Source: Callorhinchus milii
Taxonomy: Eukaryota
Assembly: GCF_018977255.1 (NCBI RefSeq)
Contig: NW_024704753.1
Span: 186,001-250,000 of the forward strand
Direction: 5' to 3'
Length of the DNA stretch: 64,000 nucleotides
Part shown: positions 1 to 64,000 of the stretch, one piece after another
How positions within the stretch are numbered: the stretch's first letter is position 1
Layout: every line of letters starts with the position of its first letter
Notes under the pieces: model-generated
What the model saw: the letters and a program-made list of their open reading frames with translations, nothing else
What the model was told of the DNA's origin: nothing
The model's database searches: none
Translations under genes and position numbers: made by a program

Positions 1-328
1 ACATTTATACAATAACAATTTGGAGTTATATAGCGCCCCTCAGGCAGGGTAGAATCTCACAGGGCCTTTCATATTGGGAGGACATTTTTAAAGATTCATA
101 TGAAGTACCGAAACAAGCCATTCGGCCTATTTGATCTGGCTAGTACTCACACTTCATATGCATAATTATCACAATGGCAAAAATAACATTGTGTGTTGCT
201 GTACATATGTTTTTATGTTTGTGCAAGTGTATGTGTGCACACCCACCTTTGTGTGCATGGATGGGTGGTAGTGGGGGGCTGGGGATGTTGACCACGAAAT
301 GTGAGGTGACAATTGTGTGTGTGATCAG

Positions 329-3300
329 GAGCGGCCGTTGTCTGCCCGAGAGCGGAGGAGATTGAAGCAGTATCGGGAGGAGCTCCCTCAGCCAGGTATG
401 TCAGTAATACAGGCTGTGTAACCTCATTGTAAACCTCCCCTCCTCCATTGTGTCATATACAGAGTAAAACCATCTTCCTCCTCATTAGTGGTTTCTTCCC
501 CCCCCCCCCCTTCCCTCACACACCACCCCCCTCCCCCACCCACACACAAATCCCACACAGATGCACACCCCTCACACACACACCCCTCACACACCCCACA
601 CAGATCTGCATCTCACACAGACTCACATCCCATTCACACCCACATCCGACACACACACCACCCCCACACCACACACCCCATATCCAGACCCACACCCACA
701 TTCCATACGCACACCCCACCCAACCCCCACCCTCTTCTCCCTCACACACACAATGACCATGCCCTTCATTGGGAGCTGTTTTGCTGCTCAGCTGTGGGCT
801 TATTCAGAGCAGATCCACCGGGAATGTCACTGATCGGCATTGAAGCTCCCAGTGGGTTGATTCCTTATGAAGGATCCCAGCAGCAGTTTCAGACCTGTCC
901 AGTCTGAGTGCTTCCTTATGGGATTAGTGTCACATTACTCTGGTGTGTGTCCGCTATGACATAAACACCCAGAGACAGACATTGTCCTGACTGCTGTCAC
1001 CAGCTGTTGTGTATGTGGTTAATGGGCTGAAGGGCTTTCCTCACCTTCTCCTGTGATCAAAACCTCTGTTAATCATTATTCATAGAGTTATACTGAGCAT
1101 TTTATGTATTTCTTTTCTATTCCCCCCAAATGTGGGCACGTATATGTGCACATTCAGTGTCCACATCTCACAGGAGCTTCCACAATGCAGCTGGACACAC
1201 AAACTCAAATGAAGAGAATGAAGGTGTTAAACCGAGCAGCCTCTCCTCAGCTTTTCCTTTTCCCCAGGAAAAGGTAATAATTCTTACAATAATTATTATT
1301 ATTAGATAAAAGATAACTGGTTTATTGTGTCACAGTGAGTGTTATTGTTGTGTTTGTAATGTTATCAGTTTGTGTTACTGATAGTGTAACTAGAACCATT
1401 GAAATTTACAATACAGAAAATAGCTCCTCACCCCATGAGCTGACGCCCTGAGAGCGATTGTTTAGTCCTATTCTCCTGCCTGTTCCTGTCCTATTTTATA
1501 ATTCTCCTTTTCATATTTTTATCAAATTCCATTTTAAAATGTAATCTGAATTCTGCCACATCCATAGTCTAGGTCAATGGTGGCCAACCAAATAAATATT
1601 TACATTCCATCAACTCTATATAAAACAATTCTTCACTGCTTCCTTTGTTGTTTTAATAATCACATTAACTGTATTTTCTCCAGGTGACTGACTGACTTAA
1701 GTGGAAACACTTTTCTCCCCATCTATGCTATCAAAATAAATCCCCCTCATAATTTTGAAACTGTTGTCAGGTTTCTCTTCCAACTTCTCCGTTTTGGTGA
1801 AAGCAGCTCCGGTTTTCTGCAAGAATAAGTCAAATTTGGGAACCCTGGTATGATTCTGGTGCACATTATTGCAATTTCTCATCCACATTTTGCCAGAATC
1901 TGAATGATTCGAGCCCCCTGTCAGATGATGAATGTTCGTCAACCAGCTCAACGGACCGATCTGAAGGAGACAGCAGAGAGATGTGAGTTCCATTCCAATC
2001 AGCAGACTTTTAATTATTAATCCATTTTTATACTTATGTCTTTTTTTCCAATATTGAATTCCAATATTCCCATTGAAGTTGTGGCTTGTGTTGGAGAGTG
2101 TTATGTCACTCACAAAGCCATTAATCATATGTGAACTCAGATAGCAAGAACCGAAGGTTATTCAACCTTGTCACTGATAGTGATACTAATTCAACCTTGG
2201 GTGGACTTCACAGCCGAGATCAATCCTGTCCTCACCTAATCTCAACCTATAACATCTGGTCTCCGCGGCTCAATGCTGCACTGAGCTCTGCCTTTCGCAC
2301 AGCCCCAATAATAGGGCAACTTGTTCTGCATCAAAGGTTATTGGCAGGTATATTTCACTTGTTCCCTTTGAGGGTCACGTAAAAACACTGAGGAATTAAT
2401 GAAAAGTTTCCCCTGGGCCAAAGTAGCCACATTCACCAGCAATGCTCCTAACCCCTTCTGTTTTTTAGGAAACAGGATTCCAGTGAAATCCATGATCTGG
2501 TCCAACTGATGACTCAGACTTTGAGTTTGGATGTTAAAGCTTCAGAGAGAGAGAATGTGCTGCCTGTTCCAGGCCCAGTGCCCGCAGCACGGTGCAGGTA
2601 CAGAGACACATTGATTCTTCACGGGAAAATGAAGGATGAACCAGAGGACGTTTACTTCAAGGATTTTCCTACTGGTGTGTGACTGCTCAGAATTTAACTC
2701 CTTTATTATAATCCTTGCATTTGACATAGCATTTTATCACCTTATCGATTTTACTGTGAGGCATAGTGACTGTGTGTTTTTAGGTGAATGCGGCAGCCAA
2801 TTGGCGCACAGCAATGTGTCACAAACAGCCATGGGATGAGTGACTAATTTTTCGGGAGGCATTGTTGGTCTGGATACTGGTAAAAACTTCCTTCTCTTTT
2901 CGAACTATGCCTTGGGATTTTCAACACCCACCTGAACAGGCACACAAGACCTTGGTTTAGCGTCTCAACCAAAACCATAAATTGGCTGCTGCATTCACCC
3001 ACAAGCCACGGCTTTATCATGTGACTGTGAAGTGCTTTGGGACATCCTCCCAACATGAAATAAGATAAACGATTATTATTTTTGTTTTCAGAAAGTCTGA
3101 CGGTGCCAGAGAAGATTAAGAGAACAATTCAAGCTCTAAGGACCGATGTTGTAAAAGGATTGGGAGTGAAGCTGCTGGAGAAAGTCTATAGCATTATGGA
3201 AGATGATGACGAGGTCAGGAGGGAGGTAAGCTCCTCATCCACACGGATTCTCAACTTCTGCCAATTTCTCATTGATCTCAGATCCACATTTCTTCACATT

Positions 3301-3420
3301 GTCTCTGATTTTATCACCACCCAGGAATGCCTGCAGCTACATCTCGGTACAGATTTGTACCAAAGCTACAGTCTGAAGGTCCGACAACTGAAGTTCTTTG
3401 AAGATAATTCCAATTTCTGA
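329..3420 (+). CDS. NEK4: NIMA-related kinase 4, 3' coding exons (5' part lies outside the window)
   Basis: GT-AG exons about 329-395 (ERPLSARERRRLKQ), 1158-1273 (less certain), 1897-1982 (SDDECSSTSSTDRSEGD), 2469-2674 (LVQLMTQTL...YRDTLILHGK), 3092-3225 (LRTDVVKGLGVKLLEKVY), 3325-3420 (KVRQLKFFEDNSNF*). These match the NEK4 C-terminal motifs; adjacent to SPCS1 as in other vertebrates. Confidence 0.92.
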
Positions 3421-4879
3421 CAAAACAGGACCTTTACTAGTTTAACAGGAAGACAGCATTTAAGAAGTGCCTTGATGGTGCAGAGATCATTGGATAATGT
3501 GTGAATCTGCAGATCTGAATGCCCATTCACAAATGTCAGATGATGCAAAGTTAAAAAGAAATGTAATTGATGACAAAGAAATTGGAAGAAACACAAACTA
3601 GTAGGAAGTGATGACACAGTACTGAGCGGCAGCAGATTCTCTTTGTGCCTGATTGAAAGGGACTCATTTCCTGCATTATACATTCTCACTTTGCTGGCAA
3701 AATATGAGATGAATAATTCATTGTGATCACTGTATTCATGGAATCATAGGAATTATAGCATAGAAAGAAGCCATTTGGCCATCAATCCTTTGCTCCTCCA
3801 CTGAAGTGACCTACTCTAATCCCATTCCCTGCTCTTTGTATTTCTCCAATTCACATTTCAATGCTACAGTCTCTGCCTTAACTGACACTTGTGGGAATAC
3901 ATTCCTAATAACCTTCTGCTTGAAAATGTTTCCTTTCCCTCCCCTTTCACTCCATCAGTGATAAACCGTGTCTGTGTACAGCACATAGTGTAGCTATTTC
4001 ACAGCACAAGACACTGCTTGTGATTAAACATACTCTGCTTTCTTTCATATTATGCTATGAACCCAATTATGTTCAAAAGTTATATTCCTAGGTCTGCTTA
4101 TGTGTTTTTGCCATTAATGTGATTGTCACACTTTGTCATACACAGGAAGTTTCTTAAGGTCACACAAACAAATCTGAATAATTCAGTTCTGAAACTACTG
4201 TAGTTCAGTTAACAAAAAGAATGCACTTACTCTTCACCTGTTATTGCTTTCTCCCTTTCTCTGTCTGTTTCTTTCTCTGCTCTGTATGCTTTCTCATTCT
4301 TTTATTTTGTTTCAATGTTTAAGTTTTCTGTTCAGACTTCATTAATAATGGAACTATTTTTGCTAAATATGTCTGAGATCAGGAGCTACTGCCTGTGACG
4401 AAAAGATGAAAACTTCTTTTGCAAATGAAAATCTTAAATATAACACTAACAAGAAAAATAGCCGAGGTTTCTATATCTTCCCAGATACGCGTTGTAAAGA
4501 GAGCTTAAGATTGTCTACACTCTACATCGCTGAAAATTATTGACTAGTTTAGATAGAATATCATTGACATGTCTACACTATATATTGGCTGAAGTTGTAT
4601 TGCTTTGGAAACAGGAGTCATGTACCGATTAAGTTAAGCTTTAACCAAGGATAGATTTATTGGTTTTTCCATTTGATGCGAGGAAACATTTATACTGTTA
4701 TGTTTACGTATGTTGTGTCTGTAGAAAGTCTGATTCAGGCGATTTTTTAATCCAGCTCGGGTCTGAAATGCTGAACTCTGTCCAGCGCCTTGGGAGGTCC
4801 TCCTGACGTGAAAGGCACTATACAAATGTAATCTAGTTGTTGTTTGCCTCATTCTTTTTTTGGAACTGAGCTCAAGGTT

Positions 4880-5300
4880 GACATAGAAAGTGAGTTCCCA
4901 CCATGGCCAACTATTATTGTACCCGAGGTAAGTAGGGTCTCCTTGGAGCTGAACTGGCTCCAAGGTGACATGTTTGGGAACAGAACGTCAGAGTCGAGCC
5001 CAACGTGATCTCCAGTCCAGTTCCTGAGCCAGGCGGATCTGCAGTACTCCAGGGCACTGCTGATGACAGCACAGCCAGGCTGTTCATTAGTAGGACTTGG
5101 AAACACAGTCACTGGGAGCAGGGAATCCTCCCATTCAGCTCTCCTTAACGCTGCAAGCCAAAATCCTAACGGGGTAGGGTGGTCCTAACTGGACAAGCAG
5201 CGGGAAAGCTGGCCAGACAGCACTCTCAATGGCAAGCAATGTAGTTTTAGCTGGTTAGATTCTAGCAGTTAACCCAACACATACTGGGGTTCCCATACTC
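4880..5300. repeat. Unclassified dispersed repeat (other copies at about 6500-6680 and 52040-52290)
   Basis: Shared GGTCTCCTTGGAGCTGAACTGGCTCCAAGGTGACATG; CCAGTCCAGTTCCTGAGCCAG shared with copy 2; CCTAACGGG(G)TAGGGTGGTCC...TGGGGT(T/C)CCCATA shared with copy 3. Confidence 0.8.
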
Positions 5301-5427
5301 TTTCAAACCCCACTGTTACTAATATTTTATATCATTAATGTGATTCACTGAAATACTTTCTCATTCAATAATCTTTATTATTCATGAATAAGGTAAATGT
5401 CAGAGTATACAGATAATTTGTGGTGTC

Positions 5428-7269
5428 TTATTTGTGTTTTTTTGATTTCTTAACGCTCTCAGTTTGCTTCTTGTCTTCTACCTCTTGCTCTGGCTGCCAA
5501 TTCAGAGGGTTCTTACGATACATCGGCCACGGGGGGAGAGTCAGCTGAAAGACGAGGTAAAGGGTTTGGGATTTTCATGTAAAAATACAAACTGTATTTA
5601 GAACAAAAGTTAGTATTTCTAAACACAGATGGTGTGGCCCACAGCACCTCACCATAAGATTAACTGCAGAAGCCTGCATTTACGCTTGGGGAGCTTGCAC
5701 CATGTGGTTTCGAATGAGAAAACAAAGCTTATTCACAACATTTTCTATAAAATTAAAACTAAGGATTTTTTTTCTAAAAACAGGAAATGAATTAACAACA
5801 TTACATTTGTATAGCGCCTTTCAAATCGCGAGGACGTCCCAAGGCGCTGGATAGAGTACAACATTTGGTGCCTTGCGCAGTGCCTGGGCCAGTTCTCTCT
5901 CCAGAAGACAATCATTTATGTGGTGTTAAGTTCTACAGACAATGGCAGCCTCCTTAAGCTGTTTGGGTGTGGATGTGTGTGTGGGGAGGGGATGGGTGAT
6001 ATTCAATTAAACCTGTTCATAATTCAACAATTTTGCACTGAGCCAGCTGATCATGAATGAAACATGAAAAAAGTCACATACAACCGCTGTAACCCTGAGT
6101 TACACATTAATATACATGTTACATTTGCTTAAGATGTATTGTTTGACTCTGAACTTACCAAGCATGAAATTGCAAAACCGGCCAACACAATGTAAACCGT
6201 CCATCCAAACTGTTCGACAATGTAGCCATAAATGAAGCCAATTACCTAGAAAAACTAGAGACTGTAAAATCCATTCAAAGTTGAAACAGAATCACAGGAA
6301 TCAACTGAAAGCCCAATTTCTTACCGCAGCTGCTACAATCACACGTTGGAAGGTTTGCTCTGCTGATTGTTGACCCTTGTAGTCCTGCAACAACAAATGG
6401 AGAATAACTGATTAAAGCTACAATGAAGAATTTAAATCAATTTGGAGTACACCATCTTCCATCAACAGTTCACCTTGTTGGATGTCAAATGCCCAACTAA
6501 TGTCTATCTTCCTTGAGGAGGAGATAAGTTGGGTCTCTTTAGAGCTGAAATGGCTCTAAGTTGACATGTTTGGCAACAGAATGCCAAAATTGAGTCAACC
6601 CTCTCGCGGTCTCCAGTCCAGTTCCTGAGCCAGATGGATCTGTAGTATTCCAGGGCACTGCTGATGACAGCACAACCACCACCATGATGATGGGTTTCCA
6701 CATGTGTCAGACACTCAGATGACCGTTTTACACAATGCTATTTAATTGCAAATACTAATATTAAAATGGCCATTAACACGGAAAGATGACAGATCCATTC
6801 CTTTGTTTACATATTAAATCTGGAAGCGCTCACCGCCTGTGACCGGGGAAGTGGCTCCTGGAGTTTGTTCTAAAGGAAATTAGTTGCAGATTTTAAACTT
6901 TTGCTTTAAATCACTTACGTTTTAAAACAACTAAACGTTAGGATTGACCATATTGTACGATTACACTCCGTTATAAACTATCTGCTCCGCTGGCTCTGCG
7001 CAAAGGATGGTCAACTGTGGCCGTTATGAGGTCAGTGACCCCCTAGTAACCTGCCCCCAGCAACCTCCCCTATCAGCCTCCCTGGCAACCAGCCCCTAGT
7101 AACCAGCCCCTAGTAACCTCCCTGGCAACCAGCCCCTGGTAACCGCCCGCAACTCCGGGGCCCAGTGGAGCCTGAGGCCCACCAGCGCCGCCCCCGGGGG
7201 AACACGTCACTTGTTTGAGCTGCTGGACCTCACCATGTGGGTGGCCACGGCCTTGAGGAAAGGAAACAT
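5428..7269 (-). CDS. SPCS1: Signal peptidase complex subunit 1 (99 aa, 4 exons)
   Basis: Exons 7234-7269 ([12 protein letters not shown]), 6325-6384 ([20 protein letters not shown]), 6159-6245 ([29 protein letters not shown]), 5428-5544 ([16 protein letters not shown]...KHK*). Phases consistent; AATAAA on the minus strand at about 5374-5379. Confidence 0.96.
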
Positions 7270-7274
7270 GTCTC

Positions 7275-7405
7275 CCGGCCTGTGGGACACTGACCACCGC
7301 TCCCCTCGGCTCCGGCCTGTGGGTCACTGACCACCGCTCCCCTCGGCTCCGGCCTGTGGGACACTGACCACCGCTCCCCTCGGCTCCGGCCTGTGGGTCA
7401 CTGAC
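7275..7405. repeat. 37-bp minisatellite (about 3.5 copies) immediately upstream of the SPCS1 ATG
   Basis: CCGGCCTGTGGG(A/T)CACTGACCACCGCTCCCCTCGGCT repeated. Confidence 0.9.
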
Positions 7406-7716
7406 TGACAATGGCTTCCGCTCGGCGCCTGCGCTGGGACGAGGCCGTATCAAAGCCCCTGTGCTGCGCTGCCCGCACACCGCCTGCACACAGGCCCCTC
7501 TCCCACCGCAACAGCAGATCAGTCAGTAAAGCAATCAACGCGCTGCGCAATAATAAGGGCCTTTGGTGATGTGTGTGTGTGTGTCGGCCTGTGTGGGCGG
7601 GGGCGAGAGACACCGGGAGACCCAGACACACAGGCAGGTGGAGGCCACCCATCCCGTGTGCTGAGGTGGCGGTTAGTGGCCGAGGACCCCAGTAGTTCAG
7701 GTAAACTCCGCAAATC

Positions 7717-8012
7717 ACCGCAACACCGCCCCCCCTCCGCCGCCCCCCCACCGCTCCCCCGCAACACCCGCCCCCCCCACCGCTCCCCCGCAACACCCGC
7801 CCCCCCACCGCTCCCCCGCAACACCCGCCCCCCCCACCGCTCCCACCGCAACCCGCTCCCACCGCAACACCCGCCCCCCCCACCGCTCCCCCGCAACACC
7901 GCCCCCCTCCGCCGCCCCCCCACCCGCAACACCCGCCCCCCCACCGCTCCCCCGCAACACCCGCCCCCCCACCGCTCCCCCGCAACACCCGCCCCCCCCC
8001 CCCCCCCGCTCT
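7717..8012. repeat. C-rich minisatellite (about 30-bp unit)
   Basis: CACCGCTCCCCCGCAACACCCGCCCCCCC repeated. Confidence 0.9.
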
Positions 8013-8173
8013 GCTCCGCTGCACACACACTGCGGCTGATCTCCCGCTAACACTATTGGCGATTCCCTGTGTATAACCGTTATTGCTCAGGACGAGGATT
8101 CTCTCTTCAGAGGAGAAAGATTTTCAAATGTTTGTTTGTTTCATTCTGTAGATTTGGAGCCTGTGAACAAGAC

Positions 8174-11100
8174 ATGTCACTGCGCAAAGGTAAGCGCGGC
8201 CCGAGGTCCTCGCGGGGACCGCGGGGAGACCAGACCGCAGCCGTGGGGAGTCAGTTTTACTGGGAGGAAAGTCTTGGCCGAGACGCGCCACAGTTGATGC
8301 TGACACGTGAAGGGGTGGAAACACCAGCGAATAGTAAACCTGTGGAACAGGCCGTAACGTAGGGAGACGGTGGAAGCGGAAAGTGTTGTTTGTTTCAAGA
8401 ACAAATTATACAGATTTCTGCTGGAAAATAATATCTCGAGTCCTGTAGCTCAGTGGTTAGAGCTCGTCTCGCAAGCGAGAGAGAGACCTGGGTTTGATTC
8501 CCGGCAGGGGGTGAAACCTTGAGCAAGTTTCTTTACTCCACACGCCTGATAATAATCCCTCAAGGAAAAAAATGATAAAATTGGTCACTCAATCCACGAC
8601 TGTTTGTGGAACATTGCTGTGCGCAATTGACTGCCGCATTTCGTCCACAAATATACAATCAATTCACTTTACAGTATCAAAAGCAGAAGTGGCCGGGAAC
8701 ACTCAGCAGGTCAGGCAGCATCTGTGGAGAAAGGAAAGTGAGTCAACGTTACGGGTCCACGACCCTTCGTCAGATACTTCATCAGACTGTTCTGACAAAG
8801 GGTCGTGGATCCGAAATGTTGACTCACTTTCCTTATTCCACAGATGCTGCCTGACCTGCTGAGTGTTCCCAGCCACTTCTGTTTTTGATACTGTAAAGTG
8901 AATTGACTGTCTATTTGTGGGCGAAACGCGGCAGTCAATTGCTTTATAGTTTGGAACACAACATGTCAAGTGACTGTCAGGATAGTGGAAGGCAAACCAG
9001 GTGGACTTTGGTCTTTTGTCTAGCAAATTCTTAAGATTGACCATGCATAACTTTGTCCTGACAGGAAAAAATCAGTTTAAATAAGAAGTGAAATCTACTT
9101 TTTTTTATAATTAAGTCTTTTTTGTTGTTTTCCAGTTAATATCCTGGTAATCCTGCTTGCTGCGATTGTATTTCTGATAGTGTTGCACCACAATCTAATT
9201 GGTGTAAGTGACCTCTTGAGCAAGGAAAGTTCAGGTAAAATGCTTCAGCATTTAATGTCATCTTTTATCTATCCCTACTCAGTGAGCTGTTTGTAATGCT
9301 ACGTGGTAAACAATGTGACCAGACTTGAGCTATGTGTCTAGCTGTGTACATGTGAAATTGCCATTTAAGCAGGCACTTCTCTTCAGGAGAGAGGGAGAAT
9401 AATAGTATTAATAAAAACGTATCTAGAAGACCTAAATGTACCTGCACAGACCCAATGGTCAGAACTCGGGGTGGGGGGTGGTCAGGACAGCTGCTCTTCA
9501 TCACTTGCTGAAAGGTGCTGGTTGTTACTGGGTGAGAACAACAACAACAAAATTACATTTGTATAGCCCTTTCTCGTCGGGAGAATGTCCCAAGGTGCTG
9601 GACAATCAGTGTTTCGGACCCGAGCTAGTGGTCAGAATTGGAGAGGGTATAGGTCAGGGGGCAAGGAAGGTGAACAAAGGCACAGTTGAAGAGAAGGGTC
9701 TTGAGAAGGATCTTGAAGGACACCGGAACCCCTGTACGCCTGTGATTAGTCTGGTAATCTAGTCTAATGATGAAGGTTTTAAGATTAGAGACTAGATTCT
9801 GCCAATCCAGTATAGTACTGGGGGAGTGCTGCTTCCTTCAGATGGCCTGCCATGTACGGTACAATAATGACCAAAGTCCTGTCTGCCTGTTTAGATGAAT
9901 ATTAAAGATCCCGTGGCACTCTTTGAAAAGAGAGTTTCTCCAGGTGTCCTGGCCAACAATCTCTCCAAGTAGAATTTCCTCCATGGCTGTGTGCAAATTG
10001 GCTGCTGCCTGGGCTACAAAATACACATTACACAGTAAAATCTTGTGAAGTGCCTTGACACACCTCCCAGTAACGTGCCAATTTGACATTCACTGTACGC
10101 CTGTGATTTCCCACAGATTCGCTTGGTGGCCTGGGACTGGATAATTTTCACAGCCATGGAGATGATCGAAGCGAGAGAAGTGATGAAGAGATTGCCATTG
10201 TAATGCCGGCTGTGGAGGAGCGGCTGGGAGGTGTGATAGCAGCAATGAACAGTATATATAGTAATAGCAAGTCCAATGTCGTCTTCCATTTAGTCACTAC
10301 AAACACCACTGTTGGCCATTTGAGGTAAATGTCATGTTTATGTGATGTGTAGGCAGACTTGGTTCATGTTCTGCATTGTTTAATTTGACATCAGTATTAA
10401 CCCATTAATAACTTTCTCATTGCTCTAAGATCATGGCTTCAGATAGAAGAGCTGAAGGGGATAAAGTACAAAATTCTTGAGTTCAACACTAGTGTATTGG
10501 ACGGGAAAGTACCGATTGGAGGGGATGAGACAAACCTGAAGCCAGTAAGTACCTGCTTGTCCCATCTGTGACTTGTCAGGGTCTAGTTCACAATTGTCAA
10601 GTATCTAATTGTTTTTTAAATGTCGTATTTGATTCTGCTCAATGACCATTTATGGTGACATGTTTCATGTCCTAATAATGTTGTATTTTATTGCTACAAA
10701 ATCAAATGCTAATTTCCCTTTTCCTTTGATCATGTCTCCTATTCTGCCTCCTTGTTATTTGTAGTTGATGTTTGCAAGGTATTACCTCCCCACCCTGGTG
10801 CCCGGGCTGCAGAAAGCCATCTACCTGGATGATGATGTCATTATACAAGGTAAGCACCAGCCCGGCATCTCCAGGTTGTTTTGACGGTAATGTAAATATT
10901 TTGTTTAAAAATGTCCATGTTTTTTATTAAGAGTTGAGGCTGACTGTATCTATCCCTTCCTGCAGGAGACATCCGTGAGCTTTATGAGACTGAACTGAAG
11001 GTGGGCTATGCTGCAGCCTTTTCTGAAGATTGCGATTCTGTATCTTCCAAGGTGATGGTGAGAGGTGCTGGGAGTCAGGTACTACACTCTTCCGAACCTC

Positions 11101-13185
11101 TTCTGCTGTTGGGAACCTCTACCTTATGTCCTGCATTGGTGGTGGTGGTACTGGGAGGGTAGGGGTTATAATGGAAATGTGATTTAGGGTTTGGCGGACT
11201 TCAGATGAAGGTCAAACATTCGCAGTAAAAATGTGAGTGTTTCCAGTTTCCAGTGGCCAGAATTCACTGTAAACAGTACCCTGAAAGTTTATATTTATCA
11301 TTCACTCTCTCTGCTTCCACTTCTCCCACCTCCTTATGTATATGCTCAAGCATTGTCTGGATTGTAATAGTGTGCTAGCATGGCGCAGTGGTAGCACTCT
11401 CATCTCTTGAGTCCGAAGGCATTCAGATGGACGTTAAAGATCCCATGGCACTGTTCAAAAAGAGAAGGGAGTTTCTCCTGGTGTTTTGACCAACACTTCC
11501 CCAAATAAAACGCTCCATGGCTGTTGTAGGATATTGCTGTGGTCAATTGGCTGACATGTTTCACCCACAAAATACAGTCACTACGTTTTACAGTATATCC
11601 TGTGAAGCGCTTTGAGGTGTCTCGATGATATGTTGAGGCACGATACCAAATGCAGGGATAATTACTAAATGCAGTGTGTGGCATGATGCAGATTCACGTC
11701 TCTGGAGGACAACAACAACAAAATTACATTTATAGAGCGCCTTTCACGTAGGGAGGACGTCTCAAAGTGCTGACAATCAAAAACAGCACCGAGGCCGAGT
11801 CTGTGGTCGGTGATTGGCCAAAGCTCATTGATGCAGAACAGGAATAAGACTAAATAGGAAGAAATGAAGCTCAAACATTTTGTAAATTGCTTTGCTCCAA
11901 ATTTTGTTTTGCAGAACACGTATTTGGGCTTCCTCGATTATAAAAAGGAAACAATCCGAAAACTTGGGATTAAAGCTGGGACGTGCTCCTTCAACCCCGG
12001 TGTGTTTGTAGCTAATCTGACAGAGTGGCGGCAGCAGAACATCACACAGCAGCTGGAAAAGTGGATGGAGATAAATGTGGAGTGAGTGTCGGTTATCACA
12101 TCTTGCTGATGAGAGAATTGTTTGCGATTTGCTTTGCAAGTCTCCTGCAACACCTTGGCTCCAGAAACTGGGCAATTGATAACATTCTGTTGCTATAGCA
12201 ACAGTAAATTGCTTCATAGCTTTAAAGCGGAGGTGGCCAGCAACCACATTGAGTAGGTCACCCTGAAGGGATGGAAGAAATATGTTATTACCTGTTAGCA
12301 AAGCTGAGTTTTCTTGTGGCAGGGAGACTGTATACAATGGAGCCCTGGTGGGCGGAAGTCCCACTCCACCCCTGCTCATTGTGTTCTACAAAAAGCACTC
12401 TTCCATCGCTCCCCTCTGGCACATCAGGCACTTGGGTAAGTTCTAGCTGTTGTGATATTTGGTTTGTACCAACTATTTCCTGGATAACTGGCACTTAGCT
12501 GTATGGCCAGACTATGGTTGCCATCAGCCTACAGTGCTCTGGCTAGTCAACACCTCTGGGAGGTCAGTACCTCCGGGCTGCTCCATGTCTCCCGCCCGAC
12601 CCGCCCTACCATCGACTGGACTTTCAGCCTCTCTGCACCCACACTCTGAAATTCCATCCCACAGTCCCTTGGCCTCGCTTCCTCCCTTGCCTCCTTCAAG
12701 GCTGGTCTCAAGACCCTTCTCTTCCATTTAGTCTTTGGTCTCCCACCTCTCTGCCTTCCCTCACCCCTACACCACCCCTCCCCCATCCTCGGGCCCCGAC
12801 ACCTGACTGTTCAGCGCTTTGGGTTGTCCTCCCAACATGAGAGGTGTTCTATAAATGTCAGTTTGTTGTTGTTGGGGCAGGGCAGCAGCTCTGGTCAAAG
12901 CATTTGACATTTTTTCACAATACTCATCATGCAGTGATGACATGACTAATGTTGATCTGCTAACAGACGTTTTGTTTTGAAGGCTCGAACATTGGAACGC
13001 GATATTCCTCTCACTTTGTTAGAGCTGCCAAGTTGCTGCACTGGAACGGACGATTCAAACCCTGGGGCCGCGTCTCATCCTATGGTGATATTTGGGACAA
13101 ATGGTACGTTCCAGATCCAACGGGAAAATTTCATCCAGTACGACGCCATGCGGAGGACAGCAAAAACCTGGTGTCTAACCAGTGA
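8174..13185 (+). CDS. GLT8D1: Glycosyltransferase 8 domain-containing protein 1 (about 372 aa)
   Basis: Exons 8174-8189 (MSLRK), 9136-9234 (TM, VLHHNL), 10117-10324, 10430-10544, 10765-10849 (YLDDDVI, DxD motif), 10966-11078, 11915-12081 (CSFNPGVFVANLTEW), 12323-12435, 12983-13185 (KLLHWNGRFKPW...WYVPDPTGKF). Total 1119 nt in frame; AATAAA at 14180-14185. Confidence 0.95.
8438..8680 (+). mobile_element. tRNA-derived SINE
   Basis: Head GTCCTGTAGCTCAGTGGTTAGAGC (A box)...GGTTTGATTCCC (B box), followed by a body shared with the minus-strand copy at about 18960-19300. Confidence 0.75.
8624..8941. repeat. Long inverted repeat (arms of about 150 bp, 16-nt loop)
   Basis: 8624-8774 is a near-perfect reverse complement of 8791-8941. 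Confidence 0.95.
12540..12875 (+). mobile_element. Diverged L2 3' fragment
   Basis: TCCTTCAAGGCTGGTCTCAAGACC and a tail ending (TTG)n, matching the other L2 copies. Confidence 0.75.
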
Positions 13186-14363
13186 CAGGGTTTGTACACC
13201 ACTCAGTAATGGACACACCACTCAGCAATTCACACCGATGTACTTCCAAGGACACCCTTTACGTGCCTACAATTTGTCTCGGCTGGATTATGTCTTAGGT
13301 GAAGCCATCATTCAGGAATACTGTGAAAATGCTGAAATATCAAGTGCACGATTATTATTATATTGTTCTTGGGGCTTTTAATAATGTTGTTTTCAATATA
13401 AGCTGTCCAGGAAACCTGCAGACAGCACTCACATTTTGTAAAGCATTTTGTCCCAATACTGTACATTATAGCCTGCATACTTAATGGTTTCAAGTTAGTT
13501 TGTTGTAAAACTATATTGTTCAAACTGGAGAACAATGTCAGAAAATAATCAGGTTTCCCTTTCTATTGAAACCTTCAACTAAGAAAAGGCTTGTAATGGA
13601 GAGCAGTTTAATATTATCTCCCTACAGATTCCCCAGACAATATTGTAATCAGTCTCACTGGTTCCTAGTACTAGTTTGTGAAGTTGAGATTAAAAATTTA
13701 TGACCCAATGTCATTTTAATGTATTACTGGAAAGCAGTATTTTTCCCTCTTAGCAACAGGATTCTTCGGTTAGGTTTATTGACTCCAGCTGAAGGACTAG
13801 CAGTAACATACCCCAAATTAACAGGAAGGACAGGAATGATAAGTAGGTGCACTCCAATCTTCAAAGCTATAAAAGCACAAATTGTATTGTTAAGTCACTT
13901 TTAATTTGTGCCACATTCCTCCTGAAGGTAATTAATGTGTGCTGTGTGGGAAACCATCTTCACCCACTAGTTTCAATTATGTGTTTAGTTGTACATCACA
14001 GGTTAGTATGTTATTGAGACAAGGTTGCAAATTGTGATTTAAAGCAAGTCTACTATAAAATGTCTTCTTCATGTCACAGCATCTTACTCTCCATCACTGC
14101 TTTAGCCACAATTGTTCCAGTATCAGTGTGTAACCATCTGACCCGATGCCATTTGGGTTGAATGTTGAGATTTTACCAAAATAAAGTGAACCACTAATTC
14201 CATAAAGAAGGTATTTTAATGTCTGGCAATAACACATTTTATAATTACATTTATGATATACATATCAGCATTTAACATTTCTTCAAAACTCCAAAATATA
14301 GAGTAGCTAGTTTACAGCAGTGTGATCCTGGTGCTCAGACACAGCAAGTCCCAGAGGCAGTCA

Positions 14364-17300
14364 CTAGGCAGAATCCAATGATATTGTAGCACTGGCAACA
14401 TAATCAGTATTGAAGTCGTATGTATCATCTTCGTGACTTTCACACGCGAGATCCAGACTCTGCACAGTTACACTGGACTTTGCTGAAAGACAAATGGAAG
14501 CAGTAATTATATTGACACAAGAAGGCAATCTTTGAAAAAGCAAATTAAGGATGAATCCAAACAATTAATTCAATATATACTGGAGCCAATTATCCACCTT
14601 GATAGAGATCGTCTTCTTTGTGGATAAGTGAACAGTGCAGATAATTGGTCACTATGCATAATCCAGATGCCATTATGTCCCTTGTAACCTCATGTGCAAC
14701 TGGTTTTTGTTTTGCTAGAATCTGACAGGCCTGAGTCCGTTTCTCCCTCAGACCTTGATACAGACAAGTGGATAGTTGGCATATCAATGAAAGATGTTCT
14801 ATTCAGGTATGAGTAAGTCAGCCTCAAATGTTTCCTCACGAGAAAGTACAGTGCCATAAAGCTAAAATCAGACACAATTTAAACAAAACTTTCATTTACT
14901 GACCTGGCTTCTGTAGCCTTTTCTTCCTGGGATCTCCTGCACCCGGTCGCTTCACTGGTTCGACGTTTGTGTTTGTGGTTTGATCTTGTTCAGCATCTTC
15001 ATCCTAGAGGAATAGTAAAGTCAATCTTTATATGCAATACGCAGTCACTATACTTCAGTAAATTCCTGTGAAGTGCTTTCAGGCATCTCAGTGATCAGAT
15101 GATGCTAGGAAAGGCTTATATTTTAAAACTCAGGTGACTTGGTTTCAAACTAAAGTTTCTCCTCTTTCCCCTCCACCCAGGACATTGGGGTTCAAGCTCT
15201 AATTCATAACTTGACATAGCAATCAGCTGTGTGTCCTGCACACCTCTGTTGGCTCCCAGCACATTACTGTTCATTCACAAAGATTTCTATCAATGTCTAA
15301 CCCTAATCAGGTAGCAAAGCCATTTTTTTAATGTGTTTACAATTTTTTCTTCCAAGACAATTCACTTGGAGACTAATTATGAACATACAATCTTAATAAC
15401 ATGCGGCCAGGCTGAAATTCACCTAGTGACATGCTGCTCACCCCACACACTTCATCTTCAGTCTTTTCCTCTATTACATCATCATCATCCATTTCTTCTA
15501 TGTCATTCTCCTCAGTTATTCCGAGTGTCAGCCCTGCAGACTGGAAAACTAAACTACTGGCTTTGGTGGGGCATCGAACATCTGGGGAGAAACAAATAAT
15601 GTAATTTGTTGGCTTTACGCATGGACATAATGTGCATCGTCTTTGTGAGAGGAGCCAGATATTAAACACACCTAAAGCTATCCGCTAACCGGGACCATGA
15701 CAATGTGGCAGCATCTACATGGCCAGGACAGCCCTCAGGACAGAGGGTTTGGGCTGCACTCAGTCACTGAAAAACAAACACACTCTTGAGGGCAATTTGG
15801 TGGCAGCAGGAAAGCGGAATAATTGAAACCCTCGTGTATCAAGTATGTAATGAGCCGCCCAGTGTCCCTCCTCATTATAGACGTCTGCCTCTTTCCTGGG
15901 ATATGGAGGCAGAACTGTATTTGAAGAACAAGGAAGACATTACTAAAAGGCAAGTTATCTTATTGTTTCCCACCTTGTGTACATTACCCACCTCATGCAA
16001 TGAATGTTTACCTTGAAGTGTCGTTTTATTGTCTTTGGCTAGTTCTTCTGCGCTGAAGCCTTGTCTGGCCTCCTCCACAGTTTGACTGTTGATATGAGCA
16101 GGCAGTTGATGCATCACTGGAGGACATGTGTAGTAACTAACCTTGGACCTTAATTGGGAGATAGAACAGATTATTTTACAATTCTTTGTAATGTATGATA
16201 AGGCTTGAATTAATTGACTTTCATTTTTTCCTAAATTAATAAAAGTCTTTTCGTCAACTGCGCCCCTTCCCTTGCTGTTATTGCACAGCTGTTTGTCAGT
16301 GCTTCGGGACGTCCCGCTGTGAAATGTGCCACATACAGGTCAATGTGTCCTGTGTAGCTAGGTACAGGATAGCTGATTTACCCCGTCCAATCACATAGAA
16401 TCTGCCGTGCTGCTGCAGCTGTGTCTGGGTCCCCGCCTTTCTTCAGCAGACCCCGTTTACGAGCCAACAAGGTCAGAAACTCCAGTGAGTTGCGAAAGTC
16501 TGAGACGTTGTATTGCAGCATGATCTGGAGGACAGGAAGTCCATATACACAAGTTAGCCACCTCATCAGACAAACAACTACAACAATTCAGCCATTAATA
16601 TTAACTCAGAAATAGACGAGCAGAGATTAAAGGGAAGATCATAACTGAAGATGCTTCAATATTAATGAGAAACACATTAGCAACACTTCCTCTCTCTAAA
16701 TGCACAGCGAAACACCTACCTCGGGAAAATACCATAGATTCAAGCCTCAGGGTTGAAAAAATGAAAAACTGGCTCGATAGAGACTCGATATAGCTGCATT
16801 TTGAACATGGCTTCTCTAGTGAGTGAGCAAGTACAGAGGTGGCACAAGGAGCCCCAGATCAGGAGTGAGTGTTGCTGATGTGCATGGCTTAATCTCCACA
16901 ACATGAGACATTCACACACACCACAAGCTTTAACTGGTTAGAATTTACTAGCTGAAACTCTTACGTGAAGGCGAGTGAGATCAGAGTTGGATCTTTAGCG
17001 GTCACAGAAACTCAGAAATATTATGTTTCCTCATTTCTCACTCAAACTGTCTCTGTTGCTCAGTTGGGATTCACTTGGCTAATGATAAGGATGTAATGTG
17101 TCAGGAGGCTGTGTTCTAGCCGTGGGTGTAGTTACCTGCTGCTTCTCACAGTGTTTCAGGATAGGATCTGCCAAAGTGGTCGAGTGCTGCAGTGTCTCCA
17201 CGTCCATGACCTCCCTTAGAGACAGGGCCAGGGCAGAGTTTGACGGAGAAGCAATGATACTTGGACTGTCCAACATCTTGACCTGTTTATTGATGTGAAC

Positions 17301-20300
17301 CTCCTGCATAGATCTACACACAAAACATTTGCATGGTGAGTATGTAAGGGAAACCCTCATGCCAAGATAACTGCTTTAATACAAGCACCTCCCCAAAGTA
17401 TCTGCTTCTGAAGTCTAGTGTTGCGGAGTGAGATCAGAGTTGGATCTTTAGCAGTCACAGAAAATCAGACTGTGATAGAATTCTCCTCACTTCTCAATGC
17501 AGCAGCACTTCCCCAGTGTAGCCCCTTTACTCAGTTCCACTTACTTTGTTAGGCCTCTCGTCTGACCCGCAGGACAAGCCCTAATCTTTTTCATGCTGTT
17601 GATTAAGCTGCTTTTCCCCACATTCGGGAACCCTGAAAAACAAATGTTTGGCTATAAGCTGAATACACTAACCTACACTGGGTACATCAGATTTAGGCTG
17701 TTACGTCCTCCTGATGTGAAAGGTGCTATACAAATGTAATTTTTGTTTGTTATATTGCCAGTTCTATTTGAATCCCTAGTTAGTCTCAGCCAATTCTTTT
17801 CCATTGACCACTTGCGTCACAGCCTGGCTCAGCAGCACATGCTCTGGGTCAGAAAGCAATGGGTTTGAGCCCCACATTGAGATGTTTGAGTTCACAGATT
17901 AGGCTGACACTCCAGCAGAGAACTGGGAGAAACTGCTTTGTCAAAGGTGCCATTTTTCAGTAAAACACTAAAATCCAGGTTAATCCAAATTCATTGCTCA
18001 TCAACTTCATGCCTATATGTTAGACTTTGCTGGGTTAAACGGCTGTTTTGTTTGCCTACAAAACAGTGACTACGCTAGTTACCTGCGAAGTACTTTAAAA
18101 GCACAAGGTCTTTCTTCACCAAAGCCAATCCCTGCTACTCACTTACCAATGTAACAAGCCTTGTCTCATCAAAATGCTGAGCAGATCAGATGAGACAAGT
18201 TTGGAAGCGAGACTTACTCTACATACAATGCTAATGCTGATCATGTTACAGGCAACCATTAATGGTACAAGTGTACACAGTTGCTCATTTCAACATGAGA
18301 ATTTCCTTCCCAAATGCAGGACTCACCTACGACACCAACTCTGATGGATTTCTCAGCCTCGTGGCAGTAACCGGTGAGCAACTTGAGAAGTGTTTCATCT
18401 CCAGTACAGGTACGAACCTGCGATATCGCTGTGTGAGAGGAATGCTTGTTTAACCTTTTTTCCTGCTGTTTGAACAAACCATTAGAATTAGAAGTTGCAA
18501 TATAGAAAGGTTAGCAGCACAAAGTCAACCCAGAAACTGAACTAAAAATGTTGTAATTACATTTCACATCTAAAGGCTTATTGTTACTGCCGCATCCACA
18601 AAAACTGCTTTTGATAATTTGCCAAATTCCTATTTGGGATAATTTAAAGCAGATAAATATCTTTAAAGGGCAGACTATGGTTTGAAACTAGCACTATAGA
18701 GTATAATTTGTTGTTGAAACACAGTACAGACAAAGCCAAACTCTAAAGTTATAGTTTCCTTAGTCTGGCCTTCAGTTAAATCAACCTTTTATATAAACAC
18801 TGAATTAAAAATTTAAATCAACTGGCGAAATCAGCGTTGGATCTTCCTCTTCACTTGGGAGTCAGAGATGTAGAAACTTTTCATCAGTTTTCAGCCAGTT
18901 CTGTAAAGTTGTGCATCAGCCTTCCACAGTGATAACACTTTCACCTCTGAGCCAGAAGGTAATAATAATAATCCTTGCATTTGAGATGGCGCCTTGACAC
19001 ATCGAGACATCTCAAAGAGCTTCACAGAATATACTGTAAAGTGAATGGACTGTATTGTATATATTGTGGGCGAAATGCAGCAGCCAATTGCGCACAACAG
19101 TGTGGATTGAGTGACCAAATTATTATTTGGTTCCCCGGAAAAGCGATCCACCAATCGACTAACAACCGACCGGGATCCTACTTAATACTAGGTAAACAGA
19201 GGTGTATGGAATAAGGAAACTTGCCTAAAAGATTTTGCCCCACCCGCGAATTGAACCTCGGTCCTCTCGCTTGCTCTAACCAATAAGCTACAGGACTCCA
19301 TGAGGTTGTGGGTTCAAGCCTGTCAGGATTTGGAATTGCATAGTCTAAGATGACGCACCAATGCAGAGCTGAGGGAAGGGGTGTTGGATGTCCTTTGGAT
19401 GTGATGTTAAACTGAGGTCCCACCTGTCCGTTCAGGTTGATGTTAAAGATCCCATGGTGCTATTTGCAAAGAAAAGGGAGTTTCTCCCGGTGTCCTGGCC
19501 AACAATCCCCAAAATAAAATCAGTCTTTCACTTCATGGCTGTGTTGTGGGACATTGCTGTGTGCAAACTGGCTGCCGTGCTTTGCCCACAGCGAATCCAC
19601 TTTAAAGTATATCCTGTGAAATGTATTGGGATGTTTTGACAATGTGATAAGGCACTGTTTCAAATGCGACGATTATTATCATGCCAGACTGGAGCGGCCT
19701 TGGGAACATACCTTGGTGCTATCTGGTAGCTGCGTCGATGATTTGAAGGCCACAGTAGGAAACTCGTTCATCAGATACTGTAACCATTTCTCCACATTCA
19801 CCTTTGGCACCAGATCTAAACAGTGAGGCAAGGTTACACATTTCAGTGTTAATGTAAAATTGAATTCAGTGTTTATGTAAAGCTTGACTTTGCTGTAAAA
19901 GTATCTATGTTTCAACCCATAGTCTGCCTTTTAAACACGTTTATTTGATTTAAATCATCTTAAATAGGGATGCTCCAAATCCAATCAGTGCTGTGTTTGA
20001 CTCAATGCTTTGCCAATAAATGCCTTTTACCGATTTTGTTCAACACGAAGACCAGCTTCTTCCCCTCCGAGCACAGGAACGCTTGTTCCACCTCTGGGCA
20101 CCGGCAGCCGAGAGGGTCCCTGGCATCCAGCACGAGAAGCAGCACATCTGAGGTGTCAATCACCTGCCAGGCCACACAAGACAATCAAACATCTCCTACA
20201 CTTCCACACCAAGGAACCATCTCTAGCCTATGTTCTTACGTTAGAAAGGAATTCATATTAATCTGAGTCAATGCTTCATCATGTTGTTGAAAAGTTTCAA

Positions 20301-23186
20301 AGCTCTTCACAGGATTTACTGTATAGTAGTAAAGTGTAGTGACTATTTATAAGTATACACAGCAGCTAATTTGCAGAAAGAAATGTTCCACAAATATTCA
20401 TGAGGTGAATAACCAATTACAGTAAAACTCACGTAAGTCGTATTAGTCGGGACCATAACATTTAATATGACTTGCGCGAAGACTGAGTTACAGGCAAATT
20501 TATATAAGTCATATAAAATCTGATTTAATCAATAATCTACCCTGCGCATGTGTAATACACTACAGCCAGTAAGTGCTCTTGTGGTGACGGGTGAAGACTA
20601 GGATTCCCGTGATTCAATGCTTCCTGATCCGTTGCCTTATGCGCACCTACCGGCAAGCCATGGAATCGCATTGAATCGTGGGAAATGGAGTGCTTCTGCA
20701 CACGCGACGATGGAGATCAAGACAACCCGGTTCAATGCAGCCGGCTGGTAAGTGCACACGCATTGACGGGTCAGGACGTCGTTTCCCGCCATTCATTGCA
20801 GCCGGTAAGTGCAAGAGTAATGGAGGATAGGGGAGCGGCGTTAGGAGGTGATAAATACGACTAGTACAAATACATTTAAGGGGTCTTGATAGGAAACTGA
20901 ATGGGACTCAGGTAGATGTACGACTTTGACGATTATACAATTTATAAAGAGTTTTACTGTATTTTTAACAAGGGATTGTTCGCCAGGGCCCTGGGATAAA
21001 CTCCATTATCTTTTAAAATTGTCTACGGGATCTTTACTGTCCACCTGAGCAAGCAGACAGGCCCAAACATTTCACCTGAAGGAGGGCGAGAGTGACAATG
21101 CTCCAGCGCTGTGCTGGAGAGTCGGCGTATTATGATGAGATTGAAAAGTTTTCAAATTTATAAATGTGAGTAACTATGTTAGCTTAGGCTGAAAAAATAT
21201 CCAGCCTTTGTCAGACTCCTATTACTGTCAGTGCGAGGAGCATGGGACTACATTAAATGTATACTTACTTTATTCAGCTCTCTGCACAAACATTTCCTTC
21301 TGTTTTTATCTTCTATTTTGGGTGATTTCTTCTCTGGTTGTGAAGCAGCCTTCTGCCAAAATAGGAATTGTACAGATTTCTCTCTAACACAGTTGAGCAA
21401 AGCTGATTGGTATGCAGGAAACAGTAATGTTACACAGGACAACTGGCACCTTAGCACGTTTCTTCTCCAATCTCACTGGATCTTTCTTTGTAGCTTCAAG
21501 TTTCCTTTTCTTCGCGGATTCCTTCTGCCTGGCTTCCTTCTGCTTCAGTTTAAGCTCCTCAAGCTAAAGGATCGACCAAGGAAAGCAGTAAGCTCTATAA
21601 ATAAAATCACCAATTGTAACTTTGTAAAACATAGTTTATTCTAAAGTAAAAATGCTTCAGCCATATGTAGTGGTTTCACCGCACACACTTTACTCACTTG
21701 CTGCTTCCTTTGCTCAGCCTCGCGGAGAATTGCCTCCTTAAATGGGGCTGAGTTGGGGACCCCCGGGTCACGGCGTGACTTTCTCGGCCCGTGTTTCTTT
21801 GCTTCTTTCCGAACTTTCCGCTTATGCTCCCGGACCTGAACAACAGCAACAACAACAAATTACAATTGCATGGCGCCTTTCATGTTGGGAGGACGTGCCA
21901 AGGCTGGGACAGTCAGGAATTTGGAGCCAAGCTGTTGGTTGGGATCGGGAGGGTCGGCATAGGAGGGTGAGCCAAGCCGCTGCAAAAGAGGAGGGTCTTG
22001 AGACAGGCCTTGAAGAGGCAAGAGAGGAAGCAAAGTGAAGGGACTTTAGGATGAAGTTCCAATGGGTGGGGGATTAGAGGCTGAACAGTGAATTACACAG
22101 TTTTTTTACTGTACAGCAGCTGGAGCCACAATTAATTAGGTTATTAAAGAGTTATTTTGTTGCTTTTGTATTTATAGTTGTAAAACCAAACATATTAAAT
22201 TCTCTCTGGTTTTGCCCAGGGTGAGGAAACCAGAGAGAATTAAACTTTTTGGTTTTAGAAAATCAAAAGCAACAAAATAATGTTGAACTTGTATTTAAAA
22301 AAATCTCTAAAGTTATAACAGTTTCCTTAGTCTGGCCTTCAGTTAAATCAACCTTTTATATAAACACTGAATTAAAAATTTAAATCAACTGGCGAAATCA
22401 GCGTTGGATCTTCCTCTTCACTTGGGAGTCAGAGATGTAGAAACTTTTCATCAGTTTTCAGCCAGTTCTGTAAAGCTGTGCATCAGCCTTCCACAGTGAT
22501 AACACTTTCACCTCTGAGCCAGAAGGTAATAATAATAATCCTTGCATTTGAGATGGCGCCTTGTCACATCGAGACATCTCAAAGAGCTTCACAGTATATC
22601 CTTTAAAGTGTAGTGACTGTGTATTTTGTGAGCAAAAATTGTGCATAGCAGTGTTCCACAAACAGTGGATTAAATGATCAAAATTATTATTTTTATTTAT
22701 TTATGAAGTAATGTATTACTCCCGGAAAAGCGATCCGCCAATGGACCAACGCAGGTTCGCACTTACTGCCCAGAACACGTGAAGGAAAGTCCGGGAGCGC
22801 GAGGGGAGAGCGCTGACGCTGAGCTGCAGCGCTGTACAATCGGGTCATTAAAGATTATTTCGTTGCTTCTGTATCGTAAAACCAAAAAAAACATTAAATT
22901 CTCTGTGGTTTTGTCCTGTGAAGCGCTTTGAGAGTCTGGAAGACGCGATGAGGCGCTGTACCGGAGGCCCCGATCACCACTCGAGCTCAGGCTTTGTCAC
23001 GAGCTCAGGCCCGAGGCCGCTCACCTTCCGCTGGATCTTGAAGCGTTTGTGGCAGCTCAGCCGCTTACTGGCCTTCCTCAGCTCTGCGGGGAGAGAAGGG
23101 GGTTAGTGGCGGGGCCGGGCCGGGCCGGGGGGCGGGGCGGGGGCTCTCGGCGGGTCGCGGACGCGGGACTCACTCGGTCGTTTCAT
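14364..23186 (-). CDS. GNL3: Nucleostemin / G protein nucleolar 3 (about 559 aa, 15 coding exons)
   Basis: Exons 23174-23186 (MKRP), 23025-23083, 21698-21835 ([12 protein letters not shown]), 21450-21563, 21269-21352, 20031-20163 ([14 protein letters not shown]), 19712-19815, 18327-18465, 17545-17632 (GFPNVGKS P-loop), 17136-17313 (DSPS), 16382-16524, 16012-16148, 15451-15581, 14904-15003, 14364-14482 (YDFNTDY). Circularly permuted GTPase motif order; 1680 nt in frame. Confidence 0.95.
14740..14845 (-). ncRNA. Candidate divergent box C/D snoRNA in the last GNL3 intron
   Basis: Minus strand TTTCTC-GTGAGGA-AACATTTGAGG-CTGA...ATCAAGGT-CTGA-GGGAGAAA. SNORD19-type box C variant and terminal stem, but no recognisable guide. 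Confidence 0.35.
16973..17043 (-). ncRNA. SNORD19: Box C/D snoRNA, SNORD19 family
   Basis: Minus strand GAGTGAGA-A-ATGAGGA(box C)...CTGA(D')...AAGATCCAACT-CTGA(D)-TCTCACTC. 8-bp terminal stem; guide complementary to 18S rRNA AGTTGGATCTT; intronic in GNL3, the known SNORD19 host. Confidence 0.88.
17429..17496 (-). ncRNA. SNORD19: Box C/D snoRNA, SNORD19 family paralog
   Basis: Minus strand TGAGA-A-GTGAGGA...GTCTGA...TAAAGATCCAACT-CTGA-TCTCA. Same guide; about 115 nt upstream of the 3' splice site of a GNL3 intron. Confidence 0.88.
18820..18900 (-). ncRNA. Box C/D snoRNA, SNORD19-like (copy A of a duplicated cassette)
   Basis: Minus strand AACTGGCTGAAAA-CTGATGA...CTGA...GTGAAGA-GGAAGATCCAACG-CTGA-TTTCGCCAGTT. 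Terminal stem and a 10-nt match (AAGATCCAAC) to the SNORD19 18S target. Confidence 0.8.
18960..19300 (-). mobile_element. tRNA-derived SINE with (ATT)n tail
   Basis: Reverse complement GAGTCCTGTAGCTTATTGGTTAGAGC...GGTTCAATTC; tail ...AAGGCGCCATCTCAAATGCAAGGATTATTATT. Confidence 0.75.
19300..19680 (+). mobile_element. DeuSINE-type SINE
   Basis: Deu-domain-like core TAAAGATCCCATGGTGCTATTT...CCCGGTGTCCTGGCCAA and L2-type tail. Further copies at about 2700-3080, 9780-10070, 11380-11665, 17820-18110, 46950-47210 and 62955-63300. Confidence 0.7.
20420..20959. mobile_element. Non-autonomous Tc1/mariner (Tigger/pogo-like) element inserted into a SINE
   Basis: TIRs CAGTAAAACTC...GAGTTTTACTG with TA duplication on both sides (20418-20419, 20960-20961); interrupts a minus-strand DeuSINE-like element (about 20290-21130). 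Confidence 0.8.
21839..22085 (-). mobile_element. L2 3' fragment abutting the GNL3 exon 3 acceptor
   Basis: (CAA)n-ATTACAATTGCATGGCGCCTTT...GGTCTTGAGACAGGCCTTGAAG. Confidence 0.75.
22387..22467 (-). ncRNA. Box C/D snoRNA, SNORD19-like (copy B, same sequence as copy A)
   Basis: Same sequence as 18820-18900, in GNL3 intron 2. Confidence 0.75.
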
Positions 23187-23600
23187 TCTCGCTGCTCCTT
23201 CACCGCGTGTCCGTCTTCCCGCAGCGCGGACTGAGCCGCGGGTTTGCGACAGTTGGTTTGCAGCAGTGAGAAGAGCTGGGATTTGCGGCAGTGAGGCGGG
23301 CTGGGCATTTGCGACCGTTGGTTTGCGGCAGTGTGGAGGATGGGTTTGCGGCAGTGAGGCGGGCTGGGGGCTGGGGGTAAGGAGCGGCTCCGCTGTTGGC
23401 GTTACGGGCGGTCTGACACCGGCGCGGTGGGGAAGGAGGGCGGTGGGTGGTGGGGGGGCCCCCGGGGAGGGGGCCGCGGTGCTGTCTCGGCTGTGTTCGG
23501 GTTTCGGGCTGTGCTGAGGCCGCTGAGAGGCCGCGGCTTGTCCTGGTTGAGGGCCCCGGTCCCGGAGCCTCTGGCGGGGAAGTGCTGCTGTGAACAGGTC
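22950..23600. promoter_or_regulatory. CpG island / bidirectional promoter, GNL3 / PBRM1
   Basis: High CpG density and GC boxes (GGGGCGGGG) around the GNL3 ATG; PBRM1 is divergent, with its first coding exon preceded by an acceptor (TACAG at 25021-25025), implying an upstream non-coding exon. Confidence 0.65.
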
Positions 23601-25042
23601 ATTCACTCGGTAGTTAATTCCCCTGAAAATGCTTCTGTTCACCTCAGAAACACTGAGCAGATGGACTCATTCTGTCAGTGATGGTCTGATGTTGCTGTCT
23701 CCAGTTCTCCCCTTCCCCCCCAGTGAGTGTGTTCTCTCAGGACCGCAGTTATTGTCTGATTATCAGCTGTACTTTGTGCTGATGGATTCTGGAGCTTTAC
23801 AGCTCAGGTTAAGCTGTTGTAAGATGCAGTATTTTCGCAGCTTCCCACCAAGTTGTCATGACAAACGCTTGTAAATTCATACATTTACGTGTGAGACATG
23901 TCTGAGCTGTGTTCAGTCCCGGTTCTGCTGCCAATCAATCAGTTTCTGGTTACTTAATGATGTACCAATATTCTTCTGCAATAGGAGACTTCAGGTTCAC
24001 GCTAACCACTGACCAGCCCATTCTACAGCAACCAGTCTTTACAGCGAGCAAAGCGCCTTTCATGTCAGAAGGGTTTCCCAAAGCACTTCACAGGATTTAG
24101 TATAAATTGCAGTGACTGTTTTGTGGTCGAATAAAGTAAATTAATTATTGAATTAAGTAAAAATCCAGATCCCCTGACTTTTGATCACAACTGAATTTTT
24201 ATTTATAGATGGTTCTGAGATTGTATAACTAAATATAAGCATTTAGCTTTTGTCATTTGTTGATGCACTTATGATAATAATTATAATAATCTTTGCATTT
24301 GATATTACGCCTTATCACGTCATCGAGACTTCTCAAAACTAATTTTTTTAAAAAAGTGATCTTTGAATTTGACATAATTCAAAAAGTGACATAATATATT
24401 TGTCAAATTGGATCTTACTTTCTTAAAATACTTAAAGTTCTGACAATAATATAATCCTTTTTGGGACGTGTTTGTTCAATTTGTTACAGGTCTAATCAGT
24501 AACTTTTCAGGTATTATTCTGTCAGTCTGCTTGTATGAATGTGTTCATATTTGGTGCCAAGGTTCCACAATAACCTGAGCCCCCACACAGTAACCATCCC
24601 GTAAAAGCTTATCCTGTCTTTTATTTATGAAAAACTAATACAGGAACAGATAAAGGACAGGTCATCGACTCCTGAGGATCCTGCATCCAGACGACTTTGT
24701 GGAAACTCGTGCCATTTCCAGTAGGAATGAAACTGAAGGGGGGAAGGGGTGAGTAAGAGACTGTTGGTGTCAAAAGTCTAAACGTGTTTTGTGTGTCTGC
24801 AGATTTTGTTAATTGTTAAATTTGTAAAAGCGAATTTTTTTACACTTTTCAATCGTTAATAAATTGGATAGAAACATTGACGTTTATTATAAGCTTAATT
24901 GGAAAAGTTGCTTGAGCAACGTTGGAAATGAGTGTTTAACATTAGTAAAGCATCTGCATGTGATGCTGTGAGGTGTTGGGACTGTGAGGTGGGAGAGATC
25001 ATTGCAGTTGATATTTTATTTACAGGTGTTGGTAAAGTTGCC

Positions 25043-28000
25043 ATGGCTTCGAAGCGGAAGAGGGCAACCTCGCCTTCGAGCAGCGCCAGCGGCGAGTGTG
25101 AGGACGGGCACCACGTGTCCGGTAGCACTGGAGGCTCTGGCAGGAAACGCCGCAAAATCTCCAACGTGCCCACTGTCGATTCAGTAAGTTGTTGCCCCCT
25201 GTGGATTGGGTGAGTTGGTGCCCCTATGGATTGGGTGAGTTGGTGCCCCCTGTGCATTGGGTGAGTTGGTGCCCACTGTGCATTGGGTGCGTTGGTGCCT
25301 ACTATGGATTGGGTGAGTTGGTGCCCACTGTGCAATGGGTGAGTTGTTGCTGTAACCAGTCTGAAAGGCTGATCCTTGAGCCCCAATCAGTGATTGGCTG
25401 CTTCTCTCAGGTGTTGGGGGATGGTGGGGGTATGGGCTCTATCTATGGTGCCATTACAACGTGCCCTGCTTATTGTCTACTTGTGTATGATTACAGATTG
25501 CTGTTTGCCATGAACTGTACAACACTATACGAGATTACAAAGATGACCACGGGAGACTGCTGTGTGAGTTGTTTATCCGAGCCCCCAAACGCAGGTATCA
25601 TTTGCTGGGTTTCATACTTCTCTTTTCCTATAAATTACTTTCTTGTCTTTTTACTGTAGAGTTATGTGTGGATCAAAGGACATGCTTGAGACCTCAGTAT
25701 TAAGTGCTCTGAGATGCTATTCTGCTTGGAGGGTTCTATATAACTGCAAGTTGTTGTTGTATTAAATGCTGCATAATCTTAAATCTGCCTGAATTAAACT
25801 GCTATATACAGTGAACTGCTGATAATAAAAAAAGGCTTATATCAACACACAGTTTATATCATCATATCGTCATTTTCCTAGCTGCCTCCCATCACAATGT
25901 GAATAAGCCTCTCACCCTCCTATTTCGTGATTCCGCTTAAAATGTATAAAGTCGCAAACTACTCATTCGGTTACGTAAAAGTACTTAAAATATGACTTGT
26001 TGAGGCACAATATCAAATGCAAAGGATATTATTGTAAGTGTCAGACGCTGAAAGCAGCTCGTGCAGCTCGTGTACTGTCCCGCACCAGGCTTCGGGAACA
26101 CATCACTCCCACCCTCGCTCACCTCCACTGGCTCCCCATCCCCCAGAGGATCGAATTCAAGATCCTCACCCTCACCTACAAGGCCATTCGCGGCCTCGCT
26201 CCCTCCTACCTCTCCGACCTACTATCCCCATACCTACCTGCCCATACCCTCCGTTCCTCCGGCTCCGGTCTGCTCCACATCCCCCGCCCCAACCGCCCTA
26301 CCATCGGTGGCCGGGCCTTCAGCCCCGAGGCTCTGGAACTCTATCCCCCAGTGCCTTCGCCGCCTCCTCCCTTTCCTCCTTCAAGGCCGGTCTCAAGACC
26401 TTTCTCTTTGACCGTGCCTTCAGCTCCCCACTCGACTCTCTACCCCCTCCTCGCTCCCTCCCTTCCCTCCCCTCACCCTGACCATTTCCCCCCAATGCTC
26501 GGGTCCTGACCCAACTGTACAGCGTCTTGGGACGTCCTCCCGACGTGAAAGGCGCTCAATAAATGGAATCTTGTTGTTGTTATTGTTGTTGAAACGGGTT
26601 GTGGCTGCCGTGTGTTTTTCCTGGTACCAAGTCACTACAGTAAAACTCACATAACTTATTCAGTTTTCTATCAAAACCACGTAGATTTCTTTCTTTCTCT
26701 TAGATCGGATTTTTATCTGATTTATACAAGTTTGTCTGTAACAAGGATGTCGCTTTAAGCCATATTAAATGTTATAGTCCCTACTGATAGTGTTTCTGTG
26801 AGTTTTACTGAACTGTACTGACTTGGCACCAGGAAAAACACACAGCAGCCACAACCCCTTTTGAATTATGTTAGGAGTGTGTTGTTATCACAGTGTGTGT
26901 GTGCGCGTGTGTATGTTGTTACCACAGTGACTGATGTGTGTTTTATTACCACAGTGACTGGTATGTGTGTGTTATTACCATAGTGACTGGTGTGTGATTG
27001 CAGTTGGTGTAAATGTACTGAGTCGATTTAGCAGTGGTTAGATAGATAGAGACATCCTTGTTTAAATACTTTTCATGAGCATTGATGTAATGTAGGAACC
27101 AGCCGGATTACTATGATGTGGTTTCCCAGCCCATTGACCTCTTGAAAATCCAGCAGAAACTGAAGATGGAGGAATATGATGATGTTGATCAGTTAACCGC
27201 TGATTTTCAACTGATGATCAGTAACACAAAGGCCTATTACAAGGTAAGAGGATCTGTTTCTATCAGCAATTATTCATGTATCATGTTAACTCCTGAGTTA
27301 CTGCTCTTGCATTGTCGTCCTCAGAGAGACCATGAACATTGATCTAGGGCAATGGTTAGTGAAGCTGAGCTTTACAATGAATCCCAAGATTGAGCTGAAT
27401 ATTTGCTCATTGCATGGTGATGAAATTGGTTTGATCCTAATTGAACTATTGTCTTATTGATAGATTGGCTTCCTCGGGTTGTCAATGGAATGGTGTTTGT
27501 TGAGATGACAGTACGTCTGCAGTTGTTGGACAATTTACAAATTGTATATTGATTCCTCTGATGGCTTCTAGCCACAGACTGTTCTTGCACAGAACAGGTC
27601 ATCTCATCACATCTCTGCTGGTGTTTGTCTTTACATGGAGCCACAACTGATCACTTCTCCTGCTCTTTGCTATGTTCAATATTAGTGTAAATAATTCATG
27701 TGATTGTCTTTCAGGAAGATTCAGTGGAGTATAAAGCTGCCTGTAAACTGTGGGATTTGTACATCAGAACCAAGAACGAGTTTATCCAGAGAGCAGACTA
27801 TGAGGATGATGATGATGACGATGATGATGATGGTCAGGACAACCCTGGCACAGCTGAGGAGGAAGTAATAATTCTTGCATTGACACAGCAATATTAGATT
27901 GTTATTATCATGTCATCAAAATGTCTCCAGACACTTCACAAGATTCACTGTAAAGTGTAGTAACTGTGTAGTTGTAGGTGAAAGCAGCAGGATGTGGCAC

Positions 28001-31000
28001 TTTCTGGTCTGACCTTTTTCTTCCCACTGGAGGACATGCCTTTCCTGCCACACAAACATGCACAGAGTGCCGCTCTCACTGTTCAGACAGGCAGTAATCT
28101 GTGACCTTAGTGTGGCTTATTACAAGCTATCCATTGAGCACCAAAACTAGCGTGCACAGACATAGTAGACAAATCAGATACATTGCCATCAAAGCCCTGC
28201 CCAAGGCAATGACACAGCCCACAAGACTTAACAATTTAAAATCCAACAAACTTGCATTATGCAAGTGCCTTGGGATGTCCTATTGACGTGAAAGGTACTA
28301 TATAAATGTAATTTGTTATTATATAGAGCCCTTTACCGAAGATAGTGTCTCGGAGTGCTAATAGCGTCCAGACACCACAAAATCTTCTGTTCCTCTCCAG
28401 CAGTGACCCGTGTGCTGACCTATATACACCTCAGCTTCCATCTGAAGATGCCAATGTATTCCCTGGCGCCTGCTGTGTGACATGATCGGCCCAGGACTCT
28501 GCAGTGTAGAGAAGACCTGGTATTAAGTTTCCTCTTCACGTTGCAGGTTAGCGCACCCTACAGTAATTTGAAGGAGCAACTGGAGCATCTGTTCGAGGCT
28601 GTGGCCACATACGTGGACCCAGCAGGGAGGCTCGTGAGCGAACTGTTTCACAAGTTACCCTCGAGAGTGGTGAGTGTGATAGAGAGACACGTGCGATAGA
28701 GAGACTGACAGAGAGAGACCCACATGTGAGAGAGAGTGCGAGAAAGACCCACGCACGAGGTGGATAGATAGAGACCTGTGTGTGCAAGGCAGAGACCCCT
28801 GCGCAACATAATAGAGGGGGAGGGAGGAATGGGTGGAGACTCGTGTGGGGTATGAACACTAGCACGGACTGGTTGGGCCGAGCGGCCTGTTTCTGCGCTT
28901 TACATTTCTTTGTGATCTTTAATCTCCCTCTTGCCTGTGGTACGGGAGGGGAGGCTGGGTTTGAATCCTGCACCAGAGATTAACACGTCCTGTGAATTTC
29001 AGCAATATCCTGACTACTTTGAGATTATAAAGGAGCCAGTGGATCTGAAGGCAGTCGCCCAGAGGATTCAGGTTTGAACATTTTACATTTGTTAGTCCCA
29101 CTTCACTGCGTTTGTGTTTCTTTACATTGAAGTTGTTTAGTTTCTCAATATTTAGTGAAATATAATATCTTGAGTTGCTGATGTACTTTGGATGTGGATA
29201 TATATTGAAGGACATTGAATACACACATTGTCTTGTGTATATCTGATCTATATTAACCAAACTCTTGTCTTCCTGTAGAACGGTTTGTATAAGAGTGTCA
29301 ATCTGATGGCGCGAGACATTGAGCTTTTAGTCAGAAATGCCAAAACCTACAATGAACCAGGGTCCCAGGTATTCAAGGTAAGGTTGGGAAATGAAAGCTC
29401 TCAGTTAACTTTATATTGTGAGATTCTGCAGTTAGATTTCTAACTGTAGGGAATTATTTTATTGAATGTTAATTGAGTGCTCAAACTCTCAGTTACTAAA
29501 GTACAAGAAGCCTCGATCTTCAATTAAAAACACTGCCAATCTTTGGACAACTGGTGCTTAATTTTGCTGATGATGCCGTTTCCACCTCTGCAGGACGCAA
29601 ATACTATTAAGAAACTATTTAATCAGAAGCGAGCTGAACTGAACCTAGAACCTACGAAATCCAGTCTACGGATCAGGTACAGTTTATTGATGGAATGGTT
29701 TGTCTCGTGCGTCTGTTCCATGGCTGAAAATGCCAAGCTTGGTTCCAGCAGGTCCCTGTGACAATACAATACAAAGTTACATTTATACAACGCCTTTCAC
29801 ATCGGGAGGACATCCCAAAGCACTGAATAATAACGTTTCACCATTCCATCAGGTCTCTTCTCCCATATGACTAAACCCAACAAGTTTGTGTCATACCAGC
29901 ACATTTTGCTCAATGTAAAACAAATATTCACATAATAAAGCAACTAAAGATCATAACTAGATTGATTATAAAAAAGCTGCTAAAATAAATGCAAAACTCA
30001 CTATTTTTAATCCAAATAAGAATTTTAAAACCCACCGAAACTTGTCCTGTCATTGTGTTTTCTTGATCTCTGTTCTCTCTGAATTTCTTTTTACTGTTTA
30101 TTGCCTCTTGTACTCCACCACCTCTCCCTTTTTTTTGTCTGTCTGTCTCTCTCACACTCTCTGACTCTTCTTTCTCTCTCTCTCACTCTGCGTCTCTAGT
30201 TTTTCATGTAAACCCGCAATACAAACCCAAGTGCTGCTTATTGTCTAAGGCTTTGTTCTGTTTCTCTGTGTAGGAACCGGCGCTCAGCCCAGGGAGACCG
30301 TCTCTCTGCCATCACCATGGCACTTCAGTATGGCTCGGAGAGCGAGGAGGAGGGTGGCTTTGCTGGTGAGGCTTTGGGTGAAAACCTTTCTGCTTGCGAC
30401 GTTTGGCATGGGACTGTCTTTAGCACTCTGGGATGTGAGGGGCACTGTATACATACATGTTGTTGTTTTTGTCTCTAATCCTGGTTCTGTTCCTACAGGG
30501 GTTTCCCGCTATGAGGAAGGCGACTCTGAGGGAGAGAGCATTGGTTCCTCTGTTGATGTTTCCAGCCCGATTTACCAGCTGTTTGACACAGTCAGGAGTT
30601 ACCGCAACAGCCAGGGGCAGCTCCTGGCCCAGCCTTTCTTCCGCTTGCCGTCCAAGAAACATTATCCTGACTACTACCAGCAAATCAAACAGCCCGTCTG
30701 CCTGATGCTCATCAAGTAAGAAATGTTTATCAGAACACAGGCCGGTGACTAGGGTGAGCCTGAGTGCAGGTCGGCTCACTGTGAAGCTGTGCAGCTCTGC
30801 AGGTGGCACTCAATTAGCACATGGTTTAGATACAAACACTGCATTGTTCTCAGAGGATTGGAGGAGGCGGTGTGGATACCAAGGGAGGGGAGGGGGACAC
30901 CAGGATATGGGCCAAAATTGGGGTGTGTGAGGGGGCATGTGTTGGATGGGGATGTGTGCAGTGTGGGTTTGGGGGGGTGAGGTGTGGGATTGGGTTGGGG

Positions 31001-34000
31001 AGGTGTGGGATTTGGGGTGAGGTGTGGGATTGGGGTGAGTTCTGGGATTCAGGGGGTGAGGTGTGGGATTGAGGGGGTGAGGTGTAGGATTGAGGGGTGG
31101 GGGTGAGGTGTGGGACTGGGGTGAGGTGTGGGTTTCGGGGTGTGTGAGGTGGGTGTTGGCTATAAGTGCTGTTCTCTTCCAGTTAAACGGTGCTGAATAC
31201 CCTATTCCCACTCTTCTACCCTAGGCAGAAACTGAAGAGCAATCAGTATGAAACCTTGGATCAGATGGATAATGACTTGAATATGATGTTTGAAAATGCC
31301 AAACGCTATAATGTTCCCAACTCTGCTATCTACAGACGAGTTCTGAAACTACAGCAGATCCTGCAGGTAGCGAGGGCTCACTCTGTCAGTGTTTAATATT
31401 TATTCCCAGTCAGTCTGGCTGCCGCTCACCCTGGCACTTGCTGTTTCAGGTGAAGAAGAGGGAGCTGTCTCGCAGAGACATCATTGAGGACGGGGACAGC
31501 ATGGTGTCCTCAGTGACCTCTGACACAGGCAGCGCCAAGAGAAAGAGGTGAGTGACTCGAGTTAACAGCCGGAGGTTAAACACGGACATTGTGAGTGACT
31601 GATGAGGGGTTTACAGAACACTGCACGCTGCTGCCATTCCCCAGTGTGGCTGGCTGGTGGGAAAGCTGCTCCAAGTGACTCCGGCTGCTGTTGTGGATCC
31701 TTAACATCTTGCTTTTAGCTGCTCTGATCACTGTAACATTTCTCTGGCACCGTCCAGACCCTCCTGTCGGGGACATAGCAATTCTGTCCTTGTCTAACTG
31801 CTCACCTTCTAGCATCTGGTGTCTGGATAGTGCTAAGGAGCAGGAATCCCGTGCAAACTCTCCTGGACCCAAGGCTGAGATCAGTACCTGGGGATTGCTC
31901 TGGGACTGTGTGTACATGGCTCAGGGCAGCTGCTTTATCCATGGAGCAGGCGGGAAATTGTGAAGCTTATTTTCACCGAATTGTAATTATATTAGCTTTT
32001 ACTGGATACTTTCATGTGCAGCACAATTCCTGCTGAAACTCATGACTGTGTGAGGTGCCAGGATTGGGATTGACTTTGGTGGCATAGATGGATTTCCTGC
32101 TGTACTTCATACAGTGATATTGATGTTTATATTTCACTGATGTTCCTGGACCAGTGTTCACCAAAACCTGTTTAATTACAGTTTAAAGAAACTAGAAAAG
32201 AGCGGAAGGAAAAGTGAGACCCATTTGAGGCAAAGACTGAAGATCCTGTACAACACTGTGGTGGAAGCGCGTAACCCGGCCACAGGGCGAAGGTTCTGTG
32301 AGTTGTTCACTGTCAAACCATCCAAGAAAGATTATCCTGATTATTACAAAGTCATCCTGGAGCCCATTGACCTGAGGATAATCGAGATGAACGTCCGGAG
32401 CGGGAAGTACACCAGCGAGGAGGCCTTCGGGGACGACCTGAAACTGATGTTCAGAAACGCTCGGCACTATAACGAGGAGGGCTCCCAGGTGGGTTACAGC
32501 ACAGTGAGAGGGTCACACTGGGCACACAGTGAGAGTGTCACAGTAAGTTAATCCTATTCCCCTTATTCTGATTCAGCACTTTGATAAATTGTTAAATTAC
32601 TGATAGGTTTATAATGATGCCAACATCCTGGAGAAAATGCTGAAGGAGAAGAGGAAGGAGTTGGGGCCGCTGCCTGACGATGAGGAGACCGCCTCGCCCA
32701 AAGTCAAGCTCAGTGAGTCATCACATGGCCCATCACACTGCACTGCTAACCCAAGCTCCCCACGTCACTGCCCGCCTTAGCTCCCTCGCTCCCTCCCTCA
32801 TCTCACTCACTCACTCACTCCCTCCTGCCCAATGCAGCGAGTGAGGCCCACGTGCCGTATCCATTGAAGCTGATGTTTGTGTTCAGGCAGGAAGATTGGA
32901 GTTTCACCAAAAAAATCCAAGTACCTGAGCCCCCTGCAGCAGAAGCTGAATGAACTGTACGAAGCCGTGAAGAACTACACAGACAGTCGTGGGCGCAGAC
33001 TGAGCGCCATCTTTCTGCGGCTGCCGTCTCGCTCCGAGCTTCCTGACTACTATCTGACCATCAAGAAGCCCATGGACCTGGAGAAGGTGCGGAGCCACAT
33101 GATGGGAAACAAGTACCAGGATGTGGACGCGCTGGTGGAGGACCTGGTGATGATGTTCAACAATGCCTGTACCTACAACGAGCCCGAGTCGCTGATCTAC
33201 AAAGATGCTCTAGTCCTGCACAAGGTGCTGCTGGCCACAAGGAAGGATCTGGAAGGAGAGGACGATTCTCACATCCCCAATGTTAAGCTGCTGATCCAGG
33301 AGCTGATCCACAACCTGTTTGTGTCTGTGTTGAGCCACCAGGATGATGAGGGCCGGTGCTACAGTGACTCTCTGGCTGAGATCCCAGCCACGGACCCAAC
33401 CTTCCCCAACAAGCCACCGCTCACCTTCGAGATCATCAGGAAAAACATTGAGACCAATCGCTACGGGAGGCTGGATGTGTTTCAGGAGCACATGTTTGAG
33501 GTACTGGAGCGAGCCAGAAGGTTGAACAGGTGAGCATGTATTTCTGTGTTCACATATCAGTGTTGTTGGTGTATGTTGGTGTCCTGTTCCTTCCCCATTA
33601 AACCCAATTCCTGCTTTAAGCAGCAGACGGGATTTGTCAACAATGTTTGTATTGACCAAAGAGCAGGATGTCACTAAGGAGTGTTCGTATCTCTCGGGTA
33701 GATGAGGTGTAGCCAAATGTAGAGTAATAACATTGCTGTGTTGTGCTGTCAGGTACAGAGTGAGCTTCCCTCTGTTGTGGGGCAAAACGTAGCAAAGCAG
33801 CAGGTTTAGATTGATGGGGACTGAGAGAAGTGTTTACATAGGGTGTGTTGGCACATCCTCCTGACATGAAAGGCGTTTACAAATGTAATTTATCGTTGTT
33901 GTCATGAGGATATTCTGTGATGTGTAACTATTCTCTCCTGTAGAACGGATTCTGAGATCTATGAGGATGCAGTGGAACTGCAGCAGTTCTTCATTAAGAT

Positions 34001-37000
34001 CCGTGATGAATTGTGTAAGAATGGCGAGATCTTGCTGTCCCCGGCCCTCAGCTACACCCTCAAACACCTGCAGCACGACCTGGAGAAGGAGAAAAAGTCA
34101 AAGCTGCCTCGAGAGATTGAGGAAGACAAGCAGAAACGTGAGGAGGAGAAGAAAGAGTTCTCAGGTACCTCATGGCTTCTCTTACTCTCAAGTTCTTTAT
34201 ATTAACATTAAGCCAAGCTTGTCCTCTGAGTGGAGACTTGGTGACATTAGAATAGAGGGGGGGAGCAAGGGATGGAGGGGTGGAGCGAGGGAGGGAGCGG
34301 GGGAGGGTGAGGATGAGCAAGGGAACAAGAGGTAGGGAGGGAGAGGGGGAGAAGCATTTCTTTGTGGGTATTTAAAGGGGTGACATTTGTAAAACATGCC
34401 ATGTTTCATGTGCACATTTTGCCCCACAAACTGTTGTAAACAGAGAAGAACATGAATGAGCAGGTGGGCAGTGACGGGCAGTTGGGGACCCAGCGCACCT
34501 ACAGCCAAGACTGCAGCTTTAAGGACAACCTGTACCACGTTGGTGACTATGTGTACGTGGCTCCCGCTGAGCCTGACCTGCTGCCCCACATTGTCTGTAT
34601 AGAGCGGCTATGGCAGGATGATACAGGTACAACAACAACAACTTGCACTTATATAGCGCCCTCCGAACAGGGCAGCGTCTCAGAGCGCTTAACAGAGCCT
34701 GACTCCGAGCCGGTGGGGGGGGCGAGGTGGCTGTAAGCACGGTCGAAGAGGAAAGTTTTCAGGTGGGACTTGAAAAAGGAGAGAGAGGGGACAAGGCGGA
34801 GGGATTGAGGGAGAGTGTTCCAGGGTTTTGGGGTGTTTCAGGTGACAATGTGGGGCATACAGGTAATGAGGCCACTAGATCAGTGATCATTCTCTAAATG
34901 TAATAATTTGTTCTCAGATTGCTGCTTCTTATGTGTAAAAACAACCGTGTTTGTCCATAAAAACAGTCACTACACTAGTGTAATGTAGTAATAGTATAGC
35001 AATTTTAAAAAATGTTAGCCCTTTGAGGCGTTTCAGAGCAAAAAGGTGATATACAAATACCGATATTTGAGCAATTTTCAGGTAAAGGAACATCTCAAAG
35101 TGCTCATAGATCTAGATTAAAGACCAAAGGATGTCTAGAGGCTGTAGTTTGTGATGTTGACGATGTTCTGTGCTGAAGGCTAACGTGCCTGCTGTGTGTG
35201 TGTGTGTGTGTGTGTATGTGTGTTTGTACAGGAGAGAAGTGGCTGTACGGCTGCTGGTTCTATCGTCCCAACGAGACATTCCACTTGGCCACGCGCAAGT
35301 TCCTGGAAAAAGAAGTTTTCAAAAGTGACTATTACAGTAAAGTGCTGGTCAGCAAGATCCTGGGCAAATGTGTGGTTATGTTCGTCAAGGTGAGAGTTTG
35401 CTTTGTCATATTGTCAGCACAGCCACACTGAGGCGCTCTATCTCCCTGAGCCCCTCTGTGGCCAGTGTGGGGGAGGATACACATACGTCCCCAATACCCA
35501 ATAATCAGCCCTGGTGACCTCACTGAGCTACTCCTTAGCCCAGGAACTGGCTCTGACACTTGATCACAGACCCCGGGTTAGAGTCGGGATTCCTAGTGCT
35601 GAGGGACGGGAATAAGACTTTCCCATTCTAATGTCTATTTCTCTTCCCACCAGGAATATTTCAAGATCCGTCCTGAAGGCTTCAGGGATGAGGATGTGTT
35701 TGTCTGCGAGTCTCGCTATTCAGCAAAAACAAAATCTTTCAAGAAGATTAAGCTGTGGACAATGCCGGTGGGCACCGTGAGGTTTGTGCAGCGAGACATT
35801 CCCCTGCCCGTGGTGAGAGTGGCTTCCGTGTTTGCCAACGCCCACAAGACAGAGAGCAGGGAGCCAGTGGGGCCCGTACCAGAGGACAGCAAACCCGACG
35901 ACAGCACCAACATCATTGACAAGGTGGTAGCAGGGTTCAGTGACAATGGTTCAATGTGGCTAAAGCAGTTTACCTGAGATGTGACAGGAATGTGCTAACC
36001 ACACTGATCATATTCAGTTCCATACACTACACACAGCAACTTGCACTTATAGAGTGGCCTCTAAACACAGCCTCCTGGCTGGGACCTGTGGAGAGGGTGT
36101 GCTGAGGGAGAGAGACAATAATAATCCTTGCATTTGATATAGCGCCTTATCACGTCTTCAGGACGTCTCAAAAGGCTTCACAGAATATATTGTAAAGTGT
36201 AATGATTGTATATTTGTGGGCAAAAAGATGTCGGCAACAAACCACTTTTGGAGAACGTAAAACTGTCAGTGGCTATCGTATAATCTGGGTGTAATTAGCA
36301 TCTCTCACACTCTCTCACACAGTCTCACTTTCTCACACATTTAAACAAACTCTCTGTCTCCCACTCTCTCTCACACTTTCTTTCTGTTTCACACTCACAC
36401 ACTCTCTCTCTCTCTCTCACCAGGAGCGGGAGGATGTGCCGGTTGAGATAGCGAGTGGGGAGCCTGGCTGCCATTACCACGAGCAGCTTCATTACAATGA
36501 TCTGTGGCTCAAGGTCGGGGATTGTGTTTACATCAAATCCCATGGTTTAGTGCAGCCTCGTGTGGGCCGGTGAGTTTTGGCTTTGCACGTAGTCGGGCTC
36601 CATCGTGAAGTGCATCAATGTTTTTGTTTTGCCAGAAAGCCTGACAATAGAAAGTATGTGTTTGGTGCAAATTGGATTATTGTAATAATAATTCTTGCAT
36701 TTGATATAGTACCTTATCACATCTTTGAGGTGTCTCAAAGCGCTTCACAGAATATACTGCGTATTTTGTGGCTGAAACAAACACTAATGTAGGCAGGAAA
36801 TTAGTGTATTTGCGATGCCAAAGTGATTATGTATTTTCCAGTGTGGAGAAGATGTGGGTACGGAATGGAGCCGCCTATTTCTTTGGTCCCATCTTCATCC
36901 ATCCCGAGGAGACGGAGCACGAACCCACCAAAATGTTCTACAAGAAGGAAGTATTTCTCAGCAATGTGGAGGAGACCTGCACCATGTCCTGTATTCTGGG

Positions 37001-40000
37001 TAAGTGCTGTGTCCTGGGCTGTGAGAGCTCCCATGTGGCATGTATAATACAGAGTTTAATACAGGGTTTGATACAGGGTTTGATACAGGGTGAGCCTAGG
37101 TCCTGGGGGCGTGTGTAATACAGAGTTCTGGCGAGATCTTGTCACATGGTGAACAAATGGGAAATTTTAGTTTAATGTATTGTACTTTGGGCTCCTTTAC
37201 AAATGGTAAAATGGTTTAGATGTTAATAAACATGCACTTGGTGTTAGTGAGGGAGAGGAGACAGGGATGTGGTAAGAGAGGACAGTGGGCACCATGATAC
37301 ATGGTGAGTTGCTGGGATTCCACACTGTGTTGACAGGCTTCCTGGTGAGGCAGAGTTTGAGAAAGGCTGCTGTCAGTCTGGCTCAGTGCTGTCAGGTAAC
37401 TGTGTTCCTCCTGCAGGCAAGTGCAGTGTGTTGTCTTTCAAGGACTATCTGTCCTGTCGCCCGACTGAGGTGTCTGAGAGCGACGTCCATGTGTGCGAGA
37501 GCCGCTACAACGAGACCGACAAACAGATGAAAAAATTCAAAGGACTGAAAAGATTCTCCCTATCAGCTAAAGTGCTGGATGATGAGATTTACTACTTCAG
37601 GTAAGGGGTGTAAACACACTGTGTGCTGTACTCCCTGTTCACTGCACACACGCTGGGGCTGGCAGGACAGGTGTTGTGTAAGTTATTGTTGATGTGTCTA
37701 AGCGTCGGTCTGGCTGTGTTTGTTATACAGTGTGTGTCAGTCTGGCTGCGTTTAACGTACAGTGTGTGTCAGTCTGGCTGTGTTTGATGTCCAGTATGTG
37801 TCAGTCTGGCTGTGTTTGATGCACAGTCACTAACTTGAGCTCCTGCTCTGCTCCAGGAAACCCATTGTTCCCCACAAGCAGCCGTCTCCTCTCCTGGATA
37901 AGAAGATCCACGATTTAGAAGCGAAGTTTGCGGAGTTTGAAGAGCCGGATGATGATGTCGAGGAGGGAGGTGAAGAGGGGGCCGAGGCAGGGGAGCAGCC
38001 CTCAGCACCACAGACGCAGACACCTGCTCCCAGTGAGATGGAGGTCACTCCACATACACCTCCTCAGGTATGGAGATGCTCCTCGTGTCCCAGTTCCTCT
38101 CATTGCCCCCGATGTTAGTGCAGAGTTGCTGACTCCATCTCCTGTGTTTGTAAGCAGTCGACGCCTAAATCTGCCAAAGGCACAAAGCAAAAGGAGGGCA
38201 AGAGGAAAACCAACCCAAGTGGCTACATCCTGTTCAGCAGTGAGATGCGAGCGGTGATCAAGGCCAAACATCCCGACTTCTCCTTTGGGGAGCTGAGCCG
38301 TCTCGTGGGCACCGAGTGGCGGAACCTGGAGGCCGTGAAGAAGGCAGAGTATGAAGGTAGTTCATTGTTCATTCAGTTACAATCCTGTTCACACCCCGTC
38401 TTTTACATGCTGGCTTCAGTTGGTGGCCAGTAACCCGTGCCGGCGTGAGGGTGGCATTGTAACATTGTGTTTACTCTGTTAGTAATTGTCTGGATGATCA
38501 ACGCAAAGTGATGAAATGGGGAGGATTGTCAATGTCCGATCATGTTGTTTCAGAGCGAGCAGCAAAGCAGGCTGAGCAGCAGGAGCGAGAGCGAGCAGCA
38601 CAGCAGCAGGCAGCCTCCCCACGGGCTGGCACTCCTGTGGGGGCCATCATGGGGGTGGTGCCCCCTCCCACACCAATGGGCATTCTCCACCAGCAGATGA
38701 GTCCTGTCACAGGTAGTGCATCACAAGCAAAGGACTCGGACTGTCTCACAAACTGCTGTCACCAGGTTCCAGGAGAGGAGGGAGGGGTCATTTTACAATG
38801 TTTTCATTTCAGGCCACACACTCTGCCACAATCAGGCTGTGATCGAGTTGCTAGTCCGTCTCCCTCACTCCTCTCTGCCTCAGGATGAATATGTCTGAAC
38901 CAAACCACTTTGCCTGCAGTCTGTTTATCAAGAGTATTTCCCAATATTTTCCTGCCTGATCCTCTCTCAATGCCCAGGAAGGGTTTAGGCAGATAGTTAG
39001 GTGGAAGCAGTGAGAGTGAGTATCTGTGTGAGGGTAGAATGAGATGCTGGGAAGTGGCTGTGTAATCGGTACATCTGTCTCCATGTATCAGTGTTGCTAT
39101 GTGCTCTGAACCTGCTCAGAGCTCGACTGTGTCAAAGTTTAGGACGGGAAGATGGTTTGGCTTTCTGTAGCTACTGTTGGAAAGCCTGTCACTGTGTTTA
39201 CTGGCTCTAGCCCAAACTAGTACGATTATGTGAAGGTAAACACATTCAGAGAAAGGGAGCAGCTTTTACACAGTGCTTCATTCCCCTTCAGTCAGGCAGA
39301 ACTTTACCAAAATGCCTGGTGTGAAAGGACACATTTGATCATTGTGCAATGCAGTCTCTCCATTTGGTAACCAATGTACCATCGCCACATACTAACTGTT
39401 TATTTCTTCATGCAGTTCTAGCTCTGCTCATCCATCACTTTGCATGTCTCATTGCGCTACCAGAGGTTCCCTCTAAGTACTCCAGCCGACTACAGCAACA
39501 ACAATAATAACTTGCATTTATATATAAATGTATATAGCGCTCCTCACGCAGGCTGGAGTCTCAGAGCACTGGCTACAAACCAGAACACAGTGTGCATTAC
39601 AAAGGAACCATTTCCGTGGATTTAGTTTAGTGTGGGTATGAAATTGAGCTGATGGCAGGCACTGTGTGATAACCTGGCTTAGAGGGAACATCTGCGGGCT
39701 GTTGCATGTTGTTTACATCCTTGATGCATGTTTGAAATTTATTGTTGTCCTTTAAGGCCTAGTAGGTGGCTACGCCCAGGGCCTGCCGCCATTGCTCGTC
39801 CCCAGTGATGGGCTGGGGGGCTTGGGCAGCATGTCGTCACCCCAACTCCTCTCAGCCATTCAGCCGCTCGGTAAGGACATCATTGCTCGTCTCAATTCTC
39901 TTATCATCTGCTTGACATGTCCATCCGTCCATTAATGCTAACTGTGGCAAAGCTCCGGGGAACCGCTGTGCAGCTCGGCACACAGCCCTGGGCAGCAATA

Positions 40001-42519
40001 CCAGGGGCTGGAGCTGATAAAGCAGTGGTGTTATCGTGAATAATGAGCAGCATGGACCACCTCAGCTGCTCTGCTAATCTCAGAGTCTTTCTAATGTTTA
40101 AATACAGCTGCAAATTCACAACAAAATCTGTGTTGTTTCTGGCTCACAGGCAGGTCCTCTGGCTCCAGATCCACATGAGAAAGTCATTAGAATTGGCCAT
40201 TGTACCAGTGTTCTAGATACAGTAGCTCACTGATGCTCTGGGAACTGTAAATACTAGAGTTGCTGCAGATAAACCTCGCCAATGGCTGTATCTGACGTAG
40301 TGTATTCAAAGCTTTTCTACGTTACTAAGAGTGTAACTAAACGTTGGGCATGATCATCTGGGTCTGTGTGCAGTGCCTACACACACAGACACACACACAC
40401 ACACGCAGACCGACACGCGCGCGCACACGCACACACAACCCAAACCATCAGGGTTTTCTACATAAATCCCAGTCTGGGTACAGAAGGGTCGTTATCTTAT
40501 TACCGAGTGTCATCTTCCCACCACACTTGTCCATGTTTCACGAGGGCACGTTTGTCTGATTGGAAAACCGGCAAAATCGTAGAATGAATAAAACATTCTT
40601 CTCTTAGATACAGTTACTTGAAGCTGTGACTAATGCTGTTACGATCCTTGTTGTGAATCTTTTTAATCCCTGACATGTCTCCCCACGGCAGGGGTCCTGG
40701 GTCAGGGGGTGGCCACGCTGGTGGGAGGCTCGGCCGCCGGCAACACGGGAGTTGTTTACGGACAACAGGTAACTCACTCACTGAGGGTTACCCTCACATC
40801 CAGGGTGTGGTGGGGTGTGCGGGTGTGTTGCGGGTGTTTGTGTGGGCGGCATGTTTGTGTTGCTGCCGTGTTGTGAGTGTGTGTGTGTTGTGTCCATGTA
40901 GCAGGCGTGTTGTGGATTTGTGTGCGCGTGCGTGTTGTCGGCGTGTGTGTGTGTGTTGTGTCCATGTAGCAGACGTGTTGTCGGCGTGTGTGTGTGCGTG
41001 CGTGTTGTCAGCGTGTGTGTGTGTTGTGTCCATGTAGCAGACGTGTTGTCGGCGTGTGTGTGCGTGTTGTCGGCGTGCGTGTGTGTTGTGTCCATGTAGC
41101 AGACGTGTTGTCGGCGTGTGTGTGTGCGTGCGTGTTGTCTGCGTGTGTGTGTGTGTGTGTTGTGTCCATGTAGCAGGCGTGTTGTCGGCGTGTGTGTGTG
41201 TGTGTGTTGTGTCCATGTAGCAGACGTGTTGTCGGTGTGTGTGTGTGTGTGTTGTGTCCATGTAGCAGGCGTGTTGTTGGCATGTAACGTGTTGCTGTGT
41301 TACAGGGCGTGGCTGGGCAGCAGGCCCCGCCCCCCTACCCCTCACAGCCAATGGCAGCGCAGGTGCAGCCTCCCTCCTCCCCCATGTTTGTGGCCCCGCC
41401 CCCCCGGACCCAGCGGCTGCTGCACTCAGAGGCGTATCTGCGCTACATCGAGGGACTGCGGCCGGAGGCGCTGACCGTCAGCAAGTGGGACCTGAGCCTG
41501 GCAGGTGAGCACCGGGGGGGCATTACTGTGCCCTGCAGGTCAGTGGCAGCGGGGGGGGGGGCATGCACACACCACAGCGACTGACACGCATGCACACACC
41601 ACAGCGACTGACACACAGGAGTCCGTGGTAAATAGTTAAGCCACATAGCGCATCACACTCAGCTACACTCGAACACTACATGTACTATAGCAGCTCGGGT
41701 TCAACAACAACAACAAGATACAACAACAACAACAACAACAAGATTCCATTTATAGAGCGCCTTTCACGTCAGGAGGACGTCCCAAGGCGCTGCACAGTTG
41801 GGTCATGACCCGAGCATTGGGGGGAAATGGTCAGGGTGAGGGGAGGGAAGGGAGGGAGCGAGGAGGGGGGAAATGGTCAGGGTGAGGGGAGGGAAGGGAG
41901 GGAGCGAGGAGGGGGAAGAGAGTCGAGAGGGGAGCTGAAGGCTGAAGGTCAAAGAGAAAGGTTTTGAGACCGGCCTTGAAGGAGGAAAGGGAGGAAGCAG
42001 CGAAGGCACTGGGGATGGAGTTCCAGAGCCTCGGGGCTGAGAGGCTGAAGGCCACCGATAGTAGGGCGGTTGGGGCGGGGGACGTGGAGCAGACCGGAGC
42101 CAGAGGAACGGAGGGTACGGGCAGGTAGGTAGGGGGATAGTAGGTTGGAGAGGTAGGAGGGAGCGAGGCCATGAATGGCCTTGTAGGTGAGGATGAGGAT
42201 CTTGAAATCAATCCTCTGGGGGTTCAGGCCGAGGGCTGCGCGGCGCGGGCACACGGGACTGTTGCGATCTGACTGCCGGCTCTGGTTGGTTTGAGCTGTT
42301 CCTGTGTGTGAATGTGAGGAGCTGTGTTCCAAACTCTTCTGTTTCCCTTTAGCCAGACGGCAGGACGTGCACCTGAGTAAAGAGCAGGAGAGCCGACTGC
42401 CTTCTCACTGGCTGAAGAGCAAAGGTGCCCACACCACCATGGTGGATGCTCTGTGGCGTTTACGTGACATTATGCTGCGCGACACGTTAAACATCCGCCA
42501 TGCTTACACCCTGGAATAA
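25043..42519 (+). CDS. PBRM1: Polybromo-1 / BAF180 (6 bromodomains, 2 BAH, HMG box)
   Basis: Exons about 25043-25183 ([14 protein letters not shown]), 25497-25594, 27096-27243, 27715-27864, 28547-28669, 29003-29071, 29279-29377, 29594-29676, 30274-30365, 30499-30715, 31225-31366, 31450-31547, 32182-32488, 32607-32712, 32887-33529, 33944-34164, 34444-34626, 35232-35389, 35654-35923, 36424-36569, 36842-36999, 37417-37600, 37857-38067, 38158-38356 (HMG: [17 protein letters not shown]), 38554-38712, 39757-39870, 40692-40768, 41306-41504, 42353-42519 ([17 protein letters not shown]). Repeated YPDYY/NA..YN bromodomain motifs; AATAAA at 42765-42770. Confidence 0.97.
25195..25345. repeat. About 25-bp minisatellite in a PBRM1 intron
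   Basis: ATTGGGTGAGTTGGTGCCC(C/A)CT(G/A)TG(G/C) repeated. Confidence 0.85.
26060..26590 (+). mobile_element. L2 LINE 3' fragment (same family as 58300-60075)
   Basis: [24 protein letters not shown]...[11 protein letters not shown]; ends GGACGTCCTCCCGACGTGAAAGGCGC...(TTG)n. Confidence 0.9.
26638..26810. mobile_element. Short MITE of the same CAGTAAAACTC-TIR family
   Basis: CAGTAAAACTCAC...GTGAGTTTTACTG; internal CATATTAAATGTTATAGTCCC is an inverted match to 20450-20470. Confidence 0.7.
30970..31145. repeat. G-rich minisatellite
   Basis: GGGGTGAGGTGTGGGATT repeated. Confidence 0.85.
40860..41285. repeat. GT-rich minisatellite
   Basis: GTGTTGTGTCCATGTAGCAG(A/G)CGTGTTGTCGGC(GT)n repeated. Confidence 0.9.
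41702..42225 (-). mobile_element. L2 LINE 3' fragment with a short internal duplication
   Basis: [26 protein letters not shown]; (CAA)n tail on the + strand at about 41702-41740. Confidence 0.9.
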
Positions 42520-43224
42520 TCCCCGGCTTTGCTTCCAGCCTCTGTTGTGGGGAATATGTCTGTGTTTGTGCCTGACCGGAAAAAGGCAAACAATACACCT
42601 CTTGTCGGGTCAGGTTGTAACATTTGTTTTTATAAAGGTTTTAATAAGCTTTAATTGGATGTTTCAGTTCGGTGTTCAATGTTCCAGCAATTTTCACAGT
42701 TTCCCGGCGGCTGTGAGTGAGTGTTTGTGAGGAGTTGTTCTGAATTCAAGTTTTCATTTATAAAAATAAAAGTACCTCGAGTGTCTGTGTTGTCTCTTCT
42801 CTTATCTCTGCTGTTGGGACCGTGTCTCTCCCTGTGGTGCAGACACAGACCGGACGGAGTTTTATCGGCTCAGGACCCGAAACCATTCAAGGGCTTGAAA
42901 TTCTGAGGCACTGCAGAATTTCTTAAAAACTGTGGAAAAAAATTCTTAGTCGTTTGGAGTCCGGTTTCCTTTTATCAACTGCAGACAAACAGCTTCAAAA
43001 TTAGGACCGAATGTAATTTTTTTTTTACAATTCTGCACAATTTTAAATGAGAAGTAAACCATTAGTTTAAGACCAAATTTCAGGCCTTCAGTTTTTTTTG
43101 GGGTCAATTTGTGACAGAAAAACAGTTTCTGTTCTTGTGGAGGACCTGTGAGGGGTCGGAGACCGGGAGGTCAGGGCTGGACACAGAGCCAAGGCAGCCC
43201 AGAGCAGCCCACACATGGCAGCTG

Positions 43225-44515
43225 CACCCCCCCTCACACAGCCCCCCCACACACAGCCCCCACACACACAGCCCCCCACACACACACAGCCCCCCTCACA
43301 CAGCCCCACAGCCCCCACACACACAGCCCCCCCACACACACAGCCCNNNNNNNNNNNNNNNNNNNNNNNNNNNNNNNNNNNNNNNNNNNNNNNNNNNNNN
43401 NNNNNNNNNNNNNNNNNNNNNNNNNNNNNNNNNNNNNNNNNNNNNNNNNNNNNNNNNNNNNNNNNNNNNNNNNNNNNNNNNNNNNNNNNNNNNNNNNNNN
43501 NNNNNNNNNNNNNNNNNNNNNNNNNNNNNNNNNNNNNNNNNNNNNNNNNNNNNNNNNNNNNNNNNNACACACACAGCCCCCACACACACACACAGCCCCC
43601 CCCACACACAGCCCCCCCCCACAGCCCCCACANNNNNNNNNNNNNNNNNNNNNNNNNNNNNNNNNNNNNNNNNNNNNNNNNNNNNNNNNNNNNNNNNNNN
43701 NNNNNNNNNNNNNNNNNNNNNNNNNNNNNNNNNNNNNNNNNNNNNNNNNNNNNNNNNNNNNNNNNNNNNNNNNNNNNNNNNNNNNNNNNNACAGCCCCCC
43801 CACACAGCCCCACAGCCCCCACACACACAGCCCCCCCCCACACACACACACAGCCCCCCTCACACACACACAGCCCCCCTCACACAGCCCCCACACACAC
43901 ACACAGCCCCCACACACACAGCCCCCCCACACACAGCCCCCCCCCACATACAGGCCTCCCACATACAGGCCCCCCACACACAGCCCCCCCCATAACACAG
44001 CCCCCCCCTCACACAGCCCCCCCACACACAGCCCCCCCACACAGCCCCACAGCCCCCACACACAGCCCCCCCCCACACACACACAGCACCCCCCCACACA
44101 CACATAGCCCCCCCTCACACAGCCCCCACACACACACACACAGCCCCCCACACACAGCCCCCACACACACAGCCCCCCCCCCCACACACACACACACAGC
44201 CCCCCCCCCCACACACACAGCCCCCACACACACAGCCCCCCCCCCCCCACACACACACACACAGCCCCCCCCCCCCCTCACACAGCCCCCACACACACAC
44301 ACACAGCCCCCCACACACAGCCCCCACACACACAGCCCCCCCCCCCCCACACACACACACACACACAGCCCCCCCAAACACAGACACCCCACACCCACAG
44401 GCCCCCACACACACAGGCCCCCCCCCACACACACACACACAGCCCCCACACACACAGCCCCACCCCCCACACACACAGGCCCCGCCCCCCCCACACAGCC
44501 CCCCCCCCCCCCACA
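43225..44515. repeat. (CA)nGC(C)n low-complexity satellite containing two assembly gaps (43347-43566, 43633-43790)
   Basis: CACACAGCCCCC repeated; N runs. Confidence 0.95.
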
Positions 44516-44547
44516 CGCTGTCCCGCTCTGGGCCTCAGGTGCCGGCG

Positions 44548-45337
44548 ATGCTCAGCCCGAGGCTGCGGCAGTGGCTGCGGCGGGTCCCGGGGTCGCGGCC
44601 GCTCGGGGAGTATCGCTTCCTCCCCGGGTTTTTCGTGCTCGGGGCCGCCATGGAGTGGGTTATGATCAACATCCGCATCGGCCCCGAGACCTTCTGTAAG
44701 TCACGGCCCGCGGGCCGCACCCGGCCCCCGGGGTTTCCTCGCTGCTCTGACGGTTTGACAAATAATCTCCAATCCGAACGTTGGAGGGTCACAGCGAGTT
44801 TGATTCTGGGGTAAAGCTGTTGACCTTCAGCCACAACCGATCAGTGACGAGACACCGGGTGTGTGACCCTGAGGAAGTGGCTTATTAATGGGGGGGGGGG
44901 AGGGGGGGTCATCGCACACGGTTCATGTTGTTGTTTTGATGGGTTTCAATGGCTGTAATATTCTGTGATTCTATAAAATCTCTCGTTTCTGACCTGTGGA
45001 CAGTCCGGACGGACACTGACCCGGACCTTATTCTCATCTGTCAGTGAGGACAATGCGGCCCCTCAATCCGTGACTGTTTGTGGGTCACTGCGGTGCCCAA
45101 TCGGTTGCCAAAATAGTCAATTCACTTGACGGTGTGTCCTGTGAAGCGCTTTGAGACGTCGCGATGAAGTGATCGGGGGCCGCGGGTCCGGAGCGAGGAC
45201 TACTGTATTGTGTTATTGTCGTTATCGCTGCTAATGATCGTTCATTTATTACTGCAGACGACGTGTACCGCAGGAAGCGCTCTGAGCGGGAATACCTGGG
45301 GAGGGTCGAGGCCGCGGGAGAGCGGCCCCCGGAGTAA
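44548..45337 (+). CDS. SMIM4: Small integral membrane protein 4 / UQCC5 (75 aa, 2 coding exons)
   Basis: Exons 44548-44695 (RVPGSRPLGEYRFLPGFFVLGAAMEWVMINIRIGPETF) and 45258-45337 (YDVYRRKRSEREY...*); AATAAA at 45461-45466. Confidence 0.92.
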
Positions 45338-45511
45338 CTCGGCTCAGGGGCCCCCACCGCATCGCTTCCTTTTACAAACCTGTTGTTGTCGTGACTGAGG
45401 TCATTGATCATTGATTATTAAACTGTGACAAACGGGGAAACACCGACACAGTTAACAGCCAATAAAACATATTGGTTGTACAGTTTACCTTTCTGTTCAA
45501 TGCCTCTCTGT

Positions 45512-46000
45512 GTGACAGCGACAGCGACAGCGCCCCCCAGTGACCCCCCAGTGACAGCGCCCCCCGGTGACCCCCCAGTGACAGCGCCCCCCAGTGACAG
45601 CGCCCCCCAGTGACCCCCCCAGTGACAGCGCCCCCCAGTGACAGCGCCCCCCGGTGACCCCCCAGTGACAGCGCCCCCCGGTGACCCCCCAGTGACAGCG
45701 CCCCCCAGTGACCCCCCAGTGACAGCGCCCCCCGGTGACCCCCCAGTGACAGCGCCCCCAGTGACAGCGCCCCCAGTGACAGCGCCCCCCGGTGACCCCC
45801 AGCGACAGCGCCCCCAGTGACCCCCAGTGACAGCGTCCCCCAGTGACAGCGCCCCCCGGTGACCCCCCAGTGACAGCGCCCCCAGTGACAGCGCCCCCCG
45901 GTGACCCCCCAGTGACAGCGCCCCCAGTGACCCCCAGTGACAGCGCCCCCCAGTGACCCCCCAGTGACAGCGCCCCCCAGTGACCCCCCGGTGGCAGCGC
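45512..46000. repeat. GTGACAGCGCCCCCC(A/G)GTGACCCCCCA minisatellite between SMIM4 and NT5DC2
   Basis: Direct reading of the tandem units. Confidence 0.95.
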
Positions 46001-46101
46001 CTTGGGTGAGGTTACCCTGTCATTGCGGGCCGCGGACGCTGGGGGCGCTGTGGCGGCTCCCGGCTCCCGAGCGGCCATTGCTGTGAGGCCGAGGCGGGAC
46101 G

Positions 46102-49100
46102 ATGGCCGCGCTGTGGCCGAGGAGCCTGAGCTCGGGGTCGCGGTGGGGCGCGGGGCCGCGGTGGGGCGCGGGGTCGCGGTGGGGCGCGGGGCCGCGGGGG
46201 GCGCGGGGGGGCCGCGGGGGGGCGCGGGGCCGCGGGGGGGCGCGGGGTGGGCCCGAGGCTGCAGCACCGCGGCCCCCGTGTTGGGCTGCGAGAGGAAGCC
46301 GCTGCCGAGCGGCCCGGACCCCGGGCCCAGAAGCCGCAGCAAAGGCTTCCTGTGGGGCCGCTACACGGAGATGAAGAAACTGGTTCACGGTAAAAAAAAA
46401 GAGGAGCCGCGGGGGAGGGGCGCTCGGCCAAGTCAGGCCCCCGGGCCGGGTCCGGCCCGCGTGGCGGGGGGGAGGCTGTTCACTGAGCCTCAGCCACCGC
46501 TGACCCAGTGAGACCCGGGGGTGGGGGTGGGGGTGGGGTGGGGTGGGGTGGGGGCGGTGTTTGGCTCCGGCCCCACTTTGTTGACTTCAGGGCCACATTT
46601 ACAAACACTGTCTCTCAGCGATTTGTTTGATGTAAAATCTCAGTCCCTGTTTCCCGGTGCGGATTATTGTCCATCGTCACCGACCGGAGGTGTTCAGGGG
46701 GTTGTAAGGCTTCTCTGGCGAGTGCGGTGGGTCAGGGCTTCGGGGGGTCACCTGTGGGGGAAGCGCTCTCGCTCTCTGGGGACCATCTGACGCCAAAGGG
46801 GCGAAAGGAATGTCATGTGCCATTATAACCGGATCGCAATTCCGGAACGACAAACAGCTCTCAGCCGCGTCCGTCTCTGAGACAAGACCTTGAGTTCCGT
46901 CACCTGAGACGAGGCTCCAGTGCGGCGATGGGGGGAGAATCCGCTGCATTGTCGGAGATACCGCGTGACATTTAACTTGTGGGGTGGGGGGGGTCCTGTC
47001 CGCCTGCTCGGGTGGATGATAAAGATCCCTGTTTGAAAAGAGAAGCGAGTTCCTCTCTCCCGGTCTCCTGGCCGAGCAGCCCTCGGATAATAAAGACATC
47101 ATTCACGTCACAGTTGCTGGCGGGACATTGCTGAACACCGCCTACAAGTACACAGTCACTACACTTTACACAGGAAAAACTGAAGCGTGTTAAGTCGTCT
47201 TTCAAATGACAAGGTTTATTGTAAGAACATTTATAAGAAACTGATTTCCATTTATTCTCAGAACTTCTTCCTCCCGGAGTCTGTAGTCTCTTGAATCCAG
47301 CGAATATCTATTCAAACAACGAGATCAAACTGGAGGACATTGAAATCTACGGCTTTGACTATGACTATACTCTGGCTCAGTATTCCCGCTCACTCCACAC
47401 CATGATCTTCAACGCTGCCCGAGAGATCCTGGTGGAACACTACAAGGTGAGGGCGGACACCGCTGATCGGCAGCGACTTGGTGAAGATCATTAGATTCAT
47501 ATATAATCCCAGCTGATCCTGCGCCTTATTGTAACGAGAGATATAAACCTGCGTCACAGAGTGAGTTACTGTGGTGTCGGTGCCACATTATTGACTACTC
47601 GTCGCACCCACTCGCCCGATATCACTAAATGGCCCCACTGATCCAGTGACTAAACTCACTGCTCCTCAAGAGCGAGACGCATTTACCAGACATTTTACAT
47701 TGACCTCCTGCTGGGCTGCACTGACACTGACAGGCTTTGCCGATCGGGAGCTGAGGCTGTGACTTTCTGTTTCAGTACCCGAGTGGGCTCCGGAAGTACG
47801 ACTACATGCCTGACTTTGCCATTCGTGGCCTCCACTACGACGTGCGGAAGGTAAACGCTGACAGGAGTCCCAGTGGGGAGTAAGGGGGGTGAGGAGAGTG
47901 AGGGGTGAGGAGGCTGGGGTCTGGACATTGAGAGGAGATTTGTTAGCTGAAGCAATCATTTAATTTGGCGTTTTTTTATTTTATTACCATAGCCCAGCTG
48001 CTAAATAATGTCCCCGCTGCCTCTTTGCTTATTTCACTCACAAAATACACAGTCACTACACTTTACAGTATATTCTGTGAAGTGCTTTGAGACATCTCAA
48101 CTACGTGATAAGGCGCTGTATCAAATGCAAGGATTATTATTATCAACAACAACAAGATTACATTTGTATAGCGCCTTTCACGATTATTAACTTCTTGTAT
48201 TTTGATGTCATATTTCTATGGAAATTTATTCTTTCTCTGGCAGGGTATTCTGATGAAAATTGACGCTTATCATTATGTGCAATCCGGAACTGTGTACAGG
48301 TATGGCCAATGTGTGTCTGTCTGTGTGTGTGTGTGGGCATGTGGGTGAGGTTGTGGGCTGTTTGCCAGGGAGTGAGGCTGCTGGTTGCTGACTGTCTCTC
48401 TCCCCAGGGGGCTGAGTCCAATGCCTGATGAGGAGGTGATTGAGATGTACGAAGGGACTCAGCACATTCCTCTGCACGAAATGAGTGATTTCTACGGCAA
48501 AGTACGTCTCCGTAATTAATATATAGTTTTGCTTGTTTTAAGAAAACTTTTGTCAGTGATTCCATGTTCCCCCCCTCCCCATCCTTCCCCCTCCCCGGAA
48601 AGCTTCCTCCGATTGTGAATTGGGACAGTGAGTATCAGTGGGGACTCGATCAGACAATCCCCACCCTTCCATGTTCTGGGGGTGGAGGAGAGGGGGTTGT
48701 TGGGGGGAGAGGCAATGTGCCTGGCACCTGCCTGGCATGTTGGGAAAAGATGTGTTCTTGGCATGTGCTTACCATGTGTTTATAATCAGGGGCCGTCAAT
48801 GAAGCAGTTTATGGACATTTTCTCACTCCCTGAGATGACGCTTCTCTCTTGTGTGAACGATTATTTCATCAACCACGGAATCGAGTTCGACCCCGTTCAT
48901 TTGTTCAGGGACGTGAGTGTGAGTATGAGTGTGTGTGTGAGTGAATGTGTGAGTGAGCATGAGTGTGAGTGTGTATGTGTGTGATCACAGGGACGTGAAT
49001 GTGAGAGTGAGTGTGTGTGTGAGTGAGCATGAGTGTGTGTGTGTATGAGTGTATGATCATAGGATGTGAGTGTGAGGGGGGTTTGTGGGGGAGAGGGGAG

Positions 49101-51539
49101 GGCTGTGTGATGGGGGCTCTGTGTGGGTGGTGAGCTGTGGAGGAGAAGGGTGGCTGTGGGGGAGAGGGGCGGGGGCTGTGGGCGAGAGTGGGGCTGTGGG
49201 GAAGAAGGGGTGCTGTGGTGGGGTGGGCTGCGGGGTAGAGGGGGTGCTGTGGGGGGGATCACAGGGCTAATGTTAATGGAAGGCAGTCATGGTAATCGAC
49301 TCCTTTCGCCCACAGGATGCCATCAGTACCGTCCATGTAAAGGGGATGATGTACAAGTGGATCGAGGGGGATCTGGGTCAGTGAGAGCGACAGCTCAGGC
49401 TCTCATCACTCTCCATGGCTCATTCTCTCTCTTTCTCTGTCTCTCGCACCCCCTCTCTCTCTCTCTCCCTCCCTCCCTCCCTCCCTCCCTCCGTCCGTCC
49501 GTCCGTCCGTCCGTCCGTCTGTCTCTCTCTCTCGCTCTGTGTCTCACACTCGCTTTGTCTGTCACAGAGCAGTACATTCTACGTGGAGAGGAGACGTATG
49601 CGGTGCTGAACCGCCTGGTGAATAACGGGAAGAAGCTTTTCCTCATCACCAACAGCCCTTTCAGCTTCGTGTAGGTGCTTTTCTCTATTTACTGTGTGAG
49701 TCTCGCCTCTGTGTGTGTGTGTGTTTGAGAGAGCCTGCGTGTGTGTCTGTGTTGTGTGTCTCTGTGTGTGTGTCTCTGTGTGTGAGTGTCTCCCTTTGTG
49801 TGTGTGTATGTGTGTGTGTGTGTGAGTGAGTATCTGTTTGTGAGAGTGTCTGTGTGTGTGAGTGTGAGAGAGAGAGAGAGGTTTGTAATGAGTGTTTCCC
49901 TGTTTCAGTGACATGGGGATGCAGCACATGGTGGGGCAGGACTGGCGAGATCTCTTTGACTTGGTGATCGTTCAGGCTGAGAAGCCGACATTTTTCACTG
50001 ATCGACGCAAGTGAGTAAAACACACAGCGGGGTGCGCAGGGTAGGGGAGATGGGGAGTCGATGGTGGAGGGTCTGGGGGTGGGGAGAGGGTTGGGGGCCT
50101 GGGTACCAGGCAATAACTGAACAGAAAACACTGTTTTTCAGGCCGTTCCGGAAGCTGGACGAAGCCGGGGATTTACAGTGGGACAAAATCAACAAATTGG
50201 AGAAAGGCAAAATGTATAAGCAGGTCAGTGTCTGTCTGGTTGTGTGTGTTTGCCTTCCTGTCTGTGCCTACAGGGTGGGTGTGTACCTCTTGTGAATGTA
50301 ATAGGACATCAAGTACTGATTTACGAGCAGTGACACTGAAATCAGCACAAACTGATTTCTTTCTGCAGATAAGAGAAAATCCCTTTGTGATTTGTGGTTA
50401 ATTTGTTAACTTCAAAACAATGCTAATCTGCCCCATGACCCCCCTCCCCTGCTTTCTCTCTGTGATACCCTGAATCCCTCCCCCCCCACCCCGCCTCCAA
50501 CTCTGCCCCACCCTGACTCCCCTCTCTCTCTCTAACCACAGGGGAACCTGTTTGACTTCCTCAGACTGACCGGCTGGCGAGGATCGCGAGTGCTGTACTT
50601 TGGGGATCATCTGTACAGTGACCTGGCGGTGAGTGCGAGGCTGGAGATCACTGTCTCCTTGTCCTTTGGGCTGATGTTGCGATGAACCTGCTGCCACACC
50701 CTGTGCATGTGGTGTGTATGTATGTGACTATGTGTGTGGAAGTGTGTGTGTGTGGTGTGTGTATAAGCGTGCTGTGTGTGTCAGTAACCCTCTTGCCTCG
50801 TGCAGGACCTGATGCTGAGACATGGATGGAGGACGGGAGCGATTGTGCCAGAGCTGGAAATGGAAATCAGCATCATTAACACGGAGCAGTACACACACAG
50901 CGTGACCTGGCTCCAGGCACTGACCGGCCTGCTCGAGAGGCTGCAGGTACAGGGGGGGCAGCGGGGGGCGCAGAGTATAACTGTGACTGAGTTTACGTGC
51001 CTGTAGGAACTCTGCAGTGTTTACATGTGGCTCTGTCCTCAGGTACATCACGACGCAGAGTCACAGCTGGTGCTCGGTGAATGGATAAAGGAACGTCGGG
51101 AACTGATGTAAAGTCTCCTTTTACTTCACTCATTTTCGATACTCGGGGGGGCGGTGAGGGGGAGTGCAGAGGATCAAGGGGGGCTGGTGGGAGGGGAGAA
51201 AGGTGGGGGTGGGGCTGAGGAGGAGGGAGCAGGGCTGAGCGGGGCTGAGAGGGTAACAAGGATTTGTCTGGTTTCAGGTCTCTGACAAAGAACTTGTTCA
51301 ACCCCCAGTTTGGGAGTATCTTCCGCACGTACCACAATCCCACCTATTTCTCACGTCGGCTCAGCCGTTTCTCTGACATCTACATGTCGTCCATCAGCTG
51401 CCTCCTCAACTACGATCCCAGCTTCACCTTCTACCCACGTCGCACCCCCCTGCAACATGAGGCTCCGCTGTGGATGGACCAGCTGTGCACCGGCTGCATG
51501 AAAACCCCCTTCCTGGAGGAGATGGCACACATCCGCTAG
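46102..51539 (+). CDS. NT5DC2: 5'-nucleotidase domain-containing protein 2 (HAD family); exon 1 has an apparent frameshift
   Basis: Exon 1 to 46389 ([13 protein letters not shown]), then 47262-47446 (GFDYDYTL), 47776-47850, 48244-48299, 48408-48501, 48790-48918, 49316-49376, 49568-49670 (LITNSP), 49909-50010, 50142-50223, 50542-50628 ([10 protein letters not shown]), 50806-50946, 51043-51107, 51278-51539 ([14 protein letters not shown]). Start codon assignment uncertain. Confidence 0.93.
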
Positions 51540-53977
51540 AGCTGCCAGAGAGTGGGGCCCGCCAGCAAGGTGGGGGGCAGCCAGCGAGATGCCGGAGTGG
51601 GAACTGGATTGTTTCACTGATGTGAGAGATACAATAGGTATACAATAGACGTATAGTAGATTTAATATGAGATACGATGGAGATCGATTTCCTGTAGAAG
51701 TAGAAGTGGTGTTTTACTAATGTGCGGTGGCCACTTTAACCCTTTGCTCACCGCCCGCAGTCACCCCATTTCCAGGCTTTAAAGACAGTTTCGTAGTTTG
51801 TGCCAATCACATTGTTACTACATATAGCAGACCTGGGCGGGAGCTGTGCCACTCGCTACTGTGTTTCCTGAAACTAGGTTAGTCTAGTTTAGTTTAGCTA
51901 ACAGTGTGGTGCTGCCAGTTGGACACTAACCTGCTGTTTTTTAAAAATTGCACAATTTTAGAGGGAGATTGTGTCGTGTAATTGCAATCCACCTGCCGTC
52001 CACCAAGTGAGGCTCAAACCTACGCTTCTCACAGGTCAAACTAGTGACTATCCTCCTTGGGGAAGGAAAGCAGAGTCTCCTTGGAGCTGAACTGACTCCA
52101 TGGTGACATGGTTGGGAACGGAATATTGGGGACTTTTCGCATTGTTAATCCTAACCCTGTAAACCAAAGCCCTAACGGGTAGGGTGGTCCCAGCTTGACA
52201 AGCAGTGGGATGCTATCAATGTCAAGCTATCTGGTTTTAGCTACTTTAGACTCCAGCAATTACCCCAACGCATACTCTGGGGTCCCCATAATACTTGCTG
52301 AAATTAGGTCCCTCCAATGAACATCTCTGGAATTGCCATGACTAGGTGGGATGCATGGAACCTTGTTTGGTTTGGACTGTTAAGCATGTGATGGGTTTCT
52401 GCATTTGTCAAGACACCGACTGGCCAGAAAAAAGCTATTTGTATAGTGTCTGGAAGCTGCTTTCCAGAAAGGGTTAGGGTTAGGTGGAGGCAGGTGTATA
52501 TGTGTTGTTGTCTGTTACATATGGAACTTAGTTTACTGGGAGACGTGTAATTTTATAGTTTACAGAGTTACAGAGTAATGTGTTTGTATGAAGTAGGGAA
52601 TGGCCAGTGCAGGGGGTGAGGCCAGAGTCTGAGTTTGATTTTCTTGTGTGCAGTGTTCCCAGACTTGGCCCGTGTGCTTCGTGACACACGTGTGCTCAGT
52701 GCTGCTTGTCACATGTGTGACCGGCACTGACTGCACATCTTCACTGGGTCATCATTTGAAGGAAATTTTCAAAACTTAATGTAGAGAATATTTTTGTGAA
52801 CAATTTTTTAAAATAAGCTAAACTCCAACCCCGGTACCAGCGTGACTACGTTTAACTGAGGGATAAATAAAGACAGATCACATTCTGTGCTCTGTGTGTA
52901 GCCAGGAGCTGTTTGGTGCTTCAAGAGCAATTCCTCATCTGCACATAAGCTGACGCTAACTGGAAGCTGCTCAGGTTTTTCAAAGCTGTAAAGTTTACAC
53001 TGACCCCCGTGTCCGTGTGTTCCGTGTTAATGTGGAGCGTGTACCTCCAGGTACATGTTTGTGTTTACCCCACATGTGACCGGTGTACCAGACACGTGGT
53101 TTATGGTGTGAACGTTTAGTGTTCTCCAGTCTGCGCTGAGTATTAATGCAATGTTTAATGATTTCCCAATTGTTTAATATGTTGGGAGGTTCAGAGTCAA
53201 ACTAAACCTTCGTGTTGTAGATAAGCTGTCTATGCAGCTGATCACTGGGTCATTGTAAGAGTCCAGTGAAAACAAGATAATGTAACAGTGATTGATATAA
53301 CTAGATTATAGAAACTCATTAAAGAAAACTAACAATCATTAAAAAAATGCTGTTTAATGTGAGATCAACTGAATGTTGTGTGTCTGTGTGATAGACTGAC
53401 TCCGTGAGACTGACACCGTGCATGTGTGAGACTGACTGTGAGAGAGACTGTGTGTGTGTGAGAGAGAGAGAGAGAGACTGACTGGGAAGCTGCCAGCTTG
53501 TGATTTACACTGGGAATGACTCCTTTGGTAAATATTTTTGATAAAGTTTATTGTTTTAAGTGCTTGAGGTTCAGTACAAAATGCTGATATTTTATAAAAC
53601 AAACCAGGGACAAACACTGTGGCCTGAGGGAGCCTCAATCTCACCCTTTTATCTGCAGTTTCTCAGTCAGTAGATGAACTCTTGTATAAGGATCATAATC
53701 TAGCCTTGCAGTGTTAGTAGATGGTTATTAATAATTTGCCCTGTTTATAAGTGGAAATATTTCCCACTTACACCAAACACACTAACTGTAACCAGTCAAT
53801 ATCAACCCAGATTACATCCCAATCGCTTGTTGCACAGATTCCCAGACACGTGGTGTGTAGCCGGGAGCTGCTCCCCATTCCCCCCGACGTGTGTGAGGAG
53901 GAGAGATGTCTGTCTGTCTCTGGTCTGTCTGTCGTACACAGACTGTGCTGCCGTCTTTCGCCCACTAAACCCGGCTC

Positions 53978-56900
53978 CTAGTCCTGGATAATGTTCTGTG
54001 TGTCAGAATAATCACCGTAATCCTGTAAATAGAAGCAACGGTTAAGTTTCTCCCAGTCCGCACACACCAACATGTGTCCGCAGCCCGTGCACACACCTGC
54101 ACATACAATCATATAATTATACAGCACAGGAGGCCATTCAGCCCATCGTGTCTGTGCTGCCTCTTAAAAAAGCTGTTCGAATTCAACCCCACTCCCCCGC
54201 TCTCTCCCCATAGCCCTGATCAACCCCACTCCCCCGCTCTCCCCCCATAGCTCTGATCAACCCCACTCCCCCGCTCTCCCCCCATAGCCCTGCAAACTTG
54301 TCCTCCCCAAATAATTATCTACTTCTCTCCTAAAACTTGTTATTGAATCGGTTCCCACCGGCCTTTCAGGCAACGCATTCCAGATCCCAACAACTCGCTT
54401 TGTAAAACATTTCTCCTCTCCTCCCCTCTGTTTTGACAACTATTTTAAATCGGTGTCCTCTTGTTACCGACCCACCCGCCACTGGAAATAGTTTCTCCTT
54501 GTTCACCCTATCGAATCCCCTCATAATTTTGAAAACTTCTTTTAAGTCTCCTCTTAACCTTCTCTGCTCCAAGGAGGACAATCCTCGCTTCTCTCGCCTC
54601 TCCTCGTAACTGAAGTCCCTCATTCCTGGTACCATCCTGGTCAATCTCCTTTGTATCCTCTCTAATGCCTTGACATCCTTCCTAAAGGGTGGGGCCCAGA
54701 ACTGAACACAGTCTCTCGCTGAGGTCTAACCAGTGTTTTATAAAGGTTCAACAACAACAATAAAATTACATGTGTAAAGCGCCTTTCACGTCAGGAGGAT
54801 GTCGCACGTGCTGGACAATCAGTGTTTTGGGCCCAAGCTGGGGATTGGGATCGGTGGAGGGCAAGGGGGGGAAAAGAGGATGATCGAAGGCACAGTGGAC
54901 GAGGAGGGTCTTGAGATGCGTCTTGAAGGAGGGAAGGGAGGGGGCAAGGCAGAGGGACTGCGGGATGGAGTTCCAGAGGGTGAGGGCAGAGTGGCAGAAG
55001 ACCCGTCCACCAATGGTGAGGCGAGCGAGGCGAGTGACGTGAAGCAGGTCGGAACCCACCGAGCAGAGGGAGCGGGCAGGATGGTAGGGGGTTAGGAGAT
55101 CGGGAAGGTAGGGGGGAACAAGACCATGGAGGGCTCTGAAGTTGAGGAACAGGATGTTGAATTGTATCCTCTGTGTGATGGGAAGCCAGTGGAATCGGGT
55201 GAGTTTGGGGGTGATCGGGTCATGGAGCCTGGCGTGGGAGAGGACACGGCTGCAGAGTTCTGGATGATGTACTGCCTGTGTGCACACCAGTACATATACA
55301 CAGCCCGTGTGCACACACCAGCATATGTACACAGCCCGTGTGCACACACCAGCATATGTACACAGCCCGTGTGCACACACCAGCATATGTACACAGCCCG
55401 TGTGCACACACCAGCATATGTACACAGCCCGTGTGCACACCAGCACATGTACAGCCTGTGCACCTACATACCCATACAGGGTGTGGCACTGGCAATATTT
55501 GATGACACAGCAAATCCAGAGATGGACCAGAAGCTGCTTGTAATTATTATTGCTCCCGGACGCTCTGCCACATGTTTGTATTTGACCCGAGCGCTGGGAG
55601 AGAAACCACGGCTTTAGCTACTCACATCAAAGGGCTCGGTGCTGTCCACTGCCGCCCCGTACGCACTGTACAGGGGGTTGGGCACAGAGACCACTGCAGG
55701 CTTATCATCATCGTCGTCCTCCTCGCTCTGCTCAGTAATAATAATTAAACACATAGTTCATTAATGACAGCAATTCCTGAGTTTCTCAGCCTCCCCTCCC
55801 CCACATACACCTCCCAACCCACCCCACACACACACAACTCCCACCCCCCACCCACACCTCCCCCCCCCGCTGGGAATTACCTTGAAGTAATGAAAGTGAA
55901 AATTGTCATTCTTGCGTCTGAGCCAATAGCAGCTCAGGCCGACACCTGCAGCCACGAGGCCGATCACAGCCAACAACACCGTCACAACCAGAGCCTTGGG
56001 CAGTGAATGAGAGGCCAGAGCCGGAGCCTGTAACAGGAGAGAGTGACTGACTGGGTCTGCAGACCCCCCACCCTGCTCCGCTCCCCACTGCACTGCCCCC
56101 CCCACTCACAGCACCATACTTACCCCCGGGGCCTGCAGGGGGGCTTCGATGACCTGGATGATCCCGTTGGTGGCTTCAATGTCCCATTGCACAACACGGC
56201 GGCCGTTCACCAGTTTCGAGCCCTGCAAAGGGAGGGAGGGAGGGAGGGAGAGGGGAATGGAGGGAGACAGCTTGGCATCAGTAATTAACTCCTTGTTGCC
56301 TGGCGACACCTCACTGTCTGGCCATGTGAGAGCGATGGATTAGAGTCTAAACTGGTCACAATCTGACTCTCTGGGTGTTTGTAAAAGTAAAAGCAACAAC
56401 AACAGTTTGCACGTCTCTATAATGCCCTTCACGTCGGGCAGCATTTCAGAACCACCACATTTACCCAAAATTTAAACCTAATTGTAATAAGTAATAAAAG
56501 CCGCGTGAACGCTGTTCACAGCCTCAGTAACAGGTTTAGTTTAACAATCTCGTCACGTGCAGAACGGTGTTATACCTGCCCGGGCGGTTTTACCAACTGG
56601 AAAATTGGCTTCAGAATTACGAATGAATTTTAAGAATTTTTAAAATTTCTGCCCAATCTGAGCCTCAAAACACATGTCTTTAAAAAGATTGCTGAGAAAT
56701 GTCAGCCTCTGCTCACAAGCCAGGAGACAGCAACTGGGGCTGGGATCAGGGTGAGGGTGGGATGGTGCTGGGCTGGGATTAGCCACGAAGGTAGCATCAA
56801 CAACACAGCGATCGGGACAGAGGAAAGTAACAAACCCCCCAGAGTGTGACGTACGTTGATGCGTGTGTGATTGTCAGAGACGCCATCTGCAATCAGCAGG

Positions 56901-57036
56901 TGGTTCCCCAGCCGAGAGCGGAGCCTGAGACCGTCCATCATCTGACTGTAGTGCAGGCTGTGATTCTCAGACACGTGATTCTCCAGGTCTCTCCACGACA
57001 GCGTCTGGGTAAAGGCAGAGAGACAGAGAGAGAGAG

Positions 57037-57067
<31 letters not shown>

Positions 57068-60000
57068 TCCATCTAAACCCCATATTCCTTATACACTGAA
57101 TATCAAACCACATTCTTATCCCAATCCTCCATTGTACCCTTTAATATTATTTCCCTTCAGATATTTACACATTTCCTGCTCAGACGTTATTTAAGGGAAC
57201 GTATATGTGGTATCTGTCATGTGAGGGAGATAGTTGTACATGGGAGAGAGAGGGTCTCTTACCTCATTCTCCCCAAACCCAGAGTCGATGGGAACAAAGA
57301 GGGTTTTTCTGGTTGTCTCCTCAGAAAGGAATGTGAGTAACTCCAACCCTTCCTTACTCGAGCGGGCGAAATCCAGCAATTGCTGCGAAACAACACATCA
57401 ATGAGCATCACAGACAGACACTCACCATAAAACACACACAGACAGACACTCACCATAAAACACACTGCAAACAGCTGGTGTACGTCGCAACACACATTTA
57501 CATAGTGCTTTCAACAACAATTTACGTTTACAAAGTGCCCTTCATGTGGGGTGAACAATGGAACCGATCTGACAATAAGCCGGGGTGAAAGGGTAGGCAC
57601 GGTCAAAAAGGAAACTCTTCAGGTGTGAAACAGGCAAAGAGGGGCCAAGTCAGCTGGTGTCCAAAGGTTCGGGGAGCAGGGGCTGAAGCCAGGGTTGCTG
57701 ATGGTACAGCGGAGGGAGGGGTTGAGGGAATACAGAAGGCGTGTGGAGGAGTGGGCTCTCAGCAGGTTGGAGAGGTAGGGAGGTGCCAGGGTATACAGTG
57801 ACTTTGTTTCTTTACAGAATGGTTTAATAAGGAAGGAAACTGTAACAAAACTCACTGAATAAAAGCGAGAGAAGTTGGCGTCACTGGACAGGACCTGAAC
57901 CAGGTTCCCATGACATGAATAACCGTCTCCCACAAAGCCCTCGGCACACCAGCACTCCACATCTGAGGAGCAACATTAACAGCGCATTAACTCTGCCCAG
58001 AACACTGAACCGATTCCCCTGTGCCCCGATTCCCCTCAGGAGTTGCACAAACCACAGCAGTGAGCGTTGACATACTTACCTTGTGCTTAGAAGCTGTGAG
58101 TATTGCACAGCACTAAGCGGTGACACACTTACCTCGCGCTCGGAAACAATACGCATCCCAAAGCTCACTGCTGTTTTTTCTCACTCCGTAATCGATGATG
58201 CCATTGTCACTGGAGGCGCAGTTGGGGTTGGAGGTGGTGGTGGGGTACCCGGCTCGACTCCCCTCCAGCCAGCCCACTGTGCACAGGTGATACCCAAACT
58301 ACAACAACAACAAGATTCCATTTATGGAGCACCTTTCACGTCGGGAGGACGTCCCAAGGCGCTGGACAGTTGGGTCAGGACCCGAGCAGGGGGGAAATGG
58401 TCAGGGGGAGGGAGGGAGCGAGGAGGGGGTAGAGAGTCGAGAGGGGAGCTGAAGGCACGGTCAAAGAGAAAGGTCTTGAGACCGGCCTTGAAGGAGGAAA
58501 GGGAGGAAGCGGCGAAGGCACTGGGGGATAGAGTTCCAGAGCCTCGGGGCTGAGAGGCTGAAGGCCCGGCCACTGATAGTAGGGCGGTTGGGGCGGGGGA
58601 TGTGGAGCAGACCGGAGCCAGAGGAACGGAGGGTACGGGCAGGTAGGTAGGGGGATAGTAGGTCGGAGAGGTAGGAGGGAGCGAGGCCGTGAATGGCCTT
58701 GTAGGGGAGGATGATGATCTTGAATTCGATCCTCTGGAGGATGGGGAGCCAGTGGAGGGGAGCGAGGGTGGGAGTGATGTGGGCGCGGTGTCTGGTGCGG
58801 GACAGTACACGAGCTGTAGAGTTCTGAATGACCTGCAGTGTGGAGGGAGGGCTGGGAAGGCCGGCGAGGAGAGAGTTCCCATAGTCCAGCCTTGAGGTGA
58901 TAAAGGCGTGGACCAGAGTTTCAGCAACGTGAGGGGTGAGGTAGTGCCGTAGTCTGGCGATGTTCCGGAGGTGATGGAAGGCGGTGCCAGTTGTGGTGCG
59001 GATATGAGGGAGAAAGGACAGCTCAGGGTCGAACAGAACCCGAGGTTCCTGATGGCTTTGAGAGGTGGAGAGTGCAGCCTTGGATGCTGATGCTGTCAGC
59101 GCCTGAGGTGCGGAGGCGCTGACGTGAGCCAATCAGGAGGGCCTCAGTTTTCGCACGTTGAGCTGAAGAAAGTTGTCTCTCGTCCAGGACTCGATGTCGG
59201 ACAGGCAGCTGTCAGGACATCGGTGGTCGTGGAGTTGAGGGTAGAGGAGGAAAGGTAGAGTTGGGTGTCATCCGCATACATGTGGAAGTTAACCCCATGT
59301 CTGCGGATGATGTCACCACAGGGGGAGCATATAGAGGGTGAAGAGGAGGGGACCGAGGACAGAGCCCTGAGGGACACCGCACGAGACAGTGCGGGGGGTG
59401 GGTGGAGGAAAAGCCGTTTGTGGACACAAAATGAAGACGGTGGGAGAGGTACGACCTAAACCACTAAGGACAGGGCCTTGAAGGTTGAGGTGGGAGGACA
59501 AGCGGTGGAGGAGGATAGCGTGGTCGACCGTATCGAATGCTGCCGATAGGTCGAGGAGGACGAGGAGGCAGAGGGAGCCCTGGTCGCAGATGGTCAGGAT
59601 GTCATTGGTGACCTTGACCAGGGCAGTTTCTGTGCTATGGGCAGCACGGAAACCCGACTGAAGGGGTTCGAATAATGAATGGGTGGAGAGGAAAGAGCGC
59701 AGCTGGGAGGCGACAACTCGTTCCAGGACCTTGGACAGGAAGGGGAGGTTGGAGATGGGCCGGTAGCTTGATAGCTGCGACGCATCAAGGGAGGGTTTTT
59801 TCAAGGTGGGAGTGATGGTGGCAGTTTTTAGGGGAATGGGAACAGAGCCAGAGGAGAGGGACAGGTTGATGATGTCTGTGATATGTGGGGCAAGGAGGTG
59901 GAGCTGGGAGATAAGGAGTGGAGTGGGGATGGGGTCAAGGGAGCAGGTAGTGAGTTTCAGGGATAGGATGGCTTTGGTGACAGAGGGTGGGGAAACGGGT

Positions 60001-63000
60001 ACGAAAGTGTGTAGTGGAGGATGGGTAGAAGTCGGAGTGTGGAAGGGAGCGGGTGGGTGGAGGTTGGAGGGGAAGTGACCGCGGTGCGGATTCCCTTGAT
60101 TTTGGATTCAAGGAAATCCAGCATCTGCTCACAGTGAAGGTTGGAGGAGATGACCTGCGTGGGATCTCAGTCAGTACAAAGACTATCAGGTCAACACAAA
60201 GTGAACACACAGTCCTACACTCAACCTCTCTTCCTTTCACTCCACTCCTTCACCCAATAACCAATGTCATCTGGAGATTTACCCACTTAACCTCCAAGAA
60301 GCTCACACACATTTACACTGTCGCACACACACACGGTTACATTTACACACTTTTACACACTGTCGTGCAGATACAGTTACATTTACACACACACACTTAC
60401 ATTTGCACACAGTTACATACACACCTGCCCTTACAGCACATGGGCAGAATTGCTGTACTTTGCTATAGCCCTCCTCTCCGTGGCGTTTACCTGCTGAGCT
60501 GCAGCAAGCTGACTGAAGGTGGCCAGGGTGGCTCCCTCAGCTACACAGGCGTCCATAGCCTCAGTGTACGTGAAGCTGTACTTCCCCCGGGGAGACTGCC
60601 AGTGAAACACCCCCATTGTGGTATCTGTAACAGTGAGGAACATCAGCAAAGAAAACTCTGACCGCCACAGAGACTTACACCACAGCTGGGCTGTGAGTTA
60701 CACACCTGACAGCTCAGGCCTGAGCCACCAAATAACTGATTAGTCCCTCCACACATCCCTCCCTCCATCCCCAGGTCCCTCCCTTTCCTCTATCCCCCCC
60801 CTCAATGCGGGGCTATTGGGAACCCTGCACTAAGCTTTCACCTTGGAAGTGGAGGTCGATGCAGATGGCATCCGGATGACAGAGGCCGTTCCTGTCCAGG
60901 CAGCGGTTCACGGGGGGGCTGATATTCTTTAAGCATTGGATCCCGTTCCCCCTGAACCCAGATTTACACTCACATTTCCGGGTAAACTGCAACACACAGC
61001 AAGAAAAACAATCAACAACTGACCCACAGAAAAGGTCTCCAGACACTGACTTACCCAGTGTCTCAGTGTCTACCACACCTCCTGGTAACTCACTGTGTGG
61101 TTAATCACCCTCTGCGTACAGATAGATTTATAATGTCTGTCCTAAACCCGCCCTCCCACTCCCGCAACACCCTCTCCCCCCCCACCCCCAACCCCACGCT
61201 GGGGGGAGTCTCACTCGCACTTACAGCTCCGAGGTTGATGCAGACGGCATGCTCACTGCAGCCTCCGTTCCTCTCGACCTCACACTTGCTCACAGCTGTG
61301 CACACGTGCCCGTCCCCCATGTAGCCCAGGCCACACGAGCAGCTGATGGTCACCCCGAGCTGCGTGCAGTTTGCGTTACCGCTACAGCCTCCATTGTTGT
61401 CCCGGCAGAGATCAGCCACTGGCAACAGAGCAGCACAAACAGAGAGCGTTAGTCTCAGCAGATGGGAAACGTGAGGACACATGAGGGGCTTATCAAGTGG
61501 AACTTATCACAGCCAAACTTTTATTTTAGTGTGTAAAACAGTCACCATTAACTAGGATCACTGTGCTCCACTACAGCAAACACAAGACAGCGAGTGCGAT
61601 GGATGCTTGTGCAGAGGCTCGGGACTGATTGACATGTTACGGAATGCTCACCTACACACATTCGTCCATCACCCTCATAGTACAGCTCACACTCGCACAC
61701 GTTGTTGGCTTGGCACACTGCATTATGATGACATTTCGGGGAACACACAGGCAGCGCCTCTGCAAGAGAAAAAAGATCCTCTCAGGACTCTGACTCAACA
61801 CATAGAGACAGCAGAATAGCGGGAGGCCACTTCATCTGTTAAACGTGCGCTCGGGCTCGCTCCCCCACTGGAGCTCTCTACTCTATCCCCATTCCCTGCT
61901 CTCTCTCTCTCTCCCCATCGTGTCTGTGCTGGGGCTCGCTCCCCCACTGGAGCTCTCTACTCTATCCCCATTCCCTGCTCTCTCTCTCTCCCCCCCCATC
62001 GTGTCTGTGCTGGTGCTCGCTCCCCCACTGGAGCTCTCTACTCTAACCCCATTCCCTGCTCTCTCTCTCCCCCCCATCGTGTCTGTGCTGGGGCTCGCTC
62101 CCCCTTTTATATTCTTACCTTTTGAACATTTATTAAATTATATTCTTTCCCTCTTTAACCTTTCAAACCTCTGTCAGACCTCTCCTCCCCTTCTCTATCC
62201 AGCAAAGCAAAGAATGTTAGGTGTAATTCAACCACCCTCATAACAAAAGATTATTAATGACTGGAAACTAACCATATCCTCTGGAAGACACATGAAAGAA
62301 CGTGTGGGGAGTGTGTGTGTGGTGCGGGCGTGTGTGAGTGGGGGGTGGGTTTGTGTGTGTGTGGTGATGGGAGGGGGGGGGGGGGGGTGGGGGAGGGAGA
62401 TGTGGTGCAGGGTGCGTTACCTAACTGGCTTTGGCAATGATCTCCAGTCCAGCCTTCGCTGCAGAAACAGGTTCCTTTACCCGTTTTACCTTCATCACAT
62501 CTCCCGTTCTTCGTGCAGGTGCAGCCTGTAATCACAACCAGGAAAGTGAGCACAGTTTACATGAGGGATCAGATCACGTTGCTGAGCTGCTCTCGCTCCT
62601 CACGGTACCTACTTGTACAGTTTGCTCCGAACCGGCTGGGGCCACACAGCTCGCAGGCGGTGCCAGTGAAGCCCTCGTTACACCAGCATGTGCCTCGTCC
62701 ATTCCAGCCATCGCTACAGTGCCCGCGGTTACTGCACGGGGAACGTGCTCCTCCAGGACATGCTGTAACACAGACAGCCCATCAGTGTCCAGGGATAGAG
62801 GCTGAATCATCCACTGGACCCTGGGCACGCAGAGACCGAGATACAGACAGAGAGAGAGAGAGATACACAGACAGAGAGAGACAGAGAGGTACAGAGAGAG
62901 ACAGAGAGTCACACACACAGACAGACAGACAAGACACACAGACACACAAACAGAGATAATGATAATTGCATTTGACAAGAGCGCCTTATCATGTCATTAA

Positions 63001-63820
63001 GACATCTCAAAGCGCTTTACTATAAATTGATTTCTGACTGTGTATTTTATGGGCGAAATGCGGCAACCAATTGCATACAACAGTGTCCCACAAACAGCAA
63101 TGGAGTGAGAAACTAATTTTATTTGGGGGATTGTTGGCCAGGACACCAGGAGAAACTCGATTCTCTTTTCAAACAGCACCACAGGATGTTTAACAATTCC
63201 CGATCTCAGTTTATAACATCTCACCTGAAGGATGGCATCTCTAACAATGCAGTGCTCCCCCAGTTCTGCATTGGAGCGTCAGCTTAGACTGTACGCTACC
63301 CACTGAGCCAGGCTGCCACCTCATTGTGGATGCAGATAAGTGGGCGCGAGGATAACTGATCATAATCAGCCGTGTACTGTACTGTACCTTGGCAGTCATG
63401 GCCGTAGTGATGTTTGCAGCATTGAGGCAGCCACACAGGGGTGAGGCAGTCCGCACTGCAGCCGGGCACGGTTCTACTTGAATGTGAGACAGAGCCGAAG
63501 GCTGAGCGGTGAGATCTGGGCACATACCAGCAATTTCTGTGGTAATTTAACATCCCCCCCTACAGATACACAAGGATATTCACAAGGTGTGAAATCTCCC
63601 AAGTTTACACAGCAATTACGCACTAAAAACACACTACAGCTCTCAGTCAAACACACACACATTGCAGCTCTCAGTCACACACACACACACACACACATTG
63701 CAGCTCTCAGTCACACACACACACACACACATTGCAGCTCTCAGTCACACAAACATTACTTACCTTTAGCTTTGTTCCGGGAAGACACCGAGGGACCGCG
63801 GAGCAGTTTCCACAGATTCC
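53978..63820 (-). CDS. STAB1: Stabilin (STAB1 by synteny), 3' coding exons: EGF-like repeats, Link domain, last fasciclin domain, TM, cytoplasmic tail
   Basis: Exons 63764-63820, 63388-63559, 62613-62762, 62421-62525, 61652-61759, 61225-61419, 60842-60986, 60491-60624 and 58133-58298 (Link: GVFHWQSPRGKY...WDAYCFR), 57856-57962, 57263-57382, 56855-57004, 56124-56222 (WDIEATNGIIQVI), 55881-56027 (TM), 55626-55727 (VSVPNPLY...EPFD), 53978-54022 (DTQNIIQD*). Tail-to-tail with NT5DC2; minus-strand AATAAA at about 53547-53552. Confidence 0.9.
54110..54748 (-). mobile_element. CR1-clade LINE 3' fragment
   Basis: SYEERR..GLSSLEQRRLRGDLKEVFKIMRG...TRGHRFK and FTKRVVGIWNALP motifs typical of CR1 ORF2 C-termini; includes a 35-bp unit repeated three times at about 54183-54290. 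Confidence 0.85.
54749..55268 (-). mobile_element. L2 LINE 3' fragment
   Basis: ITPKLTRFHWLPITQRIQFNIL...FKTHLKT; (CAA)n tail. Confidence 0.85.
55278..55465. repeat. 31-bp minisatellite
   Basis: TACACAGCCCGTGTGCACACACCAGCATATG repeated about 5-6 times. Confidence 0.9.
58300..60075 (-). mobile_element. L2-clade LINE, 5'-truncated and frameshifted reverse transcriptase plus 3' tail
   Basis: YRPISNLPFLSKVLE, QSGFRAAHSTETAL, LLDLSAAFDTVDH, GVPQGSVLGPLLF, YADDTQLY and HITPTLAPLHWLP motifs across broken frames; 3' end with (TTG)n tail. Confidence 0.93.
61852..62105. repeat. About 80-bp tandem repeat (3 copies) in a STAB1 intron
   Basis: GCTCGCTCCCCCACTGGAGCTCTCTACTCTATCCCCATTCCCTGC(TC)nCCCATCGTGTCTGTGCTGG. 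Confidence 0.9.
62955..63300 (-). mobile_element. DeuSINE-type SINE
   Basis: Reverse complement contains CTCCTGGTGTCCTGGCCAACAATCCCCC and AAGCGCTTTGAGATGTC...AAGGCGCTCTTGTCAAATGC. Confidence 0.7.
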
Positions 63821-64000
63821 CTGTGGGAGACAAGGACGGACACAGAGTGAGCAGGAGCTGGCGAAGCTCAGGATCAATCAACAGTATTTTGCTTGGGAGA
63901 CAAAAGTCACCCTCCATTACAATCCAGGCAATTCCTTCATTATAAAGCAACGTCAACATCAACAACTTGTGTTTATATAGTTTATATATATCACACAGGG

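Follow-up and report, generated by a model that had tools for sequence, protein, structure and literature searches.

The hairpin in the window, which is the whole 64,000-nt stretch of Callorhinchus milii DNA analysed here, is probably made up of two short copies, set head to head, of that end of a Penelope-like element (PLE) which bears the hammerhead. The pair is inserted in an intronic SINE, both ribozyme cores are mutated, and it likely arose at insertion, when both strands of the cut target primed reverse transcription. At the level of the family, the identity of the element, a pair of fixed 3' ends (near q100 and q135), target-site duplications (TSDs) and a hot spot of 5' ends at the ribozyme edge are established; family coordinates are written q, q0 being the A of AGTTCTGA. 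The history of the window copy itself would follow by analogy with the family. The locus itself is debris.

The inverted repeat consists of two arms of 152 nt, 8623-8774 and 8791-8942, which are 92% complementary and separated by a gap of 16 nt. This agrees with the original prediction, from the sequence alone, of a near-perfect fold-back at 8624-8941. The arms differ at 12 positions, none of which is compensated. The region 8600-8965 is predicted to fold with an energy of -280.4 kcal/mol (z = -33.8), and 0 of 100 shuffled sequences were equally stable. The whole arms had been taken as the element; this holds for 8678-8774 and 8789-8887 only, the outer 55 nt of each arm being host SINE (Table 1). 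The proposed intronic location was borne out by spliced contigs (8190-9135) and by matches to Glyco_transf_8 (PF01501) in the host gene, at 10738-10857 and 11918-12082, downstream of the intron. The GT..AG joint is present in contigs of runs X1 and X2, both from one study, and absent from those of X11 and X12. The host gene may be GLT8D1, as originally suggested, or a paralogue. Upstream of its first coding exon, about 3.5 copies of a 37-nt unit stand in tandem at 7275-7405, and 7683-8036 is a C-rich minisatellite.

Table 1. Positions of the features in and around the window hairpin.
Feature	Position	Strand	Basis or remark
Intron holding the element	8190-9135	+	glycosyltransferase-family-8 gene; GT..AG joint in RNA-type contigs
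tRNA-derived host SINE, 5' part	8438-8677	+	tRNA-like head; aligns with further SINE copies
Left arm, tailless pLTR end of PLE	8678-8774	-	q3-q99, projected on family reference
Minimal hammerhead motif, opposite strand	8741-8774	-	sequence; reference differences
Junction spacer, 14 nt	8775-8788	-	resembles re-copied ribozyme start, first ~13 bases (q0-q12)
Right arm, tailless pLTR end of PLE	8789-8887	+	q1-q99, projected on family reference
Minimal hammerhead motif, sense to host pre-mRNA	8789-8824	+	sequence; reference differences; definition in PMC4209133
Inverted duplicate of left flank 8623-8677 (SINE)	8888-8942	-	replaces tail, TSD and SINE 3' end

The host SINE has a tRNA-like head at 8442-8508 (30.9 bits), and 43 alignments with further SINE copies support it. 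Its 3' end, which measures about 80 nt in such copies, was not found within 7501-11000. The window copy has no tail, no TSD and none of the cap letters described below, and 55 nt of the SINE are duplicated in inversion. Among the pairs seen, it is the sole clear tailless-tailless pair with a duplicated flank. The arms differ at 4/55 nt in the flank part and at 8/97 nt in the element part. These rates are similar, so that duplication and insertion must be of about the same age.

Insertion into the same abundant tRNA-SINE was repeated at two short sites in 7/96 unselected arms (L109, L118 and L159; L027, L129, L150 and L164), and the window insertion (8663-8677) is at one of these sites. Beside family arms there are also tRNA matches of about 50 bits, L213:512-583 and L251:557-619, which are SINE heads or true tRNA genes.

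The two opposed hammerhead-like cores that had been quoted are both in the sequence, and the one core lesion described for each arm was confirmed: G8 to A at 8797 and A to T in GAAA at 8751. In the plus core, CTGACAA (8792-8798) is followed by an extra A (8799), stem II (8800-8804/8808-8812) and GAAA (8813-8816), and the predicted cut of the motif is between 8820 and 8821. Compared with the family reference, this core has two further changes, a C to T in stem II (8810), which gives a wobble pair, and a C to T in stem III (8817). The latter, absent from the earlier description, breaks the ACGT palindrome of stem III. In the minus core, CTGACGA is at 8773-8767 and GTAA, in place of the GAAA of the reference, at 8752-8749. 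Both cores are thus broken, in line with the inactive-looking copy that had been proposed; they are predicted to be inactive, and the window copy is likely inert. Only the plus core is carried in sense by the host pre-mRNA, where folding predicts that it is buried within the long hairpin. As each core mirrors the other and lies on the opposite strand, no dimer is possible within one transcript.

The genome of 991 Mb contains 1474 exact matches to a 36-mer from the window arm. In a first look, the candidates numbered 6041 for the window repeat including its SINE flank, and 2043, 543, 139 and 34 on moving upstream. Longer copies contain a 3' UTR of 245 nt, the ORF stop lying 245 nt before q0, and upstream of it an ORF with an RT and a putative GIY-YIG part. 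Majority sequences of this ORF from linked copies contain DKG, YIDD, a C-x4-C-x2-C linker and VYCI..YIGET. On this sequence evidence, with the RT motifs DKG and YIDD present, the family of the window hairpin is a PLE. The Penelope origin originally suggested is borne out, as longer arms run into this ORF. By its CX2-5CxxC-class linker alone, the family would be a Neptune-type PLE; such a linker between RT and EN is named for the Neptune clade (PMC8557442).

Matches of RVT_1 to the RT frames were weak (E 5e-4 and 9e-3, both below the cut-off), and a PDB sequence search with an RT frame gave 0 matches. The GIY-YIG-like end VYCI..YIGET, with C/H residues, was recognised by eye; the L085 frame gave no Pfam endonuclease match. 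L203, which lacks q0-q28, is the only copy whose tail runs into the 5' region of the ORF, and none of the family copies examined was full-length with a pLTR at both ends. A search with PF01541 (GIY-YIG) led to two loci of a second PLE-like family, L053 and L054 (G000:C1:120031410-120034652 and C12:9525870-9529085), which has DKG and the GIY-YIG Pfam match and no similarity to the pLTR of the window family.

The hammerhead of the family is of the minimal type I with an extra A, as the original prediction had it. The core (CUGANGA, GAAA, UH) is intact in the family majority sequence and in 37/80 arms from unselected loci, and the extra A precedes stem II in 80/80. Core losses in these arms are mainly at CpG sites, G8 being changed to A in 11 and G12 to A in 21. 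The first stem-II pair is G-C in 49 arms, G-T in 13 and A-T in 12, and the closing pair of stem I is TG in 61 and TA in 11. The A-T variant of stem II belongs to one subfamily, so that it represents roughly one covariation event. A minority subfamily (L025, L027, L105, L122 and L170) has a different stem-II loop, an A-U first stem-II pair and U-A closing stem I. Stem III of the family is self-complementary (ACGT), and minimal hammerheads with a self-complementary stem III are described for PLEs in PMC4209133. The covariance scan with Rfam models that had been proposed as a check gave no hammerhead match at E<=10, neither in the window nor in 16 family loci.

To describe the arms, we used an unselected sample of 96, namely the first 100 matches listed for the 36-mer minus 4 second arms of insertions already included. 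They were chosen without regard to the 5' end, come mostly from contigs C1-C2 and are biased to less diverged copies. Their 3' ends are bimodal, near q100 (tailless arms) and near q135 (tailed arms). An inverted partner was detected by BLAST for 42/96 arms and none for 54/96. Among the 39 pairs with arms at most 300 nt apart, 35 are tailed-tailless, 1 is tailed-tailed, 1 is tailless-tailless and 2 are unclear. A TSD score of at least 9 was obtained for 43/96 arms, compared with 5/96 controls; the other 53/96 have no clear TSD. The TSDs flank the whole palindromic unit. In 33/76 typed pairs, the tailless arm extends beyond the tailed one on the 5' side; some loci of this set had been chosen for being palindromic or for their intact core. 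Rare variants are common to the arms of a pair at 1.24%, against 0.18% after permutation (maximum 0.46% in 1000), and these could also come from conversion between arms. The spacers are distinct in 16/16 cases and contain re-copied bits of the ribozyme start in 7/16, and the arm ends vary independently of each other. No head-to-tail tandem units were found around the 96 arms, and the window holds only two opposed arms.

Three side observations concern these structures. The junctions of L218, L255, L280 and L267 hold short direct re-copies of the first ~10 bases of the RNA, which resemble template realignment by a telomerase-related RT. In L042, L120, L219 and L270, the inverted arm is the tail alone (from about q99-108) and abuts a tailless main arm; twin priming on one RNA is expected to give such a product, without overlap. 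L020 and L022, on a C33 stretch and a C3 stretch, agree in the coordinates of palindrome and flank, which is probably due to duplication or redundant assembly.

The 5' ends are concentrated at the ribozyme edge. Within the 96 arms, q-3..4 holds 36/78 of the starts lying in q-60..48 (p 1e-20), and in a wider set the hot spot holds 61/222. In the pLTR, TTAAAA is at -29 and CCAGTTC spans the 5' edge of the ribozyme; the former is TATA-like and the latter initiator-like. The base before q0 is G in 58/100 of the matches listed, compared with 26% expected, and TG precedes q0 in 38 (a hand count, restricted to matches in which q-2 and q-1 are both not C). TTG precedes q0 in 15/60, the first 60 of the matches listed, compared with 1.7 expected. 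It is found on 7/22 tailed arms and 7/32 tailless arms, 6 arms being untyped. At control ends, G was found in 17/71 and TTG in 4/71, and letters beyond -4 look random. G, TG and TTG mirror additions of +C, +CA and +CAA to a cDNA, which is the pattern of a reverse-transcribed cap. Addition of +CAA on capped RNA is known for MMLV RT (PMC6885630), that is, for an MMLV-type RT and not for a PLE RT, and an extra G from the cap is present in L1 insertions of full length (PMC11702581). Before starts at q1, G occurs in just 39/100 of the matches listed (hand count), which counts against the cap reading. On the whole, from these letters we infer an RNA start site, and a cap, at the ribozyme edge. TTG on both arm types, together with the longer 5' reach of many tailless arms, makes each arm look like its own cDNA.

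The ribozyme cleavage site was also considered as the main 5' end and rejected, as 2/34 starts outside the hot spot lie at q31-35. A genome-wide search with the q33-start pattern gave 14 matches, of which 6 are true truncations; the control q37 gave 47 matches, 10 being true among 30 examined. Close to the predicted cut, at q30-33, 5' ends are slightly over-represented (15/98, p 0.004 for an interval chosen post hoc). It may reflect cleavage of some templates, with A's added. Self-templating of the TG before q0 from the cDNA mirror of stem I was likewise discarded: it requires G at -3, which is seen in 2/60.

These features can be accommodated in a model to which we give somewhat better than even chances. 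A dimeric RT-endonuclease would prime on both strands, at two fixed sites of a capped, mostly uncleaved sense RNA, and copy as far as the cap, with +C, +CA or +CAA added, and the products would be end-joined. The pLTR promoter (TTAAAA, CCAGTTC) would give a capped sense RNA, the first 36 nt of which are the hammerhead. The element protein would nick both target strands about 10-17 nt apart and prime one cDNA at each of two nearby RNA sites. Each cDNA would often pass the uncut ribozyme, run off the capped 5' end and gain +C, +CA or +CAA, and the two cDNA ends would then be joined into a head-to-head pair. As to the window copy, the left arm and 55 nt of flank were likely copied onto its right outer end, during insertion or shortly afterwards; this rewriting would have removed the tail, the TSD and the SINE 3' end. 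If the model is true, two-site priming on capped RNA explains both the inverted pLTR and the one-sided tail, and the ribozyme is placed where cutting removes the mRNA cap.

Self-priming, in which a single cDNA, or an antisense template, would double back and serve as template for its own mirror arm, was proposed for rotifer Penelope (PMC3846280) and would account for the rare variants common to both arms. It seems unlikely for the family, where each pair has one tail, with a TSD, and where the cap-like TTG occurs on both arm types, the additions being on the sense 5' end; moreover, simple fold-back of one cDNA cannot give a tailless arm that is longer at its 5' end. The window copy does fit self-priming: its arms are equal and tailless, the flank is inverted, and flank and element have diverged alike, so that fold-back copying may apply in part to this copy. 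The many palindromes of 200-230 nt, with TSDs around the whole unit, might instead suggest that the palindrome is itself the mobile unit, MITE-like or retrozyme-like, spreading from master hairpins. The original prediction of a palindromic non-autonomous or retrozyme unit was of this kind. It is hardly compatible with spacers that all differ, arm ends that are independent, the 54/96 arms partnerless by BLAST, the lack of head-to-tail tandems around the 96 arms and the continuation of arms into the PLE ORF, and we regard it as very improbable.

Two other readings concern only a part of the model preferred here, the capped start, or only the hairpin in its intron. The 5' hot spot could arise from stalling of RT at the hammerhead fold, or from splicing at the AG of CCCCAG, taken as an acceptor site. 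The motif is indeed preceded by a run of pyrimidines and AG, and in Drosophila virilis Penelope an intron end maps to helix I (PMC4209133). The ends, however, lie past the whole fold, which RT has already traversed, and a splice acceptor is at odds with retention of the AG in many copies, with the lack of a common upstream exon, with the random letters beyond -4 and with the absence of TTGAG from 815 nt of upstream majority sequence. This explanation of the hot spot is accordingly judged quite unlikely. The very stable 152-bp fold inside a spliced intron might also be thought to serve the host, as an ADAR or Dicer substrate or through an effect on splicing. Its mismatches, uncompensated and including CpG-type decay, and its place as one of many similar inserts make a host function scarcely probable.

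Published work already describes the inverted pLTR, the one-sided tail, the TSD and the minimal hammerhead (PMC8557442, PMC3846280, PMC4209133). Insertions of EN+ PLEs (PMC8557442, PMC3846280) resemble those of the family in having TSDs, a single tail for each insertion, a pLTR that is inverted and steeply truncated at its 5' side, and TATA/Inr-like pLTR motifs, the published tail being 30-40 bp. The window copy differs from them in that both halves are cut to about 100 nt, without tail or TSD, and in the inverted flank duplicate. PMC3846280 favours self-priming on an antisense template, whereas the family data favour two primings on capped sense RNA. In the literature searched, no account was found of twin priming or cap signatures in PLEs, nor of self-priming Penelope palindromes besides PMC3846280. 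Metazoan PLE minimal hammerheads (PMC4209133) are alike in CUGANGA, the unpaired base before stem II, GAAA, palindromic 15.2-16.2 and a short stem I. Stem II is 5 bp in the family, compared with 7-8 bp in the Schistosoma examples of that paper, and a minority (12/80) has an A-U first pair. That paper also notes opposite-strand hammerhead pairs, at spacings of about 100-700 bp.

A biochemical parallel to the proposed model comes from Anolis Poseidon. The purified PAc protein, predicted to be dimeric, cuts and extends both strands and initiates at two sites, and ribozyme cleavage is not needed (PMC11167929). The likeness lies in the two RT start sites that define the tail, extension of both strands and the dispensable cleavage. 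The family ORF differs in its Neptune-type cysteine linker, and the covered part of PMC11167929 gives no run-off to the cap and no head-to-head joining. A promoter within the pLTR is described in Drosophila (PMC2377424). Non-LTR retrozymes (bioRxiv 10.64898/2026.07.22.740005) also have a type I hammerhead, related to those of PLE pLTRs; they are head-to-tail tandems, however, and the window element, as a head-to-head pair, is therefore not a retrozyme.

The family is informative about the origin of inverted ends and a one-sided tail in PLEs. It yields base-precise predictions for the start site, the cap additions and the two priming sites, and suggests that the capped 5' end, and not excision of the template, is where the hammerhead has its role. 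The two cDNAs of L1 twin priming copy different stretches of the RNA, whereas the cDNAs of the window family overlap and both can reach the 5' end. L1 twin priming is alike in the second priming on the other target strand, the end joining and the extra G of full-length 5' ends (PMC11702581). The family also bears on the choice between a sense and an antisense template, left open by PMC3846280.
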